A DNA stretch of 64,000 bases from Accumulibacter sp. GTDB lineage: Bacteria; Pseudomonadota; Gammaproteobacteria; Burkholderiales; Rhodocyclaceae. The notes under the pieces are model-generated. The model saw nothing but the letters and a program-made list of their open reading frames with translations. It searched no databases and was not told the origin of the DNA. The position numbers and the translations under genes were made by a program. Where the stretch lies: the NCBI GenBank assembly GCA_031732795.1, contig JAVMKC010000075.1, positions 347 to 64,346 on the forward strand. The letters run 5' to 3'. This document shows, piece after piece, positions 1-64,000 of the stretch. How positions within the stretch are numbered: the first letter of the stretch is position 1; every line of letters starts with the position of its first letter.

Positions 1-278
1 AAGCAAGTTTCAGTCTACTCGTTGCCCACCCTCTACTATTGATCCGGCCCGATGAAGTTTGACTTCAGAATTTCTTCTGACACAAGCGGGTAGAGAGGCT
101 GGATCATTGCGAGTTCAACTTCGAAATGCGCGAAAGCGTCATGCGGGCCGCGAACGGCGCGACGCGATCCGCCCTCAGCTGTCGATTGAGCAACGTCTGA
201 AACTGGCCGAAAGATGTCCGAATAGACCGATAGTGAACAATGGTCTTTTTTCGGGAGTAGCGTAGAGAAAGTTTGCGG

Positions 279-307
279 CAGGGGCGGCGAGTGTTCCGTC
301 GCCCCTG
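279..307 (-). terminator. GC-rich hairpin just downstream of pfp, possible terminator
   Basis: CAGGGGCGGCG-N7-CGTCGCCCCTG, 11-bp arms with one mismatch, 30 nt past the pfp stop; U-tract is weak. Confidence 0.4.
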
Positions 308-336
308 TCGTAGAGTGTCGCAGAGTTGAAAACCGA

Positions 337-2046
337 TCAACCGATGGTGAACATCAGTGAAGTGGCGCCAGAATTGAGCGCCACGCTGATCGGTAATTGA
401 TGCGTCGTCGGTCCCCAGAACTGGCGCGGGCCTGGTGAAGCAAACAGGTCGCTGGCGGCCCACGCTTCACGGCGCGAAACGAAGTACTGCATGGCCGGCG
501 AATCCATCTTCACCAGAGCTTTTTCGATGACGAATTCGTCTTTGCCGTGCCGGCGTTCGATATTCAGCAAACCGGCCAGGGGAATCGCTTGCGGCGTTCC
601 GCCAGAGGTCAGGCCGGTGACCGTGGCCATGTAGCCTGTCCGGCCGTCGAGAATCAGCGAACCGGCGGTCAGACCGAGGTTGTAGGTATAAGCTGCGTCG
701 AACAGCGTCGGCGCGCCGCAGCGGCCTTCGTAGCCGAGGAAGTGACTGTGCGCGGCGAACGGAACCTTGGGATCGATCTCCTTGACCCGTTGCTTGGTCA
801 TATCGATCAGCAATTGTTCGGTGGGGATCAGCGAAACCTGCAGATTGCCGTGCGAATCACGGTCGGCCAGCAGCATATTGACGATGTAGTGCGGCAGCGA
901 CTCGAGCAGGGCGGCGTTGTCAGCGCTCAGCTTACTGCCGATGAAGGTGGCTTTTGCGTCGTTGTCGGTCAGCTCGGCAAACGCCGCTGCGTGATGCGCC
1001 AGTGCGTCGTTCAACTCGGCGATCATCGCGTTCATTTCGGGAATGAATTCGATCAGCCCTTCCGGTGCTAACAGCACGCCGTAGTTCATTCCTTGATGCG
1101 AACGGTTGACGACGACTTGCGCAATGTGGTCGATGATGCTGGCCAGCGACTGTTTCTTGGTGGCGATTTCTTCCGAGATCAAGGCGATCGCCGGTTTGGT
1201 CTGCAGCGCCACTTCGAGGGCGACGTGCGACGCCGAACGGCCCATCAGCTTGACGAAATGCCAATACTTCAGCGATGAACTGGTGTCCTGCAGAATGTTG
1301 CCGACCATTTCGCTATAGATGCGGGTGGCGGTATCGAAGCCGAAAGAGATCGACAACAGATCGCCGATTTGCAGGTCGCCGTCGATGGTTTTCGGAACAC
1401 CGATGACTTGTACCCCCGAACCATCGGCTTTGACGCCGGTGAACAACGATTCGGCCAGCACGGCGGCGTTGGTGTTCGAATCGTCACCTCCGACGACGAC
1501 GATGGCGTCGAGATTGTGCTTGATACAGGTTTCGCGGACTTGCGCGAACTGCTCGTCGGATTTGATCTTGGTACGGTCCGAGCCAAGAAAATCGAAGCCG
1601 CCGGTGTTGATGATGAAATCGACGTTTTGATCGGTGATTTCAAACAGACTACCTTTAAGCAACCCTTTCGGGCCTGCTTTGACGCCGAACAGGGTATTGC
1701 CGGCACCGAGAATCCGTTTCAATCCGCATACCACGTTATGACCGCCCGCAGCCGGACCACCGGAGAACAGGACGGCGACCCGCTTGCCTTGGGATGGGCG
1801 GTTGTTGGTGCCTGATGAACTGAGTACCAGATTGCCGGAGGCGGCGACAGACTGCGGAAATTGCTGTTGCACGGCGGCGCTGTCCTTGGTGCTCAAGACG
1901 CGGCCGGAGTTTTGGAAACTGACTGGCTGTGGTTGATTCGTGGCGCCAAACGCGGCGCAGACGGGGAGCGGAAGTCGGCGGACAGCGGTTTCGAAAATCG
2001 ATCGATGCGCTTCTGTTTGGACGAGTTGTTCGGCCAGGGTGCTCAT
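337..2046 (-). CDS. pfp: Pyrophosphate-dependent 6-phosphofructokinase, long (~560 aa) type
   Basis: 569 aa; PFK motifs SGGPAAGGHNV, GGDDSNTN, PKTIDGD, MGR. Asp in GGDD and Lys in PKTID are the residues that specify PPi rather than ATP. Length matches the long clade. SD-like GAGGA before the ATG. Confidence 0.93.
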   Translation of the reverse strand: MSTLAEQLVQTEAHRSIFETAVRRLPLPVCAAFGATNQPQPVSFQNSGRVLSTKDSAAVQQQFPQSVAASGNLVLSSSGTNNRPSQGKRVAVLFSGGPAAGGHNVVCGLKRILGAGNTLFGVKAGPKGLLKGSLFEITDQNVDFIINTGGFDFLGSDRTKIKSDEQFAQVRETCIKHNLDAIVVVGGDDSNTNAAVLAESLFTGVKADGSGVQVIGVPKTIDGDLQIGDLLSISFGFDTATRIYSEMVGNILQDTSSSLKYWHFVKLMGRSASHVALEVALQTKPAIALISEEIATKKQSLASIIDHIAQVVVNRSHQGMNYGVLLAPEGLIEFIPEMNAMIAELNDALAHHAAAFAELTDNDAKATFIGSKLSADNAALLESLPHYIVNMLLADRDSHGNLQVSLIPTEQLLIDMTKQRVKEIDPKVPFAAHSHFLGYEGRCGAPTLFDAAYTYNLGLTAGSLILDGRTGYMATVTGLTSGGTPQAIPLAGLLNIERRHGKDEFVIEKALVKMDSPAMQYFVSRREAWAASDLFASPGPRQFWGPTTHQLPISVALNSGATSLMFTIG

Positions 2047-2096
2047 TTAATTGATCCTCTTCAGACGGAATGGAGAATGGCGATTGATGTGATGGC

Positions 2097-2118
2097 TATG
2101 GTCTGGATATGGTCTGGA
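2097..2118. repeat. Perfect 11-bp tandem direct repeat upstream of pfp
   Basis: TATGGTCTGGA x2 (2097-2107, 2108-2118). Confidence 0.8.
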
Positions 2119-2150
2119 AACGGCGGTGTCGCTTGTTTTCGGGTTAACGC

Positions 2151-2182
2151 AAAAAAGGCCGGCCCGGACGGGCCAGCCCTTT
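2151..2182 (-). terminator. Intrinsic terminator after fbaA
   Basis: Minus strand GGCTGGCCC-GTCC-GGGCCGGCC followed by TTTTTT. Confidence 0.75.
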
Positions 2183-2200
2183 GGCGATTGTCGGACTGCT

Positions 2201-3274
2201 TTAGCCCAGCGTCCCGATGTTGTTGAGGTCGGCGAACGCCTGCTTGAGTCGGGCCCGGAATGCGTCTTCACCTTTGCGCAGCCAGGCGCGCGGATCGTAA
2301 TACTTCTTGTTCGGCTTGTCGTCGCCTTCGGGGTTGCCGATCTGACCTTGCAGATAACCTTCGTTCTTCTTGTAGAAACCCATCACGCCGTCCCAGAAGG
2401 CCCATTGCAGGTCGGTGTCGATATTCATCTTCACCACCCCGTAGGAGATCGCTTCGCGAATTTCTTCGAGCGTCGAGCCGGAACCGCCGTGGAAGACGAA
2501 ATTGACCGGACGTTCGCCGGTGGCGAATTTGCGCTGAATGTAATCCTGCGAGTTTTTGAGGATGATCGGCTGCAATTTGACGTTGCCCGGCTTGTAGACG
2601 CCATGCACGTTGCCGAAAGAGGCGGCGATGGTAAAGCGGTTGCTGACCTGCGACAGTTGCTCGTAAGCCAGAGCGACGTCTTCCGGCTGGGTGTAGAGCT
2701 TGGAGCTGTCGACTCCGGTGTTATCAACCCCGTCTTCCTCACCGCCGGTGACGCCGAGCTCGATTTCGAGGGTCATCCCCATCTTGTTCATCCGCTCGAG
2801 GTAGCGCTTGCAGATTTCGATGTTTTCGCTGATCGGTTCTTCGGACAGATCGAGCATGTGCGAACTGTAAAGCGGCTTGCCGTGCACCTTGTAATAGGCT
2901 TCACCGGCATCCAGCAGCCCGTCGATCCAGGGCAGAAGTTTCTTGGCCGCGTGGTCGGTGTGGGTGACCACCGTGGCACCATACATTTCGGCCAGCATAT
3001 GGATGTGTTTGGCACCCGAAACGGCGCCGGCGACACAAGCGCGCTGGTTGGCGTTGTCGAGTCCCTTGCCGGCAAAAAACTGCGCTCCGCCGTTCGAGAA
3101 CTGGATGATTGCCGGTGCGTTGAGTTCCTTGGCGGTTTCGATGACCGAGTTCACCGTGCTGGTGTTGATCACATTGACTGCCGGCAAGGCGAACTGCTTG
3201 GCTTTGGCGAGATCGAAAATGGCTTGCAACTGGTCGCCGGAGGCGACACCGGGGTTGATTTGTGCTGCGCTCAT
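2201..3274 (-). CDS. fbaA: Class II fructose-bisphosphate aldolase, type A (E. coli FbaA-like)
   Basis: 357 aa; motifs FALPAVNV, IIQFSNGGA, HTDH, SSHMLDLSEE, FGNVHGVYKPG, FHGGSGS, KMNIDTD, PNKKYYDPR. Confidence 0.96.
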   Translation of the reverse strand: MSAAQINPGVASGDQLQAIFDLAKAKQFALPAVNVINTSTVNSVIETAKELNAPAIIQFSNGGAQFFAGKGLDNANQRACVAGAVSGAKHIHMLAEMYGATVVTHTDHAAKKLLPWIDGLLDAGEAYYKVHGKPLYSSHMLDLSEEPISENIEICKRYLERMNKMGMTLEIELGVTGGEEDGVDNTGVDSSKLYTQPEDVALAYEQLSQVSNRFTIAASFGNVHGVYKPGNVKLQPIILKNSQDYIQRKFATGERPVNFVFHGGSGSTLEEIREAISYGVVKMNIDTDLQWAFWDGVMGFYKKNEGYLQGQIGNPEGDDKPNKKYYDPRAWLRKGEDAFRARLKQAFADLNNIGTLG

Positions 3275-3394
3275 GGTGGATTTTCCAAGGTCGGTTGATG
3301 AAAGGGGAAGGAGGCCAACAAAGCCTGAAGGACGTGCAATGGAATGGACGATTCAATGTCGAAATACGGGCGACTTGCGCAAGGATTGACCGGT

Positions 3395-3406
3395 GAACGG
3401 GTTCAA
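3395..3406. promoter_or_regulatory. Putative LacI/Cra-type operator, promoter-proximal copy
   Basis: TGAACGGGTTCA, a palindrome with one mismatch, just downstream of the predicted fbaA -10. Confidence 0.55.
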
Positions 3407-3414
3407 TGGCTCGC

Positions 3415-3443
3415 AGTATCTTCGTCAGGAGTCGGCTCGTCAA
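3415..3443 (-). promoter_or_regulatory. Putative sigma70 promoter of fbaA
   Basis: Minus strand TTGACG-N17-GATACT. Confidence 0.55.
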
Positions 3444-3487
3444 GGGTCGATGCCGGCTTGGAAAAAGTTCAGATCACCTTGATTGCA

Positions 3488-3499
3488 TGAACCGGTTCA
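3488..3499. promoter_or_regulatory. Putative LacI/Cra-type operator, upstream copy
   Basis: Perfect palindrome TGAACCGGTTCA with the AAnCGnTT core typical of LacI-family operators. Confidence 0.55.
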
Positions 3500-3607
3500 A
3501 GGATGCGCAAGACGAGCGAAATCGTCTTCGAAGTTGCGAATATTGTTTGTTTTTACAGCAAATGAACGGATCTGACGATGCCGTGACGAGCCGGATTTGT
3601 GCGGTGA

Positions 3608-3925
3608 TCAGCGCTGTGCCCGGGGAGGGCAGGCCTCTGGATTGCCGCCGCAGCAATTCTCGGTGAGATAAGCGATCATCGCGTCGATCTGGCTCAACTC
3701 GGCACGGCAGCGGACATAGCGTCCTTCCTGCACGGTTTGAACCAAGCCGGCGTGCGCCAGGGTCTTGATGTGGAAAGATAGGGTTGGTGCAGGCAAATCG
3801 AGAGATTCGGCAATGACGCCGACGGTCAATCCGTCTGGGGCGTTTTGCACCAGTAAACGATAGATGGCCAAACGGCTTTCCTGGGCCAAGGCCGCGAGGA
3901 GGGTGACGGCTTGTAGGTGAGTCAT
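3608..3925 (-). CDS. arsR: ArsR/SmtB family transcriptional repressor with a C-terminal CC-x6-C metalloid site
   Basis: 105 aa from ATG 3925 (the 170-aa track ORF has a spurious N-terminus); motifs LAQESRLAIYRLL, LSFHIKTL..AGLV, YLTENCCGG...C. Confidence 0.88.
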   Translation of the reverse strand: MTHLQAVTLLAALAQESRLAIYRLLVQNAPDGLTVGVIAESLDLPAPTLSFHIKTLAHAGLVQTVQEGRYVRCRAELSQIDAMIAYLTENCCGGNPEACPPRAQR

Positions 3926-3932
3926 GCCGCCA

Positions 3933-3961
3933 ACGATACCGAAGTCCCGCCAATCGCGCAA
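3933..3961 (-). promoter_or_regulatory. Putative sigma70 promoter giving a leaderless arsR mRNA
   Basis: Minus strand TTGCGC-N17-TATCGT, 7 nt before the ATG; no Shine-Dalgarno present. Confidence 0.45.
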
Positions 3962-4080
3962 AATATTCATCGCGCTTCTGCTACGCCGCTGCCGGCTGAT
4001 CGTCGAAAACAAACGTTCAGGCGTGTATCCGGCTTGCCTCGTCCTGATTTGGAGTTGGTTTTCAGCGTTCCATGCGGAAT

Positions 4081-4109
4081 AAAAAAGGCACCGCCTTGGC
4101 GGTGCCTTT
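4081..4109 (-). terminator. Intrinsic terminator after eno
   Basis: AAGGCACCGC-CTTG-GCGGTGCCTT stem with a 6-T run on the minus strand. Confidence 0.85.
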
Positions 4110-4132
4110 CGGTGAGCCAAAAGCCGAAACGC

Positions 4133-5539
<1,407 letters not shown>

Positions 5540-5767
5540 CTAACTCCCTGACGGTGTTTGGTGGAAAATGCGCTCTAAGCCATTAAGTGATCATACCCAA
5601 TTCCACCGTCAACCTGCAAATGCTTGTTGGCAGTGAAGACGGTGAGCCAAATTCTGGCGGGATTGCGCGATTCTGGGCATGCTGTAGACGTTATTAATCG
5701 CTTTGATATTCAATTGATTTAGGCTTTGGCAAGCCTCGGCGAGCGTGGTTTGATACCGAGGTGCAAA

Positions 5768-5797
5768 TTGACCAGATAGGAACAAACTGACTATACT
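5768..5797 (+). promoter_or_regulatory. Putative sigma70 promoter facing secG
   Basis: TTGACC-N18-TATACT. Confidence 0.55.
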
Positions 5798-5834
5798 CCC
5801 ACGATTTTGGTGCCCGGAGTTTCGATCTTGTCAA

Positions 5835-5867
5835 GACCGATTTCTGCGATGAAATCGGTTCTTTTTT
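5835..5867 (+). terminator. Terminator-like hairpin about 35 nt after the predicted start site
   Basis: ACCGATTTC-TGCGAT-GAAATCGGT followed by TCTTTTTT. Confidence 0.6.
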
Positions 5868-5889
5868 GTGCCAGAGGAAGTGGACTTGT

Positions 5890-5986
5890 CATGGTTCCGT
5901 GCGGCCATCCGGTCCTTGATACCTCTTGCCAATGGTTCTCAAGTTCGGCGGGGTGTCTAACGATCAGATATATCGGCATTTGCCAA
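5890..5986 (+). pseudogene. tpiA: Eroded 3' remnant of triosephosphate isomerase
   Basis: Pieces in shifting frames read HGSVRPS / PLANGSQV / GGVS / YIGICQ. They match in order the TPI C-terminal motifs YGGSVKP / PDIDGALV / GGAS / FxAIC, and lie directly before secG where tpiA normally sits. Confidence 0.55.
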
Positions 5987-5998
5987 TACAGAGGACTC

Positions 5999-6376
5999 AT
6001 GAATTATATTTTTTCCATAGTGTTGACCCTGCATATCCTGGCAGCGGTTGGCGTCATTGGCTTGGTGCTGGTCCAGCATGGCAAAGGCGCTGACATGGGG
6101 GCGGCGTTTGGTAGCGGCGCGTCGGGCAGTCTGTTCGGTGCGACGGGTTCAGCCAATTTTCTCAGTCGCGCCACGGCGGTGCTGGCCACGGTCTTTTTCA
6201 TCACCAGTCTCAGCTTGGCATATCTGGCTTCCAGCAGGCCACAAACGGCTGGCAGTGTGATGAAGGATGCGGTAAACTCTGTTCCTGCGCCAGTGCAGCC
6301 GACTGGAGCCGATGACAAGAGTGTTGGTGCGCCAACTTCGAATCCCGACTCCAAGGCCAAAGATATTCCAAAATGA
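5999..6376 (+). CDS. secG: Preprotein translocase subunit SecG
   Basis: 125 aa from ATG 5999 (SD GAGGA); motif LVQHGKGADMGAAFGSGASGSLFGATGSANFLSRAT. Confidence 0.96.
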   Translation: MNYIFSIVLTLHILAAVGVIGLVLVQHGKGADMGAAFGSGASGSLFGATGSANFLSRATAVLATVFFITSLSLAYLASSRPQTAGSVMKDAVNSVPAPVQPTGADDKSVGAPTSNPDSKAKDIPK

Positions 6377-6439
6377 TTTTTTGAAGTGAACCGGCGAAGG
6401 GAGCAGCGCACCCTCAGTGGCCTGACGCCGTGCAGTATT

Positions 6440-6524
6440 GCCGACGTGGTGAAATTGGTATACACGCTATCTTGAGGGGGTAGTGACTTCGGTCGTATGA
6501 GTTCGAGTCTCATCGTCGGCACCA
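6440..6524 (+). tRNA. tRNA-Leu (anticodon GAG)
   Basis: 85 nt; GCCGACG/CGTCGGC acceptor stem plus ACCA, anticodon arm CTATC-TTGAGGG-GGTAG, long variable arm, GTTCGAGTC T-loop; conserved secG-tRNA-Leu-nuoA order. Confidence 0.96.
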
Positions 6525-6604
6525 GGTGGAATCATCCAATTCGGGTTTGCTGCGGGTGGTTGCTATTTTGTGCGGTCTGATATGAAGCGCTAATGGGGCA
6601 GGTC

Positions 6605-6979
6605 ATGCTGGAAACTTATTTCCCGGTCTTCGTCTTCATTCTCGTCGGGGTGGCGTTCGGTTTTGCGCCAGTGATCACTGGCATGATCGTCGCTCCGCAT
6701 CGCCCGGATAGCGAAAAGCTTTCTCCCTACGAGTGCGGGTTCGAGGCGTTCGAAGATGCGCGGATGAAGTTCGATGTGCGCTATTACCTGATTGCCATTA
6801 TCTTCATTCTGTTTGATCTCGAAGTGGCTTTCCTGTTGCCGTGGGCAACGATCTTCAAGGAAATAGTCAATACCGAGTCGGTGCGTTGGTTTGGTTTTCT
6901 CGAGATGTTGGTGTTCATTACCATTCTGGTGGTTGGATACGTGTATGCCTGGGCCAAGGGCGCCCTTGATTGGGAGTGA
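6605..6979 (+). CDS. nuoA: NADH-quinone oxidoreductase subunit A
   Basis: Motifs [30 protein letters not shown]; start could be 6593 or 6605. Confidence 0.96.
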
Positions 6980-6982
6980 GCG

Positions 6983-7459
6983 ATGGGTATCGAAGGCATT
7001 CTCCAGGAAGGTTTCATCACAACCACCGCAGACAAGCTGATCAATTATGTTCGGACGGGCTCCTTGTGGCCAATGAGTTTCGGTTTGGCTTGTTGTGCCA
7101 TCGAAATGATTCATGCGGGTTGTTCGCGTTACGATCTCGACCGTTTCGGCATCGTTTTTCGCCCAAGTCCTCGCCAGTCTGATGTCATGGTTGTTGCCGG
7201 TACGTTGACCAATAAAATGGCTCCGGCAATGCGCAAGGTTTATGACCAGATGGCCGAGCCGCGGTGGGTGGTTTCAATGGGCTCCTGTGCCAATGGCGGG
7301 GGTTATTACCACTATTCCTATTCAGTGGTTCGGGGTTGCGATCGGATTGTTCCTGTTGATATTTACGTTCCCGGTTGTCCGCCGACTGCCGAAGCTTTGA
7401 TCTACGGCCTGATTCAATTGCAAAACAAGATTCGCCGTACCAATACCATCGCCCGCTGA
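6983..7459 (+). CDS. nuoB: NADH-quinone oxidoreductase subunit B
   Basis: Motifs [29 protein letters not shown]. Confidence 0.97.
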
Positions 7460-7499
7460 AATACCGCTGAAATACCTCCAAACCGACCGAGAGTGAGCC

Positions 7500-8105
7500 A
7501 TGTCCGCCACGCTGGAAGCGCTTAGCCAAAATCTGCACAAGCATCTCGGTGATCGATTGCGGTCCCTGAATGTTGCGCTCGATGAGATAACGATCGAAGT
7601 GGATCCCGCCGATTATCTCTCCGTAATGCAGACCCTGCGCCGCGAGCGCGAATTGGGTTTTGAAGAACTGATCGATCTTTGTGGTGTTGATTACTCTGCC
7701 TATGGCAATGTTCCACGCCAAGGCAAGCGATTTGCAGCTGTCAGCCATCTCCTTTCGATCGCCAACAACTGGCGACTTCGTGTCCGCTGTTTCTGTGACG
7801 ATGATGCCTTTCCGTCGGTGCCATCCGTAACGTCGATTTGGAATGTGGCAGACTGGTTCGAGCGTGAAGCTTTCGACCTGTTCGGCATTGTCTTCCCTGG
7901 CCATCATGATCTGCGGCGAATCTTGACCGACTATGGTTTCATCGGGCATCCGTTCCGCAAAGACTTTCCACTTTCGGGGTACGTCGAGATGCGTTACGAC
8001 CCTGAGCAGCAGCGCGTGGTCTATCAACCGGTGACCATCGAGCCGCGCGAAACTACGCCGAGAATCGTCCGCGAAGCGACTTACGGGAAAGCCGAAAATG
8101 CCTGA
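7500..8105 (+). CDS. nuoC: NADH-quinone oxidoreductase subunit C
   Basis: Motifs [33 protein letters not shown]. Confidence 0.97.
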
Positions 8106-9351
8106 GTTGCGCAATTTCACGTTGAATTTTGGTCCGCAACACCCGGCGGCGCATGGGGTTCTGCGGATGGTCCTCGAGCTTGATGGTGAGGTGGTCATTC
8201 GTGCCGACCCGCACATCGGCTTGCTCCATCGGGCGACCGAAAAGCTCGCGGAAAGCAAGACCTGGGTTCAGTCGGTTCCTTACATGGACCGTCTCGACTA
8301 CATGTCGATGATGTGCAACGAACATGCCTACTGCATGGCTATTGAAAGGCTGCTCGGGATCGATGTGCCGATCCGGGCTCAATACATCCGAGTGATGTTC
8401 GACGAGATTACCCGCATCCTCAATCACTTGTTGTGGGTGGGTTGTCATGGCCTGGATGTCGGCGCAATGACCATGGTCTTGTACGCTTTCCGTGAGCGCG
8501 AAGACTTGGTCGATGCGTATGAGGCGGTGTCTGGCGCCCGGATGCACGCCGCTTATTATCGGCCTGGGGGGGTCTATCGTGATTTGCCCGATCGCATGGC
8601 TCAATATCGGGAGTCGCAGTGGAAAACCGCCGCACAGATCAAGCCGTTCAATGATCGTCGTAGCGGCAGTCTGCTCGATTTTCTCGATGATTTTGCCGCG
8701 CGCTTTCCTGCGTTGCTCGACGAGTACGAGACCCTGCTGACCGATAACCGAATCTGGAAGCAGCGGCTGGTCAATGTTGGTGTGGTTTCACCGGAGCGTG
8801 CCTTGCAGCGCGGGTTTACTGGGCCGATGTTGCGCGGCTCGGGTATTGCGTGGGATTTGCGCAAGAAGCAGCCTTACGAAGTCTATGATCGTCTTGATTT
8901 TGATATTCCAGTAGGCGTCAACGGGGATTCTTACGACCGTTATCTGGTGCGCATGGAAGAGATGCGTCAATCAAATCGCATCCTTCGGCAGTGCATCGAC
9001 TGGTTGAGGAAAAATCCGGGGCCGGTGATGTCCGACAACCATAAGGTCGCGGCGCCCAGTCGTGAGGCGATGAAGACGAACATGGAAGAGTTGATTCATC
9101 ACTTCAAACTGTGCACCGAAGGCATCCACGTTCCAGAAGGGGAGGTGTATTCGGCGGTCGAGCATCCCAAAGGCGAGTTTGGTATTTACCTGGTATCCGA
9201 CGGTGCCAACAAGCCCTACCGGCTAAAGATTCGTCCGCCAGGATACGTCCATCTGTCGGCGATGAACGAGATGACCTCTGGCCACATGATTGCTGACGTG
9301 GTGACCATCATTGGTTCTCAGGACGTGGTTTTTGGGGAGATTGATCGCTGA
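8098..9351 (+). CDS. nuoD: NADH-quinone oxidoreductase subunit D
   Basis: Motifs [41 protein letters not shown]. Confidence 0.97.
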
Positions 9352-9824
9352 TGCTCTCTGCAGAATCTATACAGCGAATCGACCGCGAGATTGCCAAATA
9401 TCCCGCTGACCAAAAGCAGTCGGCGGTTATGGCAGCACTGGCGATTGCTCAGGAAGAAAAAGGCTGGCTGCCGAGCGAAGCCATCGAATTCGTCGCCAAC
9501 TATTTGGGGATGCCGCCGATTGCGGCGTATGAAGTGGCCACCTTCTACAACATGTACGACCTTCACCCAGTTGGAAAATACAAGGTGACGGTATGCACCA
9601 ATTTGCCGTGCATGCTTTCCGGTGGGGTCGATGCAGGCGAGTATTTGAAGAAAAAATTGGGGATTGGCTACAACGAGACTACTGCCGATGGCTTGATCAC
9701 CCTCAAGGAAGGTGAGTGCATGGGGGCGTGTGGTGACGCGCCAGTGATGATCGTCAACAATCGCCGGATGTGTAGTTGGATGAATCCCGAGCAAATCGAC
9801 AAACTGTTGGCGGAGCTCAAGTAA
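9351..9824 (+). CDS. nuoE: NADH-quinone oxidoreductase subunit E
   Basis: Motif VATFYNMY; 2Fe-2S cysteines CTNLPC and ECMGAC. Confidence 0.97.
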
Positions 9825-11152
9825 TGGCGATCCTTGGTGCAATCAATCCGATGCTCACCGCCGGTCTCGGTGGTGACGACGCTTGGCGTCTGGCCGATTA
9901 CGCAAAGCGCGGCGGGTATGCCGCGTTGCGCCGTATTCTTGATCAGAAGATGGCGCAAGGTGATGTCATTAATGAAGTGAAGAAATCCGTGCTGCGTGGT
10001 CGGGGCGGGGCGGGGTTTCCGACCGGGCTCAAATGGAGTTTCATGCCGCGTTCGTTTCCAGGAGACAAATACGTCGTTTGCAATTCAGACGAAGGCGAGC
10101 CTGGAACATTCAAGGACCGCGATATTCTGCGTTATGACCCGCATTCGGTGATTGAAGGAATGGCCATTGCTGCTTATGCGATGGGGGCCGGGCGCGGATA
10201 TAACTACATTCATGGTGAAGTCTGGGAGATTTATCAACGCTTCGAGGAAGCGCTGGCCGAGGCGCGTGCGGCGGGCCTGATCGGTAAGAACATCCTGGGT
10301 TCGGGTTTCGATTTCGAGCTTTTCGCGCATCATGGTTACGGTGCGTATATCTGCGGTGAAGAAACCGCACTGCTCGAGTCGATTGAAGGTAAAAAAGGTC
10401 AACCCCGGTTCAAACCGCCTTTCCCTGCTTCATTCGGGCTGTACGGCAAACCGACGACGATCAACAACACCGAGACTTTCGCGTCGATTCCGTACATCAT
10501 CAATCTGGGCGGCGAGAACTACCTCAATGCCGGCAAGCCTAACAACGGCGGCACCAAGCTTTTTTCCGTTTCCGGTCATGTCAATCGTCCCGGTAACTAT
10601 GAGATTCCGTTGGGTACCCCGTTCGCCACGCTTTTGGAAATGGCGGGCGGCATGCGTGGCGGACGCAAATTGAAAGCGTGTATTCCGGGTGGTTCGTCGG
10701 CGCCAGTGGTGCCGGCGGCGCAGATGATGGATTGCACGATGGATTATGACTCGATCAGCAAGGCGGGGTCGATGCTGGGGTCCGGGGCAGTCATCGTTAT
10801 GGATGAAACCACGTGCATGGTCCGTGCCCTCGAACGCTTGTCATTCTTTTACTACGAGGAATCGTGCGGACAATGCACGCCGTGCCGCGAAGGAACGAGC
10901 TGGTTATATAAGGTCGTTCATCGAATCGAGCATGGTCAAGGGCGCTCCGACGATTTGGATCTGCTGGGTAGCGTGACGACCAATATCATGGGGCGGACGA
11001 TATGCGCGCTCGGTGACGCCGCCTCGATGCCAGTGCAAAGTTTCATCAAGCATTTTCGCGACGAGTTCGCGTACCACATCGATAACAAGAAGTGCCTCGT
11101 GCCCGTTGAAGTCCAGCGTGCCGGTAGCGGCTTCTTTACGGCAACGGTTTAA
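9824..11152 (+). CDS. nuoF: NADH-quinone oxidoreductase subunit F
   Basis: ATG overlaps the nuoE stop; motifs [55 protein letters not shown]. Confidence 0.97.
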
Positions 11153-11163
11153 GGTACGAGACG

Positions 11164-13494
11164 ATGGAAATCGAAATTGACGGCAAAATTGCGGATGTGC
11201 CTGACGGCAGTACGATCATGGATGCCGCGCAGCAGTTAGGCACCTACATTCCGCATTTCTGCTATCACAAGAAGCTTTCAATCGCCGCCAATTGCCGGAT
11301 GTGCTTGGTACAGGTCGAAAAAGCGCCCAAACCAATGCCCGCCTGTGCCACACCGGTGACCAACGGAATGAAAGTGTTTACGCATTCCGATCTCGCCATC
11401 AAGGCCCAGAAGGGAGTGATGGAATTCCTGCTGATCAATCACCCGTTGGATTGCCCAATCTGTGACCAGGGTGGGGAATGCCAGTTGCAGGATTTGGCTG
11501 TCGGTTATGGTGGAGCAAAGTCGCGGTTCCAAGAAGACAAGCGGATCGTCTTTTATAAGGAAGTCGGTCCGCTGATCTCAATGAAGGAAATGGCACGCTG
11601 CATTCATTGCACGCGTTGCGTGCGTTTCGGGCAGGAGATCGCCGGTTTGATGGAACTCGGAATGGCCAATCGCAACATGCATTCCGAAATTACCACTTTC
11701 CTTGGGCGGTCGATCGACTCGGAGCTTTCGGGAAACATGATCGATCTCTGTCCGGTCGGTGCGTTGACCTCGAAGCCGTTCCGGTATTCGGCGCGTAGTT
11801 GGGAGCTGACTCGTCGCAAATCGGTCAGTCCTCACGACAGCCTGGGTGCTAACCTGACTGTGCAGATCAAGAACAACGTCGTCATGCGTGTTCTGCCGCG
11901 CGAGAATGAGGAAATCAACGAATGCTGGATTTCGGATAAGGAACGATTCGCGTATGAGGCTTTGAACTCGCCGGCGCGGTTGTCCAAACCGATGATCCGT
12001 ATCGACGGATCGTTGCGTGAGGTCGAATGGAACGTTGCACTCGACTATGTGACGCATGGTTTGAAAGACGTCATTGCCACGCATGGCGGCGAATCCGTCG
12101 CTGCTTTGGCCTCGCCACATTCGACTCTGGAAGAACTCTATCTGGTGCAGAAGCTGACTCGTGGACTCGGCTCCGGGAGCGTTGATTTTCGGCCACGGCG
12201 CCACGATTTCTCGTCGGATCGGCATCTGGCGGGAATTCCTTGGTTGGGGTGCAAGCTTTCTGAGATCAGCGACCTTGATGCTGCATTGGTTGTCGGCAGT
12301 TTCTTGCGCAAGGACCACCCCTTATTCGCTCAGCGTCTTCGTCAACTGGCCCGCAAATGGGGGAAAGTCAGTCTGCTGTCAGTCACCGCTGACGATCAAT
12401 TGATGAATCTGCATGCGCGGCGGACGGTCAGTCCAGCGGACTTGCCCTGGGCTTTGGCTGCTGTCCTCAAAGCTGCGGCTCAGCTCAAACAGACGGAAAT
12501 CCCGGCAGGACTGGAGTCGATTGAACCTTGCGAAGCGAGTCGAGCAATTGCCAGCAGCCTCGTTGAAAAAGAGAAAAGCGCCATTTTCTTGGGGAATGTC
12601 GCTGAGCAAAGTCCGCAAGCAGCTATGCTGCATGCGCTGGCACTGGAACTGGCCAAGTTGACAGGTGCAAGCTGTGGTTTCATCGGTGAAGCAGCCAACT
12701 GTGTCGGCGGGTACGTAGCCAAAGCGTTACCGACCGCGCTGAATGCTCGCGAGATGTTTGATCAACCCCGGAAAGCCTACCTATTGCTTGGCGTCGAGCC
12801 AGAGCTGGACTGCCACGATCCGCAAAGCGCGGTGAGCGCCCTCAAGGCCGCGTCCCTGGTTGTAATGATGACGCCTTTCGCTGATCTGGCCGCGTGTGAG
12901 TATGCTGACGTCTTGCTGCCGGTAACACCATTTGTCGAAACTGCTGGTACTTTCGTGAATTGCGAAGGGCGGATTCAGAGCTTCCACGGCCTCGTTCGTC
13001 CCTGTGGAGAGGCGCGGCCAGCTTGGAAGGTGCTACGAGTCCTAGGCAACTTGCTCGATCTTTCTGGATTTGATTACGAATCAAGCGAGCAAGTGCGCGC
13101 CGAGATGGTGCCGGGGACGGAAGAGTTCGTTGGCGGCTTGAACAATTCCTTACGCGACATGCCCTGGTCCTTGGCTGCGCCAAAAAGTGGAGGATTCCAG
13201 CGCATCGCCGACGTTCCTATCCATTTTGCCGACCCATTGGCCAGACGATCGCCGGCATTACAAAAGACACGTGACGCTGCACCGCCGACCGCGCGCATGA
13301 ATTCTCAGACGATGGCGGCCGTTGGCGTCGTTGATGGCGCCGAAATACGGGTCCGTCAAGGAGTGGGAGTCGTCGCATTGACCAGCCAATTGGACGAAAA
13401 CGTACCGGTAAATTGTCTTCGCATCGCCGCGGCACATCCTTCGACGGCGGTGCTGGGCGAAATGTTCGGTGCAATCAATGTGGAGCGTGCATGA
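11164..13494 (+). CDS. nuoG: NADH-quinone oxidoreductase subunit G
   Basis: 776 aa; motifs [47 protein letters not shown]. Confidence 0.97.
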
Positions 13495-14543
13495 TGGTCG
13501 CTACGCTGCAAGGACTGCTGCAAGGACTTTTCGGGGCGGCTTATCCGCTGGTCTGGGCCTTGCTCAGAATCGTTCTGATCATCGCTCCGCTGTTGCTTTG
13601 TGTTGCTTACCTGACCTTTTGGGAACGCAAAGTCATCGGCTGGATGCAGGTCCGCATAGGTCCGAACCGAGTCGGTCCGTGGGGCCTGATTCAACCGATT
13701 GCCGACGGTTTGAAATTGCTGCTCAAGGAAGTCGTCATCCCTACGGGGGCCGACAAAAGCGTTTTCCTGTTGGCGCCGATGTTCGCCTTTGCACCGGCAC
13801 TGGCCGCTTGGGCGGTAGTGCCGTTTACTGATACCCTGGTCTTGGCGAATGTCAATGCCAGCCTGCTGTATATCATGTCCATAACCTCGATCGGGGTTTA
13901 CGGGATCATACTTTCCGGTTGGTCATCGAACTCGAAATACGCCTTCCTCGGCGGCATGCGTTCCGCGGCGCAGATGATTTCATACGAAGTTTCGATGGGC
14001 TTGGCCTTGGTCGTGGTGCTGATGGTCTCCAACAGTCTGAACCTTGGCGATATCGTTAAAAGCCAGGGACAAGGCTATTTCGCTGATCTTGGTTTCGGCT
14101 TGTTGTCGTGGAACTGGCTGTCGTTGTTGCCAATGTTCATCGTATATCTGGTGTCGATCGTCGCTGAAACCAACCGGGCGCCTTTCGACTTGGCGGAAGG
14201 TGAATCGGAAATCGTTGGTTTTCACGTCGAATATTCTGGAATGGCCTTCGCGGTCTTCTTCTTGGCCGAATACGCGAACATGATTCTGGTGTCTACGCTG
14301 GCGTCGATCATGTTTCTTGGCGGATGGCTCTCTCCGGTTGGTTTCCTGCCTGATGGGCTTTTCTGGTTACTGCTGAAAATCTCGTTCGTACTGTTTATTT
14401 TCCTGTGGATTCGAGCCACTTTCCCGCGCTACCGTTATGATCAGATCATGCGACTGGGGTGGAAGGTGTTCATTCCGTTATGCCTGATCTGGCTGGTTGT
14501 CGTCGGCTGCTGGATGATGTCGCCGTTGAATATCTGGAAATGA
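13491..14543 (+). CDS. nuoH: NADH-quinone oxidoreductase subunit H
   Basis: ATGA overlap with nuoG; motifs [42 protein letters not shown]. Confidence 0.97.
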
Positions 14544-14553
14544 GAGGCAATTC

Positions 14554-15042
14554 ATGGGATCAATGAAGGAAATTTTCAACAGCCTCCTGTTAAAAGAGCT
14601 ATTCAAGGGGCTGTCGGTGACCGGGCGATACATGTTTGCCCGCAAGATTACCGTTCAATACCCAGAAGAAAAGACACCACAGAGTTTTCGTTTCCGTGGC
14701 TTGCATGCTCTGCGGCGTTATCCGAATGGTGAAGAGAGATGCATTGCCTGCAAGTTGTGTGAAGCGGTTTGCCCAGCACAAGCTATCACCATCGAGTCCG
14801 ACGAGCGGGCTGATGGATCGCGTCGCACTACTCGTTATGACATCGATCTGACAAAATGCATTTTTTGCGGTTTTTGTGAAGAAGCGTGTCCAGTCGATGC
14901 CATAGTGGAAACACGGATTTATGAATATCACGGGGAGACCCGTGGGGATCTCTACTATACCAAGCCAATGCTGCTGGCCAACGGTGATCGCTATGAGACG
15001 CAGATTGCCGAAGATCGCGCACTCGACTCGAAATATCGTTGA
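14554..15042 (+). CDS. nuoI: NADH-quinone oxidoreductase subunit I
   Basis: Two 4Fe-4S motifs, [12 protein letters not shown] and [12 protein letters not shown]. Confidence 0.97.
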
Positions 15043-15054
15043 TAGGCCGCTGAA

Positions 15055-15657
15055 ATGGAATTCAAGACTTTCGTTTTCTACTTCTTGTCGGCTGTATTGA
15101 TAGTGGCCGGCTTACGGGTGATCACTTCACGAAATCCAGTCCATGCGGCGCTTTATTTGGTATTGGCCTTTTTTTCTGCAAGCGGGGTTTGGATGCTTTT
15201 GCAAGCAGAGTTTTTGGCCTTGGCACTGATTCTGGTTTATGTTGGTGCGGTAATGGTTCTTTTCCTTTTCGTGGTGATGATGCTCGACATCAACCTTGAT
15301 CGTTTACGAGAGGCTTTTTGGAGCTATTTGCCTTTAGGATCGATCATTGCTCTTTTCATGGTGACTGAAATGGGCTTGGTTCTCGGCGGAAATTATCTTG
15401 GGTTGTTCGAAAATAGTGTTCCACAAACTTCGGCGACTGAAAGTAATGTGCAAGCCGTTGGGCGACTAATGTTTACCGATTACGTATATCCATTCGAACT
15501 GGCTTCGGTAATTCTGTTGGTCGGTATTGTTGCAGCCGTTGCCCTGACGCAGCGTGAAAAGCGTAAAACCAAGCTGGTTGATCCCAGTCAGCAAGTATTT
15601 GTCAAGGCCAAAGATCGTATTCGTGTTTTGCAGATGCCGGCCGAGAAACGCGAATAA
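15055..15657 (+). CDS. nuoJ: NADH-quinone oxidoreductase subunit J
   Basis: Motifs NPVHAALYL, VYVGAVMVLFLFVVMML, YPFELAS. Confidence 0.96.
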   Translation: MEFKTFVFYFLSAVLIVAGLRVITSRNPVHAALYLVLAFFSASGVWMLLQAEFLALALILVYVGAVMVLFLFVVMMLDINLDRLREAFWSYLPLGSIIALFMVTEMGLVLGGNYLGLFENSVPQTSATESNVQAVGRLMFTDYVYPFELASVILLVGIVAAVALTQREKRKTKLVDPSQQVFVKAKDRIRVLQMPAEKRE

Positions 15658-15695
15658 ACAGTACTGGTTAGAAATAGCGGTCAAGCTTAAAACTG

Positions 15696-15717
15696 GGTAG
15701 ATGCATGCACATCTACC
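15696..15717 (+). other. Perfect 8-bp stem-loop inside the nuoJ-nuoK spacer
   Basis: GGTAGATG-CATGCA-CATCTACC, no U-tract. Confidence 0.6.
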
Positions 15718-15747
15718 GAAAATGAGAAAAGATTCCAGGGAGGTCCC

Positions 15748-16053
15748 TTGCTCACACTGTCCCATTTTTTGATTCTGGGTTCGATCCTGTTCGCGATCAG
15801 TGTCGTCGGTATTTTCCTCAATCGAAAAAATCTGATTATCATCCTGATGTCGATAGAGCTGATGCTATTGGCGGTCAATCTCAACTTCATTGCTTTCTCG
15901 CATTATTTGCAGGATTTGGCCGGACAGGTTTTCGTTTTTTTCATTCTCACTGTTGCTGCGGCCGAATCGGCGATTGGTTTGGCGATTCTTGTCGTGCTGT
16001 TCCGTAACTTGAAAACCATCCATGTCGATGATCTGGACAGCCTGAAGGGTTAA
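15748..16053 (+). CDS. nuoK: NADH-quinone oxidoreductase subunit K
   Basis: TTG start after SD GGGAGG; motifs [25 protein letters not shown]. Confidence 0.96.
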
Positions 16054-16055
16054 CC

Positions 16056-18161
16056 ATGGAAATGCAAAAACTCTATCTGCTGGTTCCCTTGGCTCCGTTG
16101 TTTGGTGCGATTGTCGCAGGGTTGTTCTGTCGTCTGATTCCACGCTGGGTGGCGCATTCGGTGACGATTGCTGGAGTGGCTGTTTCCTTTTTTGCGTCTT
16201 ATCTGATTTTCAAGGATGTACAAGCGGGCAACACATTCAATGGGCCGGTATACCAATGGCTGACTTCCGGTGACTATCGTTTCGAAGTCGGCTTTTTGGT
16301 TGATCAACTCACCGTCACGATGATGCTGGTGGTGACGTCGGTTTCATTGATGGTTCATATTTACACCATTGGCTACATGCAGGATGATCCTGGGTATAAC
16401 CGTTTCTTTAGCTACATTTCATTATTCACTTTTTCGATGTTGATGCTCGTGATGAGCAACAACTTCATGCAACTATTTTTTGGTTGGGAAGCGGTTGGTT
16501 TAGTTTCATATCTGCTGATCGGTTTTTGGTACACCCGTCCGACAGCTATTTTCGCCAACCTGAAAGCTTTTCTGGTCAATCGAGTTGGTGATTTCGGATT
16601 CATTCTTGGTATCGGTTTGGTACTGAGTCATTTCGGCACGCTTGATTACGCTGCTGTCTTTGCCAAGGCCCCGTCGTTGGCTGGGTCTACCATTCCGATT
16701 TTCGGCAAGGGAAGCGAAGTGGCGTTGATGAGTGCCGTCTGCATTCTGCTCTTTGTCGGAGCGATGGGTAAGTCGGCGCAGGTCCCTTTGCACGTCTGGC
16801 TGCCGGATTCCATGGAAGGCCCCACGCCGATATCGGCGCTGATCCATGCGGCGACAATGGTCACTGCTGGCATCTTCATGGTCGCCCGGATGTCTCCATT
16901 GTTCGAACTATCCGACACTGCGCTGTCGTTTGTCATGGTCATCGGTGCCATAACCGCTTTGTTCATGGGCTTCTTGGGTATTATCCAAAACGATATCAAA
17001 CGCGTAGTCGCCTATTCGACTCTCTCGCAATTGGGTTACATGACTGTGGCTTTGGGCGCATCGGCGTATTCCGTCGCTATCTTCCACCTGATGACCCATG
17101 CCTTTTTCAAAGCGCTGCTCTTTCTTGCTGCCGGTTCGGTGATCATCGGCATGCACCACGACCAAGATATTCGCAACATGGGCGGCCTGCGGAAATATAT
17201 GCCGGTTACTTGGATTACCTCGTTGATTGGTTCTCTGGCATTAATCGGAACACCTTTTTTTGCCGGATTCTATTCCAAGGATTCGATTATTGAGGCGGTG
17301 GCACTGTCGCATCTCAGCGGCGCTAAATTTGCATACTTTGCCGTGATGGCTGGTGTTTTCATTACCGCGTTTTATTCGTTCCGGATGTATTTCCTGGTGT
17401 TTCACGGCCAGGAGCGTTTTGGCAAAGCGGCGAATCACGACGATCATGATTCTCATCATAGTCATTCTGCGCCCGCTTTACCAAACGATGCGCATCATTC
17501 TTCGCCTGCGGATCATGGCCATGACGCTCACGATGCGGATTCACACCATGCAGAAGAGCATCACGGACTGGCACCAGGGCAAAAACCGCATGAATCGCCG
17601 TGGGTCGTTACCTTGCCACTGGTGATGCTGGCCATTCCGTCGGTGATCATTGGTTACTTGGCGATCGAGCCGATGCTGTTTGGCGGTTTTTTCAAAGAAG
17701 CAATTTTCGTAGATGCCAATGCCCACCCGGTGATGGCTGAACTCGCCCATCATTTCCATGGCGCATTTGCCATGGCAACCCACGCCTTCACTTCTCCGGT
17801 ATTTTGGCTGGCTGTGGCTGGCGTGGCTTTATCTTGGTTCTTTTACCTGAAAAGACCAGATATTCCAGAGTCGATCAAGAACAATTTGGGCTGGCTTCAT
17901 GGATTGCTGGATAACAAATATTACTTCGACAAATTTAATGAAGTATTTTTTGCCGGCGGTGCGCGCTTGCTCGGTAAAGGACTTTGGAAAGGTGGTGACG
18001 CTGGGTTGATCGATGGCATGTTCGTCGGCGGCTCGGTCCGTCTTGTGAGCTGGTTTTCGACCCTGGCTCGCTTCTTCCAGACCGGACACATTTACCACTA
18101 TGCTTTTACGATGATAATCGGCGTGTTCATTTTGATGACCTTTTGGGTCACGCGCGCCTGA
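16056..18161 (+). CDS. nuoL: NADH-quinone oxidoreductase subunit L
   Basis: 701 aa; motifs FFGWEAVGLVSYLLIGF, GKSAQVPLHVWLPDSMEGPTPISALIHAATMV; His-rich loop. Confidence 0.97.
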   Translation: MEMQKLYLLVPLAPLFGAIVAGLFCRLIPRWVAHSVTIAGVAVSFFASYLIFKDVQAGNTFNGPVYQWLTSGDYRFEVGFLVDQLTVTMMLVVTSVSLMVHIYTIGYMQDDPGYNRFFSYISLFTFSMLMLVMSNNFMQLFFGWEAVGLVSYLLIGFWYTRPTAIFANLKAFLVNRVGDFGFILGIGLVLSHFGTLDYAAVFAKAPSLAGSTIPIFGKGSEVALMSAVCILLFVGAMGKSAQVPLHVWLPDSMEGPTPISALIHAATMVTAGIFMVARMSPLFELSDTALSFVMVIGAITALFMGFLGIIQNDIKRVVAYSTLSQLGYMTVALGASAYSVAIFHLMTHAFFKALLFLAAGSVIIGMHHDQDIRNMGGLRKYMPVTWITSLIGSLALIGTPFFAGFYSKDSIIEAVALSHLSGAKFAYFAVMAGVFITAFYSFRMYFLVFHGQERFGKAANHDDHDSHHSHSAPALPNDAHHSSPADHGHDAHDADSHHAEEHHGLAPGQKPHESPWVVTLPLVMLAIPSVIIGYLAIEPMLFGGFFKEAIFVDANAHPVMAELAHHFHGAFAMATHAFTSPVFWLAVAGVALSWFFYLKRPDIPESIKNNLGWLHGLLDNKYYFDKFNEVFFAGGARLLGKGLWKGGDAGLIDGMFVGGSVRLVSWFSTLARFFQTGHIYHYAFTMIIGVFILMTFWVTRA

Positions 18162-18182
18162 GCTAGAAAGACTGGGAACGAT

Positions 18183-19667
18183 ATGTCAGGCACGCCGCTT
18201 CTATCACTAGCCATTTGGGTTCCGATTTTCGCCGGCTTGTTGGTCTTGGCGACCGGAAGCGATCGCAACGCACCACTGGCTCGGATGTTGTCGCTCGCTG
18301 GTGCGGTTGCCGGGTTGGTGGTGACCTTTCCGTTATATTCCGGGTTCGATCTGCACACGCCAGCGATGCAGTTCGTCGAGCTGAGTTCTTGGATTCCGCG
18401 TTTCAACGTTAATTATCATTTGGGGGTTGATGGCATTTCGATGCCGTTTGTAATTCTCAACAGTTTTATCACCGTCACGGTCGTTCTCGCTGGATGGCAG
18501 GTCATTGAACAGAAAGTGGCTCAGTACAACGCTGGCTTTCTGATCATGTCTGGACTGATGAATGGGATTTTCTCTGCGCTCGACGGCGTGCTGTTTTATG
18601 TCTTTTTTGAAGCTTCGCTGATACCCCTTTACCTGATTATTGGGGTTTGGGGCGGGCCCAATCGGGTTTATGCAGCGTTCAAGTTTTTTCTATTTACCCT
18701 GATGGGGTCGCTGTTGTTCCTGATTGCACTGCTCTATCTGTTTCTCGAGTCCGGCGGCAGTTTCTCGATTTTGCAGTGGCATACCTTGCCGCTCGGTATT
18801 TCGCCGCAAAAATGGTTGTTCTTCGCCTTCCTGGTCGCTTTCGCAGTCAAGGTGCCGATGTGGCCGGTGCATACCTGGTTGCCTGATGCGCACGTCGAAG
18901 CACCGACAGGCGGGTCGATTGTTCTGGCGGCGATCGCCTTGAAACTCGGGGCATATGGTTTTCTGCGGTTTTCATTGCCTATCGTTCCAGATGCATCGCA
19001 TCATTTCAGCGGTCTAGTAATAGGCTTGTCCTTGATCGCCATCATCTACATCGGTTTTGTCGCTCTGGTGCAACACGACATGAAGAAGCTGGTCGCTTAT
19101 TCTTCGATCGCGCACATGGGGTTTGTCACCTTGGGGTTTTTCATCTTCAGCCCATTGGGAGTCGAAGGTGCTTTGGTGCAAATGATTTCGCACGGCTTTG
19201 TATCAGGGGCGATGTTCTTCTCGATTGGCGTGATGTACGACCGGGCACATTCCCGGCAGATCGCCGATTACGGTGGTGTGGTCAATACCATGCCAAAATT
19301 CGCCGCATTCTTCATGCTTTTTGCCATGGCCAATGCGGGTTTGCCGGCAACATCAGGATTCGTCGGTGAATTCATGGTTATTCTGGCAGCGGTCGATCAT
19401 AACTTCTGGGTGGCTTTTGCCGCGGCTTCGACGATGATTGTTGGAGCAGCCTATACCTTATGGATGTACAAGCGGGTCGTTTTTGGTGCCGTAGCCAATC
19501 ACCATGTTGCCGAACTGACCGATATCACCAGCCGCGAGTTTTTCATATTTATCCTGTTCGCCATCGGCGCACTGGGAATGGGTCTCTATCCGCAGCCTTT
19601 TACCGAAATCATGCACAGTTCTGTCAATGAACTGTTGCATCATGTCGCCCAAAGCAAGATCCAATAA
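18183..19667 (+). CDS. nuoM: NADH-quinone oxidoreductase subunit M
   Basis: Motifs [36 protein letters not shown]. Confidence 0.97.
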
Positions 19668-19681
19668 TTGTGGTAGCCGCT

Positions 19682-21169
19682 ATGACTCTTGCCGAAATGC
19701 AGTTCCTGCCGCCTGACCTCCGCATTGCCAGTGCCGAGATTTTCGTTTTACTGATGGCATGCGTGATTTTGCTGTTCGATCTTCTGGTGAGAGAACGGAA
19801 GCGGACGGCGACTTATGTTGCTACCCAGGCTTCTCTGGTAGGTGCGGCAGTAATCACCGCTGCGTCGAGTTCCGGCGACATTGCTTTCACGTTCAGCAAT
19901 ATGTATGTTGCTGACATGCTCGGTGATGTCTTGAAACTTTTGCTTTATTTGACGGTGTTTGTCGTTCTGCTCTATTCACGTCGCTATGTGCTTGAACGTG
20001 AACAGATGGCTAAAGGAGAGTACTACACGCTGGCCCTGTTTGCGACTTTGGGAATGATGGTAATGATATCCGCCAATCATTTCCTCAGCGTTTATGTCGG
20101 GCTTGAGCTTCTTTCGCTGTCGCTTTATGCAATGGTAGCGATGAATCGTGATTCAGTGCCGGCTACTGAAGCAGCGATGAAGTATTTCGTACTTGGCGCG
20201 TTGGCTTCCGGTTTGTTGTTATATGGCATGTCGATGATTTATGGAGCTACGGGCAGTCTGGATATTTCCACTGTTGCCGAACGCTTGGCCATCGGTCAGG
20301 CAGATAGGACCATTCTTGTTTTTGGCTTGGTGTTTTTGGTATCAGGAATTGCTTTCAAACTGGGTGTCGTTCCATTCCATATGTGGATCCCCGATGTCTA
20401 TCATGGCGCACCAACAGCTGTTACGTTGTTCATCGCGACCGCACCCAAGCTGGCTGCTTTCGCGATCGTCATGCGGATGCTGGTCAATGGGTTGATCGTC
20501 ATGGCGGCTGATTGGCAGTCGATGTTGATCTTCCTGTCCGTGTTGTCGATGGCCATTGGCAATATTGCCGCCATTGCTCAAACCAATCTCAAACGCATGC
20601 TGGCGTATTCGGCAATCTCGCATATGGGTTTCATGCTGTTAGGTTTGGTTACCGGTGTGGTCGGCATGGATAGGCAATTTGCTTTCAATGCCTATAGTTC
20701 AGCGATGTTTTATGTCATCACTTATGTGCTGACCAGTGCTGGCACCTTCGGGATGATCCTGATGTTGGCCAAATCCGGGTTTGAATCTGACGAACTGGAA
20801 GATTTCAAAGGACTCAACAAACGCAGCCCCTGGTTTGCCGCAGTAATGATGATGATGATGTTTTCAATGGCTGGCGTACCGTTTTTTGTCGGCTTTTTCG
20901 CCAAATTCTCTGTTTTGCAGGCGGTTGTTGCCGCAGGCTATCTCTGGTTGGCGATTGCAGCAGTGGTTTTTTCGTTGATCGGTTGCTTTTATTACTTACG
21001 GGTGGTCAAGATCATGTACTTCGATCAACCGACGACACATCGGCCTATCGACGCACCGATGGATACGAAAATCCTGCTGTCGGCCAACGGCTTGCTGGTG
21101 GCGGTCTTGGGACTTGCTCCACAAAGTTTGATGTCGGTCTGCGCAGTCTCCGTGTTGTTCTCGATTTGA
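19682..21169 (+). CDS. nuoN: NADH-quinone oxidoreductase subunit N
   Basis: Motifs [42 protein letters not shown]; start uncertain (19670, 19682 or 19697). Confidence 0.96.
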
Positions 21170-21194
21170 GTTTCGACCGGTTCATGCTTCATTG

Positions 21195-21221
21195 AAACGC
21201 CCCGCGATTTGGGGCGTTTTT
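21195..21221 (+). terminator. Intrinsic terminator ending the nuo operon
   Basis: AAACGCCCC-GCGATTT-GGGGCGTTT followed by TT. Confidence 0.85.
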
Positions 21222-21235
21222 GTTGGAATTTGACT

Positions 21236-21796
21236 ATGGCAGACGACTATCCGCATCTGCGTGAAGATCCACTTGAAAGCACCCAGGTCTTCGCCGGTAA
21301 TTTGCTCGATGTACGCCGGGACCGGGTACGTTTGCCCAATGGTGGTGAAAGCTGGCGCGAATATATCCGGCATCAAGGCGCCGCAGTTGTCATCGCGCAA
21401 CAACCTGACAATCGGTTGATTTTTGTCAGGCAACATCGGTATCCATTGCGGCGTACGATTTTGGAATTGCCGGCAGGTAAAATCGATCCAGGCGAAGATA
21501 TTCTATTGACCGCTCAACGGGAGTTGCGTGAGGAAAGTGGTTATTCAGCGGATGAATGGCGCTACCTCGGCGTGATGCATCCTTGTGTTGGCTACTCCAA
21601 CGAAAGAATAGAGATCTTCTTGGCCCGTGGACTACAGCGTCAGGGCGAGCAGAATCTTGATGACAACGAATTCATAGATGTTCTGGAATTGACCCTGGAG
21701 GAAGCTGTCGCCGCCGTGCGGAATGGTTCGGTAACCGACGCCAAAACGATTACCGGTATATTTTGGGCGGAAAAGGTGATTAATGCCGGTTGGTGA
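21236..21796 (+). CDS. nudF: NUDIX hydrolase, ADP-ribose pyrophosphatase-like
   Basis: Nudix box GKIDPGEDILLTAQRELREESG; motifs LELPAG, TDAKTI; conserved after nuoN in betaproteobacteria. Confidence 0.85.
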   Translation: MADDYPHLREDPLESTQVFAGNLLDVRRDRVRLPNGGESWREYIRHQGAAVVIAQQPDNRLIFVRQHRYPLRRTILELPAGKIDPGEDILLTAQRELREESGYSADEWRYLGVMHPCVGYSNERIEIFLARGLQRQGEQNLDDNEFIDVLELTLEEAVAAVRNGSVTDAKTITGIFWAEKVINAGW

Positions 21797-21889
21797 AGTT
21801 CCGGCTTTTCAAAAAATAAAGTAATGGCTGCGCAGTAACTGAGATGGGCGAATCTATCTCATTTGCAACGAATAACCGTTTTCTCCGCT

Positions 21890-22579
21890 TCAGGGACGTC
21901 GAAAACCTGATGAAGACGTGCCGCTCAGAGCCTGGAGGCTTTGCTTGAGTTCGGCGACTTCCGTCTCCAGTTGACGTACTCTTTCCGCCAGTGCATCGAT
22001 CGTTACAAGACTTGCGTCAGAGGCCAGAGAATCGTTCTCAATGGATGTTGATGCCTTGCCGCATAGTAAGTGCGTCCAACGGTGCTCGCGGGAACCCGGC
22101 TGTTTGGGCAGCTTCGTGCAAAGTGAGCCAGAACGACGTGCTGCCATCTCTTCGAGATAAGCTTCCACCGATGAAGAGTCGTCGAAACGGTACAGTCGTT
22201 CACTATTGGCGCGCAATTCATTGACTGTCTGTGGCCCTCGCAAAATCAACGTTGCCAGTAAAACGACGCTGGCTGTCGGAAGGCTATACACCTTGCCGAA
22301 ATTCTGGGCGTAGCGTAGAACGCGGCCCGAAGCGCCGTAGCTTTCGATAATCAGCAAGCGGTGGCGTAGTTCTTCGAGTGCCGAGAGGATTTCTGTGTCG
22401 GTCAGATTGACCACCGGCTCACGGGCGGTTTTCTGATTGCAGCCCGTGCTGAGACTGTTCAAAGTCAGGGGATAAACATCCGGCGTGGTTTTCTCCTTTT
22501 CGATCAGCACGCCGATAATGCGGGCTTCGATCGGGGTCAATTCGTGGCTTGATTCGGCAGTGTGGTGCGACGACAACAT
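21890..22579 (-). CDS. yceH: YceH / DUF480 family protein
   Basis: Motifs EARIIGVLIEKEKTTPDVYPLTLNSL..GCNQKT.REPV, LRGPQT..ELR, GSREHRW.HLL. Confidence 0.9.
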   Translation of the reverse strand: MLSSHHTAESSHELTPIEARIIGVLIEKEKTTPDVYPLTLNSLSTGCNQKTAREPVVNLTDTEILSALEELRHRLLIIESYGASGRVLRYAQNFGKVYSLPTASVVLLATLILRGPQTVNELRANSERLYRFDDSSSVEAYLEEMAARRSGSLCTKLPKQPGSREHRWTHLLCGKASTSIENDSLASDASLVTIDALAERVRQLETEVAELKQSLQALSGTSSSGFRRP

Positions 22580-22654
22580 GATTTTCAATCTTTCTCGGTG
22601 TAGACCAATTGGTGGAAGAGCGTGGATCAATGCCTTGTCTGAGCCGATGAGCAA

Positions 22655-22693
22655 TGAACCGCTGAATCGTCATTTTGACGATTCAGCGGTTCA
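22655..22693. repeat. Perfect 18-bp inverted repeat overlapping the prfC stop codon
   Basis: TGAACCGCTGAATCGTCA-TTT-TGACGATTCAGCGGTTCA. Confidence 0.9.
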
Positions 22694-24334
22694 CGAAAAT
22701 TGCTGACCGTGTTCGCGCGAGCTATGGAATCCGATTTTGGGCCATTTTTCGCAGGTGACTTCCAGGTTGTAGCGGGTGTTGGCCAAATAAACCGGGTTTC
22801 CATCAACGTCGCGAGCCATGCGTTGCTGTTGTTCTCGCTCGAAATTGCGCCGGGTGCTGTCGTCCGGGAAAGTCAACCATCGTGCGGTGTATATGTCTGC
22901 CGATTCGAACAGGGCGTCGACTTTGTATTCGGTCTGCAAACGTTGGGCGACGACTTCGAATTGCAATTGGCCAACAGCTCCCAGTAGCAGTGCGCCACTG
23001 GCCAGATTCTCGAAAACCTGGATCGCTCCTTCTTCACCGAGTTCCTGTAAGCCTTTTTGCAATTGCTTGCTTTTCAATGGGTCGCGCAGGCGCGCAACGC
23101 GGAACAATTCCGGAGAGAAATAGGGGATTCCTTTGAAAGACAAAGACTCTCCTTCGCTCAACGTGTCGCCGATGTGCAGATTGCCGTGATTATGGATGCC
23201 GATGATGTCGCCGGCGACGGCATCCTCCATCAACAGACGCTCGTTGGCCATGAAAGTCAGGACGTTGGCCAGCTTCACTTCCCGATCGAGACGAATGTGC
23301 CTGACTTTCATTCCTGGTCGATAGCGGCCTGAGCAGACCCGGAAAAAGGCGATCCGGTCGCGATGTTTTGGGTCCATATTGGCCTGAATCTTGAATACGA
23401 AGCCGGTGAATTCAGGCTCACCGGGCTGTACCCGCCGCGTTCCACCATCGCGCTCCAGCGGTGCTGGCGCCCAGTCGAGCAAGGCTTGCAGGATTTCCTG
23501 GACGCCGAAATTGTTGATCGCCGAACCGAAGAAAACCGGCGATTGTTGTCCGGCTAGAAAATCGACCAGTGAGAAAGGATTGCTGGCGCTTTGAATCAAC
23601 TCCACGTCTTCGCGCAATTTGCCGATTTGATCCGGAAATTGCGCATCGAGAAGCGGATTGTCGAGTCCTGCTAGGCGTGATGATTCACTACGCCGTTCCT
23701 GGCCGGCGGCGAAATGCAGCAAGCAATCGTCGAGCAGATGATAAACCCCGCCAAAAGCCTTGCCCATGCCGATCGGCCAGGTGATCGGCGCACACTCGAT
23801 ACCGAGTACCGATTCGATTTCCGCCAACAAATCGAAAGGTTCACGCACCTCACGATCGAGCTTATTGACGAAGGTAATGATCGGCGTGTTGCGCATCCGA
23901 CATACGTTGAGCAGTTTTATCGTTTGCGCTTCGACACCTTTGGCGGCGTCGATGACCATGACGGCTGCGTCGACCGCCGTCAACACCCGGTAGGTGTCTT
24001 CGGAGAAATCTTCGTGACCCGGCGTATCAAGCAGGTTGATAGTGTGCTGTTGATACTCGAATTGCATGACCGAACTGGTGACCGAAATGCCACGTTGTTT
24101 TTCGACTTCCATCCAGTCCGAGGTGGCGTGACGGGCACTTTTACGACTTTTCACCGTTCCGGCGAGTTGGATTGCGCCACCGAAAAGCAGCAATTTCTCG
24201 GTAAGCGTCGTTTTACCCGCATCTGGGTGGGAAATGATCGCGAAAGTCCGCCTTTTGGCGACTTCGTTAAGGATTTCGGAAGGAACGGGCGACGAGGTGT
24301 CGGCGCCGTTGGGTGCTGGTGGTGGCAGATTCAT
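22691..24334 (-). CDS. prfC: Peptide chain release factor 3
   Basis: Motifs [62 protein letters not shown]. Confidence 0.97.
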
Positions 24335-24433
24335 GATTTGACTTTCACAGCAGCTAAAAGCCGCCGGCAAGGCGAATAACCCGGCCGACGGCGTAAAGCG
24401 CGCACTATAGCAAGACCTGCAGGCTCCGGAAAC

Positions 24434-24457
24434 CGTTGGCGATAGCGTTGGCGATAG
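24434..24457. repeat. 12-bp tandem duplication in the prfC upstream region
   Basis: CGTTGGCGATAG x2. Confidence 0.75.
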
Positions 24458-24564
24458 GCCGGATCGTGACGTTTGGGTGGTGTTGCGTCTCGGCGGCCGG
24501 CAATCGAAAATCCCTGATCAGCGCGAAGAACGCGGTGGCCTGCGGAGGAATGTGATCTTGAATT

Positions 24565-25578
24565 TCAAATCAATTGACGAGTAACCAGTTCATCTTTCAG
24601 CCAGGCGTAGCAAATCGGCGCGGCCACCAGTCCGGCCAGGCCGAAAATGCTTTCCATCACCAACATCGCCGTGAGAATTTCCCATGGTTTAGCGCTGATT
24701 TCGGCGCCGACAATCCGCGCGTTGAGAAAGTATTCCAGTTTGTGGATCACGATCAGGTAGACCAACGAAGTGACGGCTACTCCGGGGGAGTGTGCCAAGC
24801 TGACCACGAAAATCACCGTGTTGGAAATCAAGTTACCGACCACCGGCAACAGGCCAGCGATGAAGGTCACCACGATCATTGTTTTCGTCAGAGGCAGATG
24901 AACGCCGAACAGCGGTAACGCGACGGCCAAATAAAGTGTGGTGAATACCGTATTCAGTGCCGAGATGCGTACCTGCGCGAAAACCACTTGCCGGAAAGCT
25001 TCGGCCAGACGGGCAACTCGTTCGGACAGCGCGCTGCCCAGCGGACCGAGCGAGTCGTGATGATCGCTTTCCTGCAGGGAAACCATGCCGCCAATAACCA
25101 TCCCGATCAGCATATGCGCTGCGGTGTGTCCGGTCTCCTTGCCGATAACCTGCAACTCGCTGGAATGTTCGCGTAACCAAGCGCTCACACGCTCACGCAG
25201 TGCTGTAACGTCGCGAGGTAGCAAGTCAGCCAGCCAGGCGGGGAGCGTCGAACGCGTGCTGTCGATGATCTCAGCCATTTTCGTCAATAAGGCCGCGAAG
25301 CTGCCACCTTCGCTATGCATGAACGCGCTCAGGCCGACAACCGCAGCGCTGATGGCGCCGATGATCACCATCACGACCAGTCCGATGGCCAGCGTGCGGG
25401 CGCGCATTCCCGGCAAATGCCGCGCGAAGCAAGGTGCAATCAGATGCACGAGTTGATAAACCAGCAGGCCAGTGATCAGTGCCGTCAGCAATTTGAAATG
25501 CAGGATGGCGATCATCCCGACAAATGCCAGGATCCAGGCGGCGTAAGAATGAGGGGAGGCAACGGGCAATTTGTTCAT
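24565..25578 (-). CDS. AI-2E family (PerM/UPF0118) transporter
   Basis: 337 aa, multi-TM; motifs FRQVVFAQVRISALNT, LLPVVGNLISN, HKLEYFLNARIVG, GLAGLVAAPI. Confidence 0.88.
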   Translation of the reverse strand: MNKLPVASPHSYAAWILAFVGMIAILHFKLLTALITGLLVYQLVHLIAPCFARHLPGMRARTLAIGLVVMVIIGAISAAVVGLSAFMHSEGGSFAALLTKMAEIIDSTRSTLPAWLADLLPRDVTALRERVSAWLREHSSELQVIGKETGHTAAHMLIGMVIGGMVSLQESDHHDSLGPLGSALSERVARLAEAFRQVVFAQVRISALNTVFTTLYLAVALPLFGVHLPLTKTMIVVTFIAGLLPVVGNLISNTVIFVVSLAHSPGVAVTSLVYLIVIHKLEYFLNARIVGAEISAKPWEILTAMLVMESIFGLAGLVAAPICYAWLKDELVTRQLI

Positions 25579-25772
25579 GGCGTAGTGGCGCTTTCATGGT
25601 GTGGCGCAACGGGGTCGGCTGAAGCGTCCCAGCTTTTTTCGCTGGCACAGCAGGCCGGTCTCAAGGCCGAAAGACTCCTGCCGAGGAGATGTTTCTTGAT
25701 CGTGAATTTTCCAGAGAATGTCGTCAGCACAGTGGGGATTTGGGGGGCTGATCTTCTTTCGGATCTTGCACT

Positions 25773-26417
25773 TTAAGGAATCCGGCCGTTGACCAGATCG
25801 ATCCGCCGCTGCAATCGTGCCACTTCTTCACTCGCCCCGCGTGCAGCGGCTTGTTTTTGTTGAACTGTCAGCCAAGCCAAGAGCGGGCGACGCCAGCCTT
25901 GCGCAGAGGCGCTGTCGACGGCGATGGCGATAATGTTGTCGTTGGCCAGTCCGCGCCGCAGCAATGTTCCAGCGGCGACCAGGCGCGCGAAGGGGTCGGC
26001 GATTGAGGCAAGAGTGGCAGGGGTAGGGGAGAGCATGATCTCCCGCGCCGCAGGCGGGAGCCGTGCCAAATCATCGGAGCCTGCTCTGCCGGTCAGATAG
26101 CGGGCGTAGGCCTGCTCGGCGGGTGTGGCATCCTGATCCAGCGCTTGATATTTTGGGCACTGATCGAAGTCGAGGCCGGCGACACGGGTTGCGCAACGGA
26201 GCAATTCGACGCGCGCTGCCAGTGGTACTTGACCGGTGCGCGCCACTTCGGCTTGGCCGCGAGCGAATTGTCGCGCTTCCAGGCGGTTGTTTCCGCCAAG
26301 ATAAGCTTCGACCGCGCCATCCAGGCTGTCCTTGGCGTTGATCTGCCAATCCGCTGGCGGATTACCGGCACACGCCGCCAAGAGCAATACGGCGATAACG
26401 AGCGGACGGGTGTTCAT
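25773..26417 (-). CDS. Hypothetical lipoprotein associated with MlaD/MlaE
   Basis: 214 aa from ATG 26417; lipobox LLLAAC; ATGA overlap with the MlaD gene; motif GWRRPLLAWL. Confidence 0.75.
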   Translation of the reverse strand: MNTRPLVIAVLLLAACAGNPPADWQINAKDSLDGAVEAYLGGNNRLEARQFARGQAEVARTGQVPLAARVELLRCATRVAGLDFDQCPKYQALDQDATPAEQAYARYLTGRAGSDDLARLPPAAREIMLSPTPATLASIADPFARLVAAGTLLRRGLANDNIIAIAVDSASAQGWRRPLLAWLTVQQKQAAARGASEEVARLQRRIDLVNGRIP

Positions 26418-27430
26418 GGCAATCTGATTTCGGTGTCGCGGGCCAGTGGCCATTTACGGTTGATTTCATTGACCAGATGATCGATTTTACGCAAGCTTGC
26501 CTCGACCTCGCTGCGCAAACTGACCAGATCGACACTGGCTTCGCTGGTATGGCTGGCAATTTCTTCGGCCTTGACCAACACGTGGTCGACTTTTTTCAGA
26601 CTGCCGCGGGCTTCATCGAGTAAACGGTTCAGTTGACGAACCGTCGTCCGGGTATCGTCGACCAAGCCGCCCTGGCCCGTGGCTGCGCCGAGAAGTTGCT
26701 GATCGGCTCTGGCGACCAGTTTGTCCAAGCGAGCCGCGAGTTTATCAGCGCCGCTCAACAAGGCATTCACCCGCTCGACCAGTTTGCGCGCCTCTTGCTC
26801 ATTGCCCAGCAGGACGCCGAGCCCTCCCTGCGGACCTTTCAGTTTGTCGGTGACCTGCTGCACGTTGGCCAACGTGGTCATCAATGCGGCATCGCTGGCG
26901 GTCAACGCTTTGAGATTTTCGAGCATTTCCCGTGCTGAGGCGGTCATCCGCGGCAGTTCGGCCAGCGCGTCACCGCGCAGAACCGGTCGTATCGCGCCAT
27001 CTTCGAGCGGCGGATCGTCGAGCAGGCCGCTGAAAGCCCGGATACGCGTTCCCCCGACCAAGCCGCGCTCCATGGTGAATACGCTCGAGCTGCGCAGCCA
27101 GCGGGCCTCCTTGGTCGGTACGTCGACCAGGATCCGCGCGTTGCCGTCGTTGGCGAGTTCTATCCGTGCCACCCGGCCGATGGTGAAGCCGGCGAACGTC
27201 ATGTCCATCCCCACCACCACCCCTTCGGCGTCTTCGGCGATCAGGGTCAGGCGCTGCGTGCTTTCGAACAATCCTCGCGCGTAAAGCAGATAAGTGATCG
27301 CCAGTGTCAGAAGCACCAACCATGAGATCAACAACAACATCGCTTTCCGACGCAGGTTTCTGACCGGAAAATCTTCGCTGCGCGATGCTGGCTCAGGGGG
27401 CGGATTGGGGTCGATGGTGGACTCGGACAT
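26414..27430 (-). CDS. MlaD/MCE family protein
   Basis: Single N-terminal TM; MCE motif GVVVGMDMTFAGFTIGRV; C-terminal helical/coiled-coil region ending in KWP. Confidence 0.85.
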   Translation of the reverse strand: MSESTIDPNPPPEPASRSEDFPVRNLRRKAMLLLISWLVLLTLAITYLLYARGLFESTQRLTLIAEDAEGVVVGMDMTFAGFTIGRVARIELANDGNARILVDVPTKEARWLRSSSVFTMERGLVGGTRIRAFSGLLDDPPLEDGAIRPVLRGDALAELPRMTASAREMLENLKALTASDAALMTTLANVQQVTDKLKGPQGGLGVLLGNEQEARKLVERVNALLSGADKLAARLDKLVARADQQLLGAATGQGGLVDDTRTTVRQLNRLLDEARGSLKKVDHVLVKAEEIASHTSEASVDLVSLRSEVEASLRKIDHLVNEINRKWPLARDTEIRLP

Positions 27431-27440
27431 TGCCAAGGGC

Positions 27441-28274
27441 CTAGTAATAATTGCCGATCAGCGACAGTACTTCGATCATCAGCACGATCGAGAACAAGCG
27501 GGCGAATTCGCCGATATCGCTGCTGCGGCGATATCCTCCGCGCGTATCAAGCTGAATGCATGCCGCCATGGGCACGATCGCCACAGCCAAGCTGAAAAAA
27601 AAGGTTTTTAGAGCAAAAATCAAGGTTGCCGGTGGGGTAAACACTTGACCGACGTGATGGGTATAAACCGGCAAGCCCCACGGTGAGACGCCGTAAACCA
27701 TCATATAGGTCAGGATCAATGCCAAAAGGCCACTCAAGGTCGCCAGGAAGTGAACCGAGAATGCCGCGGCCAGGGCTCGTGGCAACAACTCACCACGCAA
27801 CAACTGCGACTCGAATGGCTCGTCGTTGCCGGTCGATCGATCGGACAACCGTTCGCGGATGCGGTGCGCGCTGGGCAAACTGTAGCGGACTGCCACGACC
27901 ATCGCCGCATACAGAGGAATCAACTCGATCACCAGCGTGCGCACCAATAAACCCAAGGCATACTGTGAAAGCCCGTAGCTCATGGCGGTGACGAGAACGA
28001 TACGGATCAGCACCAGGCTGAGCAAGGAGGACAGTGCGATAAAACTCGGCAGCAGTGGTACGGTGGCCCAATAAATGCCGGTCAGAATCCTCTGGCGTTG
28101 CGTCCCGGTCCGGTAACTCGATGGCATGAACGCCAGTACGACGATTTGTGCGGCGAACAGTGAGACTCGCCAGCAAGTGCGAACGGTGACGAGAAAACGC
28201 GCTGACCAGGATGGCTGACCATCGGGTTGTGCAGACAGGGCAGGAAGGGTCATTGGGTCGAGTATCACCGTCAT
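27441..28274 (-). CDS. MlaE family ABC-type permease
   Basis: Multi-TM; LVRTLVIELIP is a divergent form of the MlaE RELxP motif; motif FALKT.FFS; directly upstream of MlaD. Confidence 0.75.
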   Translation of the reverse strand: MTVILDPMTLPALSAQPDGQPSWSARFLVTVRTCWRVSLFAAQIVVLAFMPSSYRTGTQRQRILTGIYWATVPLLPSFIALSSLLSLVLIRIVLVTAMSYGLSQYALGLLVRTLVIELIPLYAAMVVAVRYSLPSAHRIRERLSDRSTGNDEPFESQLLRGELLPRALAAAFSVHFLATLSGLLALILTYMMVYGVSPWGLPVYTHHVGQVFTPPATLIFALKTFFFSLAVAIVPMAACIQLDTRGGYRRSSDIGEFARLFSIVLMIEVLSLIGNYY

Positions 28275-28408
28275 TGAAAAGCAAAGTCAACCCACGTTTC
28301 AGTTTTGGAATGGTTGCAATCGACGGCGGAACATTTCTGGACGATTGGTACATTGTAGTGGCTCGGTTATGCTGAGCGTTTGTCCAGACGACGTCAATCT
28401 CTCATCTC

Positions 28409-29572
28409 ATGGCTACTTTTCCTGCTTCCCGGCTTGCCGGAATTGCTCCTTTTCACGTCATGGAACTGCTGGCGAGAGCCAAAGCGCTCGAGGCGGCAGG
28501 GCGTGACATCATCCACATGGAGGTCGGCGAACCCGACTTTCCGACACCCGCTCCCATCGTTGCCGTCGCACAAGCGCAAATCGCCAGCGGGCGGATTTAT
28601 TACACGCCGGCTTTGGGTTTGCCGGCGCTACGCCAGGCCATTGCCGGTTTCTACCAGCAACGCTATGGAGTGAGCGTTCCGGCGGAACGCGTGGTGGTCA
28701 CGGCCGGTGCTTCAGCGGCGCTGCTGCTGACGATGGCCTGCCTATGTTCGCCCGGCAGCGAATGGTTGCTCAGCGACCCTGGCTATCCTTGCAACGCTCA
28801 TTTCGTGCGCAGTTTTGAAGGGGTGCCGGTGGCGGTCAGAGTGCGGGCCGAAGACGATTTCCAGCCGACCTTGGCGACGGTCGTCGAGCACTGGACCGAA
28901 CGCAGTGCCGGGGTGCTGGTGGCATCACCAGCCAATCCAACCGGTACTTTGATCGCTGAGCGGGCGCTGTCGGAAATTGCCGGCTTTGTCCGGCAACGAG
29001 GCGGCCGGCTGATCGTCGACGAGATCTATCATGGGCTGACCTACGACTGCGACGCCAGTACGGCGCTTGGCTGTGGTGACGACCTGGTGATCGTGCAAAG
29101 CTTCTCAAAATATTTCAACATGACCGGTTGGCGCCTGGGTTGGTTGATCGTTCCGGAAAACATGGTGCGGGACATCGAAAAGCTGGCGCAGAATCTGTAC
29201 ATTTCGCCATCAACGCCTGCGCAATACGCGGCGCTGGCCGCGTTTACCCCAGAGACGACCGCCATTCTGGAAGAACGTCGTGATGCTTTCCGGCGTCGAC
29301 GGGATTTTCTGGCGCCGGCACTGCAGGCCCTGGGTTTTCACATCACGGCGAAACCGGACGGCGCGTTTTATCTTTATGCCGATTGTCGGCATCTGTGCGC
29401 CGACAGCGCGCGGTTCGCCAACGAGTTGTTGGATTCGGCGGGGGTGGCGGTGACTCCCGGACTTGATTTCGGCAACAACGAACCCCAACACTATTTGCGC
29501 TTTGCTTACACCACCGATCTGACACGATTGGCAGAAGCGGTGGAGCGGATTCGTCGTTTCCTGGGCGGTTGA
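28409..29572 (+). CDS. PLP-dependent aminotransferase, class I/II
   Basis: Motifs MEVGEPDFPTP, YTPALGLPALR, SPANPTG, VDEIYHGL, SFSKYFNMTGWRLGW. Confidence 0.93.
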   Translation: MATFPASRLAGIAPFHVMELLARAKALEAAGRDIIHMEVGEPDFPTPAPIVAVAQAQIASGRIYYTPALGLPALRQAIAGFYQQRYGVSVPAERVVVTAGASAALLLTMACLCSPGSEWLLSDPGYPCNAHFVRSFEGVPVAVRVRAEDDFQPTLATVVEHWTERSAGVLVASPANPTGTLIAERALSEIAGFVRQRGGRLIVDEIYHGLTYDCDASTALGCGDDLVIVQSFSKYFNMTGWRLGWLIVPENMVRDIEKLAQNLYISPSTPAQYAALAAFTPETTAILEERRDAFRRRRDFLAPALQALGFHITAKPDGAFYLYADCRHLCADSARFANELLDSAGVAVTPGLDFGNNEPQHYLRFAYTTDLTRLAEAVERIRRFLGG

Positions 29573-29592
29573 TTTTTTACAGTTTCCGCGCG

Positions 29593-30165
29593 CTATGTGC
29601 ATTGACCAGGAAATTTGCCTGCGGCGGCCAGTCGCTGCCAGTCGAAGCAGGGGCCGGGGTCGGTTTTTCGACCGGGAGCGATGTCGCTGTGGCCGACCAC
29701 GGCGGTAATCGGATAATTTGCGCGCAAAACCCGCAGCAAGGCCAGCAATTGCCGATATTGCGCGTCTTCGAAAGGACGATCGTCGCAGCCTTCGAGTTCG
29801 ATGCCTACCGAAAAATCATTGCACCGCGTGCGTCCTTGCCAACAGGACTGGCCGGCATGCCATGCTCGCTGCTCACAGGAGACGAATTGGATCATTTCCC
29901 CGTTGCGACGCAGCAGGAAATGCGCGGAAACGCGCACGCCCTCGAGTTGCGCGAAGTAAGGATGCGCCTTGCTCTCGAGACCATTGGTGAAAAACTCGAT
30001 GATCGCTGGTCCGCCGAATTCGGCCGGCGGCAGGCTGATCGCATGGATGACGATCAGCGTCACCGCCTCGTTGTCCGGGCGGGAGTCGTGGTTCGGTGAG
30101 TCGATCCGCCGTATTCCCGCCAGCCAACCGTCGCGGAGTGTGAGAAGGGGTGGTTCTGCCGTCAC
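29593..30165 (-). CDS. ampD: 1,6-anhydro-N-acetylmuramyl-L-alanine amidase
   Basis: Motifs SPNHDSRP, IHAISLPP, VSAHF, RAWHAG, NDFSVGIELEG, GHSDIAPGRKTDPG. Confidence 0.95.
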   Translation of the reverse strand: MTAEPPLLTLRDGWLAGIRRIDSPNHDSRPDNEAVTLIVIHAISLPPAEFGGPAIIEFFTNGLESKAHPYFAQLEGVRVSAHFLLRRNGEMIQFVSCEQRAWHAGQSCWQGRTRCNDFSVGIELEGCDDRPFEDAQYRQLLALLRVLRANYPITAVVGHSDIAPGRKTDPGPCFDWQRLAAAGKFPGQCT

Positions 30166-30174
30166 TTTGTTCGC

Positions 30175-31548
30175 TTACTCTTCAATACCGAGGCGTTCGA
30201 TGCGGTAGCGCAAGGAACGGAAAGTGACCCCCAGCAGACGGGCCGCGGCGGTTCGATTGAAGGACGTCTTGGCCAGTGCGTCGAGGATGGCCTGTTTTTC
30301 GATGCGATTGATGTAATCATCCAATGTTTCGCCGGCCAGACCGGTGTTGCCGGGGGGGGATGCCGTTTCCGGCGACAGATGCAGATCATTGGTCTGAACG
30401 ACATGGTCTACGCACAGCGCTGATGCCCGTTCGAGAATGTTCTCCAGCTCGCGGACATTGCCTGGAAAACCATAGTTCGACAACGCTTGCATCGCCTGCG
30501 GGTCGATCCGTGGCGCTTGTGAACCGCCGATGCGCGCCAGCAGCGCCTCGACCAGAGGGGCTACGTCCTCCTGTCGCTCACGTAATGGAGGCATCCGCAA
30601 TTCAATGACGTTCAGCCGGTAGTACAGATCCTGGCGAAAGCTCTGCCCATCGACACAGTCCTTGAGGTTGCGGTGAGTCGCCGAAATGATCCGCACGTCG
30701 ACATTTTCTTCATTCGGGCTGCCGACTTTCCGAACCTTTTTTTCCTGAATGGCTCTTAACAGCTTGACCTGCATCGGCAAGGGTAAATCCGCCACTTCGT
30801 CGAGAAACAGCGTGCCGCCTTTGGCCGCCTGAAAAAAACCGTCTCGATCGGCATCGGCCCCGGTGAACGCCCCTTTGCGATAACCGAAGAACTCGCTCTC
30901 CATCAGATTTTCAGGGATTGCGCCACAATTGACTGGTACGAAGGGCGCCGCCCGGCGCGAGCTTTGCATATGGATCAACCGTGCGGCGAGTTCCTTGCCG
31001 GTGCCGGATTCTCCGGAAATATAAACCGGTGCCTGACTGCGGGCGAGCTTGTCGATCATCTGACGGACGTATTCGATTGCAGCGGATTCGCCGACCAGTT
31101 GGATTCCGTCACTGTCGGATGCTCGCTGACGATCGGGATGAACGGCGTCAGGCAGATTGATCGCTGAATTGATCAGGCTGCGCAAATGATCCAGCGCCAG
31201 TGGCTTGGTCAAATAATCGAAAGCACCGGCCTTGAGTGCGGCGACGGCGTTCTGGGTAGTGCCGAAAGCCGTGATTACCGCGATGGGCGTTTGACCGAAG
31301 CGTTCGTTGATCAGGCGAACGATTTCCAGTCCTTCACCATCGGGAAGGCGCATGTCGGTCAAACACAAATGGTAGCGGTTCAGCTCCAGCATGCGACGGG
31401 CTTCTGCAACGCTGCCGACGCAATCGGCTGACAAGCCCATGCGTGCGACGGTCAGGTCGAGTAATTCGCGAATGTCGGTCTCGTCGTCGATGATCAGCAC
31501 TTTGCGCAATTCACCGCGCGGACGTCGCGTAAATTTGGCTAGTGACAC
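30175..31548 (-). CDS. pilR: Sigma54-dependent response regulator (type IV pilus regulator)
   Basis: Receiver domain ([13 protein letters not shown]), AAA+ domain ([35 protein letters not shown]) and C-terminal HTH; GTG start overlaps the pilS end. Confidence 0.9.
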
Positions 31549-33140
31549 CCTGTGGCTCTCCCCAAAACACAAAAGTCGGCGCCGGATCTCGTGCCGATCA
31601 ATTCAAGACGCGCGCCATTGGCTTCGCATAATTCGCGGACAATGTACAGACCGAGACCGGTTCCCCGATGATGGGTCGTAAAAAACGGTTCGAAAATATG
31701 TTCGCGGGCACTTTCATCGACTCCGGGGCCGTCGTCGATGACGTGGAGTTCGATGTGCTCATCAAATCTGGCGTCGGCCACGCGAACACGGATGCTTCCC
31801 GTGGTGCGTTGCGAATGCCGCAAGGCATTGCCGAGCAGATTCCACAACATGCGATGGCAATGCGAACGGTCGAAGCAAAGCTGTGCACGGCCCGAAATCT
31901 GCAGTTCGATGACGTCTGCCGGCAACTGTTCTTTCAACAGACAATCTTCGATGAACGTTGGTAAGGTTTCGCGCAAGTCGATCAATTCCGGATAGATTCG
32001 GTCTCGATGTCCCAGGTCGAGAATGTCATTGACGATGCGTTCCAAACGCTGGCTGTTGTCGAGGACGATGCGCAACAAGCGTTCGTACATTTCCCCGCGC
32101 CGCTCTTCGCATAACAATTCGCCGGCGTGGCGGATGGCTGACAGCGGATTACGGATTTCGTGGGCAATCTGCGCCGTCAACCGCCCCAAAGCCGCCAGTT
32201 TCATCTGCAGAGCCTGCTCACGAACGCGGCCCATGTCTTCGAGAAAAATCAGTACGTCGCGTTCGCTGCTTTCGGTGAGCACAAAGCGCGCTTGCAGTTG
32301 CAAGCCGTTGGTGGGAACATGCACCAGAACCTTGTCGGCATGCGCTTGCTGACTCCAGTCGGTGAATGCCGTGGCCAGTTCCGGCGAATAGTCGTTCAAT
32401 TGTCGATCGGCGGCAGTAGTCAAGGCGAGCAAGTGCCGTGCCCGCGGATTGTGCTGTTTGATCAGTCCAAAAGAACTGAGCACCACGACGCCTTCCTGCA
32501 TTTCCTCGATTGCGCGCTGACTGATTTCGATCTGATTGCGTAAATCGACGCCGCGACGATATGCCAGTTGCTCGTTCGCGATCACCCGACTCGCCAGCAG
32601 GCGCGCTGAAATGGCTACAGCAAAACAACCAGTACTGAAAACGCCAGCCTGGAAGAAAGCTGTCGGGTCGAAATCGTTCTTTAAAAAAGCGGTATACGAT
32701 TGTTCCAAGAGAACGGCCAAAGTCGCCAACGCCGCATAAAACAGCACCAAGCGGCCTTGCCCGACCAAACCGGCGGCGGCCAACATTGCCAATAGCATCG
32801 TCCCCAGACCACTATTCAGACCCCCGCCAATATGAATCAGCAAGGTGAGTACCACGACGTCGAGCATGACGTTGCTGGTCAACTGCACACTGTAATGCCG
32901 GCCGTGATGGTAACTGACGAATAGCGCCAGAAGTGTGATCAACAAGTAACCAGTCGGCAGAGCATGCTGAAGCGACTGGTGAGCGGTCAGAAAAGGGAAG
33001 GTGCCGGGAAAAAGCAGCGCCGAAAATAGCAGCAATGCGGCCAGTGCGACACGATAGAGGTTGAAGTAGCGCAGTGACCGCCAATGACTATCGGAAAAAC
33101 CCGCCAAGTCAACCGAGCCGGAAACGGACCAAGGGCTCAA
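31539..33140 (-). CDS. pilS: Sensor histidine kinase PilS
   Basis: N-terminal TM block beginning WRSLRYFNLYR; H-box LAALGRLTAQIAHEIRNPL; motifs DDGPG, GTGLGL. Confidence 0.9.
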   Translation of the reverse strand: MSPWSVSGSVDLAGFSDSHWRSLRYFNLYRVALAALLLFSALLFPGTFPFLTAHQSLQHALPTGYLLITLLALFVSYHHGRHYSVQLTSNVMLDVVVLTLLIHIGGGLNSGLGTMLLAMLAAAGLVGQGRLVLFYAALATLAVLLEQSYTAFLKNDFDPTAFFQAGVFSTGCFAVAISARLLASRVIANEQLAYRRGVDLRNQIEISQRAIEEMQEGVVVLSSFGLIKQHNPRARHLLALTTAADRQLNDYSPELATAFTDWSQQAHADKVLVHVPTNGLQLQARFVLTESSERDVLIFLEDMGRVREQALQMKLAALGRLTAQIAHEIRNPLSAIRHAGELLCEERRGEMYERLLRIVLDNSQRLERIVNDILDLGHRDRIYPELIDLRETLPTFIEDCLLKEQLPADVIELQISGRAQLCFDRSHCHRMLWNLLGNALRHSQRTTGSIRVRVADARFDEHIELHVIDDGPGVDESAREHIFEPFFTTHHRGTGLGLYIVRELCEANGARLELIGTRSGADFCVLGRATGCH

Positions 33141-33149
33141 GGCGAAGGA

Positions 33150-33377
33150 TCACCTGTCTTTTATGTGGGCGTCACGCAAATGGTCAGCCGAACAATAATA
33201 TCGGCCTTCAGAGAGGATGCTTTCACCGATGGGCTGATTGACCCCGCAATGCACGCATTGAACCATTTGTTCCGTCGGACGCAACATGGGTTTATTGCCT
33301 GAATCAGCCGATCGGCCATGACGCCAAATCCACCACACCACCAGGAGCAAGACAGCAAAAATGAGAATTTTCGTCAT
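33150..33377 (-). CDS. PP0621 family small zinc-ribbon membrane protein
   Basis: 75 aa; N-terminal TM; motif EQMVQCVHCGV..P..ES.....RYYCS..H; usual position upstream of pilS. Confidence 0.85.
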   Translation of the reverse strand: MTKILIFAVLLLVVWWIWRHGRSADSGNKPMLRPTEQMVQCVHCGVNQPIGESILSEGRYYCSADHLRDAHIKDR

Positions 33378-33439
33378 TGTCGGCCCAGTCCTGCGCAGTG
33401 ATGAACCAAGGCAGAAACTCCAAAAATTGCTGTCATATG

Positions 33440-33469
33440 ACCAGCCGGCAGCGGACCAGCCGGCAGCGG
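33440..33469. repeat. 15-bp tandem duplication downstream of tRNA-Pro
   Basis: ACCAGCCGGCAGCGG x2. Confidence 0.75.
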
Positions 33470-33557
33470 TTTTGAACGGCCGGCTGAAGACGACTGCCCA
33501 AGGCCGGAGGCAAATGGCCAGCACCCCGTATCAGCAAACTACGACAGTCATCGAAAT

Positions 33558-33634
<77 letters not shown>

Positions 33635-33648
33635 ACCGAAACACTGTC

Positions 33649-34617
33649 TTAATAACTTCTGGCAACAGCGAAGAGGGACAATTCTAGCAAGGAATCCTTG
33701 TACTGAGAAGCGGGCAAGCCGTCGATCGCTGCCGACGCCCGCTCGGCTTCGACCGCTGCTTGTCGTTTGGTGTAGTCAAGTGCGCCCGTGGCGTGGATCG
33801 CCGCCAGCACTTGGGGAAAATCCTCACGTCCGCCATTCTCGATTGCTTGACGCACCGCCGCTGCCTGTCGTGAATCACCGTTCTGCAACACGAAGATCAA
33901 GGGCAGGGTGGGCTTTCCTTCGGCGAGATCGTCGCCGAGATGCTTGCCGGTATCGGTTTCGGCTCCCGAATAGTCGAGCACGTCGTCGACCAATTGGAAA
34001 GCTGTTCCCAAATGCATGCCGTAGGTGGCCAAGCCGTGCTCAATGTCCGGGTCGGCGCCGCCGATCATCGCCCCAAGCCGTGCCGCAGCCTCGAAGAGCT
34101 TGGCCGTTTTATAACGGATGACTTGCAAATAGCCGGCTTCATCGACCGCGGCATCGTGACAGTTCATCAATTGCAGGACTTCGCCCTCGGCAATGACGTT
34201 GGTCGCATCCGAAAGAACACGCATGATACGCATGTCATTCAGAGCCACCATCATCTGAAAGGCGCGCGAATAAAGAAAGTCGCCGACCAGCACACTCGCC
34301 GCATTGCCGAACAGTGCGTTGGCCGTTTGCCGACCGCGTCGCAGATCGGACGCATCAACCACATCATCGTGCAATAAGGTGGCAGTGTGGATAAATTCGA
34401 CGATCGCTGCCAATTGATGATGATCGGTCCCTTGATAACCCAACGCGCCGGCAGCCAGCAAAACCAACGCCGGCCGCAACCGTTTCCCGCCACTGTGCAC
34501 AATATATTCAGCGACTTGTTTGACCAACGCGACATCTGAGTGAAGGCTGTGACGGATCACTCGGTCAACGGAACGCATATCCGATTCAATGAGGGTATGA
34601 AACAGCTCCGTTTTCAC
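33649..34617 (-). CDS. ispB: Octaprenyl diphosphate synthase
   Basis: Motifs GGKRLRP, EFIHTATLLHDDVVD..DLRRG, FQLVDDVLDY, GDDLAEGKPTLP. Confidence 0.95.
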   Translation of the reverse strand: MKTELFHTLIESDMRSVDRVIRHSLHSDVALVKQVAEYIVHSGGKRLRPALVLLAAGALGYQGTDHHQLAAIVEFIHTATLLHDDVVDASDLRRGRQTANALFGNAASVLVGDFLYSRAFQMMVALNDMRIMRVLSDATNVIAEGEVLQLMNCHDAAVDEAGYLQVIRYKTAKLFEAAARLGAMIGGADPDIEHGLATYGMHLGTAFQLVDDVLDYSGAETDTGKHLGDDLAEGKPTLPLIFVLQNGDSRQAAAVRQAIENGGREDFPQVLAAIHATGALDYTKRQAAVEAERASAAIDGLPASQYKDSLLELSLFAVARSY

Positions 34618-34737
34618 AACGCTCCCCCGAAATAAAACTTTGGAATCTTAGGCGTCGCTTAGAATCGCGTCAAGCTGACTTCATTAGTGGTCTTACCACC
34701 CATCAATTTTCTGAGTCCCAGGATTTGCCGTCTGTCT

Positions 34738-34797
34738 GGTTCCCAAGGTTCACCTTGGGAACCCACTCTGGGAAGCTCTTGAAGAATCTACCGCTTC
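34738..34797. repeat. REP-like extragenic palindrome
   Basis: Perfect 12-bp arms GGTTCCCAAGGT-TC-ACCTTGGGAACC, then a second GAAGC...GCTTC pair. The layout resembles the GTTCCCA...TGGGAAC REP family as I recall it; not searched. Confidence 0.55.
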
Positions 34798-34888
34798 GTC
34801 GCCCAAGTCTGTCCGTCCTCTTCCACCAACCTACACCAACAAACGCCTAGCGTAGATTTGAGATGAGAACTGTTGGGGGGCGGCTACG

Positions 34889-35638
34889 TCAACCAACGAG
34901 GAAGGGCAAGCAATCGATCCGGTCGGTGAAGATCGCCGTGATCCCGCGTTGGAAGAGCGAGACTGCTGTTGCTTGGTCATTGACGGTGTAACACAACACC
35001 GGTACCTGTCGCTCGTGGGCCAGTCGCAGTAGCGGATCGTCTACGCAGCCGGCATGGCAATGCAAGGTTGCTGCGGCCAGCCGGTCCAGACGTTCCGGCC
35101 AGTCGATGGGCGGCTGATGGTACAGGACGCCGATCGGCCACTCTGGAGCGTTGTCGCGGACCGCAGCGAGCGCGCGTTCCGAAAATGACGACAGCAGCGG
35201 TCGAGGGGCGTCAGCCCACAACCGGCGAGCGGCGGCGGCGACTACTTCACCCGTTTCTTCCTCTTGGCCGGGAGCCGGCTTGATTTCAAGGTTGATACGC
35301 AAATCGAGTTCACGGCAGAGCTGCGCCGCGTTGTGCAGCGTCGGCAGTGTTTCGCCGGCAAAGGCCCGATGATGAGCCGAGCCGGCATCCAGACCCTGCA
35401 AGGTCGAATCAGCCGTCTGGCAAACCGCTCCTCGACCAGTCGTCGTTCGTTCGAGCGTCAAATCATGGATCAGCCACGGCGTCCCGTCGGCAGACAGCGT
35501 GACATCGAATTCGACCGCCTGCACACCGAGCCGGGCTGCCAGCCGCAGCCCGGCCAAAGTGTTTTCCGGTGTCAGTGCCCCACCGCAACGGTGTGCGAAA
35601 AAACGGGGCAGGCGCCAGTCCAGGCGCGGAGGCGACAC
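34889..35638 (-). CDS. ugpQ: Glycerophosphodiester phosphodiesterase
   Basis: Motifs AHRCGG..TPENTLAG, VEFDV.LSADG.P.LIHD, NLEIKP, YTVND, IFTDR. Confidence 0.92.
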   Translation of the reverse strand: MSPPRLDWRLPRFFAHRCGGALTPENTLAGLRLAARLGVQAVEFDVTLSADGTPWLIHDLTLERTTTGRGAVCQTADSTLQGLDAGSAHHRAFAGETLPTLHNAAQLCRELDLRINLEIKPAPGQEEETGEVVAAAARRLWADAPRPLLSSFSERALAAVRDNAPEWPIGVLYHQPPIDWPERLDRLAAATLHCHAGCVDDPLLRLAHERQVPVLCYTVNDQATAVSLFQRGITAIFTDRIDCLPFLVG

Positions 35639-36909
35639 TACTTCTTCCGCGTGGTCGGTCGTGGAGCGGGTGCCGGCGCGAGGAACTGATTGCCGCGATG
35701 CACTGCGTCATCAAGAGCTTGCTTGGCTGATTTTTTGCCGCTCCAGGCGGCTTCAAGCTCTTCCTCGACGATCGTACGGATTTTCTCGTTCTCCGAGACG
35801 CGGAAAGTCGTCAATGCGCCGGGTCCTTTCAACTGGCCATACGCGACGGTCAACGCTGGAACATCGTTGCGCAACAACCGGCTGCCGACCGCGGCGCGGG
35901 CGGCGGCGGTCATCGGCAGGAATCCGCCGGCGGCGCTGATCTGTACCTGGATGTCGGGCTCGGTGATGAAACGGATGAAGCGGGCCACCCCCTGGTATTC
36001 AGCGGGCTTCCGGCCGCCGCCGATCCATAACGAAGAGCCGCCGGCCAGCGTTTGCTGAGGCGCTTCGGGCTGATCATCATGATAGGGCAGGGCAGAAACC
36101 CCCGTCGTCTGTTTGCGTTTGTCGTCGAAGGTGGCGAAGAGCGATGAGGAACTGGTCAGCATGCCACAATCGCCGGCGGCGAAACGCCGGTCGGCCTCGT
36201 CACGACGGTCGAAGTAAATGAAATAGCGCGCTTTTGCCCAGGTGGTGGTTAAGGCCAGGTGTTTGACCTGCAGCAGGCTGTTGAAGGCGAGTCGGCCTTT
36301 GCCGTCGGCGATTGGCACACCATGCCAAGTGCTGAGGTTGTCGATATGCACCCATGCTGGCCAGGAAGTGGTGTACGGGCAACTGCTGCCGGCGTCGATC
36401 AGTTTGTCAGCCGCTTTCTGCACCTCCTGCCAAGTCTTTGGCGGTTTGTCCGGGTCGAGCCCGGCTTTGCGAAATGCCTCTTTGTTGATGAACAGGATCG
36501 GTGTCGACCAAGCCAGTGGCAAAGCCAGCAGATTGCCTTTGCCGTCTCCCAGGCCGACGCGCAATTCAGGGGTGATCTGGTTAGCGTCGAAGGACTCGCC
36601 GGCGTCTTTCATCACTGCGTATAAAGGCTTGAAATCCCGCTTGGCGGCGACGAAGTGGGCCTGTTCTTCACGAGTCACCAGATTGATGGCACTAGGTACG
36701 TTGCCTGGCACCCGGCGGACGAGTTTGATCTGGTAATCCTTCTGGCGCGAATTGAACTGTGCCACCAGTTTGTCGAGACGTTCGGCGCGTTCCTCGTCGA
36801 GTTGATGTGACAGCTCGAGATCGAGAGGAGCGCTCCAGGCAGCAGACAGGGCAAACGGCGTGATGAGAGCATACGCCAATGCTGCTGGCAGAAATTTGTG
36901 ATAGCGCAT
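35638..36909 (-). CDS. ugpB: Periplasmic solute-binding protein, UgpB-like
   Basis: 423 aa with signal peptide; motifs FNSRQKDY, STPILFINKEAFRKAGLDP, AGGSSLW, GGFLPMT, KSAKQALD; one-base overlap with ugpQ. Confidence 0.75.
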   Translation of the reverse strand: MRYHKFLPAALAYALITPFALSAAWSAPLDLELSHQLDEERAERLDKLVAQFNSRQKDYQIKLVRRVPGNVPSAINLVTREEQAHFVAAKRDFKPLYAVMKDAGESFDANQITPELRVGLGDGKGNLLALPLAWSTPILFINKEAFRKAGLDPDKPPKTWQEVQKAADKLIDAGSSCPYTTSWPAWVHIDNLSTWHGVPIADGKGRLAFNSLLQVKHLALTTTWAKARYFIYFDRRDEADRRFAAGDCGMLTSSSSLFATFDDKRKQTTGVSALPYHDDQPEAPQQTLAGGSSLWIGGGRKPAEYQGVARFIRFITEPDIQVQISAAGGFLPMTAAARAAVGSRLLRNDVPALTVAYGQLKGPGALTTFRVSENEKIRTIVEEELEAAWSGKKSAKQALDDAVHRGNQFLAPAPAPRPTTRKK

Positions 36910-37435
36910 GATGATCCTCGCAACGGGCGAAAAACGGTCGATTATAGAGTGACTGCCCGAGGATTGCCGAAAAAGCAGTGATTACCGAAAACGCGGCGAA
37001 ACAATTGACTGGTATGTTCCCGTGATCTGGTGGCTTGTGTGCGTGTCAAGGACGCCTCTATTGGGATGCTGTGATCTGTCGGAATGGCAATAAATGCTTC
37101 TAAAAAATATTGAGCGACGTGTTGAACCGTGTGGAACCTACCTAATCGCCATCGAACACGATAAAATCGCGACCAACCTTGCTTATGGACACGAGACGAT
37201 TTGAAAATCGCTATTCGAGGCAGGGTTTTGCGGTGTGCACCGGCATTCGCGCATGAAAAGGGGAACGGCGTCGTAAAGGGAAGGGATCTCATGAACGAAC
37301 ATGTCACGATAGCCATCGGCCAGTCCTCCGGTCGCCGCCTGAGTCGCTTCGATTGCTCGGTCGGTGTCGTCAAAATTTTGCAATGATCGAATGGCATTTG
37401 CTTCACGGCAAAGCGACGCGGTGCTTCGCTTTTGC

Positions 37436-37451
37436 TGGCAATTCCGTTGCA
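37436..37451 (+). promoter_or_regulatory. Candidate sigma54 (-24/-12) promoter
   Basis: TGGCAATTCCGTTGCA, with GG and GC at the exact TGGCA-N6-TTGCA spacing. Confidence 0.45.
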
Positions 37452-37690
37452 ATTGGCATACGGGAACTTCTCTTTCCATATGATGAACATGTCCCTGCCT
37501 TGATGTTGGGGCGGAACGGTTTCGTTGCGATTGCCGATCTGGAATGCGGCGATTGTCGATCATCCCCGGCAGTGATTCCATCTAAAATGAAAATTGGGGT
37601 TTCCATGGTGTCGTTGGATAGGCTTCAGGATGCGCTGGTTCCTGCGGTGTCGGCGGTAAACGGTATCCCGCCGCGGCTGGAAAGCCGTTG

Positions 37691-38443
37691 ATGGCGATTT
37701 CAATCGACGCTTGTGTCGCTCAACATCAAGGCGATCGCCGGGAGCAGCAAGACCGGGCGATCATCCTGCCGCATCCACGAGGGGGAGGTGTGGCGCTGGC
37801 CGTCGTTGCCGATGGTATGGGAGGACATACCGGTGGAGTTATCGCCGCCCAGCAGGTAGTCCATACCGCGCGCAACAATCTCGAACGCTTTTCGGCGCGA
37901 ACCGAACTGGCGCGCACCTTGCTCGAATCGAGCATCAACGAAGCGCACATGTTGATCAAGGCGTCGCGTTTCATCAACGAAAAGGATCCGCATAGCACGG
38001 CAGTGATGCTGCTGCTGCAACCGGGCAAAGCGAGTTGGGCGCACTGCGGCGACAGCCGCTTTTATCACTTCCATGGTGATCGCGTGGTTTTCCGCAGCAC
38101 CGATCACTCGTATGTTGAACAGTTGGTAGTGCAGGGCAAAATCACTGCCGAGCAGGCGCTGGCCCATCCCAAACGAAACATCCTACTGACTTCGTTGGGC
38201 GGTTTGGAAGCGCCGAAGATCGCTTTCGGCGAAACGGATAACCTTGGGGCGAATGATACTTTCTTGCTCTGCTCGGATGGTTTGTGGGCCTATTTCACCG
38301 ATCAGGAACTGGCCTGGGTGATCCATGGTGCGGCGTCAGCTCGGGAAGCGTCCGAATTGCTGATCGGACGGGCGAGATCCATGGCCAATGGTGAAGGCGA
38401 TAATATTTCCCTGGTAATTCTGAAGTTGGTTGAGAAGTCTTAG
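37691..38443 (+). CDS. PP2C-family Ser/Thr protein phosphatase
   Basis: Motifs GDRREQQD, VVADGMGGH, AHCGDSRFY, LLCSDGLW, GDNIS. Confidence 0.92.
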   Translation: MAISIDACVAQHQGDRREQQDRAIILPHPRGGGVALAVVADGMGGHTGGVIAAQQVVHTARNNLERFSARTELARTLLESSINEAHMLIKASRFINEKDPHSTAVMLLLQPGKASWAHCGDSRFYHFHGDRVVFRSTDHSYVEQLVVQGKITAEQALAHPKRNILLTSLGGLEAPKIAFGETDNLGANDTFLLCSDGLWAYFTDQELAWVIHGAASAREASELLIGRARSMANGEGDNISLVILKLVEKS

Positions 38444-38564
38444 AGCACGTCGATTTAAAGATAATTAAATCAATCTTCCGTTTTTGCGCGGTGACGGAAG
38501 GTCGAAAGGAAAAAGTTTCCGTTTCCTGGGCGATTCATTGCACTGACCCAGCCGTAGAAACGCT

Positions 38565-40031
38565 TTATTTTCTTCCGAGACCGCCAAGCAGGGCCGGGAT
38601 GGGCCGTCTGGATTTTTGCGAACGTGCTTGTTGACCCAGACCCTTCTCTTCACCGGCGTTGTCGGATGCCGGTCGTGGTGGTGGAACGGCGCTTTCGTAG
38701 GGCTTGCTGAAATCGAAACCATCGGCGGCCAGGAGCGGTGATTGGCGAACGCTCTTGCGGGTGGATTTTCCGTCATGGCGATCCAACGTCGCCCGCTCGT
38801 TACGGAGCGCGCCGTGAGCCGATGACGGTGAATTCACCGAGCGCCGGCGGTGACCACGTTTGTCAGTCGCTGGATAGGTGTAGTCGATTTCCGGTTCATA
38901 GCCCGGAACGACGATCTGGTCCACTTGCAGACGGATCAGTTTTTCGATTTCCATCAAATAGGGCACTTCGCTTGCTGAAACCAGCGACACCGCTGTTCCC
39001 GGTTTGCCGGCCCGCCCTGTCCGTCCGATGCGATGAATATAGTCTTCCGGTGTGCGTGGCAATTCGAAGTTGATCACGTGCGGCAATTCGTCAATGTCGA
39101 GACCGCGTGCGGCGACGTCAGTGGCCACCAGTACCAGCACCGAGCCGTCCTTGAAGGCCTCGAGGGCTTTCAGTCGATCCTGTTGAGTCTTGTCGCCGTG
39201 AATCGAATCAGCGGCGATACCGGCGCGTTGCAGATCGCGCGCCAGTCGGTTGGTTTCAAGTTTGGTCCGCGTGAATACCAACACCTGATTGAAGTCGGCT
39301 GATTTCAACAGTTTGATCAACAGCGCGCGTTTGGCGTCCGCCGCCACCGGATGTACTCGATGGGTGATCGTTTCGGAGATAGTGTTTCTTCGGGCCACTT
39401 CGACCAATACCGGCTGATTGAGCATCGTATCGGCCAGTTTTTTGATTTCTTCGGAAAAAGTCGCCGAGAACAGCAGGCTTTGGCGTTGTTTGGGCAACAG
39501 TCGGATGATCCGTGTCACATCGGGAATGAAGCCCATGTCCAGCATCCGATCGGCTTCGTCGAGAACCAGAGCTTGTACGTTGCCGAAATGAAGACATTTC
39601 TGTTCGACCAGATCGAGCAGTCGGCCGGGTGTCGCGACCAGGATTTCGACGCCACAACGAATTTCGGCGATCTGCGGTTTGATATCCACCCCGCCATAGG
39701 CGCAACAACTACGCAGCGGAACGTGCTTACTGTAGGCTTTGACGGCGTCATGAACCTGAATGGCCAGTTCGCGCGTCGGTGCCAGTATCAGTACACGTAC
39801 CGGATGTCTGGCCGGCGAAGAGCTGGAATTGGCGAAAGGCAGGATACGTTGCAGCAAAGGGAGGGTGAAGGCGGCGGTTTTTCCGGTGCCTGTCTGCGCA
39901 CCGCCCATCAAATCCCGTCCGGCGAGGACGATCGGGATGGCTTGAGCCTGGATGGGAGTCGGTTCCAGATAGCCTTGTTCGGCCAGGGCTTTCAGCAAGT
40001 CGGGCGCCAGACCGAGTTCGTCGAAACGCAT
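38565..40031 (-). CDS. rhlE: DEAD-box RNA helicase RhlE
   Basis: Motifs PTPIQ, AQTGTGKT, PTRELA, DEAD, SAT, HGDK, DVAARGLD, YIHRIGRTGRAG. Confidence 0.93.
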   Translation of the reverse strand: MRFDELGLAPDLLKALAEQGYLEPTPIQAQAIPIVLAGRDLMGGAQTGTGKTAAFTLPLLQRILPFANSSSSPARHPVRVLILAPTRELAIQVHDAVKAYSKHVPLRSCCAYGGVDIKPQIAEIRCGVEILVATPGRLLDLVEQKCLHFGNVQALVLDEADRMLDMGFIPDVTRIIRLLPKQRQSLLFSATFSEEIKKLADTMLNQPVLVEVARRNTISETITHRVHPVAADAKRALLIKLLKSADFNQVLVFTRTKLETNRLARDLQRAGIAADSIHGDKTQQDRLKALEAFKDGSVLVLVATDVAARGLDIDELPHVINFELPRTPEDYIHRIGRTGRAGKPGTAVSLVSASEVPYLMEIEKLIRLQVDQIVVPGYEPEIDYTYPATDKRGHRRRSVNSPSSAHGALRNERATLDRHDGKSTRKSVRQSPLLAADGFDFSKPYESAVPPPRPASDNAGEEKGLGQQARSQKSRRPIPALLGGLGRK

Positions 40032-40129
40032 GGGCAATACCTTCAATCCAATCAAAACGATAAAAAATCAGACGTATATTGACTGGCATTATAACCCGGC
40101 CGGGTGCTACGGCAGTGGCGGTTGGTGAT

Positions 40130-42241
40130 TCACCTGGTTTTGAAGGTGCTCAGGGCGTGTTCGACGGCCAGATCGAAGAGCGCTTGACGGGAAATGACCG
40201 TTGCTTGACCGGCTCGCAACTGTGCGTCGACCCAGGCCGGTGGACGCGCCAACGCCGAACGCCACTGACGGCTGTACAACAGAACAACGCCGGAAAGCGG
40301 GCTTTGCCAACAGCAGAAACCCGTTGAGGACGGTTGATTCGCCAAATGAAAACGCAACCAATCTCCGATCTGCCAGTGTTCGCTGCTCAGTGTGGCCGGT
40401 AAGCGAGTCGCGCTGTTAATGCCGAGATAGTGTACGTGATGCCCTTCATTTTCAATCAGTTGTGCTTCACTGTTTTCCGTTTGCTTCGGGTTGGGGCTCA
40501 TCGCGGTTCGTCGAGCAGCGATTGTAGGTGTCGATACTGGCGGTGGAGGAGCTGATACTGGTGCGTTTCCCGTTGGTGTCCGCAGGGCGGCGGTTTGCAG
40601 GTCAAACAAAATATTCATGAACGGCCGCCGTTCAATCGCGGTCACGGCGATGCTGTCCAGACCGGCATTGAGGCGTTTGATCAGCGATGATGCCAATCCG
40701 GCCAACCGTTTTCGTTCTTCGGCAGAGTATTTTGGCGTCGCGCTCCAAATCAGTTCTTCGGCTGTTGCCTGACATTCTTGCCAACGATTGCCACCAGCTT
40801 TGGCAGCGGCGATCATTACCCGCCGCCAATAGCTGTCCAGGAAAGTGGCAATTTCCGGCGAAGTCGTTTTTGCCAGACAGTTGTCGAGCCACTGGTCGGT
40901 CAGCCTGTCGGCATAGATATTTTTTTCGTGTGCTTCAATGAGCGTTACTAGCGGTTGGGCTGCTTTGAGAATCTCTCGGTCGCGTTCGACGATCAACTGG
41001 TCGAGTTCGGCGAGCTGAATGTCCAACGATTGGTTCTGATCGGCAAGCGCTTGTTCAGCGCTGGCGCACACTTGCGCAATCCGTTGATAGACCGGGTGCT
41101 GGTGCCCGACCTCCCGCGGTAGCCCCAGCGCGGCGTTGCCGATGCGGTTGATCAAACCTCGCGCCGGGTGTTGTCCGTCGGTGAATAACGATGGATCGAT
41201 GATGGCGCGTTTCAGAAGCGGGATCTGTAGTCCAGCGATGGTCGTCTTGATCGAATAAGGCAGTTCGGGCAGTTCAAAGATGCCTTTGAAAACGAGCGCC
41301 AACGTATCGATGGCGACGGCTTCCGGACCGCCGGGAGGCAGAGAAAGATCGTCGGCTTTGAGCGGGTTGAGAGTTTGTTCGCCTGCTATCCCGGTCGAGG
41401 CGGTTCCCGGGGTCTGACCGTTTTTTTGCAACGCCGTCAAATGATCGAGCAAACGATTGAGCGTTACCATTGCGTTGGCATCGAACAGCCGATTCCCTTC
41501 GATCTGAACCTCTAGCCCTCCGATACTTGGTGTGCTGGCTGCGCCGCGTGACTGTCCGGCCAGTGCCAGACGCAAAGCGGCCAGGGTATCAACGATCGCT
41601 GAGGTGGCTCCATGCGCTGTCGATTGATTGGATGGGCGACCGAAAATCTTGGTGTCGACTGCCGGCATGGCTCCGCGACTGGCCAGTAGTTGGTCGATCC
41701 GACGGTAGAGCGCTGGCAGATGCTCATTGAAAAGGTCTGCCAAATGATCAAGAAGCGCCAGGGTACGTTCGCTGCTGCCTTCGCTCTGTCGGGCGATGAC
41801 CCATAGCCCGGCGCTGATTGTTTCCGGGCCGAGGGGATGGTTGTCAGCCGTCATCGTGGGTTTTTGCAGCAGCGTCATGTAGCGGGTTTGTGTTCGCCAA
41901 AGGTCGCGGCCGCCGACGTCGTGCAGTTGTTTGGCAATTTCGCCGATCCGGATGTCGAATTCCAGATCGCTGTCAGCCATCAAAGTCATTCTCGAAGATG
42001 TCAGGTCGGACGATTCGGCGAAGCCGTCTTCGATGTCACTTTTCACCAAGGCGTCGTGGCTGCGGCCGATGGCCTCGGAAAAAGCCACGAACCACTCTGG
42101 CGATCCGACCTCCGCTTGGCGAACGATCTCGCACAGTCCGTGCTGAAACATTTCCCGGCTGGCGTCCAGGATGGCTGACCGGTCCTGTGGTTCAAGGGAG
42201 GGCGATGGTGTGAAGCGGTTGGCGCTATGCACGCTATTCAT
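40130..42241 (-). CDS. DUF1631 family protein (function unknown)
   Basis: About 703 aa, helical; motifs LQIPLLKRAIIDPSLFTD.QHPAR.LINRI, LIWSA.PK...EERKRL; family assignment from recalled motifs; start could be 42313. Confidence 0.7.
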   Translation of the reverse strand: MNSVHSANRFTPSPSLEPQDRSAILDASREMFQHGLCEIVRQAEVGSPEWFVAFSEAIGRSHDALVKSDIEDGFAESSDLTSSRMTLMADSDLEFDIRIGEIAKQLHDVGGRDLWRTQTRYMTLLQKPTMTADNHPLGPETISAGLWVIARQSEGSSERTLALLDHLADLFNEHLPALYRRIDQLLASRGAMPAVDTKIFGRPSNQSTAHGATSAIVDTLAALRLALAGQSRGAASTPSIGGLEVQIEGNRLFDANAMVTLNRLLDHLTALQKNGQTPGTASTGIAGEQTLNPLKADDLSLPPGGPEAVAIDTLALVFKGIFELPELPYSIKTTIAGLQIPLLKRAIIDPSLFTDGQHPARGLINRIGNAALGLPREVGHQHPVYQRIAQVCASAEQALADQNQSLDIQLAELDQLIVERDREILKAAQPLVTLIEAHEKNIYADRLTDQWLDNCLAKTTSPEIATFLDSYWRRVMIAAAKAGGNRWQECQATAEELIWSATPKYSAEERKRLAGLASSLIKRLNAGLDSIAVTAIERRPFMNILFDLQTAALRTPTGNAPVSAPPPPVSTPTIAARRTAMSPNPKQTENSEAQLIENEGHHVHYLGINSATRLPATLSSEHWQIGDWLRFHLANQPSSTGFCCWQSPLSGVVLLYSRQWRSALARPPAWVDAQLRAGQATVISRQALFDLAVEHALSTFKTR

Positions 42242-42434
42242 TTTCTGTGGGCGGTCAATGACTCGATGAATGCCGGTGTCCACAAGCGCGGCGCTTGGTT
42301 TGGCCAAGGGCAACCGTTTGTCCTGAGTATAGTCAACCGTTCACACGATATTGCCGCACGTTCAATCTCCCCATCTGCTGGCGACAGTGGGCCGCGCGAT
42401 CAATGGTCGCTCGAATGAGCCGTATCGGTGAGGC

Positions 42435-42890
42435 TTATCCGCCGTGCTTGTCGGCGTGCTTGTCTTCGCCGGCTTTGGTACCGCCGTCTTTGGGCTCGGT
42501 GGGTCTTTCGGCGGTTTCGGCGGGCGGGGCGACGGGCGTTTTTTTCTTCTTCGTTCCGGGCGGCTGCGGAGGGGGCAACTGGGGTTCGATGGTTGGCAAC
42601 TTGTTCTCGCGCATATAGACGTCCATGTCGCGCCATCCTTCGTAGATTGCCGCTTTGGGTAGCCAGGAATAAATCGAGTAACAGTCTTCGATTGCTCGGC
42701 CGGATTGCCGGCAGGCGCCGCCAACGGCTTTCCCTTCGCCTTCAAGACGAGAGGCTTTGGCTGCTGCCGATTCGAGCCCCAGCTTTTGCTGAACGGCGTC
42801 ACAAGCACTCAAGATCAGCGCAAACGATACGCTGACCAATAAGGTACGGTGGAAACCAAACACTGAATCGGACACCACGAATCCCGTCAC
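42435..42890 (-). CDS. Conserved hypothetical lipoprotein with a Pro-rich tail
   Basis: Lipobox LILSAC; motif GKAVGGACRQSGRAIEDC...GWRDMDVYMREN recalled from betaproteobacterial hypotheticals; start uncertain. Confidence 0.75.
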   Translation of the reverse strand: MTGFVVSDSVFGFHRTLLVSVSFALILSACDAVQQKLGLESAAAKASRLEGEGKAVGGACRQSGRAIEDCYSIYSWLPKAAIYEGWRDMDVYMRENKLPTIEPQLPPPQPPGTKKKKTPVAPPAETAERPTEPKDGGTKAGEDKHADKHGG

Positions 42891-43387
42891 GCAAAATCTA
42901 CAATCTTCATTCTAACCAGTTCCTCCGGCAGGGTGCACCGATGCTGGACAAAACGGCAGACTGCGGGTGATTGTTGATCTTCCAATCCTGCAGCTTTATG
43001 GCGCTGTTTCCAAACGCCTGCGCGATAATCGCGTCGTCAAGGTGGCGCGGTGGTGAATGACGGCCAGACTGCAAATGGCAGTTGAACGGTTCACGGCATG
43101 CACACATGAAGCCACATGCCATTCCGCCGTCGCCGAGCAAATTTTCAAAAAACCGACTGAATTAACGATTTGTTGTGATTCCTCAGCCGTGTCATGATCG
43201 TCGACCGCTCGGCTGTCGGCGTCGGAGTTGTGCTTTGCGCCAGGGGTGGCTGGGGGGTGTGTCACGGTTGCTGCATCACGGCTATGCGAAGTTTTTTGGC
43301 GATGCGCCGAAACGCGGCACGCCCAAAGAGGTTCAGTTACACGGAGATGGGCAACGTAGCTTACTGACCAATTTTGGCAAGAGGAAT

Positions 43388-44749
43388 ATGCGCATGAATA
43401 ATGTCGGTAGCAGGGTGGCCGAGACAACGGCTGCCCATTCCGCCGTTGGTTTTTGGCAAGCTTTTTCCTTCTGGTTCAAGTTGGGTTTCATCAGTTTTGG
43501 TGGTCCAGCCGGACAAATTTCCATCATGCATCAAGAATTGGTCGAAAATCGGCGCTGGATTTCCGAGCGACGATTTTTGCATGCGCTTAATTACTGCATG
43601 ATCCTTCCTGGGCCGGAAGCACAGCAGTTGGCGACCTATCTCGGTTGGCTGATGCACCGGACCTGGGGAGGGATCGTTGCCGGGGCACTGTTCGTCTTGC
43701 CCTCTTTGCTGATCCTCATCGTTCTGTCCTGGGTGTATATCGCTTTCGGTGAATTGCCTCTGGTCGCGGGACTGTTTTATGGCATCAAACCGGCCGTGGC
43801 GGCCATCGTTGCGCAGGCGGCGCAACGTATCGGTTCGCGGGCGTTGAAGAACGCTTGGCTGTGGGGCATTGCGCTGCTGTCGTTCATCGCCATTTTTGCC
43901 ATTGAGGTACCGTTTCCGGCAATCGTTGTCAGCGCAGCGCTGCTTGGCTACTTGGGCGGCCGGTTTGCCCCGGACAAATTCATGATCGGAGGGGCTGCGC
44001 ATCATGCCGTCTCGTCTTCAGCAAGCGCGTTGATTGACGATAATACGCCGACGCCTGAGCATGCCCGGTTCCGCTGGAGCCGGTTGTGGTTGGTGGTAGC
44101 CGCCGGTGTTGGAGCATGGTTGCTGCCGATGGGTCTGCTGGTCGCCAGCTACGGCTGGTCGCACATGCTGACACAAATGGGCTGGTTCTTCACCAAAGCG
44201 ACCCTGCTGACCTTCGGCGGCGCTTACGCTGTGCTGCCGTACGTCTATCACGGCGCGGTTGGTGACCATGGCTGGCTGACGGCTTCGCAAATGATCGACG
44301 GTCTGGCCTTGGGAGAAACGACACCGGGACCATTGATGATGGTGGTGGCATTCGTCGGTTTTGTCGGGGCTTACACCCAGGCCCTGTTTGGTCCGGAAAT
44401 GCGCTTTTTTGCGGGTGCGGTCGCCGCCTGTCTGGTGACATGGTTCACTTTTCTGCCATCGTTTGTCTTCATTCTGGCCGGCGGCCCACTCGTGGAAAGT
44501 ACGCACGGCGATCTCGCATTTACCGCGCCGTTGACCGCTATCACCGCTGCGGTGGTTGGCGTGATCTTGAATCTGGCGCTGTTTTTTGGTTACCACATCT
44601 TTTGGCCCCAGGGGATTATCGGTCGTTTTGATGCGCTGTCGGCGTCGATCGCCCTGCTTGCTGCCGTCGCCTTGTTCCGTTTCAAGTGGAACGTCATCCA
44701 CGTCATTGCGGCGTGCGCACTTTTTGGTCTGATGTTGGCGGTCTTCTGA
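43388..44749 (+). CDS. chrA: Chromate efflux transporter, long-chain CHR family
   Basis: SD GAGGA then ATG 43388; two CHR domains with FGGPAGQ, LPGPEAQQLA, TFGGAYAV, ETTPGP. Confidence 0.92.
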   Translation: MRMNNVGSRVAETTAAHSAVGFWQAFSFWFKLGFISFGGPAGQISIMHQELVENRRWISERRFLHALNYCMILPGPEAQQLATYLGWLMHRTWGGIVAGALFVLPSLLILIVLSWVYIAFGELPLVAGLFYGIKPAVAAIVAQAAQRIGSRALKNAWLWGIALLSFIAIFAIEVPFPAIVVSAALLGYLGGRFAPDKFMIGGAAHHAVSSSASALIDDNTPTPEHARFRWSRLWLVVAAGVGAWLLPMGLLVASYGWSHMLTQMGWFFTKATLLTFGGAYAVLPYVYHGAVGDHGWLTASQMIDGLALGETTPGPLMMVVAFVGFVGAYTQALFGPEMRFFAGAVAACLVTWFTFLPSFVFILAGGPLVESTHGDLAFTAPLTAITAAVVGVILNLALFFGYHIFWPQGIIGRFDALSASIALLAAVALFRFKWNVIHVIAACALFGLMLAVF

Positions 44750-45096
44750 TCTGTCCGGATTCACTCGCAACGCATATTTTCTGAGGAAGCGCGGACCGCT
44801 CGCTGGCCGTGCCGGTGACCTGCTGCACTACACGAGTCATGCTGTCTTCGCCTGATCGATGGATGAACCTTGCCATCTTGCCATGTGTCAGGAGTTGCAG
44901 TCGGTTGACCAATTGCTCAACGTTTCCATGCGCGATGAAGAACGAAAGCGCAAACCGACGGGTAACGACATTTTTCAGAATAATTTTTATAAACATCGGA
45001 ATAAAAGATTTTTGAGAAAAAAGTCTCAAGCTGGCCGATTGTTGTCCGTAGGTGGGGTAACTAGTCCCTGACACTGAATTTAACGGAGAAAGCACG

Positions 45097-45822
45097 ATGT
45101 TCAAACATGATCAATCGACTCAGTTCCGCGCTTCAAACCGGGCATCCTCTTCGATTCACGAACGGCATGCAGCGATATTTTCTCTGGCGGAACGTCACCC
45201 GGAAACGATGATCGACGTGCGTCCTTTACCTTGTCGCCAACCTTTGGAGCGTCCGAAATCGGCGACGGTGTTTCTCGAACTGGCCAGTGCCCAGCAACGC
45301 ATCAATGAACTTGAACAAGCGTTACATGAGGCGCGGGCCGCCGCATTGACCGACCCTTTGACAGGCGCGCTCAATCGTCGGGGTTTCGATGAAGCCTGTC
45401 GCCGTGAATCGGCTCGTGCGCGACGCAAGGGGGTTCGGATTGCTTTGGCGATGATCGATCTCGATGATTTCAAGAAAATCAATGATGAATTCGGGCATGC
45501 CATTGGCGATGAGGCACTGATCCATCTGGTGCGTACGCTGCGCAATGCTTTACGGCCTACGGATATTCTTTGTCGATTCGGCGGTGAAGAGTTTGTCGTC
45601 TTATTGCCGGAAACTCGGCGCTGTGATGCCGCTGCGGCGATTACACGCATTCAACGTCGTTTTTCGGCCAAAACTTTGCCGGGTACCGATATCCAGGTGA
45701 CCTTCAGTGCCGGGGTCGTGGTGCAGGATTATGACGAGTCCTTGGACGACACGCTCGCGCGCGTCGACGCTGCGACGTACTCAGCCAAGCGGAATGGAAA
45801 AAATTGCGTGGTTACCGGCTGA
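45097..45822 (+). CDS. Cytoplasmic diguanylate cyclase (coiled coil plus GGDEF)
   Basis: Motifs TDPLTGALNRRGF, DLDDFKKINDEFGH..GD, I-site RPTD, active site GGEEF; no TM or sensor domain. Confidence 0.9.
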   Translation: MFKHDQSTQFRASNRASSSIHERHAAIFSLAERHPETMIDVRPLPCRQPLERPKSATVFLELASAQQRINELEQALHEARAAALTDPLTGALNRRGFDEACRRESARARRKGVRIALAMIDLDDFKKINDEFGHAIGDEALIHLVRTLRNALRPTDILCRFGGEEFVVLLPETRRCDAAAAITRIQRRFSAKTLPGTDIQVTFSAGVVVQDYDESLDDTLARVDAATYSAKRNGKNCVVTG

Positions 45823-45899
45823 TGAACTTCTGCAGCCGGCGCGTTGGGGTTGCGCCAGCAGAAACAACGGCGTGTCAGACGAAGCTGTTCTGCGGAAGA

Positions 45900-46290
45900 C
45901 GCAAGGACGAGCCGCGTGCTTCAACGTGTGAGCTCCCTCGAGTGAGGGCAGCCCATTACTGGAAATAACGCCTCCTCAACCTGCACTCAGCATCTGTAGT
46001 TCCTGGATTTCAAAGGTCTGTGGCTGAGATCGCAGCCTGCTCGCGCGCCATCCAACGGATCAGCGAGCATCGAGAAACTCTGCCAGGATAGGACGCGTAT
46101 TGCGGACTCACCGAGAGTCTGAGCACTTGGTGCGACCTCGACAAGCGGGTGCGACGCAAGTTACGCTGCGCTCTTTGGAAACAATGGGGTCGAACGTTCT
46201 ATCGGGAACGGTGCCAATGCGCGTATCGGTGTGCCAAGGGTGATACACCAACCGGTCCGCATGTGCGCCATGGTGGGTGCCGCAGATCCC
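45900..46290 (+). mobile_element. Decayed group II intron reverse transcriptase/maturase fragment
   Basis: 46080-46209 reads LPG*DAYCGLTESLSTWCDLDKRVRRKLRCALWKQWGRTFYRE, matching maturase domain X (L.GW..YF......LD.W.RR.LR..LWKQWG). 45913-46011 reads RVLQRVSSLE*...FLDF in another frame (RT7 FLGF-like). In-frame stops and a frameshift. Confidence 0.8.
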
Positions 46291-46476
46291 CGTTCTGTCG
46301 ATCATGCGCTCGTTGCGTTTCTTCGCGAGAGGGACTGTGCCGAGCCCGGCACCCCGGTAGAGATTTGCTTCACCGAGTTGCCGGATACGTGACCCTGTTC
46401 ATTCGGTGGTATGGGAGTAGGAGTCCGCGAGACGTTCTCCGATCCCGATAACCCTTTTTGGAAAAGGAGTGGTGTC

Positions 46477-47322
46477 ATGGATCTCAAGGAGTGGCTCGGC
46501 CGTTGCGAAGAATCGATCGACACGTTGACCCCGACGCCATACGCGGCGATGTCGGCGACGCTCGATCGACCTGCCGACCGTCCGGCAAATGGGGTGCCGT
46601 TGCCGGCTCTGTGGCACTGGCTGTACTTTTTGCCGGTGCACCGCCAATCGGAAATCGGCGCCGACGGCCATGCCAAACGGGGTGGCTTTCTCCCGCCGGT
46701 ACCGTTGCCGCGACGGATGTGGGCGGCCAGTCAGTTCGAGTTTCATCAGCCATTGCGTATCGGTGACACCGTCAGCCGGCTGTCGACGATCGATGACATC
46801 ACCGAGAAAAACGGTCGGAGCGGGCGGCTGGTTTTCGTCAAGGTCCGGCATGATCTGCGTCGGGTTGGCGAGAGCGAACTGGCTGTGCGCGAATTTCACG
46901 AAATCGTCTATCGCGACCTCGGCGAACCGGAGATGGCCCCCCCGCCACCACGGCCGACGTACCCGGATCCGGTGTGGCGGACGCGCTGGTTGCCCGACGA
47001 GGTGCTGCTGTTCCGCTACTCGGCACTCACTTTCAATGGGCACCGCATCCATTACGATCGCCGTTATGTCACTGAAGTGGAAGGGTATCCCGGCCTGGTG
47101 GTCCATGGCCCCTTGCTGGCGACGCTGCTGGTCGATCTGCTCCGGCACCGCTGTCCGGATGCTGAATTGACCCGTTTCGAATTCCGCGCGCTACGCCCGA
47201 CCTTCGACGGCCAACCCTTTTTCGTCAACGGTACGCCGCAGCCTGACGGCAAGCAGGTCCATCTGTGGGCCGAAGACCATCAAGGTTGGCTGACGATGGA
47301 CGCTACCGCCACCTTGAAGTGA
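46477..47322 (+). CDS. Double-hotdog acyl-CoA hydratase (itaconyl-CoA / mesaconyl-C4-CoA hydratase, HTD2-like)
   Basis: SD AAGGAG then ATG 46477; motifs LPALWHWLYF, DGHAKRGGFLPPVPLPRRMWA, LFRYSALTFNGHRIHYD, GLVVHGPL, FEFRALRP. Confidence 0.85.
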   Translation: MDLKEWLGRCEESIDTLTPTPYAAMSATLDRPADRPANGVPLPALWHWLYFLPVHRQSEIGADGHAKRGGFLPPVPLPRRMWAASQFEFHQPLRIGDTVSRLSTIDDITEKNGRSGRLVFVKVRHDLRRVGESELAVREFHEIVYRDLGEPEMAPPPPRPTYPDPVWRTRWLPDEVLLFRYSALTFNGHRIHYDRRYVTEVEGYPGLVVHGPLLATLLVDLLRHRCPDAELTRFEFRALRPTFDGQPFFVNGTPQPDGKQVHLWAEDHQGWLTMDATATLK

Positions 47323-47572
47323 GAGGTAGTGAAGAAATGCTCACGGGCAGGCCGAGATGTCAGGCACGAGTGCGCGAACGACAAGACTTTCAGTGGATAG
47401 GTGAGGAGTGAGTAACGGTGCAGATTGGCCGTGCAGTAGATTTATTCGCGCCTTCTGAGTGCTTCTGTCCGCCTGGCAGTGCGCCGTTTCGTCGGGAAAG
47501 TGGAAATCCGGCCGATCCCGCGAGGTCGGCAGGGGCGTGCTAGAATCGCGCCCCGCTTTTTTCTCCGTCCCG

Positions 47573-49561
47573 ATGTCCGCTTCATTGAATCCGCAGCAAC
47601 GCGCGGCGATCCGATACCTGGACGGGCCGCTGCTGGTGTTGGCCGGCGCCGGATCAGGCAAGACCCGCGTAATTACCGAAAAAATCGTTTATCTGATCGA
47701 TGACTGCGGCCTCGAACCGTGCCATATCGCGGCGATCACCTTCACCAATAAGGCGGCGCGCGAAATGCAGGAACGGGTCGGCAAATTGTTGGCCGGCAAA
47801 CGAGCGAACGGGCTGACGATTTCCACTTTTCATGCGCTTGGGGTGCGCATTCTGCGCGAGGAAGCGTCCGCGCTGGGCTACAAGCCCTCTTTTTCGATTC
47901 TGGATGCTGCCGATTGTTCCGGCATTGTCGCCGAACTGGCCGGTAGTGCCGATAAGGGCGCCATCCGCCGCTTGCAGACGCAATTGTCGAACTGGAAAAA
48001 CGCGCTGATTTCGCCTGATGAAGCCCGGCAACAGGCACAAACGGACGGTGAATCGTTGGCTGCCAACGTCTACGCCAGCTACGTGGCGACGTTGCGCGCG
48101 TACCAAGCGGTTGATTTCGACGATTTGATCGTTCTGCCGGTCGCGTTGTTCGACCAGCAACCGGAGCGGCGCGAGAAATGGCAGAACCGTTTGCGTTACC
48201 TGCTGATCGATGAATACCAGGATACCAACGCCTGCCAGTACGCCCTGTTGAAAGGCTTGGCCGGCCCGCGGGCGGCGTTCACTGCCGTCGGTGACGACGA
48301 CCAGGCGATCTACGGTTGGCGTGGTGCCGACATCGACAACCTGCGCCGCCTGCCGGAAGAGTATCCCCAGTTGAAAGTGATTACCCTCGAGCAGAATTAC
48401 CGATCGACGGGGCGGATCCTGCAGGTGGCCAACGCGCTGATCGCCAACAATGAAAAACTGTTCGAAAAACGGTTGTGGTCAGCGTTGGGACATGGCGAGC
48501 CGATCGCCGTTACCGCCAGCAAGAGCGGCGACTCGGAAGCGGCGGCCGTGGTGATGAAATTGCAGGCGCATCGTTTCGAACATCGTGGCGAATATCGTGA
48601 TTACGCCATCCTCTACCGCGGAAATTTTCAAGCGCGGCCTTTTGAGCAGGCGTTGCGTGACCAGCGCATTCCCTATGTGTTGTCTGGAGGGCAATCGTTT
48701 TTCGACAAAGCCGAAATCAAGGACGTGCTGGCTTATCTGCGATTGCTGGCCAATCCAGATGACGATCCGGCGTACCTTCGGGCCATCACCACGCCGAAGC
48801 GTGGCGTCGGCAGCAGCACGCTGCAGACCCTGGGCACGTACGCCGGCCGCCGTCATCGTTCGTTGTTTGCCGCGGCGGTGGAGCAAGGTTTCGCCAGTCA
48901 GATTCCGCCGCGTCTGCTCGAACCGCTGGAACAGTTTTCTGGATTGGTCCGCCGGTTGCAGGCCAGTGCGGCGCATCAGCCAGTGAAGACGGTACTTGCC
49001 GAGTTGCTGACCGCCATCGACTACGAGGACTGGCTGCACCAGCGCGAGGAACGACGCACGGCGCAGGCGAAATGGGCGAACCTCCAGGATTTCTGCGACT
49101 GGCTCGGCAAAAAGGGTGAGGACGAAGGCAAGTCGCTGCTCGAGCTGACGCAGAGCATCGCTTTGAGCAGCTCGCTTGACAAGAACGAGGCCGACATCGA
49201 CGCGGTTCGCCTGTCGACGCTGCATGCGGCCAAGGGGCTGGAATTCAAACATGTTTTCCTGGTCGGTCTCGAAGAAGGAGTCCTGCCGCACCGCGAAGCC
49301 CAGGCCGACGGCCGTCTCGAGGAAGAGCGCCGCTTGATGTACGTCGGCATTACCCGCGCGCAACGCTCCTTGCATCTGAGCTATGCTGAGCGTCGTCAGC
49401 AGGGCCGGGAATGGATTCCCTGTCAGCCCTCGCGATTCATCGCCGAGCTGGGCGGTGAAAATTTGCGCTTTTCCGGGGGGAAACACCAGACAGCCCCCGA
49501 TAAGGCCACCGCCAGCCAGCGTTTGGCGACGCTCAAGGCGATGCTGGCGGAGAAGCGCTGA
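47573..49561 (+). CDS. rep: ATP-dependent DNA helicase Rep (UvrD family)
   Basis: Motifs VLAGAGSGKTRVIT, TFTNKAAREM, DEYQDTN, VGDDDQAIYGWRGA, LEQNYRS, STLHAAKGLEF, EERRLMYVGITRA; extended -10 TGcTAGAAT at 47538-47546. Confidence 0.92.
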   Translation: MSASLNPQQRAAIRYLDGPLLVLAGAGSGKTRVITEKIVYLIDDCGLEPCHIAAITFTNKAAREMQERVGKLLAGKRANGLTISTFHALGVRILREEASALGYKPSFSILDAADCSGIVAELAGSADKGAIRRLQTQLSNWKNALISPDEARQQAQTDGESLAANVYASYVATLRAYQAVDFDDLIVLPVALFDQQPERREKWQNRLRYLLIDEYQDTNACQYALLKGLAGPRAAFTAVGDDDQAIYGWRGADIDNLRRLPEEYPQLKVITLEQNYRSTGRILQVANALIANNEKLFEKRLWSALGHGEPIAVTASKSGDSEAAAVVMKLQAHRFEHRGEYRDYAILYRGNFQARPFEQALRDQRIPYVLSGGQSFFDKAEIKDVLAYLRLLANPDDDPAYLRAITTPKRGVGSSTLQTLGTYAGRRHRSLFAAAVEQGFASQIPPRLLEPLEQFSGLVRRLQASAAHQPVKTVLAELLTAIDYEDWLHQREERRTAQAKWANLQDFCDWLGKKGEDEGKSLLELTQSIALSSSLDKNEADIDAVRLSTLHAAKGLEFKHVFLVGLEEGVLPHREAQADGRLEEERRLMYVGITRAQRSLHLSYAERRQQGREWIPCQPSRFIAELGGENLRFSGGKHQTAPDKATASQRLATLKAMLAEKR

Positions 49562-49719
49562 AACATCGGCATCCTCCACCGGTCACGGGATGTTACAGCA
49601 GGTTACCAAGCAACTGACATCGATCAGTCGCGTCGCTCGTTATTGCTGCAAGACCGCAAACAAAATAATTTTCTTGCTGCGGTCGAGCGAAATCAGCCCA
49701 TTTATTTCAGGAGACCACC

Positions 49720-50103
49720 ATGTTGAAGAATTTGCTTGCTATCGCCATCGCCGCCGCTTTCGGTACCGCCGCTTTCGCACAGGTGCCCGCCGCCGCGCCG
49801 GTCAAGGAAATGGCCAAAGAAGTGGGCAAAGCCGCGGTGAGTGCAGTCACCCCCGCTACTGCTCCGGTTGCTGCTCCGGTCGCCGCCGCCCCGGCAGCCA
49901 AACCGGAGACCAAAGCCGCTGACAGCACGGTACACGCCAAGCCGGCAGTGAAGAAGCATCACGTCAAGAAGCACGGCAAGTACAAGGCGAAAAGACACGG
50001 CGTCAAAAAGCACAGCGTCAAAAAAGCCGCTGCGCCGGTAGCCACAACCCCCGCTCCCGCCGTTGCCGCTACCCCGGCGGTTCCCGCGGTGTCGGGCAAG
50101 TAA
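49720..50103 (+). CDS. Secreted low-complexity Ala/Pro/Lys/His-rich protein
   Basis: 127 aa; SD AGGAG; Sec signal MLKNLLAIAIAAAFGTAAFA; basic block KKHHVKKHGKYKAKRHGVKKHSVKK; own terminator. Confidence 0.8.
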   Translation: MLKNLLAIAIAAAFGTAAFAQVPAAAPVKEMAKEVGKAAVSAVTPATAPVAAPVAAAPAAKPETKAADSTVHAKPAVKKHHVKKHGKYKAKRHGVKKHSVKKAAAPVATTPAPAVAATPAVPAVSGK

Positions 50104-50109
50104 AGCGCT

Positions 50110-50170
50110 GCCGTCGGTTCGCCGACGGTCTGCTGGCGAATGATCAAAGGAGGCCCAGGCGGCCTCCTTT
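50110..50170. terminator. Two hairpins between convergent genes, including a bidirectional terminator
   Basis: CCGTCGG-TTCG-CCGACGG (50111-50128) and AAAGGAGGCC-CAGGC-GGCCTCCTTT (50146-50170). Confidence 0.75.
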
Positions 50171-50319
50171 GGCGTTCATGCGATCTTCGCAGTCTGCATC
50201 GCCCGACCATGCGCCTCGAAATCGGTAAAAACTGTCCCCCACTTGTCTACCCGATTCGCAACGATAGTTGATGGTTCATTGCCAGCAGGTTCCCAGGAAT
50301 GCTGGCAGCAGCGGCTCTC

Positions 50320-51522
50320 TCAAACGACCGCGCAGTGCTCTCGCAGAAAACGCATGGCCTGACCGAGCGTATCGTCGGCGTCGTCGAGCAGATAGGTTTC
50401 AGCGTCGCTGAAGAATTCCTGCCACAAGACGTCCAGATCGTCCTGCATCGCCAACGGTGCGAAGTCGCGGATGAAGGCTCGCACCGGCTCGTTGCGCAAT
50501 CCGTCGGTACGGCTTTGCTGGATCAACGCGCGGGCGGCTTTCCGGCTCAAGGTCGGTTTGGGCGCCACGCCGACGGCCAGACAGACGAAAACGGTCAACA
50601 ACGCGCTGTCGTCGGTTTTGCCGCCGGTGACCTGACGCCATCTCGATGAGGTTGCCGCTTCCAGTGGTGCGCTGTCATCGATGTTGAAGTCGCGCAGGAA
50701 GTAAGCGGGGGCGAGATCGGTGTACAACCGGTCGAGCGGCTCGTTGCGGTCGAGCAGGCGCGGTATGTCGTGCTTTTCCAGGTGTCGCCATTCACGTTCG
50801 ACACTCGGCTGCGCGGAGGGGGAAAGGCCGGCGAGCAGAGTGTGCACCCGTTGCCGGCTTTTCGTCGATACGCTTTTGCCGTGCAAGTGTTTCAACAGAC
50901 CGAGAAATTCACTGCCGTTCGGTAGCAGCGGTACTGACTTGCCGCTCAAGGTGACCAGCAGCGCGCTGCGGAGTATCGTTTCGGCGCTGGCGCCGTCCAC
51001 GTCCCGTAGCGATAGTTTCGCCTGGGTGACGAAAAGTTGTGCCGTCTCGATCGCTGCTCGGTTCTCCTGCCGTTGCTTCAGAACATGCCGGTAATCGGCC
51101 AAGGTGCGTAACGACCAGTCGGCGAGGAATGCTTTTTGTGAGATGCGCGAGGTAACCGCGCCGAGTGTCGTGTCTTCCGGCAGCGCCCACAGGCTTTTGA
51201 GCATTTCGGAGCCACCCCGGGAGTGCGACAGCAGGGTGTGATCGCGCAGCGAGCACGCCGCGCGGTCGAGATCGCCGACGCTACTCTCCTCGAGGAACAG
51301 GCTGATCAGATTCACCAGCCGTTGGCGCGCCAATTCGATGTTCGGGCGGAGATAGGCGCTGCCGAAATGGTCGGCGATCTGGACGATGCCTTTGGGCGCG
51401 TCGTTGAAAAAGCGTTCGATCTGTTGCCGGTCGATCAATCCCTGCTGAACGCCATGACGCAACGCCCGTTCGAAAAAAGGGCGGTCGTCGAAAACGGTGA
51501 CCTGTTGCTCAGCCGGAGACAT
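50320..51522 (-). CDS. Conserved hypothetical protein, fourth gene of the J-domain operon (AtcC-like by position)
   Basis: 400 aa; coding-like composition; motifs FDDRPFFERAL, APKGIVQIADHFG...LRP, SHSRGGSEML; 27 nt after the preceding gene. Confidence 0.8.
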   Translation of the reverse strand: MSPAEQQVTVFDDRPFFERALRHGVQQGLIDRQQIERFFNDAPKGIVQIADHFGSAYLRPNIELARQRLVNLISLFLEESSVGDLDRAACSLRDHTLLSHSRGGSEMLKSLWALPEDTTLGAVTSRISQKAFLADWSLRTLADYRHVLKQRQENRAAIETAQLFVTQAKLSLRDVDGASAETILRSALLVTLSGKSVPLLPNGSEFLGLLKHLHGKSVSTKSRQRVHTLLAGLSPSAQPSVEREWRHLEKHDIPRLLDRNEPLDRLYTDLAPAYFLRDFNIDDSAPLEAATSSRWRQVTGGKTDDSALLTVFVCLAVGVAPKPTLSRKAARALIQQSRTDGLRNEPVRAFIRDFAPLAMQDDLDVLWQEFFSDAETYLLDDADDTLGQAMRFLREHCAVV

Positions 51523-51549
51523 GACGTGCCGGTGCCTGACGTTGCCGGC

Positions 51550-52308
51550 TCAGAGTGCCGATTCGTCTTCGGAGTCGAGCGGCCGCGCGGGCGGCTCGGC
51601 CGAGGGGATGGCCGCAGACAGTTCGATGCGCCCGGCGATCAGATCGTCGAGCAGTTGGCGACGTGCATCGGCGCTGACCCGCGCGCGCAGGATCAACAGC
51701 ACTTCGCGGAACAGTTCGGGAAACTGGCAACGCAACAGCCAAGTCACTTCCATCCAGTCGTGGTCACTGACTTCGCTGTGATTGAGGAACGGGCGATAGC
51801 CATCGGCATCGAATAGCGCTTCCAGGCGTTCGTCGTCGTCCATTTCCATCAATGCCTCGTCGCCTTCGCCAAAGAAGTCGAAAGTGCCGGTCCGGAAGAA
51901 ATGTTCGATATTTTCGACGCGTTCCCAAAGATAGTCGGCCAGTACGTCAGTGCCGCCGTCGACCTCGCCGATTGCCGCCAGAAACTCGCCGGGATCGGCA
52001 TCGGCTCTGAAAATCACTGAATTGATCATGCCGTGCAGCCGTTGATGGTTGTTTTCCCCGTAACGCCGCTCGAGAACGATGGCCCGGGCGAACTGTTCCG
52101 GCGATACCAGCAGATTGACCACCGACTCTTTCGATGAATCGTAGTCACGCAGCACCGCCAGCAAGTCCTTGGACGGAAATTCGTCGAGGGCGACGATCAG
52201 CGCCTGATCGCCCTCGCTTTCCACCAGCGAGACCAGTGCGGCTTCCGCACCGACGATATCGCCGGCGCGAACCAGTTTCTCGGCTTTGACGAGCGCAGGG
52301 TAAGTCAT
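51550..52308 (-). CDS. Conserved hypothetical acidic protein, third gene of the J-domain operon (AtcB-like by position)
   Basis: 252 aa; starts 3 nt after the upstream stop; motifs DLLAVLRDYDSSKESVVNLLVSPEQF, DHDWMEVTW.LR. Confidence 0.8.
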   Translation of the reverse strand: MTYPALVKAEKLVRAGDIVGAEAALVSLVESEGDQALIVALDEFPSKDLLAVLRDYDSSKESVVNLLVSPEQFARAIVLERRYGENNHQRLHGMINSVIFRADADPGEFLAAIGEVDGGTDVLADYLWERVENIEHFFRTGTFDFFGEGDEALMEMDDDERLEALFDADGYRPFLNHSEVSDHDWMEVTWLLRCQFPELFREVLLILRARVSADARRQLLDDLIAGRIELSAAIPSAEPPARPLDSEDESAL

Positions 52309-52311
52309 TGC

Positions 52312-52866
52312 CTAGGTTCCAAAGTAAGGGTCTTTTTTATCGAAACCTTGTTGTGAAAGCCAATCCTCACCGGCTTCCTCAAGGTCACGGTCATCGGCAT
52401 CGTCGTCGCGCTTTTCCTCTTCGTCATCACCACGGTGGTCATGGTTGGCTGGTGAGTCTGTCGGCCGTTCATCGCCGTCAGTTTTACCGCGCAGGTATTC
52501 CAGGCAGGCGGCGACGACCAGAAAATGATCGCCGAAAGGGTCCTGCAGGACGGTTTCGGCAAGCGTCGCCGCCCAGGGCTGCAAATGCACCGAGGCTTGC
52601 AGTTGTGACCAGGTCGGCAGATCCTCGGGATCGAGACCGGACAACTGATTGAAAATTTCCGGGCGCGGAAAATCCAGTCCGCCGTGGAAAGCGACGGCAA
52701 CCATCTCCGGGTTGCACTCGATCATCGGCAGCAGCAGGGGCACTTGCTTACGTTTGTCGCGCAAACGCTTGGCAAGAACATCCTGACCGGCGGAATCGGT
52801 CATCAAATCATCGAGTTCGGCTTCGTAAGCGGATTTCAACTCGGCAAAATACGGTGACAGCCTCAC
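52312..52866 (-). CDS. Conserved hypothetical protein, second gene of the J-domain operon (AtcA-like by position)
   Basis: 184 aa; GTGA overlap with the J-domain gene; very acidic tail ending AGEDWLSQQGFD. Confidence 0.8.
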   Translation of the reverse strand: MRLSPYFAELKSAYEAELDDLMTDSAGQDVLAKRLRDKRKQVPLLLPMIECNPEMVAVAFHGGLDFPRPEIFNQLSGLDPEDLPTWSQLQASVHLQPWAATLAETVLQDPFGDHFLVVAACLEYLRGKTDGDERPTDSPANHDHRGDDEEEKRDDDADDRDLEEAGEDWLSQQGFDKKDPYFGT

Positions 52867-53141
52867 TGCAGGACTCCTTCAAGATAATGTTGCCAGATTT
52901 CGCGCGCCGTTTGCAGCGGCTGGTCGAGCAGGTTACGGCGGCGGTTGTCGTCGTAGTCCTGTCGGCGTTGGCCGTCGCCCAGTGTCTCGTATGCTTCCTG
53001 TACCGCACGGAATTTATCGGCGGCGTCTGCTTCGGTATTCCGGTCCGGATGAAACTGCAGCGCCTTGCGGCGGTAAGCCTGTTTGATCTGATCGATGGTC
53101 GCGTCGCTGGCGATCCCCAATTCAGCGTAAAAATCCTTCAT
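52863..53141 (-). CDS. atcJ: Short J-domain co-chaperone with a C-terminal PX7W motif (AtcJ-like)
   Basis: 92 aa from ATG 53141; motifs DFYAELG, IKQAYRRKALQFHPDRN (HPD), FRAVQEAYETL; tail PLQTAREIW = P-X7-W. Confidence 0.8.
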   Translation of the reverse strand: MKDFYAELGIASDATIDQIKQAYRRKALQFHPDRNTEADAADKFRAVQEAYETLGDGQRRQDYDDNRRRNLLDQPLQTAREIWQHYLEGVLQ

Positions 53142-53527
53142 TGATGCTTTCGTAGACAGAAGTCGAACCGAAATCCTGGGGCGATGCGCACTACGATCCT
53201 GGGCCAATCACTGGCTGATGACGATTCCGGCGTATCGCAAAAATGACCCGAAACTGTTCGGCAGCCGATTCATGACCGATAAAACGAACGATTTTCCGTG
53301 CTGCTTGGCGTTTTACGATAACCGTGCATTTTCCGGCCGCGCATTTTAGCCTTTGCCCGGCAGGAAAGGTCAAATTTGCCCTTGATTTCAGCTTGGAAAC
53401 GGTCTTGTCATAACATCTTGGGGCGTCTATAGTCCCACCAGTACGGCGGATGCGACGCAAGCGGAGATGAGGGGGCTGTGCAGTTGCACCGTAGACCAAT
53501 GCCGTGCGGCCCAGAGGCAAATGTGTG

Positions 53528-54661
53528 ATGCAGATCATTCAAAAAACGTGGCATGAACGATCGGGATGGGCTGGCCAACATTCGCCGATCGACAATCCCC
53601 AGTTAGTGCTGATTTTTGGCGCCACCGCCATTTTGCGTGAGCCGATGATATTGGCGTCTATTCGTGCCGATTTCCCAGGAGCGCTGATTTTCGGCTGTTC
53701 GACCGCCGGTGAAATCCACGGCACGCGGGTAAGTGACGGTAGTCTGACATTGACGGCGGTCCGTTTCGAAAAAACCCGTTTGCGTTTGGCGAGTATCCCG
53801 GTGATGGCGGCGCATGAAAGTGTCTTGGCTGGACGTGAATTGGCCGCTCAGCTTGCTGCGCCTGACCTGGTGCACCTGTTGGTCCTTTCCGATGGTTTGG
53901 GAGTCAATGGCAGTGAGTTGGTGCGTGGCTTGCGTGATTCCCTGCCCAAAAAGATCAGCGTGACGGGGGGGTTGGCCGCCGACGGGAACCGATTCGAAAC
54001 AACACTGGTCTGTGCTGATCATGTTCCTCGAACAGGTTGTGTGGCGGCACTGGGCTTTTATGGTGACGCTCTGGTCGTGGGCCATGGCTCGTTAGGTGGT
54101 TGGGATGCCTTCGGGCCGCTGCGGCGGGTGACACGTTCGCAAGGGAATATGCTTTACGAGTTGGACGGACAATCTGCGTTGTGTCTTTATAAGCAGTATC
54201 TCGGGGCATACGCGGCCGATCTGCCGGCTTCTGCGCTGCTTTTTCCCCTGGAAATGGATCTGGAATCCGGAGAGTACGGCCTGGTGCGGACGGTGGTAAA
54301 CGTCAATGAAACCGAACGAAGCATGACTTTCGCTGGGGACATTCCGCTAGGTGCGACCGTCCGCCTGATGAAGGCCAATTTTGACCGGCTGATCGGGGGG
54401 GCTGAAGATGCAGCTAACGCCAGTAAGCGTTTCTTCCGAAACATGCCGGTAGAATTGGCGTTGCTGATCAGTTGTTTCGGTCGCAAATTGGTCCTCAAAC
54501 AACGCATTGAGGAGGAGCTTGAAGCGGCCTGCGCGGTTCTCGGCGAACAGACGGTAATGACCGGGTTTTATTCGTACGGCGAAATTTCACCTTTTGTACC
54601 TCATGGGCGCTGCGAGTTGCATAATCAGACCATGACGATCACCACTTTTGCCGAACGCTGA
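53528..54661 (+). CDS. FIST N/C domain signal protein (NosP-like)
   Basis: Motifs FGCSTAGEI, VLSDGLGVNGSELV, GGLAADG..F, GSLGGW..FG..R.VTRS.GN.LYELDG, ISCFGRK, GFYSYGEISP, CELHNQTMTIT. Confidence 0.92.
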   Translation: MQIIQKTWHERSGWAGQHSPIDNPQLVLIFGATAILREPMILASIRADFPGALIFGCSTAGEIHGTRVSDGSLTLTAVRFEKTRLRLASIPVMAAHESVLAGRELAAQLAAPDLVHLLVLSDGLGVNGSELVRGLRDSLPKKISVTGGLAADGNRFETTLVCADHVPRTGCVAALGFYGDALVVGHGSLGGWDAFGPLRRVTRSQGNMLYELDGQSALCLYKQYLGAYAADLPASALLFPLEMDLESGEYGLVRTVVNVNETERSMTFAGDIPLGATVRLMKANFDRLIGGAEDAANASKRFFRNMPVELALLISCFGRKLVLKQRIEEELEAACAVLGEQTVMTGFYSYGEISPFVPHGRCELHNQTMTITTFAER

Positions 54662-54662
54662 C

Positions 54663-55952
54663 ATGCATCCGCTACTGAACCGGCAAATTCGGCGCACGCT
54701 GGGTGAATTGACCGACATTCCCGAGGATTGGCGACGCCTCCTCGAGTTGGTCGATGCTGCCTATTGCGAAAGTGACGAAGATCGACGGCAGCTCGAGCGG
54801 ATGGTCGAATTGTCCTCCAGCGAACTGAATCGGCAAAATGCGACGTTGAAACACGAGGTTGACGAGCGGCAGCAGGCCGAAACCCAATTACGCGAGAGTT
54901 ATAAGCGGCTGGCGGTATGGGCGCGGCACCTTGAAACGCATAACCAGCAGATGGCGTTGCTGAACAAATTGGGCGACATGCTGCAAGCCTGTCAGCATGT
55001 CGCTGAAACCCATCGCATTTTGTCAGAGTTGCTGGCCCAGCTCTTTCCCGATGATGCCGGCAGTCTCGCCCTGCTGGGGGATCCCGAAAATTTTTATGAG
55101 GTGGTTGCCGACTGGGGTGATGGCGTCGAACGTAGACGGCAGTTCCATGCCAACGAATGCTGGGCATTGCGTCGAGGACACGCGCATCAGACGGTTCCCG
55201 GCGAAGGCGAAGCCTCTCGTTGCGCCCATTTGTTGCAAGCCCCCCCCGGAGGTTACCTTTGCGTGCCGTTGATTGCCCAAGGTCGAATGCCAGGTGTGCT
55301 GACCTTGCAGCAAGGCCAGTTCGAGAACGAGGAAGTTGACCCGGAAGATCATCTGGGATTGCTGGAAGCGCGCCGACAACTGGTGCACATGACTTCTGAG
55401 AACATCGGTTTGGCGATCGTCAATTTGCGCCTCCGTGAATCGCTGCGTACGCAGTCACTGCGTGATCCGCTGACCGGGCTGTATAACCGGCGGCATATGG
55501 ACGACTTCATGGCCCGCGAATGTCGTCGGGCGCAACGGCAGCATCGTTCGGTCTCGTTCATGATGGTCGATGTCGACCATTTCAAGCGTTTCAACGATAA
55601 ACACGGTCACCAGGCGGGCGACGCGTTGCTTGCCGGGCTGGCGCAAGCCCTGCAACAACGCTTGCGGGGGGATGACATCGCCTGCCGCTATGGTGGTGAA
55701 GAGTTCATCGTCATCTTGCCGGGAGCGTCATTGGGAAACGTCGTGCAACGTGCCGAATCTTTACGTCGACTCGTAGCGGATGACTTGCGCATCATCTATG
55801 ACGGTGAGGAGCTTCCCGGAGTGACCCTGTCGATCGGCGTATCCACTTTCCCAGAACACGGGCTCAGCGGCGAACAGTGTATTCGCGCTGCAGACGATGC
55901 GTTATATCGCGCCAAGTTGGCTGGCAGAGACCGGGTCGTCGAAGCCGAGTAG
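54663..55952 (+). CDS. Diguanylate cyclase with N-terminal coiled coil and GAF-like domain
   Basis: ATG 2 nt after the FIST stop; starts MHPLLNRQIRR; motifs CWALRRG, RDPLTGLYNRR, DVDHFKRFNDKHGH..GD, I-site RGDD, active site GGEEF. Confidence 0.92.
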   Translation: MHPLLNRQIRRTLGELTDIPEDWRRLLELVDAAYCESDEDRRQLERMVELSSSELNRQNATLKHEVDERQQAETQLRESYKRLAVWARHLETHNQQMALLNKLGDMLQACQHVAETHRILSELLAQLFPDDAGSLALLGDPENFYEVVADWGDGVERRRQFHANECWALRRGHAHQTVPGEGEASRCAHLLQAPPGGYLCVPLIAQGRMPGVLTLQQGQFENEEVDPEDHLGLLEARRQLVHMTSENIGLAIVNLRLRESLRTQSLRDPLTGLYNRRHMDDFMARECRRAQRQHRSVSFMMVDVDHFKRFNDKHGHQAGDALLAGLAQALQQRLRGDDIACRYGGEEFIVILPGASLGNVVQRAESLRRLVADDLRIIYDGEELPGVTLSIGVSTFPEHGLSGEQCIRAADDALYRAKLAGRDRVVEAE

Positions 55953-55997
55953 CCGACGTGTACGTTTTCCAAGCACGGTACCAGACGTTACGGCGGC

Positions 55998-56636
55998 ATG
56001 CCATTCAATTCCTCTGACCGCAAGACTCTTCGCGCTGTAAAAGGTGTCGGGGATGTCGTGATTACGCGGCTTGAGCAGCTCGGTTACTCGTCGCTAAACG
56101 AGTTGGCTCAGGCCGGAGTGGATCATATTCTTGCTCGAGGGGCTGCTCTGACCGGGTCCTCCTGCTGGAAAAATAGTCCTCAAGCACGCGCCGCCATTGC
56201 CGGTGCAATTGCTGTCGCCAGGAGCCTGTCGGACTTGAGCGATCGTAACGAACTGCGAGGGACAACGATGATCGTTGTTCCTGATTTCGATGCGCATGGC
56301 GAGCCTATGCAACGAGAGCAACAGCCAAAGCACAAGGCAGTGAGTTCATCTGTGGGGATTTCCGAACTGCCAGGTTTGGGCGCCAAGTCGGCCCATATGC
56401 TTGCGGCGGCTGGAATAACGTCTGTTGATCGTTTGCGTTACAAAGGTGCTGTTGGCGCATTTCTCGCGGTCAAGAATAGTGGTCAGCGTCCGAGCCTCAA
56501 TTTATTGTGGGCACTGGAAGGGGCGTTGACAGGCGTACCATGGCAAGAAGTTTCACGCCAGCACAGAACGAGTCTGCTGTTGGGGTTGGAGAAAGCGGAA
56601 ACCGAACTTCTTGTCGTTGCACGCGACCCGCGATAG
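55998..56636 (+). CDS. In-frame fusion of a small helix-hairpin-helix protein with a TfoX/Sxy C-terminal domain
   Basis: N-half LRAVKGVGDVVITRLEQLG...CWKNSPQARAAI; C-half ELPGLGAKS..ML..AGI...SLNLLWALEGAL..W; internal SD GAGGGA plus in-frame ATG at 56268. Confidence 0.8.
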   Translation: MPFNSSDRKTLRAVKGVGDVVITRLEQLGYSSLNELAQAGVDHILARGAALTGSSCWKNSPQARAAIAGAIAVARSLSDLSDRNELRGTTMIVVPDFDAHGEPMQREQQPKHKAVSSSVGISELPGLGAKSAHMLAAAGITSVDRLRYKGAVGAFLAVKNSGQRPSLNLLWALEGALTGVPWQEVSRQHRTSLLLGLEKAETELLVVARDPR

Positions 56637-56895
56637 TTGAGGTGACACTCGAGTCTACCGTGCTGTCTGGTCAGCGCGCTCAGGCCCAGCGGCCCGATCA
56701 CTTCCACCACAAAACGCATCAGGCGATTTGCCGGCAACCATTCGATTCGTTTACCGGCGGGGCAGCAGTCGCTCGGTGTTTCGGTCAACAACAACGAGGC
56801 AGCTCAGCGGTGGGGGCAAGCAACGGCTGGACAGTGCGCGCATTGTCCGGGCTGTCTCGTCCTGGGGGAAGGTTCGAAAGTCAGGCAGCTCCCAG
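56218..56895 (-). mobile_element. Degenerate IS1182-like element with imperfect terminal inverted repeats, enclosing the TfoX-C coding region
   Basis: Left end CCAGGAGCCTGTCGGACTT (56218-56236); right end AAGTCAGGCAGCTCCCAG (56878-56895), whose reverse complement matches 14 of 19 positions with one gap; transposase 5' fragment inside. Confidence 0.55.
56657..56792 (-). pseudogene. IS1182-family transposase N-terminal fragment, frameshifted
   Basis: VVDRNTERLLP then, after a frameshift, IEWLPANRLMRFVVEVIGPLGLSALTRQHG; matches the recalled IS1182 N-terminus VDR.T.YLLPPS..EWLP..HLARFVVEVI..LDLS.LTRQY.G. Confidence 0.75.
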
Positions 56896-57091
56896 AATAT
56901 CAATTGGATAAGTGAGATGGCGAGCGCATTGGCGGTACGCAGGCCATCGATTGGTCGGCAGGATCATTTGTTCGCCGTTACCCCAAAAATAACTTTACAC
57001 GTTGGGAACGAGTTGCTAGGATCAAACGGGATGCAAGTGAATATGCTAATTAAAAAATAGACAATGGTTGTCTTTCGCGAGGGGTAGCGAT

Positions 57092-58171
57092 TTGCGGTTT
57101 GATTTTTCGATCTTTAATCCCAAAGCGCGATCACTGATCGGTCTCGATATCAGTTCCTCATCGGTCAAGATGGTCGAACTGTCCCTGGATGGTAAAGGAG
57201 GATATCGGGTCGAACGATACGCGATCGAAGTTTTGGCGCGCGACATCGTATCAGATGGCAACATTGTCAATCTCGAAGGTGCCGCTGAGGCGGTGCGTCG
57301 GGCTTGGAAAAAGATGGCTACGTCAACCCGTCTGGTGGCGATCGCTTTGCCGGCTTCACACGTCATCACTAAAAAAATAATTGTCGCCGCGGGGCAACGC
57401 GAGGAGGATCTCGAAGTCCTGGTCGAATCCGAAGCCAACCAGTACATTCCGTTCCCTTTAGAAGAAGTGAATCTGGATTTTCAGGTCATCGGACCTGCAC
57501 CTTCCTCATCTGACGAAATTGAAGTCCTGATCGCCGCCTCACGGAAAGAGAAGGTCGAAGACCGTGTGGCTGTGGCCGAATCGGCCGGATTGAAGCCGGT
57601 GGTTCTTGATGTCGAATCGTATGCGGTATTGGCTGCGTTCGAACTGATCGAGCAACAACTCCCTGAGGGTGCTGAGAACCGGATTGTCGCGCTGGTCGAT
57701 ATCGGAGCCAATGTGATGAATTTGACTGTCCTGCGTAATGGGCAGCAACTTTATACTCGCGAACAGGCTTTCGGTGGCAATCAACTGACTCAAGATATCT
57801 CACGTTTTTTCGGAATGAGTTTCGAGGAGGCAGAGGCGGAAAAGCGCCGCAACAATTTGCCAGATAAATACGAGTCCGAACTTCTCAAGCCCTTTTTGGA
57901 GTCACTGTCACTCGAATTGTCGCGAGCGTTGCAGTTCTTTTTCACATCCACACAATTCAATCACATCGACCATATCGTTTTGTCCGGTGGTTGTGCCATT
58001 CTTCCCGGCGTAGATGAGGTGGTGGCTTCGCGGACACAGATCAATACGATCATCGCTAATCCTTTCAACGGCATGTTTCTCTCCGAGCGTGTTCGCAGCA
58101 AGACTCTGCAGACCGACGCGTCCTCATTGATGGCGGCATGTGGCTTGGCGCTACGGAGGTTTGACGCATGA
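57092..58171 (+). CDS. pilM: Type IV pilus assembly protein PilM
   Basis: Motifs IGLDISSSSVKMVEL, EANQYIPFPLEEVNLDF, LVDIGA, LSGGCA, CGLALRRF; TTG start after GAGGGG (alternative 57068). Confidence 0.95.
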   Translation: MRFDFSIFNPKARSLIGLDISSSSVKMVELSLDGKGGYRVERYAIEVLARDIVSDGNIVNLEGAAEAVRRAWKKMATSTRLVAIALPASHVITKKIIVAAGQREEDLEVLVESEANQYIPFPLEEVNLDFQVIGPAPSSSDEIEVLIAASRKEKVEDRVAVAESAGLKPVVLDVESYAVLAAFELIEQQLPEGAENRIVALVDIGANVMNLTVLRNGQQLYTREQAFGGNQLTQDISRFFGMSFEEAEAEKRRNNLPDKYESELLKPFLESLSLELSRALQFFFTSTQFNHIDHIVLSGGCAILPGVDEVVASRTQINTIIANPFNGMFLSERVRSKTLQTDASSLMAACGLALRRFDA

Positions 58172-58773
58172 TTCGAATCAACCTGTTGCCTCACCGTGAA
58201 GAAAAACGACGGATCAGGCGACAGCAATTTTACGCACTGCTGGGTTTTATCACACTGTTCTCGGTGTTGGTTATTTTTGTCGTCTATTCAGTAATCTCCA
58301 GTTATATTTCGACCCAAGAGGCCAAGAACGATTTTCTGAAACGGGAAATTGCTGTTCTTGACAAGCAGATCGATCAGATCAAAAAACTAAAAGAACAAAG
58401 CGAAGCGTTGATGGATCGTAAACGGGTGATCGAATCTTTGCAGCGAGACCGTGCGGAAGCCGTACGCTTACTGAGTGAATTGACCAAACAGATGCCCGAA
58501 GGCGTGTATATCCGCTCCTTGAAACAGGAAGGACAGCGAATCAATCTTGTTGGTTACGCCCAGTCGAGTGCTCGGGTGTCGACCCTGATGCGTAATCTGG
58601 AAGCATCGCCTTGGCTTGAAAAACCCGAGTTGCTGGAAATCAAAGCGGTGGTGGTCGATAAACGTCGTCTCAATGAGTTCGGCATGAATGCTTTACTCAA
58701 ACGCATTTCTCCCAACTCAGCAACATCCGCTCCGGTCAGTAAACCTTTGAGTGCTGGAAAGGGTGCGCCGTGA
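58168..58773 (+). CDS. pilN: Type IV pilus assembly protein PilN
   Basis: Motifs MIRINLLPHREEKR, GYAQSSARVSTLMRNLE.SPW. Confidence 0.94.
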   Translation: MIRINLLPHREEKRRIRRQQFYALLGFITLFSVLVIFVVYSVISSYISTQEAKNDFLKREIAVLDKQIDQIKKLKEQSEALMDRKRVIESLQRDRAEAVRLLSELTKQMPEGVYIRSLKQEGQRINLVGYAQSSARVSTLMRNLEASPWLEKPELLEIKAVVVDKRRLNEFGMNALLKRISPNSATSAPVSKPLSAGKGAP

Positions 58774-59450
58774 AAATGCCCGCGTTACCCGTCATTGATT
58801 ACCAATCGATTATCGACGAATTTCGAAATCTGAATCCCAGAGATGTCGGCGCGTGGCCGTTAGTGCCTCGCATTACTGCCTTGGTCGTATGGTCTTTGAT
58901 TATTCTGCTGGCGGGTTGGTGGTTTTTTTGGTCTGACCAAATCGATTCGCTCAATAGCAAAATGCAGAACGAATTGAAGCTGCGTGATGAATTCGTTACC
59001 AAGAAAAAACAGGCGGTCAATCTTGACCTTTATGTTCAGCAGCTTAATGAAATCGACCGTTCGTTCGGTACTTTGCTGAAACAGTTACCGAACAAATCCG
59101 AGGTCGAGGCGCTGCTCGTCGAGATCAACCAAGCAGGAATGGGGCGGGGCTTGCAATTCGAGCTGTTCAAACCCGGCGCCGAGCTGGTGAAGGATTTTTA
59201 CGCCGAATTGCCAATCACCGTACGGTTGACAGGCATGTATCATGATTTCGGCGCTTTTGCCGGAGACATTGGCAAGTTGTCCCGGATTGTCACCTTGAAC
59301 AACATCGCTATTACCGGCAATGCCCAAGCCAAGGACGGGACACTGGTGATGGATGCTATCACCAAAACTTTCCGTTATTTGGATGAAGAGGAACTGGCGG
59401 CGAAGAAGAAAGCGGCGCAGGCACAAGCAGCAAAAGGCGGGAAAAAATGA
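58770..59450 (+). CDS. pilO: Type IV pilus assembly protein PilO
   Basis: Motifs LLKQLPNKSEV, FYAELPI, YHDFG.F, LSRIVTL, KTFRYLD. Confidence 0.94.
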   Translation: MKMPALPVIDYQSIIDEFRNLNPRDVGAWPLVPRITALVVWSLIILLAGWWFFWSDQIDSLNSKMQNELKLRDEFVTKKKQAVNLDLYVQQLNEIDRSFGTLLKQLPNKSEVEALLVEINQAGMGRGLQFELFKPGAELVKDFYAELPITVRLTGMYHDFGAFAGDIGKLSRIVTLNNIAITGNAQAKDGTLVMDAITKTFRYLDEEELAAKKKAAQAQAAKGGKK

Positions 59451-59965
59451 AGAACCTGTCTTGGCTGTTGCTTTTCGTCGTTACCCTTGTCGCTTGTTCG
59501 TCGGATGAGCATGACGATCTCCAGCAATGGATGGATTCCGTTGCCCTGGATACCAAAGGAAAAATCCCACCAATTCCGATCGTCGAGCCGTATGTGCCTG
59601 TGCCCTATGATGTGGGTGGCTTGGTCGACCCGTTCAAACCTGGCAAGATCGGGCCAGAAGACAAAAAAGGTGGTGGCGGGTTCCGCCCCGATCTTGACCG
59701 CCCCAAGGAGCCGTTGGAAGCCTATCCGCTGGAATCACTGCAGTTTGTTGGCGTAATGACTCGTCAGAAGAAATCCTATGCCATCATCCAAGCCGACGGA
59801 GCCTTGTATCAAGTGAAAATCGGTAATTATATGGGACAGAACTTCGGCGTGATCGTTGCCGTATCCGAAGCCGAGATCACCTTGCGCGAGCTGACTCAGG
59901 ATGCTGCAGGGGATTGGGTCGAAAGAACGAGCAGCATGCAGTTGCTGGAGAAGGGGACGAAGTAA
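59447..59965 (+). CDS. pilP: Type IV pilus assembly lipoprotein PilP
   Basis: Lipobox TLVAC; motifs DPF, RPKEPLEAYPLESL, GNYMGQNFG, GDWVER. Confidence 0.94.
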   Translation: MKNLSWLLLFVVTLVACSSDEHDDLQQWMDSVALDTKGKIPPIPIVEPYVPVPYDVGGLVDPFKPGKIGPEDKKGGGGFRPDLDRPKEPLEAYPLESLQFVGVMTRQKKSYAIIQADGALYQVKIGNYMGQNFGVIVAVSEAEITLRELTQDAAGDWVERTSSMQLLEKGTK

Positions 59966-62053
59966 ATGAAGCCAATGAAACAATTCCTGCTCGTCGTGAT
60001 CAGTGTTTTTTTGATGTCGATTGCTGTGGTTCGCGCCCAGGATCATTCATCGCAGAACACCATTGAATCGATCAATGTGGTACAGCAGGGCGCCGTCACC
60101 AACGTGAAAGTAGGCTTCAAACAGCCGTTGCGAGCCTTGCCGGCAACTTTCAGTGTTTCCAAGCCAGCGCGAATTGCGCTCGATTTTCCAAGTACGGTCA
60201 ATGGGCTTGGCAAGTCGACCCAGAATTTTGACGAAGGTGACTTGAAAAGCGCCAACATCATTCAAGCCGAGGATCGGACGCGCTTGGTTTTGAATCTTCA
60301 CAAAACGATGACTTATGAAGTCAATCTTGATGGTAACAACCTGTTGATTGCCTTGGTGGCCAATACCGCGTCAACCGGCCAGATTGCTCCTCCAGTGGAG
60401 CATTTTGCAAAATCGCGTCCGTCGACGATTGAAAGTGCCATTCGGGATATTTCCTTCCGTCGCGGGCGGGATGGGGAAGGGCGGATTACCGTTGATCTGA
60501 CCGACTCCAATGCCGGTATCGATATCCGGCAACAGGGGGCAACCTTGGTGGTCGACTTTGTCAAAGTTGCTGTTCCCGAAACCCTGCGGAAACGACTGGA
60601 TGTGACCGATTTCGCCACTCCAGTTTTGAATGTGACGACCGTGCAGAGGGATGGCGGGGCGAGGATGACGATCACCCCGCGCGGGCTGTGGGAGCATAAC
60701 GCTTATCAGAGCGACAACCAGTTCGTGATCGAAGTCAAGCCCATCGTCGAGAATCCCAATAAACTGGTCCAAGGTACTCGGGGAGGCTATCAAGGCGAAA
60801 AACTGTCGCTCAATTTTCAGAACGTTGATGTCCGCCGACTGCTGCAGGTGATCGGCGAATTCACTGGTATGAACATGGTGGTCAGCGATTCGGTCAGTGG
60901 AGCCATCACATTGATTCTCAAAGATGTTCCCTGGGATCAGGCGCTAGATATCATCATGCAGCAGAAAAATCTGGATATGCGCAAGAACGGCAACGTGATC
61001 CTCGTTGCCCCGCGCGATGAACTGGCGACCAAGGAAAAACTGGACTTTGAATCCAAACAGCTCATTGGCGATCTGGAGCCTTTGCAGACCGAGAGCTTCC
61101 AGATGAACTACATCAGAGCGGAAGCCGTCCATAAATTGCTGATCGATCCCAAGCAATCGTTGCTCTCGAAACGCGGCAGCGCCCTGCTCGACGACCGGTC
61201 GAACATGATGTTTGTCAAGGACGCTCCCAATCGACTCGACGATATCCGGGCCATGATCGCCAAGGTCGATATTCCTGCGCGCCAAGTGATGATCGAAGCG
61301 CGGATTGTCGAGGCGGGGGACTCTTTCGCCAAAAACCTGGGGGTTCGTCTGGGGCATGGGGCGACCACAAGGTCAACAGCCTCCGGCGTGACGACCGTGG
61401 CCAACTCATCGACGCTGGCAGCCATCAGTCCAGATTTCAGAATGTCCGATATTGCGGCGGTCAATTTGCCGGCTACTCCTCGTTCGGGTACGGCAGGTAC
61501 GCTCGGACTGAGTTTTTATAATCGGGATTACACCAAATTTTTGAGCGTGGAAATCTCTGCACTCGAAGCCGACGGTCGAGGCAAGGTCATTTCCAGTCCG
61601 CGGGTGATGACCGCTAATCAGGTCGAAGCGATTATTGAACAAGGGGTCGAAATACCGTATCAGCAAGCCACCTCGGCCGGGGCGACCAGCATCGCTTTCA
61701 AAAAGGCCAACCTGTCGTTGAAAGTCAAGCCGCAGATCACGCCGGATGGCAAAATCAGCATGATGCTTGACGTGAACAAGGACACGCCCAATACCTTGCT
61801 ATCAACGGGTGCCGGCGTGGCCATCGATACCAAACACGTCAAAACGGAAGTCCTGGTCGAAAACGGCGGGACAGTGGTTATCGGCGGTATCTATACCCAG
61901 ACCGTTCGCAATACCACTCAGCGCATCCCCTTCTTCGGAGACTTGCCGTATATCGGCTTCTTGTTCAAAAACAAGGAAATAATCGATGACAAGACCGAGT
62001 TGCTGATTTTTGTGACTCCCCGCGTCGTTACCGAGAGTCTGGCCGTACGCTAA
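59966..62053 (+). CDS. pilQ: Type IV pilus secretin PilQ
   Basis: AMIN domains; motifs GEKLSLNFQ, VPWDQALDI, QVMIEARIVEA, GGTVVIGGIY, ELLIFVTPR. Confidence 0.96.
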   Translation: MKPMKQFLLVVISVFLMSIAVVRAQDHSSQNTIESINVVQQGAVTNVKVGFKQPLRALPATFSVSKPARIALDFPSTVNGLGKSTQNFDEGDLKSANIIQAEDRTRLVLNLHKTMTYEVNLDGNNLLIALVANTASTGQIAPPVEHFAKSRPSTIESAIRDISFRRGRDGEGRITVDLTDSNAGIDIRQQGATLVVDFVKVAVPETLRKRLDVTDFATPVLNVTTVQRDGGARMTITPRGLWEHNAYQSDNQFVIEVKPIVENPNKLVQGTRGGYQGEKLSLNFQNVDVRRLLQVIGEFTGMNMVVSDSVSGAITLILKDVPWDQALDIIMQQKNLDMRKNGNVILVAPRDELATKEKLDFESKQLIGDLEPLQTESFQMNYIRAEAVHKLLIDPKQSLLSKRGSALLDDRSNMMFVKDAPNRLDDIRAMIAKVDIPARQVMIEARIVEAGDSFAKNLGVRLGHGATTRSTASGVTTVANSSTLAAISPDFRMSDIAAVNLPATPRSGTAGTLGLSFYNRDYTKFLSVEISALEADGRGKVISSPRVMTANQVEAIIEQGVEIPYQQATSAGATSIAFKKANLSLKVKPQITPDGKISMMLDVNKDTPNTLLSTGAGVAIDTKHVKTEVLVENGGTVVIGGIYTQTVRNTTQRIPFFGDLPYIGFLFKNKEIIDDKTELLIFVTPRVVTESLAVR

Positions 62054-62157
62054 GGGCGCGCCGGACTTGAGCGATCGTCGCGAGCCGCGCTTTCCCACGG
62101 CACACTAGATCACTCTCACCAAGTCCGACGGGTTTCCTGGACACTGTTCATTCAACC

Positions 62158-62184
62158 AAAAAGCCGGCGGCATGCCGGCTTTTT
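62158..62184 (+). terminator. Intrinsic (bidirectional-type) terminator after pilQ
   Basis: AAAAAGCCGGC-GGCAT-GCCGGCTTTTT. Confidence 0.85.
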
Positions 62185-62217
62185 GGTGTCATATCCCGCA
62201 TACGCTAAAATGGCGGA

Positions 62218-62736
62218 GTGGATGACGAACGTAAAAAACAGAATATTTATCTGGTGGGGCTGATGGGAGCCGGAAAGACGACCATCGGTAAAGTACTGGC
62301 CAGACGATTGGCCTATGCCTTCATCGATTCCGATCACGAAATCGAGGCTCGCACCGGGGTTAGCTTGCCCACGATTTTCGAGATCGAAGGGGAAGAGGGT
62401 TTTCGAAAGCGTGAAGCGCAAGTGATTGCCGAAATGGCAGCACTTGAAGGACACGTCGTGGCCACCGGTGGTGGCGCCGTGCTGCGCCCGGAAAACCGGG
62501 CCAATCTTCAGCGTAGCGGTTTGGTGGTCTATTTGAACGTTCCACTGTTCGCGCTTTATGAGCGGACACGCATGGACAAGAATCGTCCACTATTGCAAGT
62601 CAAGGACCCCTGGCAGCGTTTGAAGGAACTCCACGCCGAGCGCGATCCCTTGTACCGCGAAGTCGCCGATATCGTGGTCAGCGGCAGCCGGATCGCGGTG
62701 CATACTCTCTTGCCGCTGATTGCGCAAAAAACCTGA
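62218..62736 (+). CDS. aroK: Shikimate kinase
   Basis: Motifs [43 protein letters not shown]. Confidence 0.96.
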
Positions 62737-62741
62737 TCATC

Positions 62742-63830
62742 ATGGATACTCTCGACGTTCTTCTAGGTGAAAAAAGCTATCCGATTCATCTCGGTCTCGA
62801 TCTTCTCGATCGAGTCGAGTGCTTGTTGCCCTATATTCGGCATCGTAAAGCGGTGATCGTCAGCAATGTGACGGTCGGCCCGCTTTATCTGCAGCGTTTG
62901 AGTGCACCGCTACGAGAGGCCGGTATCGAGGTCGCTGAATTACTTCTGCCCGATGGCGAGCGCTATAAAAACTGGCAGACGTTGAACTCCATCTTTGATC
63001 TGTTGCTCGGTTCCCGTTGCGAACGTTCGACGCCATTGATCGCGCTGGGCGGTGGAGTCGTCGGCGATATGGCTGGTTTTGCCGCCGCCTGTTACCAGCG
63101 GGGAATGCCTTTCATCCAGGTGCCCACTACCCTGCTGGCGCAAGTCGATTCCTCGGTCGGTGGCAAAACGGCGATCAATCATCCCCTGGGCAAAAACATG
63201 ATCGGCGCTTTTTACCAGCCGCGAATGGTCCTGATCGACCCCGGGACCCTGAACACGCTGCCTGACCGTGAATTGCGGGCGGGTTTGGCGGAAGTGATCA
63301 AATACGGTTTGATACGTGATCCGGCATTCCTGGAATGGTTGGAAAGTCATCTGGAAGACTTGCTGGCCCGCCAGCCCGCAGCTTTGACACAGGCCATCCG
63401 GCGGTCGTGCCAAAACAAGGCCGAGGTAGTGATCGCCGATGAACGTGAGCACGGTGAGCGGGCTTTGCTCAATCTCGGTCACACCTTCGGCCACGCCATC
63501 GAGACCGGTGTCGGTTACGGGGAATGGTTGCATGGCGAAGCGGTAGCCGTGGGGACGATGATGGCGGCCGAATTGTCTGTGCGTCAGGGGTGGCTGCAGC
63601 CTGCCGATCTGCTACGCATCGAACGGCTGTTCGTACGCGCCGGGTTGCCGGTGGTTGGTCCGCCGCTGGCTGTCGATCGTTTTCTCGAATTGATGCGCCA
63701 CGACAAAAAAGTGCAGGATGGCCGATTGCGGCTGGTCGTGCTGAAATCGTTGGGCAAAGCCGTAGTCAGCGATGAAGTGACCGATGAGGACATCGGCAAG
63801 GCCATTCTGGCGCGTTCGGCCGATGGCTGA
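62742..63830 (+). CDS. aroB: 3-dehydroquinate synthase
   Basis: Motifs [52 protein letters not shown]. Confidence 0.96.
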
Positions 63831-64000
63831 ACTGGCGCCCTGCGCGGTATCCGACATCAACTCGCGAGGTCGGCGGCATCCTGAAGACGCGGCGATACAT
63901 CGCAGCGAATTTCAGCGCGACCGCGATCGGATCGTTCATTCAACCGCCTTTCGACGTCTCGAATACAAAACGCAGGTCTTCGTCAACCACGAGGGCGACC
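63823..64000 (+). CDS. dgt: Deoxyguanosinetriphosphate triphosphohydrolase, 5' part (runs off the window)
   Basis: From ATG 63823: MAELAP...[33 protein letters not shown]; conserved aroB-dgt order. Confidence 0.92.

Follow-up and report, generated by a model that had tools for sequence, protein, structure and literature searches.

The window analysed here, a stretch of 64,000 nucleotides from an Accumulibacter genome, contains four tightly coupled open reading frames of 92, 184, 252 and 400 amino acids, all encoded on the minus strand. They are listed below in the direction of transcription, together with a promoter-like element and a hairpin on either side, under gene names that anticipate the probable assignment argued in the following paragraphs.

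53343..53373, minus strand: promoter-like element read from the sequence, with TTGACC at 53373-53368, a 19-nt spacer and TAAAAT at 53348-53343
52863..53141, minus strand: atcJ, 92 aa from ATG, class C J-domain protein matching Pfam DnaJ and NF050028
52312..52866, minus strand: atcA, 184 aa, GTG start, match to NF047888
51550..52308, minus strand: atcB, 252 aa, NF047889 reached through intermediate sequences
50320..51522, minus strand: atcC, long form, 400 aa, match to NF047890
50146..50170, no strand assigned: GC-rich hairpin with a perfect 10-bp stem and no U-tract

The list of open reading frames and the junction sequences bear out the gene lengths and the close coupling described in the original prediction: atcJ and atcA overlap in the sequence GTGA (spacing –4 nt), atcA and atcB are separated by 3 nt (GCA), and atcB and atcC by 27 nt. 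The GTG start codon of atcA is preceded by a GGAG sequence 8 nt upstream. For atcJ, the open reading frame list gives a longer form of 114 aa starting from an upstream TTG. The ATG at 53141 is the correct start codon, given that the median length among the relatives is 92 aa and their alignments begin at residue 1. The order J-A-B-C, including the 4-nt overlap between the first two genes, is found in all 78 complete loci among the 80 related loci listed, which belong mostly to Accumulibacter and Undibacterium and do not include Collimonas. Homologs number in the hundreds for each of the four genes (1123 matches for B, 532 for C and 170 for A). This number of homologs and the conserved gene order demonstrate that the operon is more than a chance arrangement.

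The promoter-like element is located ∼200 nt upstream of the atcJ start codon and was missed by a consensus promoter scan because of its 19-nt spacer. The same block is also kept in the three closest loci (L001-L003), whose flanking genes differ, and it is a putative promoter of the operon. At the other end, the GC-rich hairpin sits between atcC and a convergent open reading frame of 127 aa. Its predicted fold has a dG of –23.7 kcal/mol and a z of –2.8 relative to shuffled sequences, and it could possibly function as a terminator.

The reference for a comparison is the AtcJABC system of Shewanella oneidensis MR-1, encoded by SO_1850, SO_1849, SO_1848 and SO_1846 (Maillot et al. 2019, PMC6715715). 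A recent preprint describes atc operons in 294 proteomes, mainly of Beta- and Gammaproteobacteria, and provides experimental tests of the systems from Collimonas arenae and Janthinobacterium sp. B9-8, both with a long AtcC (Boussouar 2026, 10.64898/2026.09.07.749886). The earlier statement that no such system had been characterized outside Shewanella is therefore outdated. In the literature, the gene order is described as constant, AtcJ is a short class C J-protein whose PX7W motif lies in a C-terminal extension of ∼21 aa, AtcC is often far longer than the 298 aa of the Shewanella protein, and AtcA carries an acidic disordered region. The main text of the preprint does not name Accumulibacter (10.64898/2026.09.07.749886).

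AtcJ matches the Pfam DnaJ domain with residues 3-64 (E 5.8e-23) and carries the H31-P32-D33 motif, followed by the sequence PLQTAREIW, which corresponds to P75-x7-W83. The expected bare J-domain with a PX7W tail is thus present, but the protein does not end in this motif as had been proposed, since nine further residues (QHYLEGVLQ) follow W83. Residues 1-86 align to positions 1-92 of the 93 positions of NF050028 (E 2.4e-13, 50.4 bits), and the tail raises the score by 8.6 bits for this model only. When used alone (26 or 35 aa), the tail matched no model, the query being too short. Among the 78 syntenic AtcJ homologs from the listed loci, HPD is present in all and PX7W in 77. The AtcJ of a Dechloromonas/Azonexus locus has an intact W83; a Trp-substituted AtcJ has been described in D. 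denitrificans (10.64898/2026.09.07.749886).

AtcA matches NF047888 with residues 47-167, collinear with positions 49-169 of the 178 positions of the model (E 6.3e-5, 22.9 bits). This is the sole family matched by its relatives, 16 out of 20 of which give a match (best 2.6e-8). A comparable result was obtained for AtcC, with residues 12-189 falling on positions 9-189 of 297 in NF047890 (E 1.5e-3, 18.1 bits) and matches for 18 of 20 relatives (best 8.4e-7). Hence, homology to the Shewanella-type protein covers the first ∼190 aa of AtcC, and only long forms possess its C-terminal half. The protein is predicted to be all-helical (AF2 pLDDT 90), and every AtcC homolog is tagged PF26699, a domain of unknown function (DUF8235). 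Taken together, the NCBIfam matches of AtcJ, AtcA and AtcC run collinear, and neither A nor C matches another family. With a local copy of Pfam, no recognizable domain was found in A, B or C, in agreement with the original prediction.

For the 252-aa protein, no direct match to NF047889 was obtained. However, when a library of 1.8 billion proteins was searched with the profile of its family, the sequence P0508 was found at 2.2e-7, and this sequence in turn matches NF047889 at 3.4e-9. A second intermediate, P0373, which scores 3.9e-61 against the same profile, spans positions 2-243 of the 252 positions of the model, and P0389 and P0493 further link the family to NF047889. When 32 representatives were scanned singly, 13 gave a collinear NF047889 match at E<0.1. 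These results support homology of the 252-aa protein to AtcB, a link that is transitive through the intermediates. A search with NF047889 over 400 class-wide genomes gave no match, the controls included, in a sample that contains no Shewanella-type genome. AtcB is likewise predicted to be all-helical (AF2 pLDDT 83). A PDB sequence search with AtcB found no match, and a Foldseek comparison of AtcB and AtcC with PDB structures gave no match at E<=0.001, but only generic helical-repeat noise.

Two aspartates of AtcB, D34 and D57, show no variation across 60 sequences. They are 23 residues apart and, according to the match offsets, fall on NF047889 positions ∼36/59 to 37/60. The pairs mutated in the published work are D37/D60 in S. 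oneidensis, D28/D51 in C. arenae and D33/D56 in Janthinobacterium sp. B9-8 (10.64898/2026.09.07.749886), and the spacing in all three is the same 23 residues as in Accumulibacter. We therefore regard D34/D57 as the candidate RNA polymerase-binding pair.

None of the four proteins comes close to its NCBIfam equivalog cut-off, with 50.4 versus 150 bits for J, 22.9 versus 200 for A, none versus 440 for B and 18.1 versus 370 for C, which explains why the proteins are labelled “hypothetical” in the databases. These models were curated around the Shewanella type and miss the betaproteobacterial Atc proteins. The same low scores, together with the lack of a direct match for AtcB, are what an unrelated J-domain operon would give that resembles atc only in its gene sizes and a chance PX7W motif. 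We consider this explanation extremely unlikely. It would have to account for three independent collinear model matches in the right gene order that recur across families, for the path from AtcB to NF047889 through intermediates with the aspartate pair at exactly the published spacing, and for a PX7W motif kept in 77 of 78 homologs listed, with residue numbers as in the Collimonas AtcJ. The analysis rather argues, with high confidence, that the operon is the atcJABC operon of Candidatus Accumulibacter and belongs to the published Atc system, with its mechanism carried over from the tested homologs. The proposal of a betaproteobacterial counterpart of atcJABC is accordingly borne out by the matches for J, A and C, the transitive link for AtcB and the aspartate spacing. 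In view of the published coverage of 294 proteomes and the two betaproteobacterial systems tested, the locus is not the poorly described system it had been taken for, but most probably a further case, so far unannotated, of a described one. The operon itself is real, unannotated and ordinary.

The Accumulibacter and S. oneidensis systems share the J-A-B-C order, an AtcJ of ∼92-94 aa with H31PD and a PX7W tail, an AtcA of ∼180 aa, an AtcB of 252 aa with two aspartates 23 residues apart and a homologous AtcC N-terminus of ∼190 aa; in both, A, B and C are without recognizable domains. They differ in that the sequences are very divergent, as judged by the NCBIfam models, and in that the host is a betaproteobacterium here. 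Moreover, AtcC measures 400 aa instead of 298 aa, the tryptophan of the PX7W motif is at position 83 instead of 89, and atcJ and atcA overlap by 4 nt, whereas a 120-bp gap separates them in Shewanella. Compared by published residue positions, the Collimonas AtcJ has an intact PX7W motif with H31 and W83 numbered as in Accumulibacter, and I82 and Y86 of the Accumulibacter AtcJ correspond to positions tested in Janthinobacterium sp. B9-8. By description, the Collimonas and Janthinobacterium systems also share the betaproteobacterial host, the long AtcC and an AtcA with an acidic disordered region, but they belong to the Oxalobacteraceae and Chromobacteriaceae, whereas Accumulibacter belongs to the Rhodocyclaceae. 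The nearest named relatives from the Oxalobacteraceae (Undibacterium, Solimicrobium and Herminiimonas) show 53-60% identity in B and 40-45% in C.

By analogy to the tested homologs, AtcJ would stimulate DnaK via its HPD loop, while its tail would dock on the 400-aa AtcC with Trp83 as the main contact residue. The partner of AtcC would be the 252-aa AtcB, whose D34 and D57 would make the contact with RNA polymerase at the basic helix of the β′ subunit (SETKSKKFSKRLKIL in the Accumulibacter genome). DnaK recruited by AtcJ-AtcC would then limit the amount of inhibited AtcB-RNA polymerase complex. As a result, chaperone activity would be coupled to transcription, a coupling that Shewanella requires to grow in the cold. 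AtcA, with its 184 aa and acidic disordered linker, is part of the operon without an assigned step. Both presumed host partners are encoded in the genome: DnaK (contig C86) shares 70% identity with its E. coli counterpart, and RpoC (contig C39) keeps the basic helix, with SETKSKKFSKRLKIL compared to SETKRKKLTKRIKLL in E. coli. Some divergent AtcB proteins fail to bind E. coli RNA polymerase (10.64898/2026.09.07.749886), and AtcB-RNA polymerase binding therefore needs case-by-case testing. A known parallel is HscB-IscU-HscA, in which an operon-encoded, small and specialized class C J-protein also hands one specific partner to an Hsp70. That system has its own Hsp70 (HscA), serves Fe-S cluster transfer and uses non-homologous partners, whereas generic DnaK is the expected partner and RNA polymerase the end target of the Accumulibacter operon.

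The second and third proteins had been predicted to carry acidic tails, suggestive of nucleic-acid mimicry. An acidic region is indeed present in AtcA, where residues 126-184 contain 22 D/E versus 9 K/R, and AtcB is acidic overall (pI 4.3). The description nevertheless fits only in part. In the alignment, the N-terminal domain of AtcA is conserved, the acidic linker that follows varies, and the C-terminus carries the conserved motif DLEEAGxDWLxxQGFD; the tail of AtcB is only mildly acidic and terminates in ESAL. Mimicry of nucleic acids was rejected, as nothing in the sequence analysis or the papers favors such a role, and published RNA polymerase binding depends on two N-terminal aspartates of AtcB and the basic helix of RpoC, and does not involve the tail.

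The terminal peptides themselves are conserved. The AtcB C-terminus has the form (E/D)ESAL in 79 of the 80 syntenic loci listed, and a final -SA[L/I] is kept in 26 of 33 distant AtcB representatives, down to ∼24% identity. The linker preceding this peptide is disordered and not conserved. A DxDW motif is located at residues 182-185 of AtcB. The EEVD tail of Hsp70 and Hsp90 docks into TPR co-chaperones, and the AtcB peptide may, as a tentative suggestion to which we give rather low odds, be a determinant of the AtcB-AtcC contact that docks into the all-helical AtcC in an EEVD/TPR-like manner, or a site recognized by DnaK or by a protease controlling the amount of AtcB. A second docking-type motif could be the DLEEAGxDWLxxQGFD end of AtcA, which would offer a first clue to the role of this protein.

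AtcB is found in 39 of 40 Accumulibacter genomes. Across the family, the operon has a patchy distribution, with 11 of 89 genera. In the genome studied here, the operon is single-copy, its G+C content matches that of the flanks, and its chromosomal position differs from that in most Accumulibacter genomes. Over-produced AtcB is toxic, and AtcC together with AtcJ rescues the cells (10.64898/2026.09.07.749886). This toxicity, the unusual chromosomal place and the patchy occurrence would fit a chaperone-dependent toxin-antitoxin, addiction or defence module, in which AtcB is an RNA polymerase toxin held in check by AtcJ-AtcC and host DnaK. Such a module would not be expected to be near-universal in the genus, single-copy and of the same G+C content as its surroundings, and the operon has no integrase, transposase or phage gene as a neighbor. 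PADLOC gave no match for any of the four proteins, the AtcB, AtcC and AtcJ trees are congruent with the species tree (10.64898/2026.09.07.749886), and deletion of atcB impairs growth in the cold instead of bringing relief (literature). A toxin module is thus very unlikely, and we retain the assignment to the Atc system.

Since Accumulibacter is a mesophilic wastewater organism, a specific cold role of its Atc system is an extrapolation. The Atc proteins could also act as a general DnaK-gated brake on RNA polymerase under other stresses or during transitions in growth, for example in the feast-famine cycles of a polyphosphate accumulator. Even in Shewanella, neither the regulated genes nor the physiological signal are established. 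The near-universal presence of AtcB in a mesophilic genus would also be in line with such a function, as would an Rfam search near the operon, which found no RNA element and no known RNA thermosensor. [quoted passage not shown] We consider a role other than cold growth to be the less likely option, albeit a serious one.

The value of assigning this operon to the Atc system lies mostly in annotation, because hundreds of betaproteobacterial proteins now listed as “hypothetical” or DUF8235 would belong to a described control system leading from DnaK to RNA polymerase. Accumulibacter species are well-studied phosphate removers, and the near-universal presence of the system in the genus (39/40) makes it a sensible choice for studies of the response of Accumulibacter to winter cold in treatment plants. 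For the published model, the peptides conserved at the C-termini of AtcB and AtcA provide leads on the AtcB-AtcC contact and on the role of AtcA.

The Atc system, an AtcJ-AtcA-AtcB-AtcC operon linking DnaK with RNA polymerase (RNAP), was defined in Shewanella by Maillot et al. 2019 (PMC6715715). The original prediction took four tightly coupled genes to be its counterpart, and the ORF listing returned these genes on the minus strand with the sizes described:

52863..53141, minus strand, atcJ (92 aa, ATG start)
52312..52866, minus strand, atcA (184 aa, GTG start)
51550..52308, minus strand, atcB (252 aa)
50320..51522, minus strand, atcC (400 aa)

At the junctions, we read the expected GTGA overlap between the atcJ stop and the atcA start, with a GGAG 8 nt 5′ of the latter, and the expected gaps of 3 nt (atcA-atcB) and 27 nt (atcB-atcC). 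The window belongs to contig C75 of an assembly that is 3.6 Mb in size and 97% complete, and AtcA, AtcB and AtcC are single-copy in it. The nearest relatives of all four proteins belong to Candidatus Accumulibacter genomes (AtcB and AtcJ up to 91-92% identity), followed by Oxalobacteraceae such as Undibacterium, Solimicrobium, Sapientia and Herminiimonas.

The small J-protein matches Pfam DnaJ over residues 3-64 (E 5.8e-23) and carries H31-P-D and the tail motif P75-LQTAREI-W83 (PX7W). Domain, HPD and motif are thus as originally described, but the protein does not end at the Trp, since nine residues follow W83. The NCBIfam AtcJ model NF050028 aligns to residues 1-86 (model positions 1-92 of 93, E 2.4e-13), and its score rises from 41.8 bits for the J-domain alone to 50.4 bits for the whole protein. 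The tail adds specifically to this match, because its inclusion raises the scores of generic DnaJ models by about one bit or lowers them. In Collimonas AtcJ, H31 and W83 are numbered identically, and the positions probed in Janthinobacterium AtcJ are matched here by I82 and Y86.

For the other three proteins, the earlier statement that no domain is recognisable agrees with our local Pfam copy, which matches none of them. Nevertheless, the AtcA model NF047888 aligns to residues 47-167 of the 184-aa protein (model 49-169 of 178, E 6.3e-5) and to 16 of 20 diverse relatives (best 2.6e-8), while the AtcC model NF047890 aligns to residues 12-189 of the 400-aa protein (model 9-189 of 297, E 1.5e-3) and to 18 of 20 relatives (best 8.4e-7). 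No competing NCBIfam family was found for either. Three of the four NCBIfam Atc equivalog models are therefore matched, weakly but collinearly. In public records, proteins of all four families are called hypothetical (relatives of AtcC also DUF8235), because their scores lie far below the equivalog cut-offs. AtcC has a confident, all-helical AlphaFold2 model (pLDDT 90, pTM 0.69). The C-terminus of AtcA (window 52315-52392) shows a conserved DLEEAGxDWLxxQGFD[RK] motif downstream of a variable acidic linker, with D161, L162, G166, W169, Q173, G174 and F175 invariant in 20 sequences; an acidic disordered region has been described for AtcA (10.64898/2026.09.07.749886).

The 252-aa protein has the weakest link of the four: the AtcB model NF047889 matched neither this protein nor anything across the host genome, and we therefore took a profile route via intermediates. 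A profile built from 20 relatives gave 189 matches at E<=0.001 among 1.84 billion representative proteins. Three of the 33 full-length matches reached AtcB at E<=0.001 when scanned against NCBIfam, and 13 of 32 representatives scanned one at a time gave collinear AtcB matches at E<0.1. The bridging proteins include P0508 (221 aa, Patescibacteria bacterium; profile 2.2e-7, AtcB model 3.4e-9), P0389 (Aromatoleum; 5e-50 and 8.8e-4) and P0373 (3.9e-61), to which the AtcB model aligned over 2-243 of 252. These results support homology to AtcB, but only transitively, through intermediates. P0508 is the representative nearest to the Shewanella-type model, ahead of every betaproteobacterial member.

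AtcB reportedly binds RNAP via two Asp residues at a constant spacing of 23 residues, and the pairs that were mutated are Shewanella D37/D60, Collimonas D28/D51 and Janthinobacterium sp. B9-8 D33/D56 (10.64898/2026.09.07.749886). All 60 sequences compared in our family carry D34 and D57, which fall, by the offsets of the model matches, at AtcB model positions 36/59 to 37/60. Shewanella AtcB is also identical in length (252 aa). The AlphaFold2 model is all-helical and confident (pLDDT 83, pTM 0.77), with residues 235-249 disordered. Comparing this model and that of AtcC with the PDB gave no match at E<=0.001 for either, consistent with the published description of the Atc proteins as lacking any known domain (PMC6715715).

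The last five codons of atcB (window 51550-51564) encode (E/D)ESAL in 79 of the best 80 loci among 248 genomes, and 26 of 33 distant representatives still end in -SA[L/I], after a linker that is unconserved and predicted to be disordered. This pattern is compatible with a terminal docking peptide; preprint 10.64898/2026.09.07.749886 makes no mention of the motif in its main text.

For synteny, we sampled one genome per species, obtaining 248 genomes with an AtcB relative, and examined the best 80 loci. The order J-A-B-C and the 4-nt J/A overlap were present in all 78 loci with a sufficiently long contig. In these, the J-proteins carry HPD (78/78) and PX7W (77/78), and the AtcC homologues measure 398-425 aa. 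Together, the model matches, the AtcB bridges, the Asp pair and this synteny bear out the Atc reading and speak against a J-domain operon unrelated to Atc, which we consider very unlikely. A toxin-antitoxin or defence module is also unlikely: PADLOC matched none of the four proteins, no mobile-element gene was found near the operon, its G+C content equals that of the flanks, and it occurs in a single copy and in nearly all members of the genus, with atcB in 39 of 40 genomes. At host-family level, atcB is patchy (17/151 genomes, 11/89 genera), in contrast to the vertical inheritance described for the system.

Within window 47459-56636, the operon's neighbours are FIST sensor and GAF-GGDEF cyclase genes on one side, and an Ala/Lys-rich ORF and the gene for a Rep helicase on the other; none of the four lies beside it in the best 80 related loci. 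Most Accumulibacter genomes have a metF-like and another gene upstream of it. Their orthologs sit mid-contig on a different contig of this assembly (C60:71968-74615), placing the operon at a different chromosomal location and pointing to local rearrangement or relocation. The closest related locus, L001, has yet another upstream neighbour. On the plus strand (53504-55952), the FIST N+C sensor gene (385 aa) overlaps the start of the GAF-GGDEF diguanylate cyclase gene (434 aa); the pair, divergently oriented to atcJ, is likely a two-gene unit for c-di-GMP signalling. A promoter-like TTGACC-19 nt-TAAAAT (53343-53373, minus), about 200 nt 5′ of atcJ, is kept in the window and its three closest relatives although flanking genes differ; its position implies a long 5′ leader in the window and L001. 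Convergent with atcC lies a 127-aa Ala/Lys/Pro-rich ORF (49720-50103, plus), whose product has no Pfam match and is hydrophobic at its N-terminus, and between them a perfect 10-bp GC-rich hairpin without U-tract (50146-50170; dG -23.7, z -2.8). In an Azonexus locus, atcC is followed by a larger HC2/TonB_2-like low-complexity protein gene.

The claims that the system is poorly described and uncharacterised outside Shewanella have been overtaken. Of the 294 reference proteomes reported to contain the atc operon, most are from Beta- and Gammaproteobacteria; the gene order is invariable, AtcC is frequently much longer than Shewanella's, and two betaproteobacterial systems were tested for interaction network and AtcB toxicity (10.64898/2026.09.07.749886); Accumulibacter is not named in the preprint's main text. 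Novelty is accordingly low, and our data support the operon as a further member of the known Atc system.

The host encodes DnaK (70% identity to E. coli DnaK), an adjoining DnaJ, and HscA. AtcB reportedly contacts a basic helix of RpoC (KRKKLTKRIK in E. coli; deletion of residues 215-220 gives a non-binding strain) (10.64898/2026.09.07.749886), which is conserved in the host (segment SETKSKKFSKRLKIL). A cold-specific role in this mesophilic wastewater organism would be an extrapolation. By homology, AtcJ would activate DnaK via its HPD and dock on AtcC via its Trp-bearing tail, AtcC would hold AtcB, AtcB would sit on the β′ basic helix via D34/D57, and DnaK would limit the inhibited AtcB-RNAP complex.
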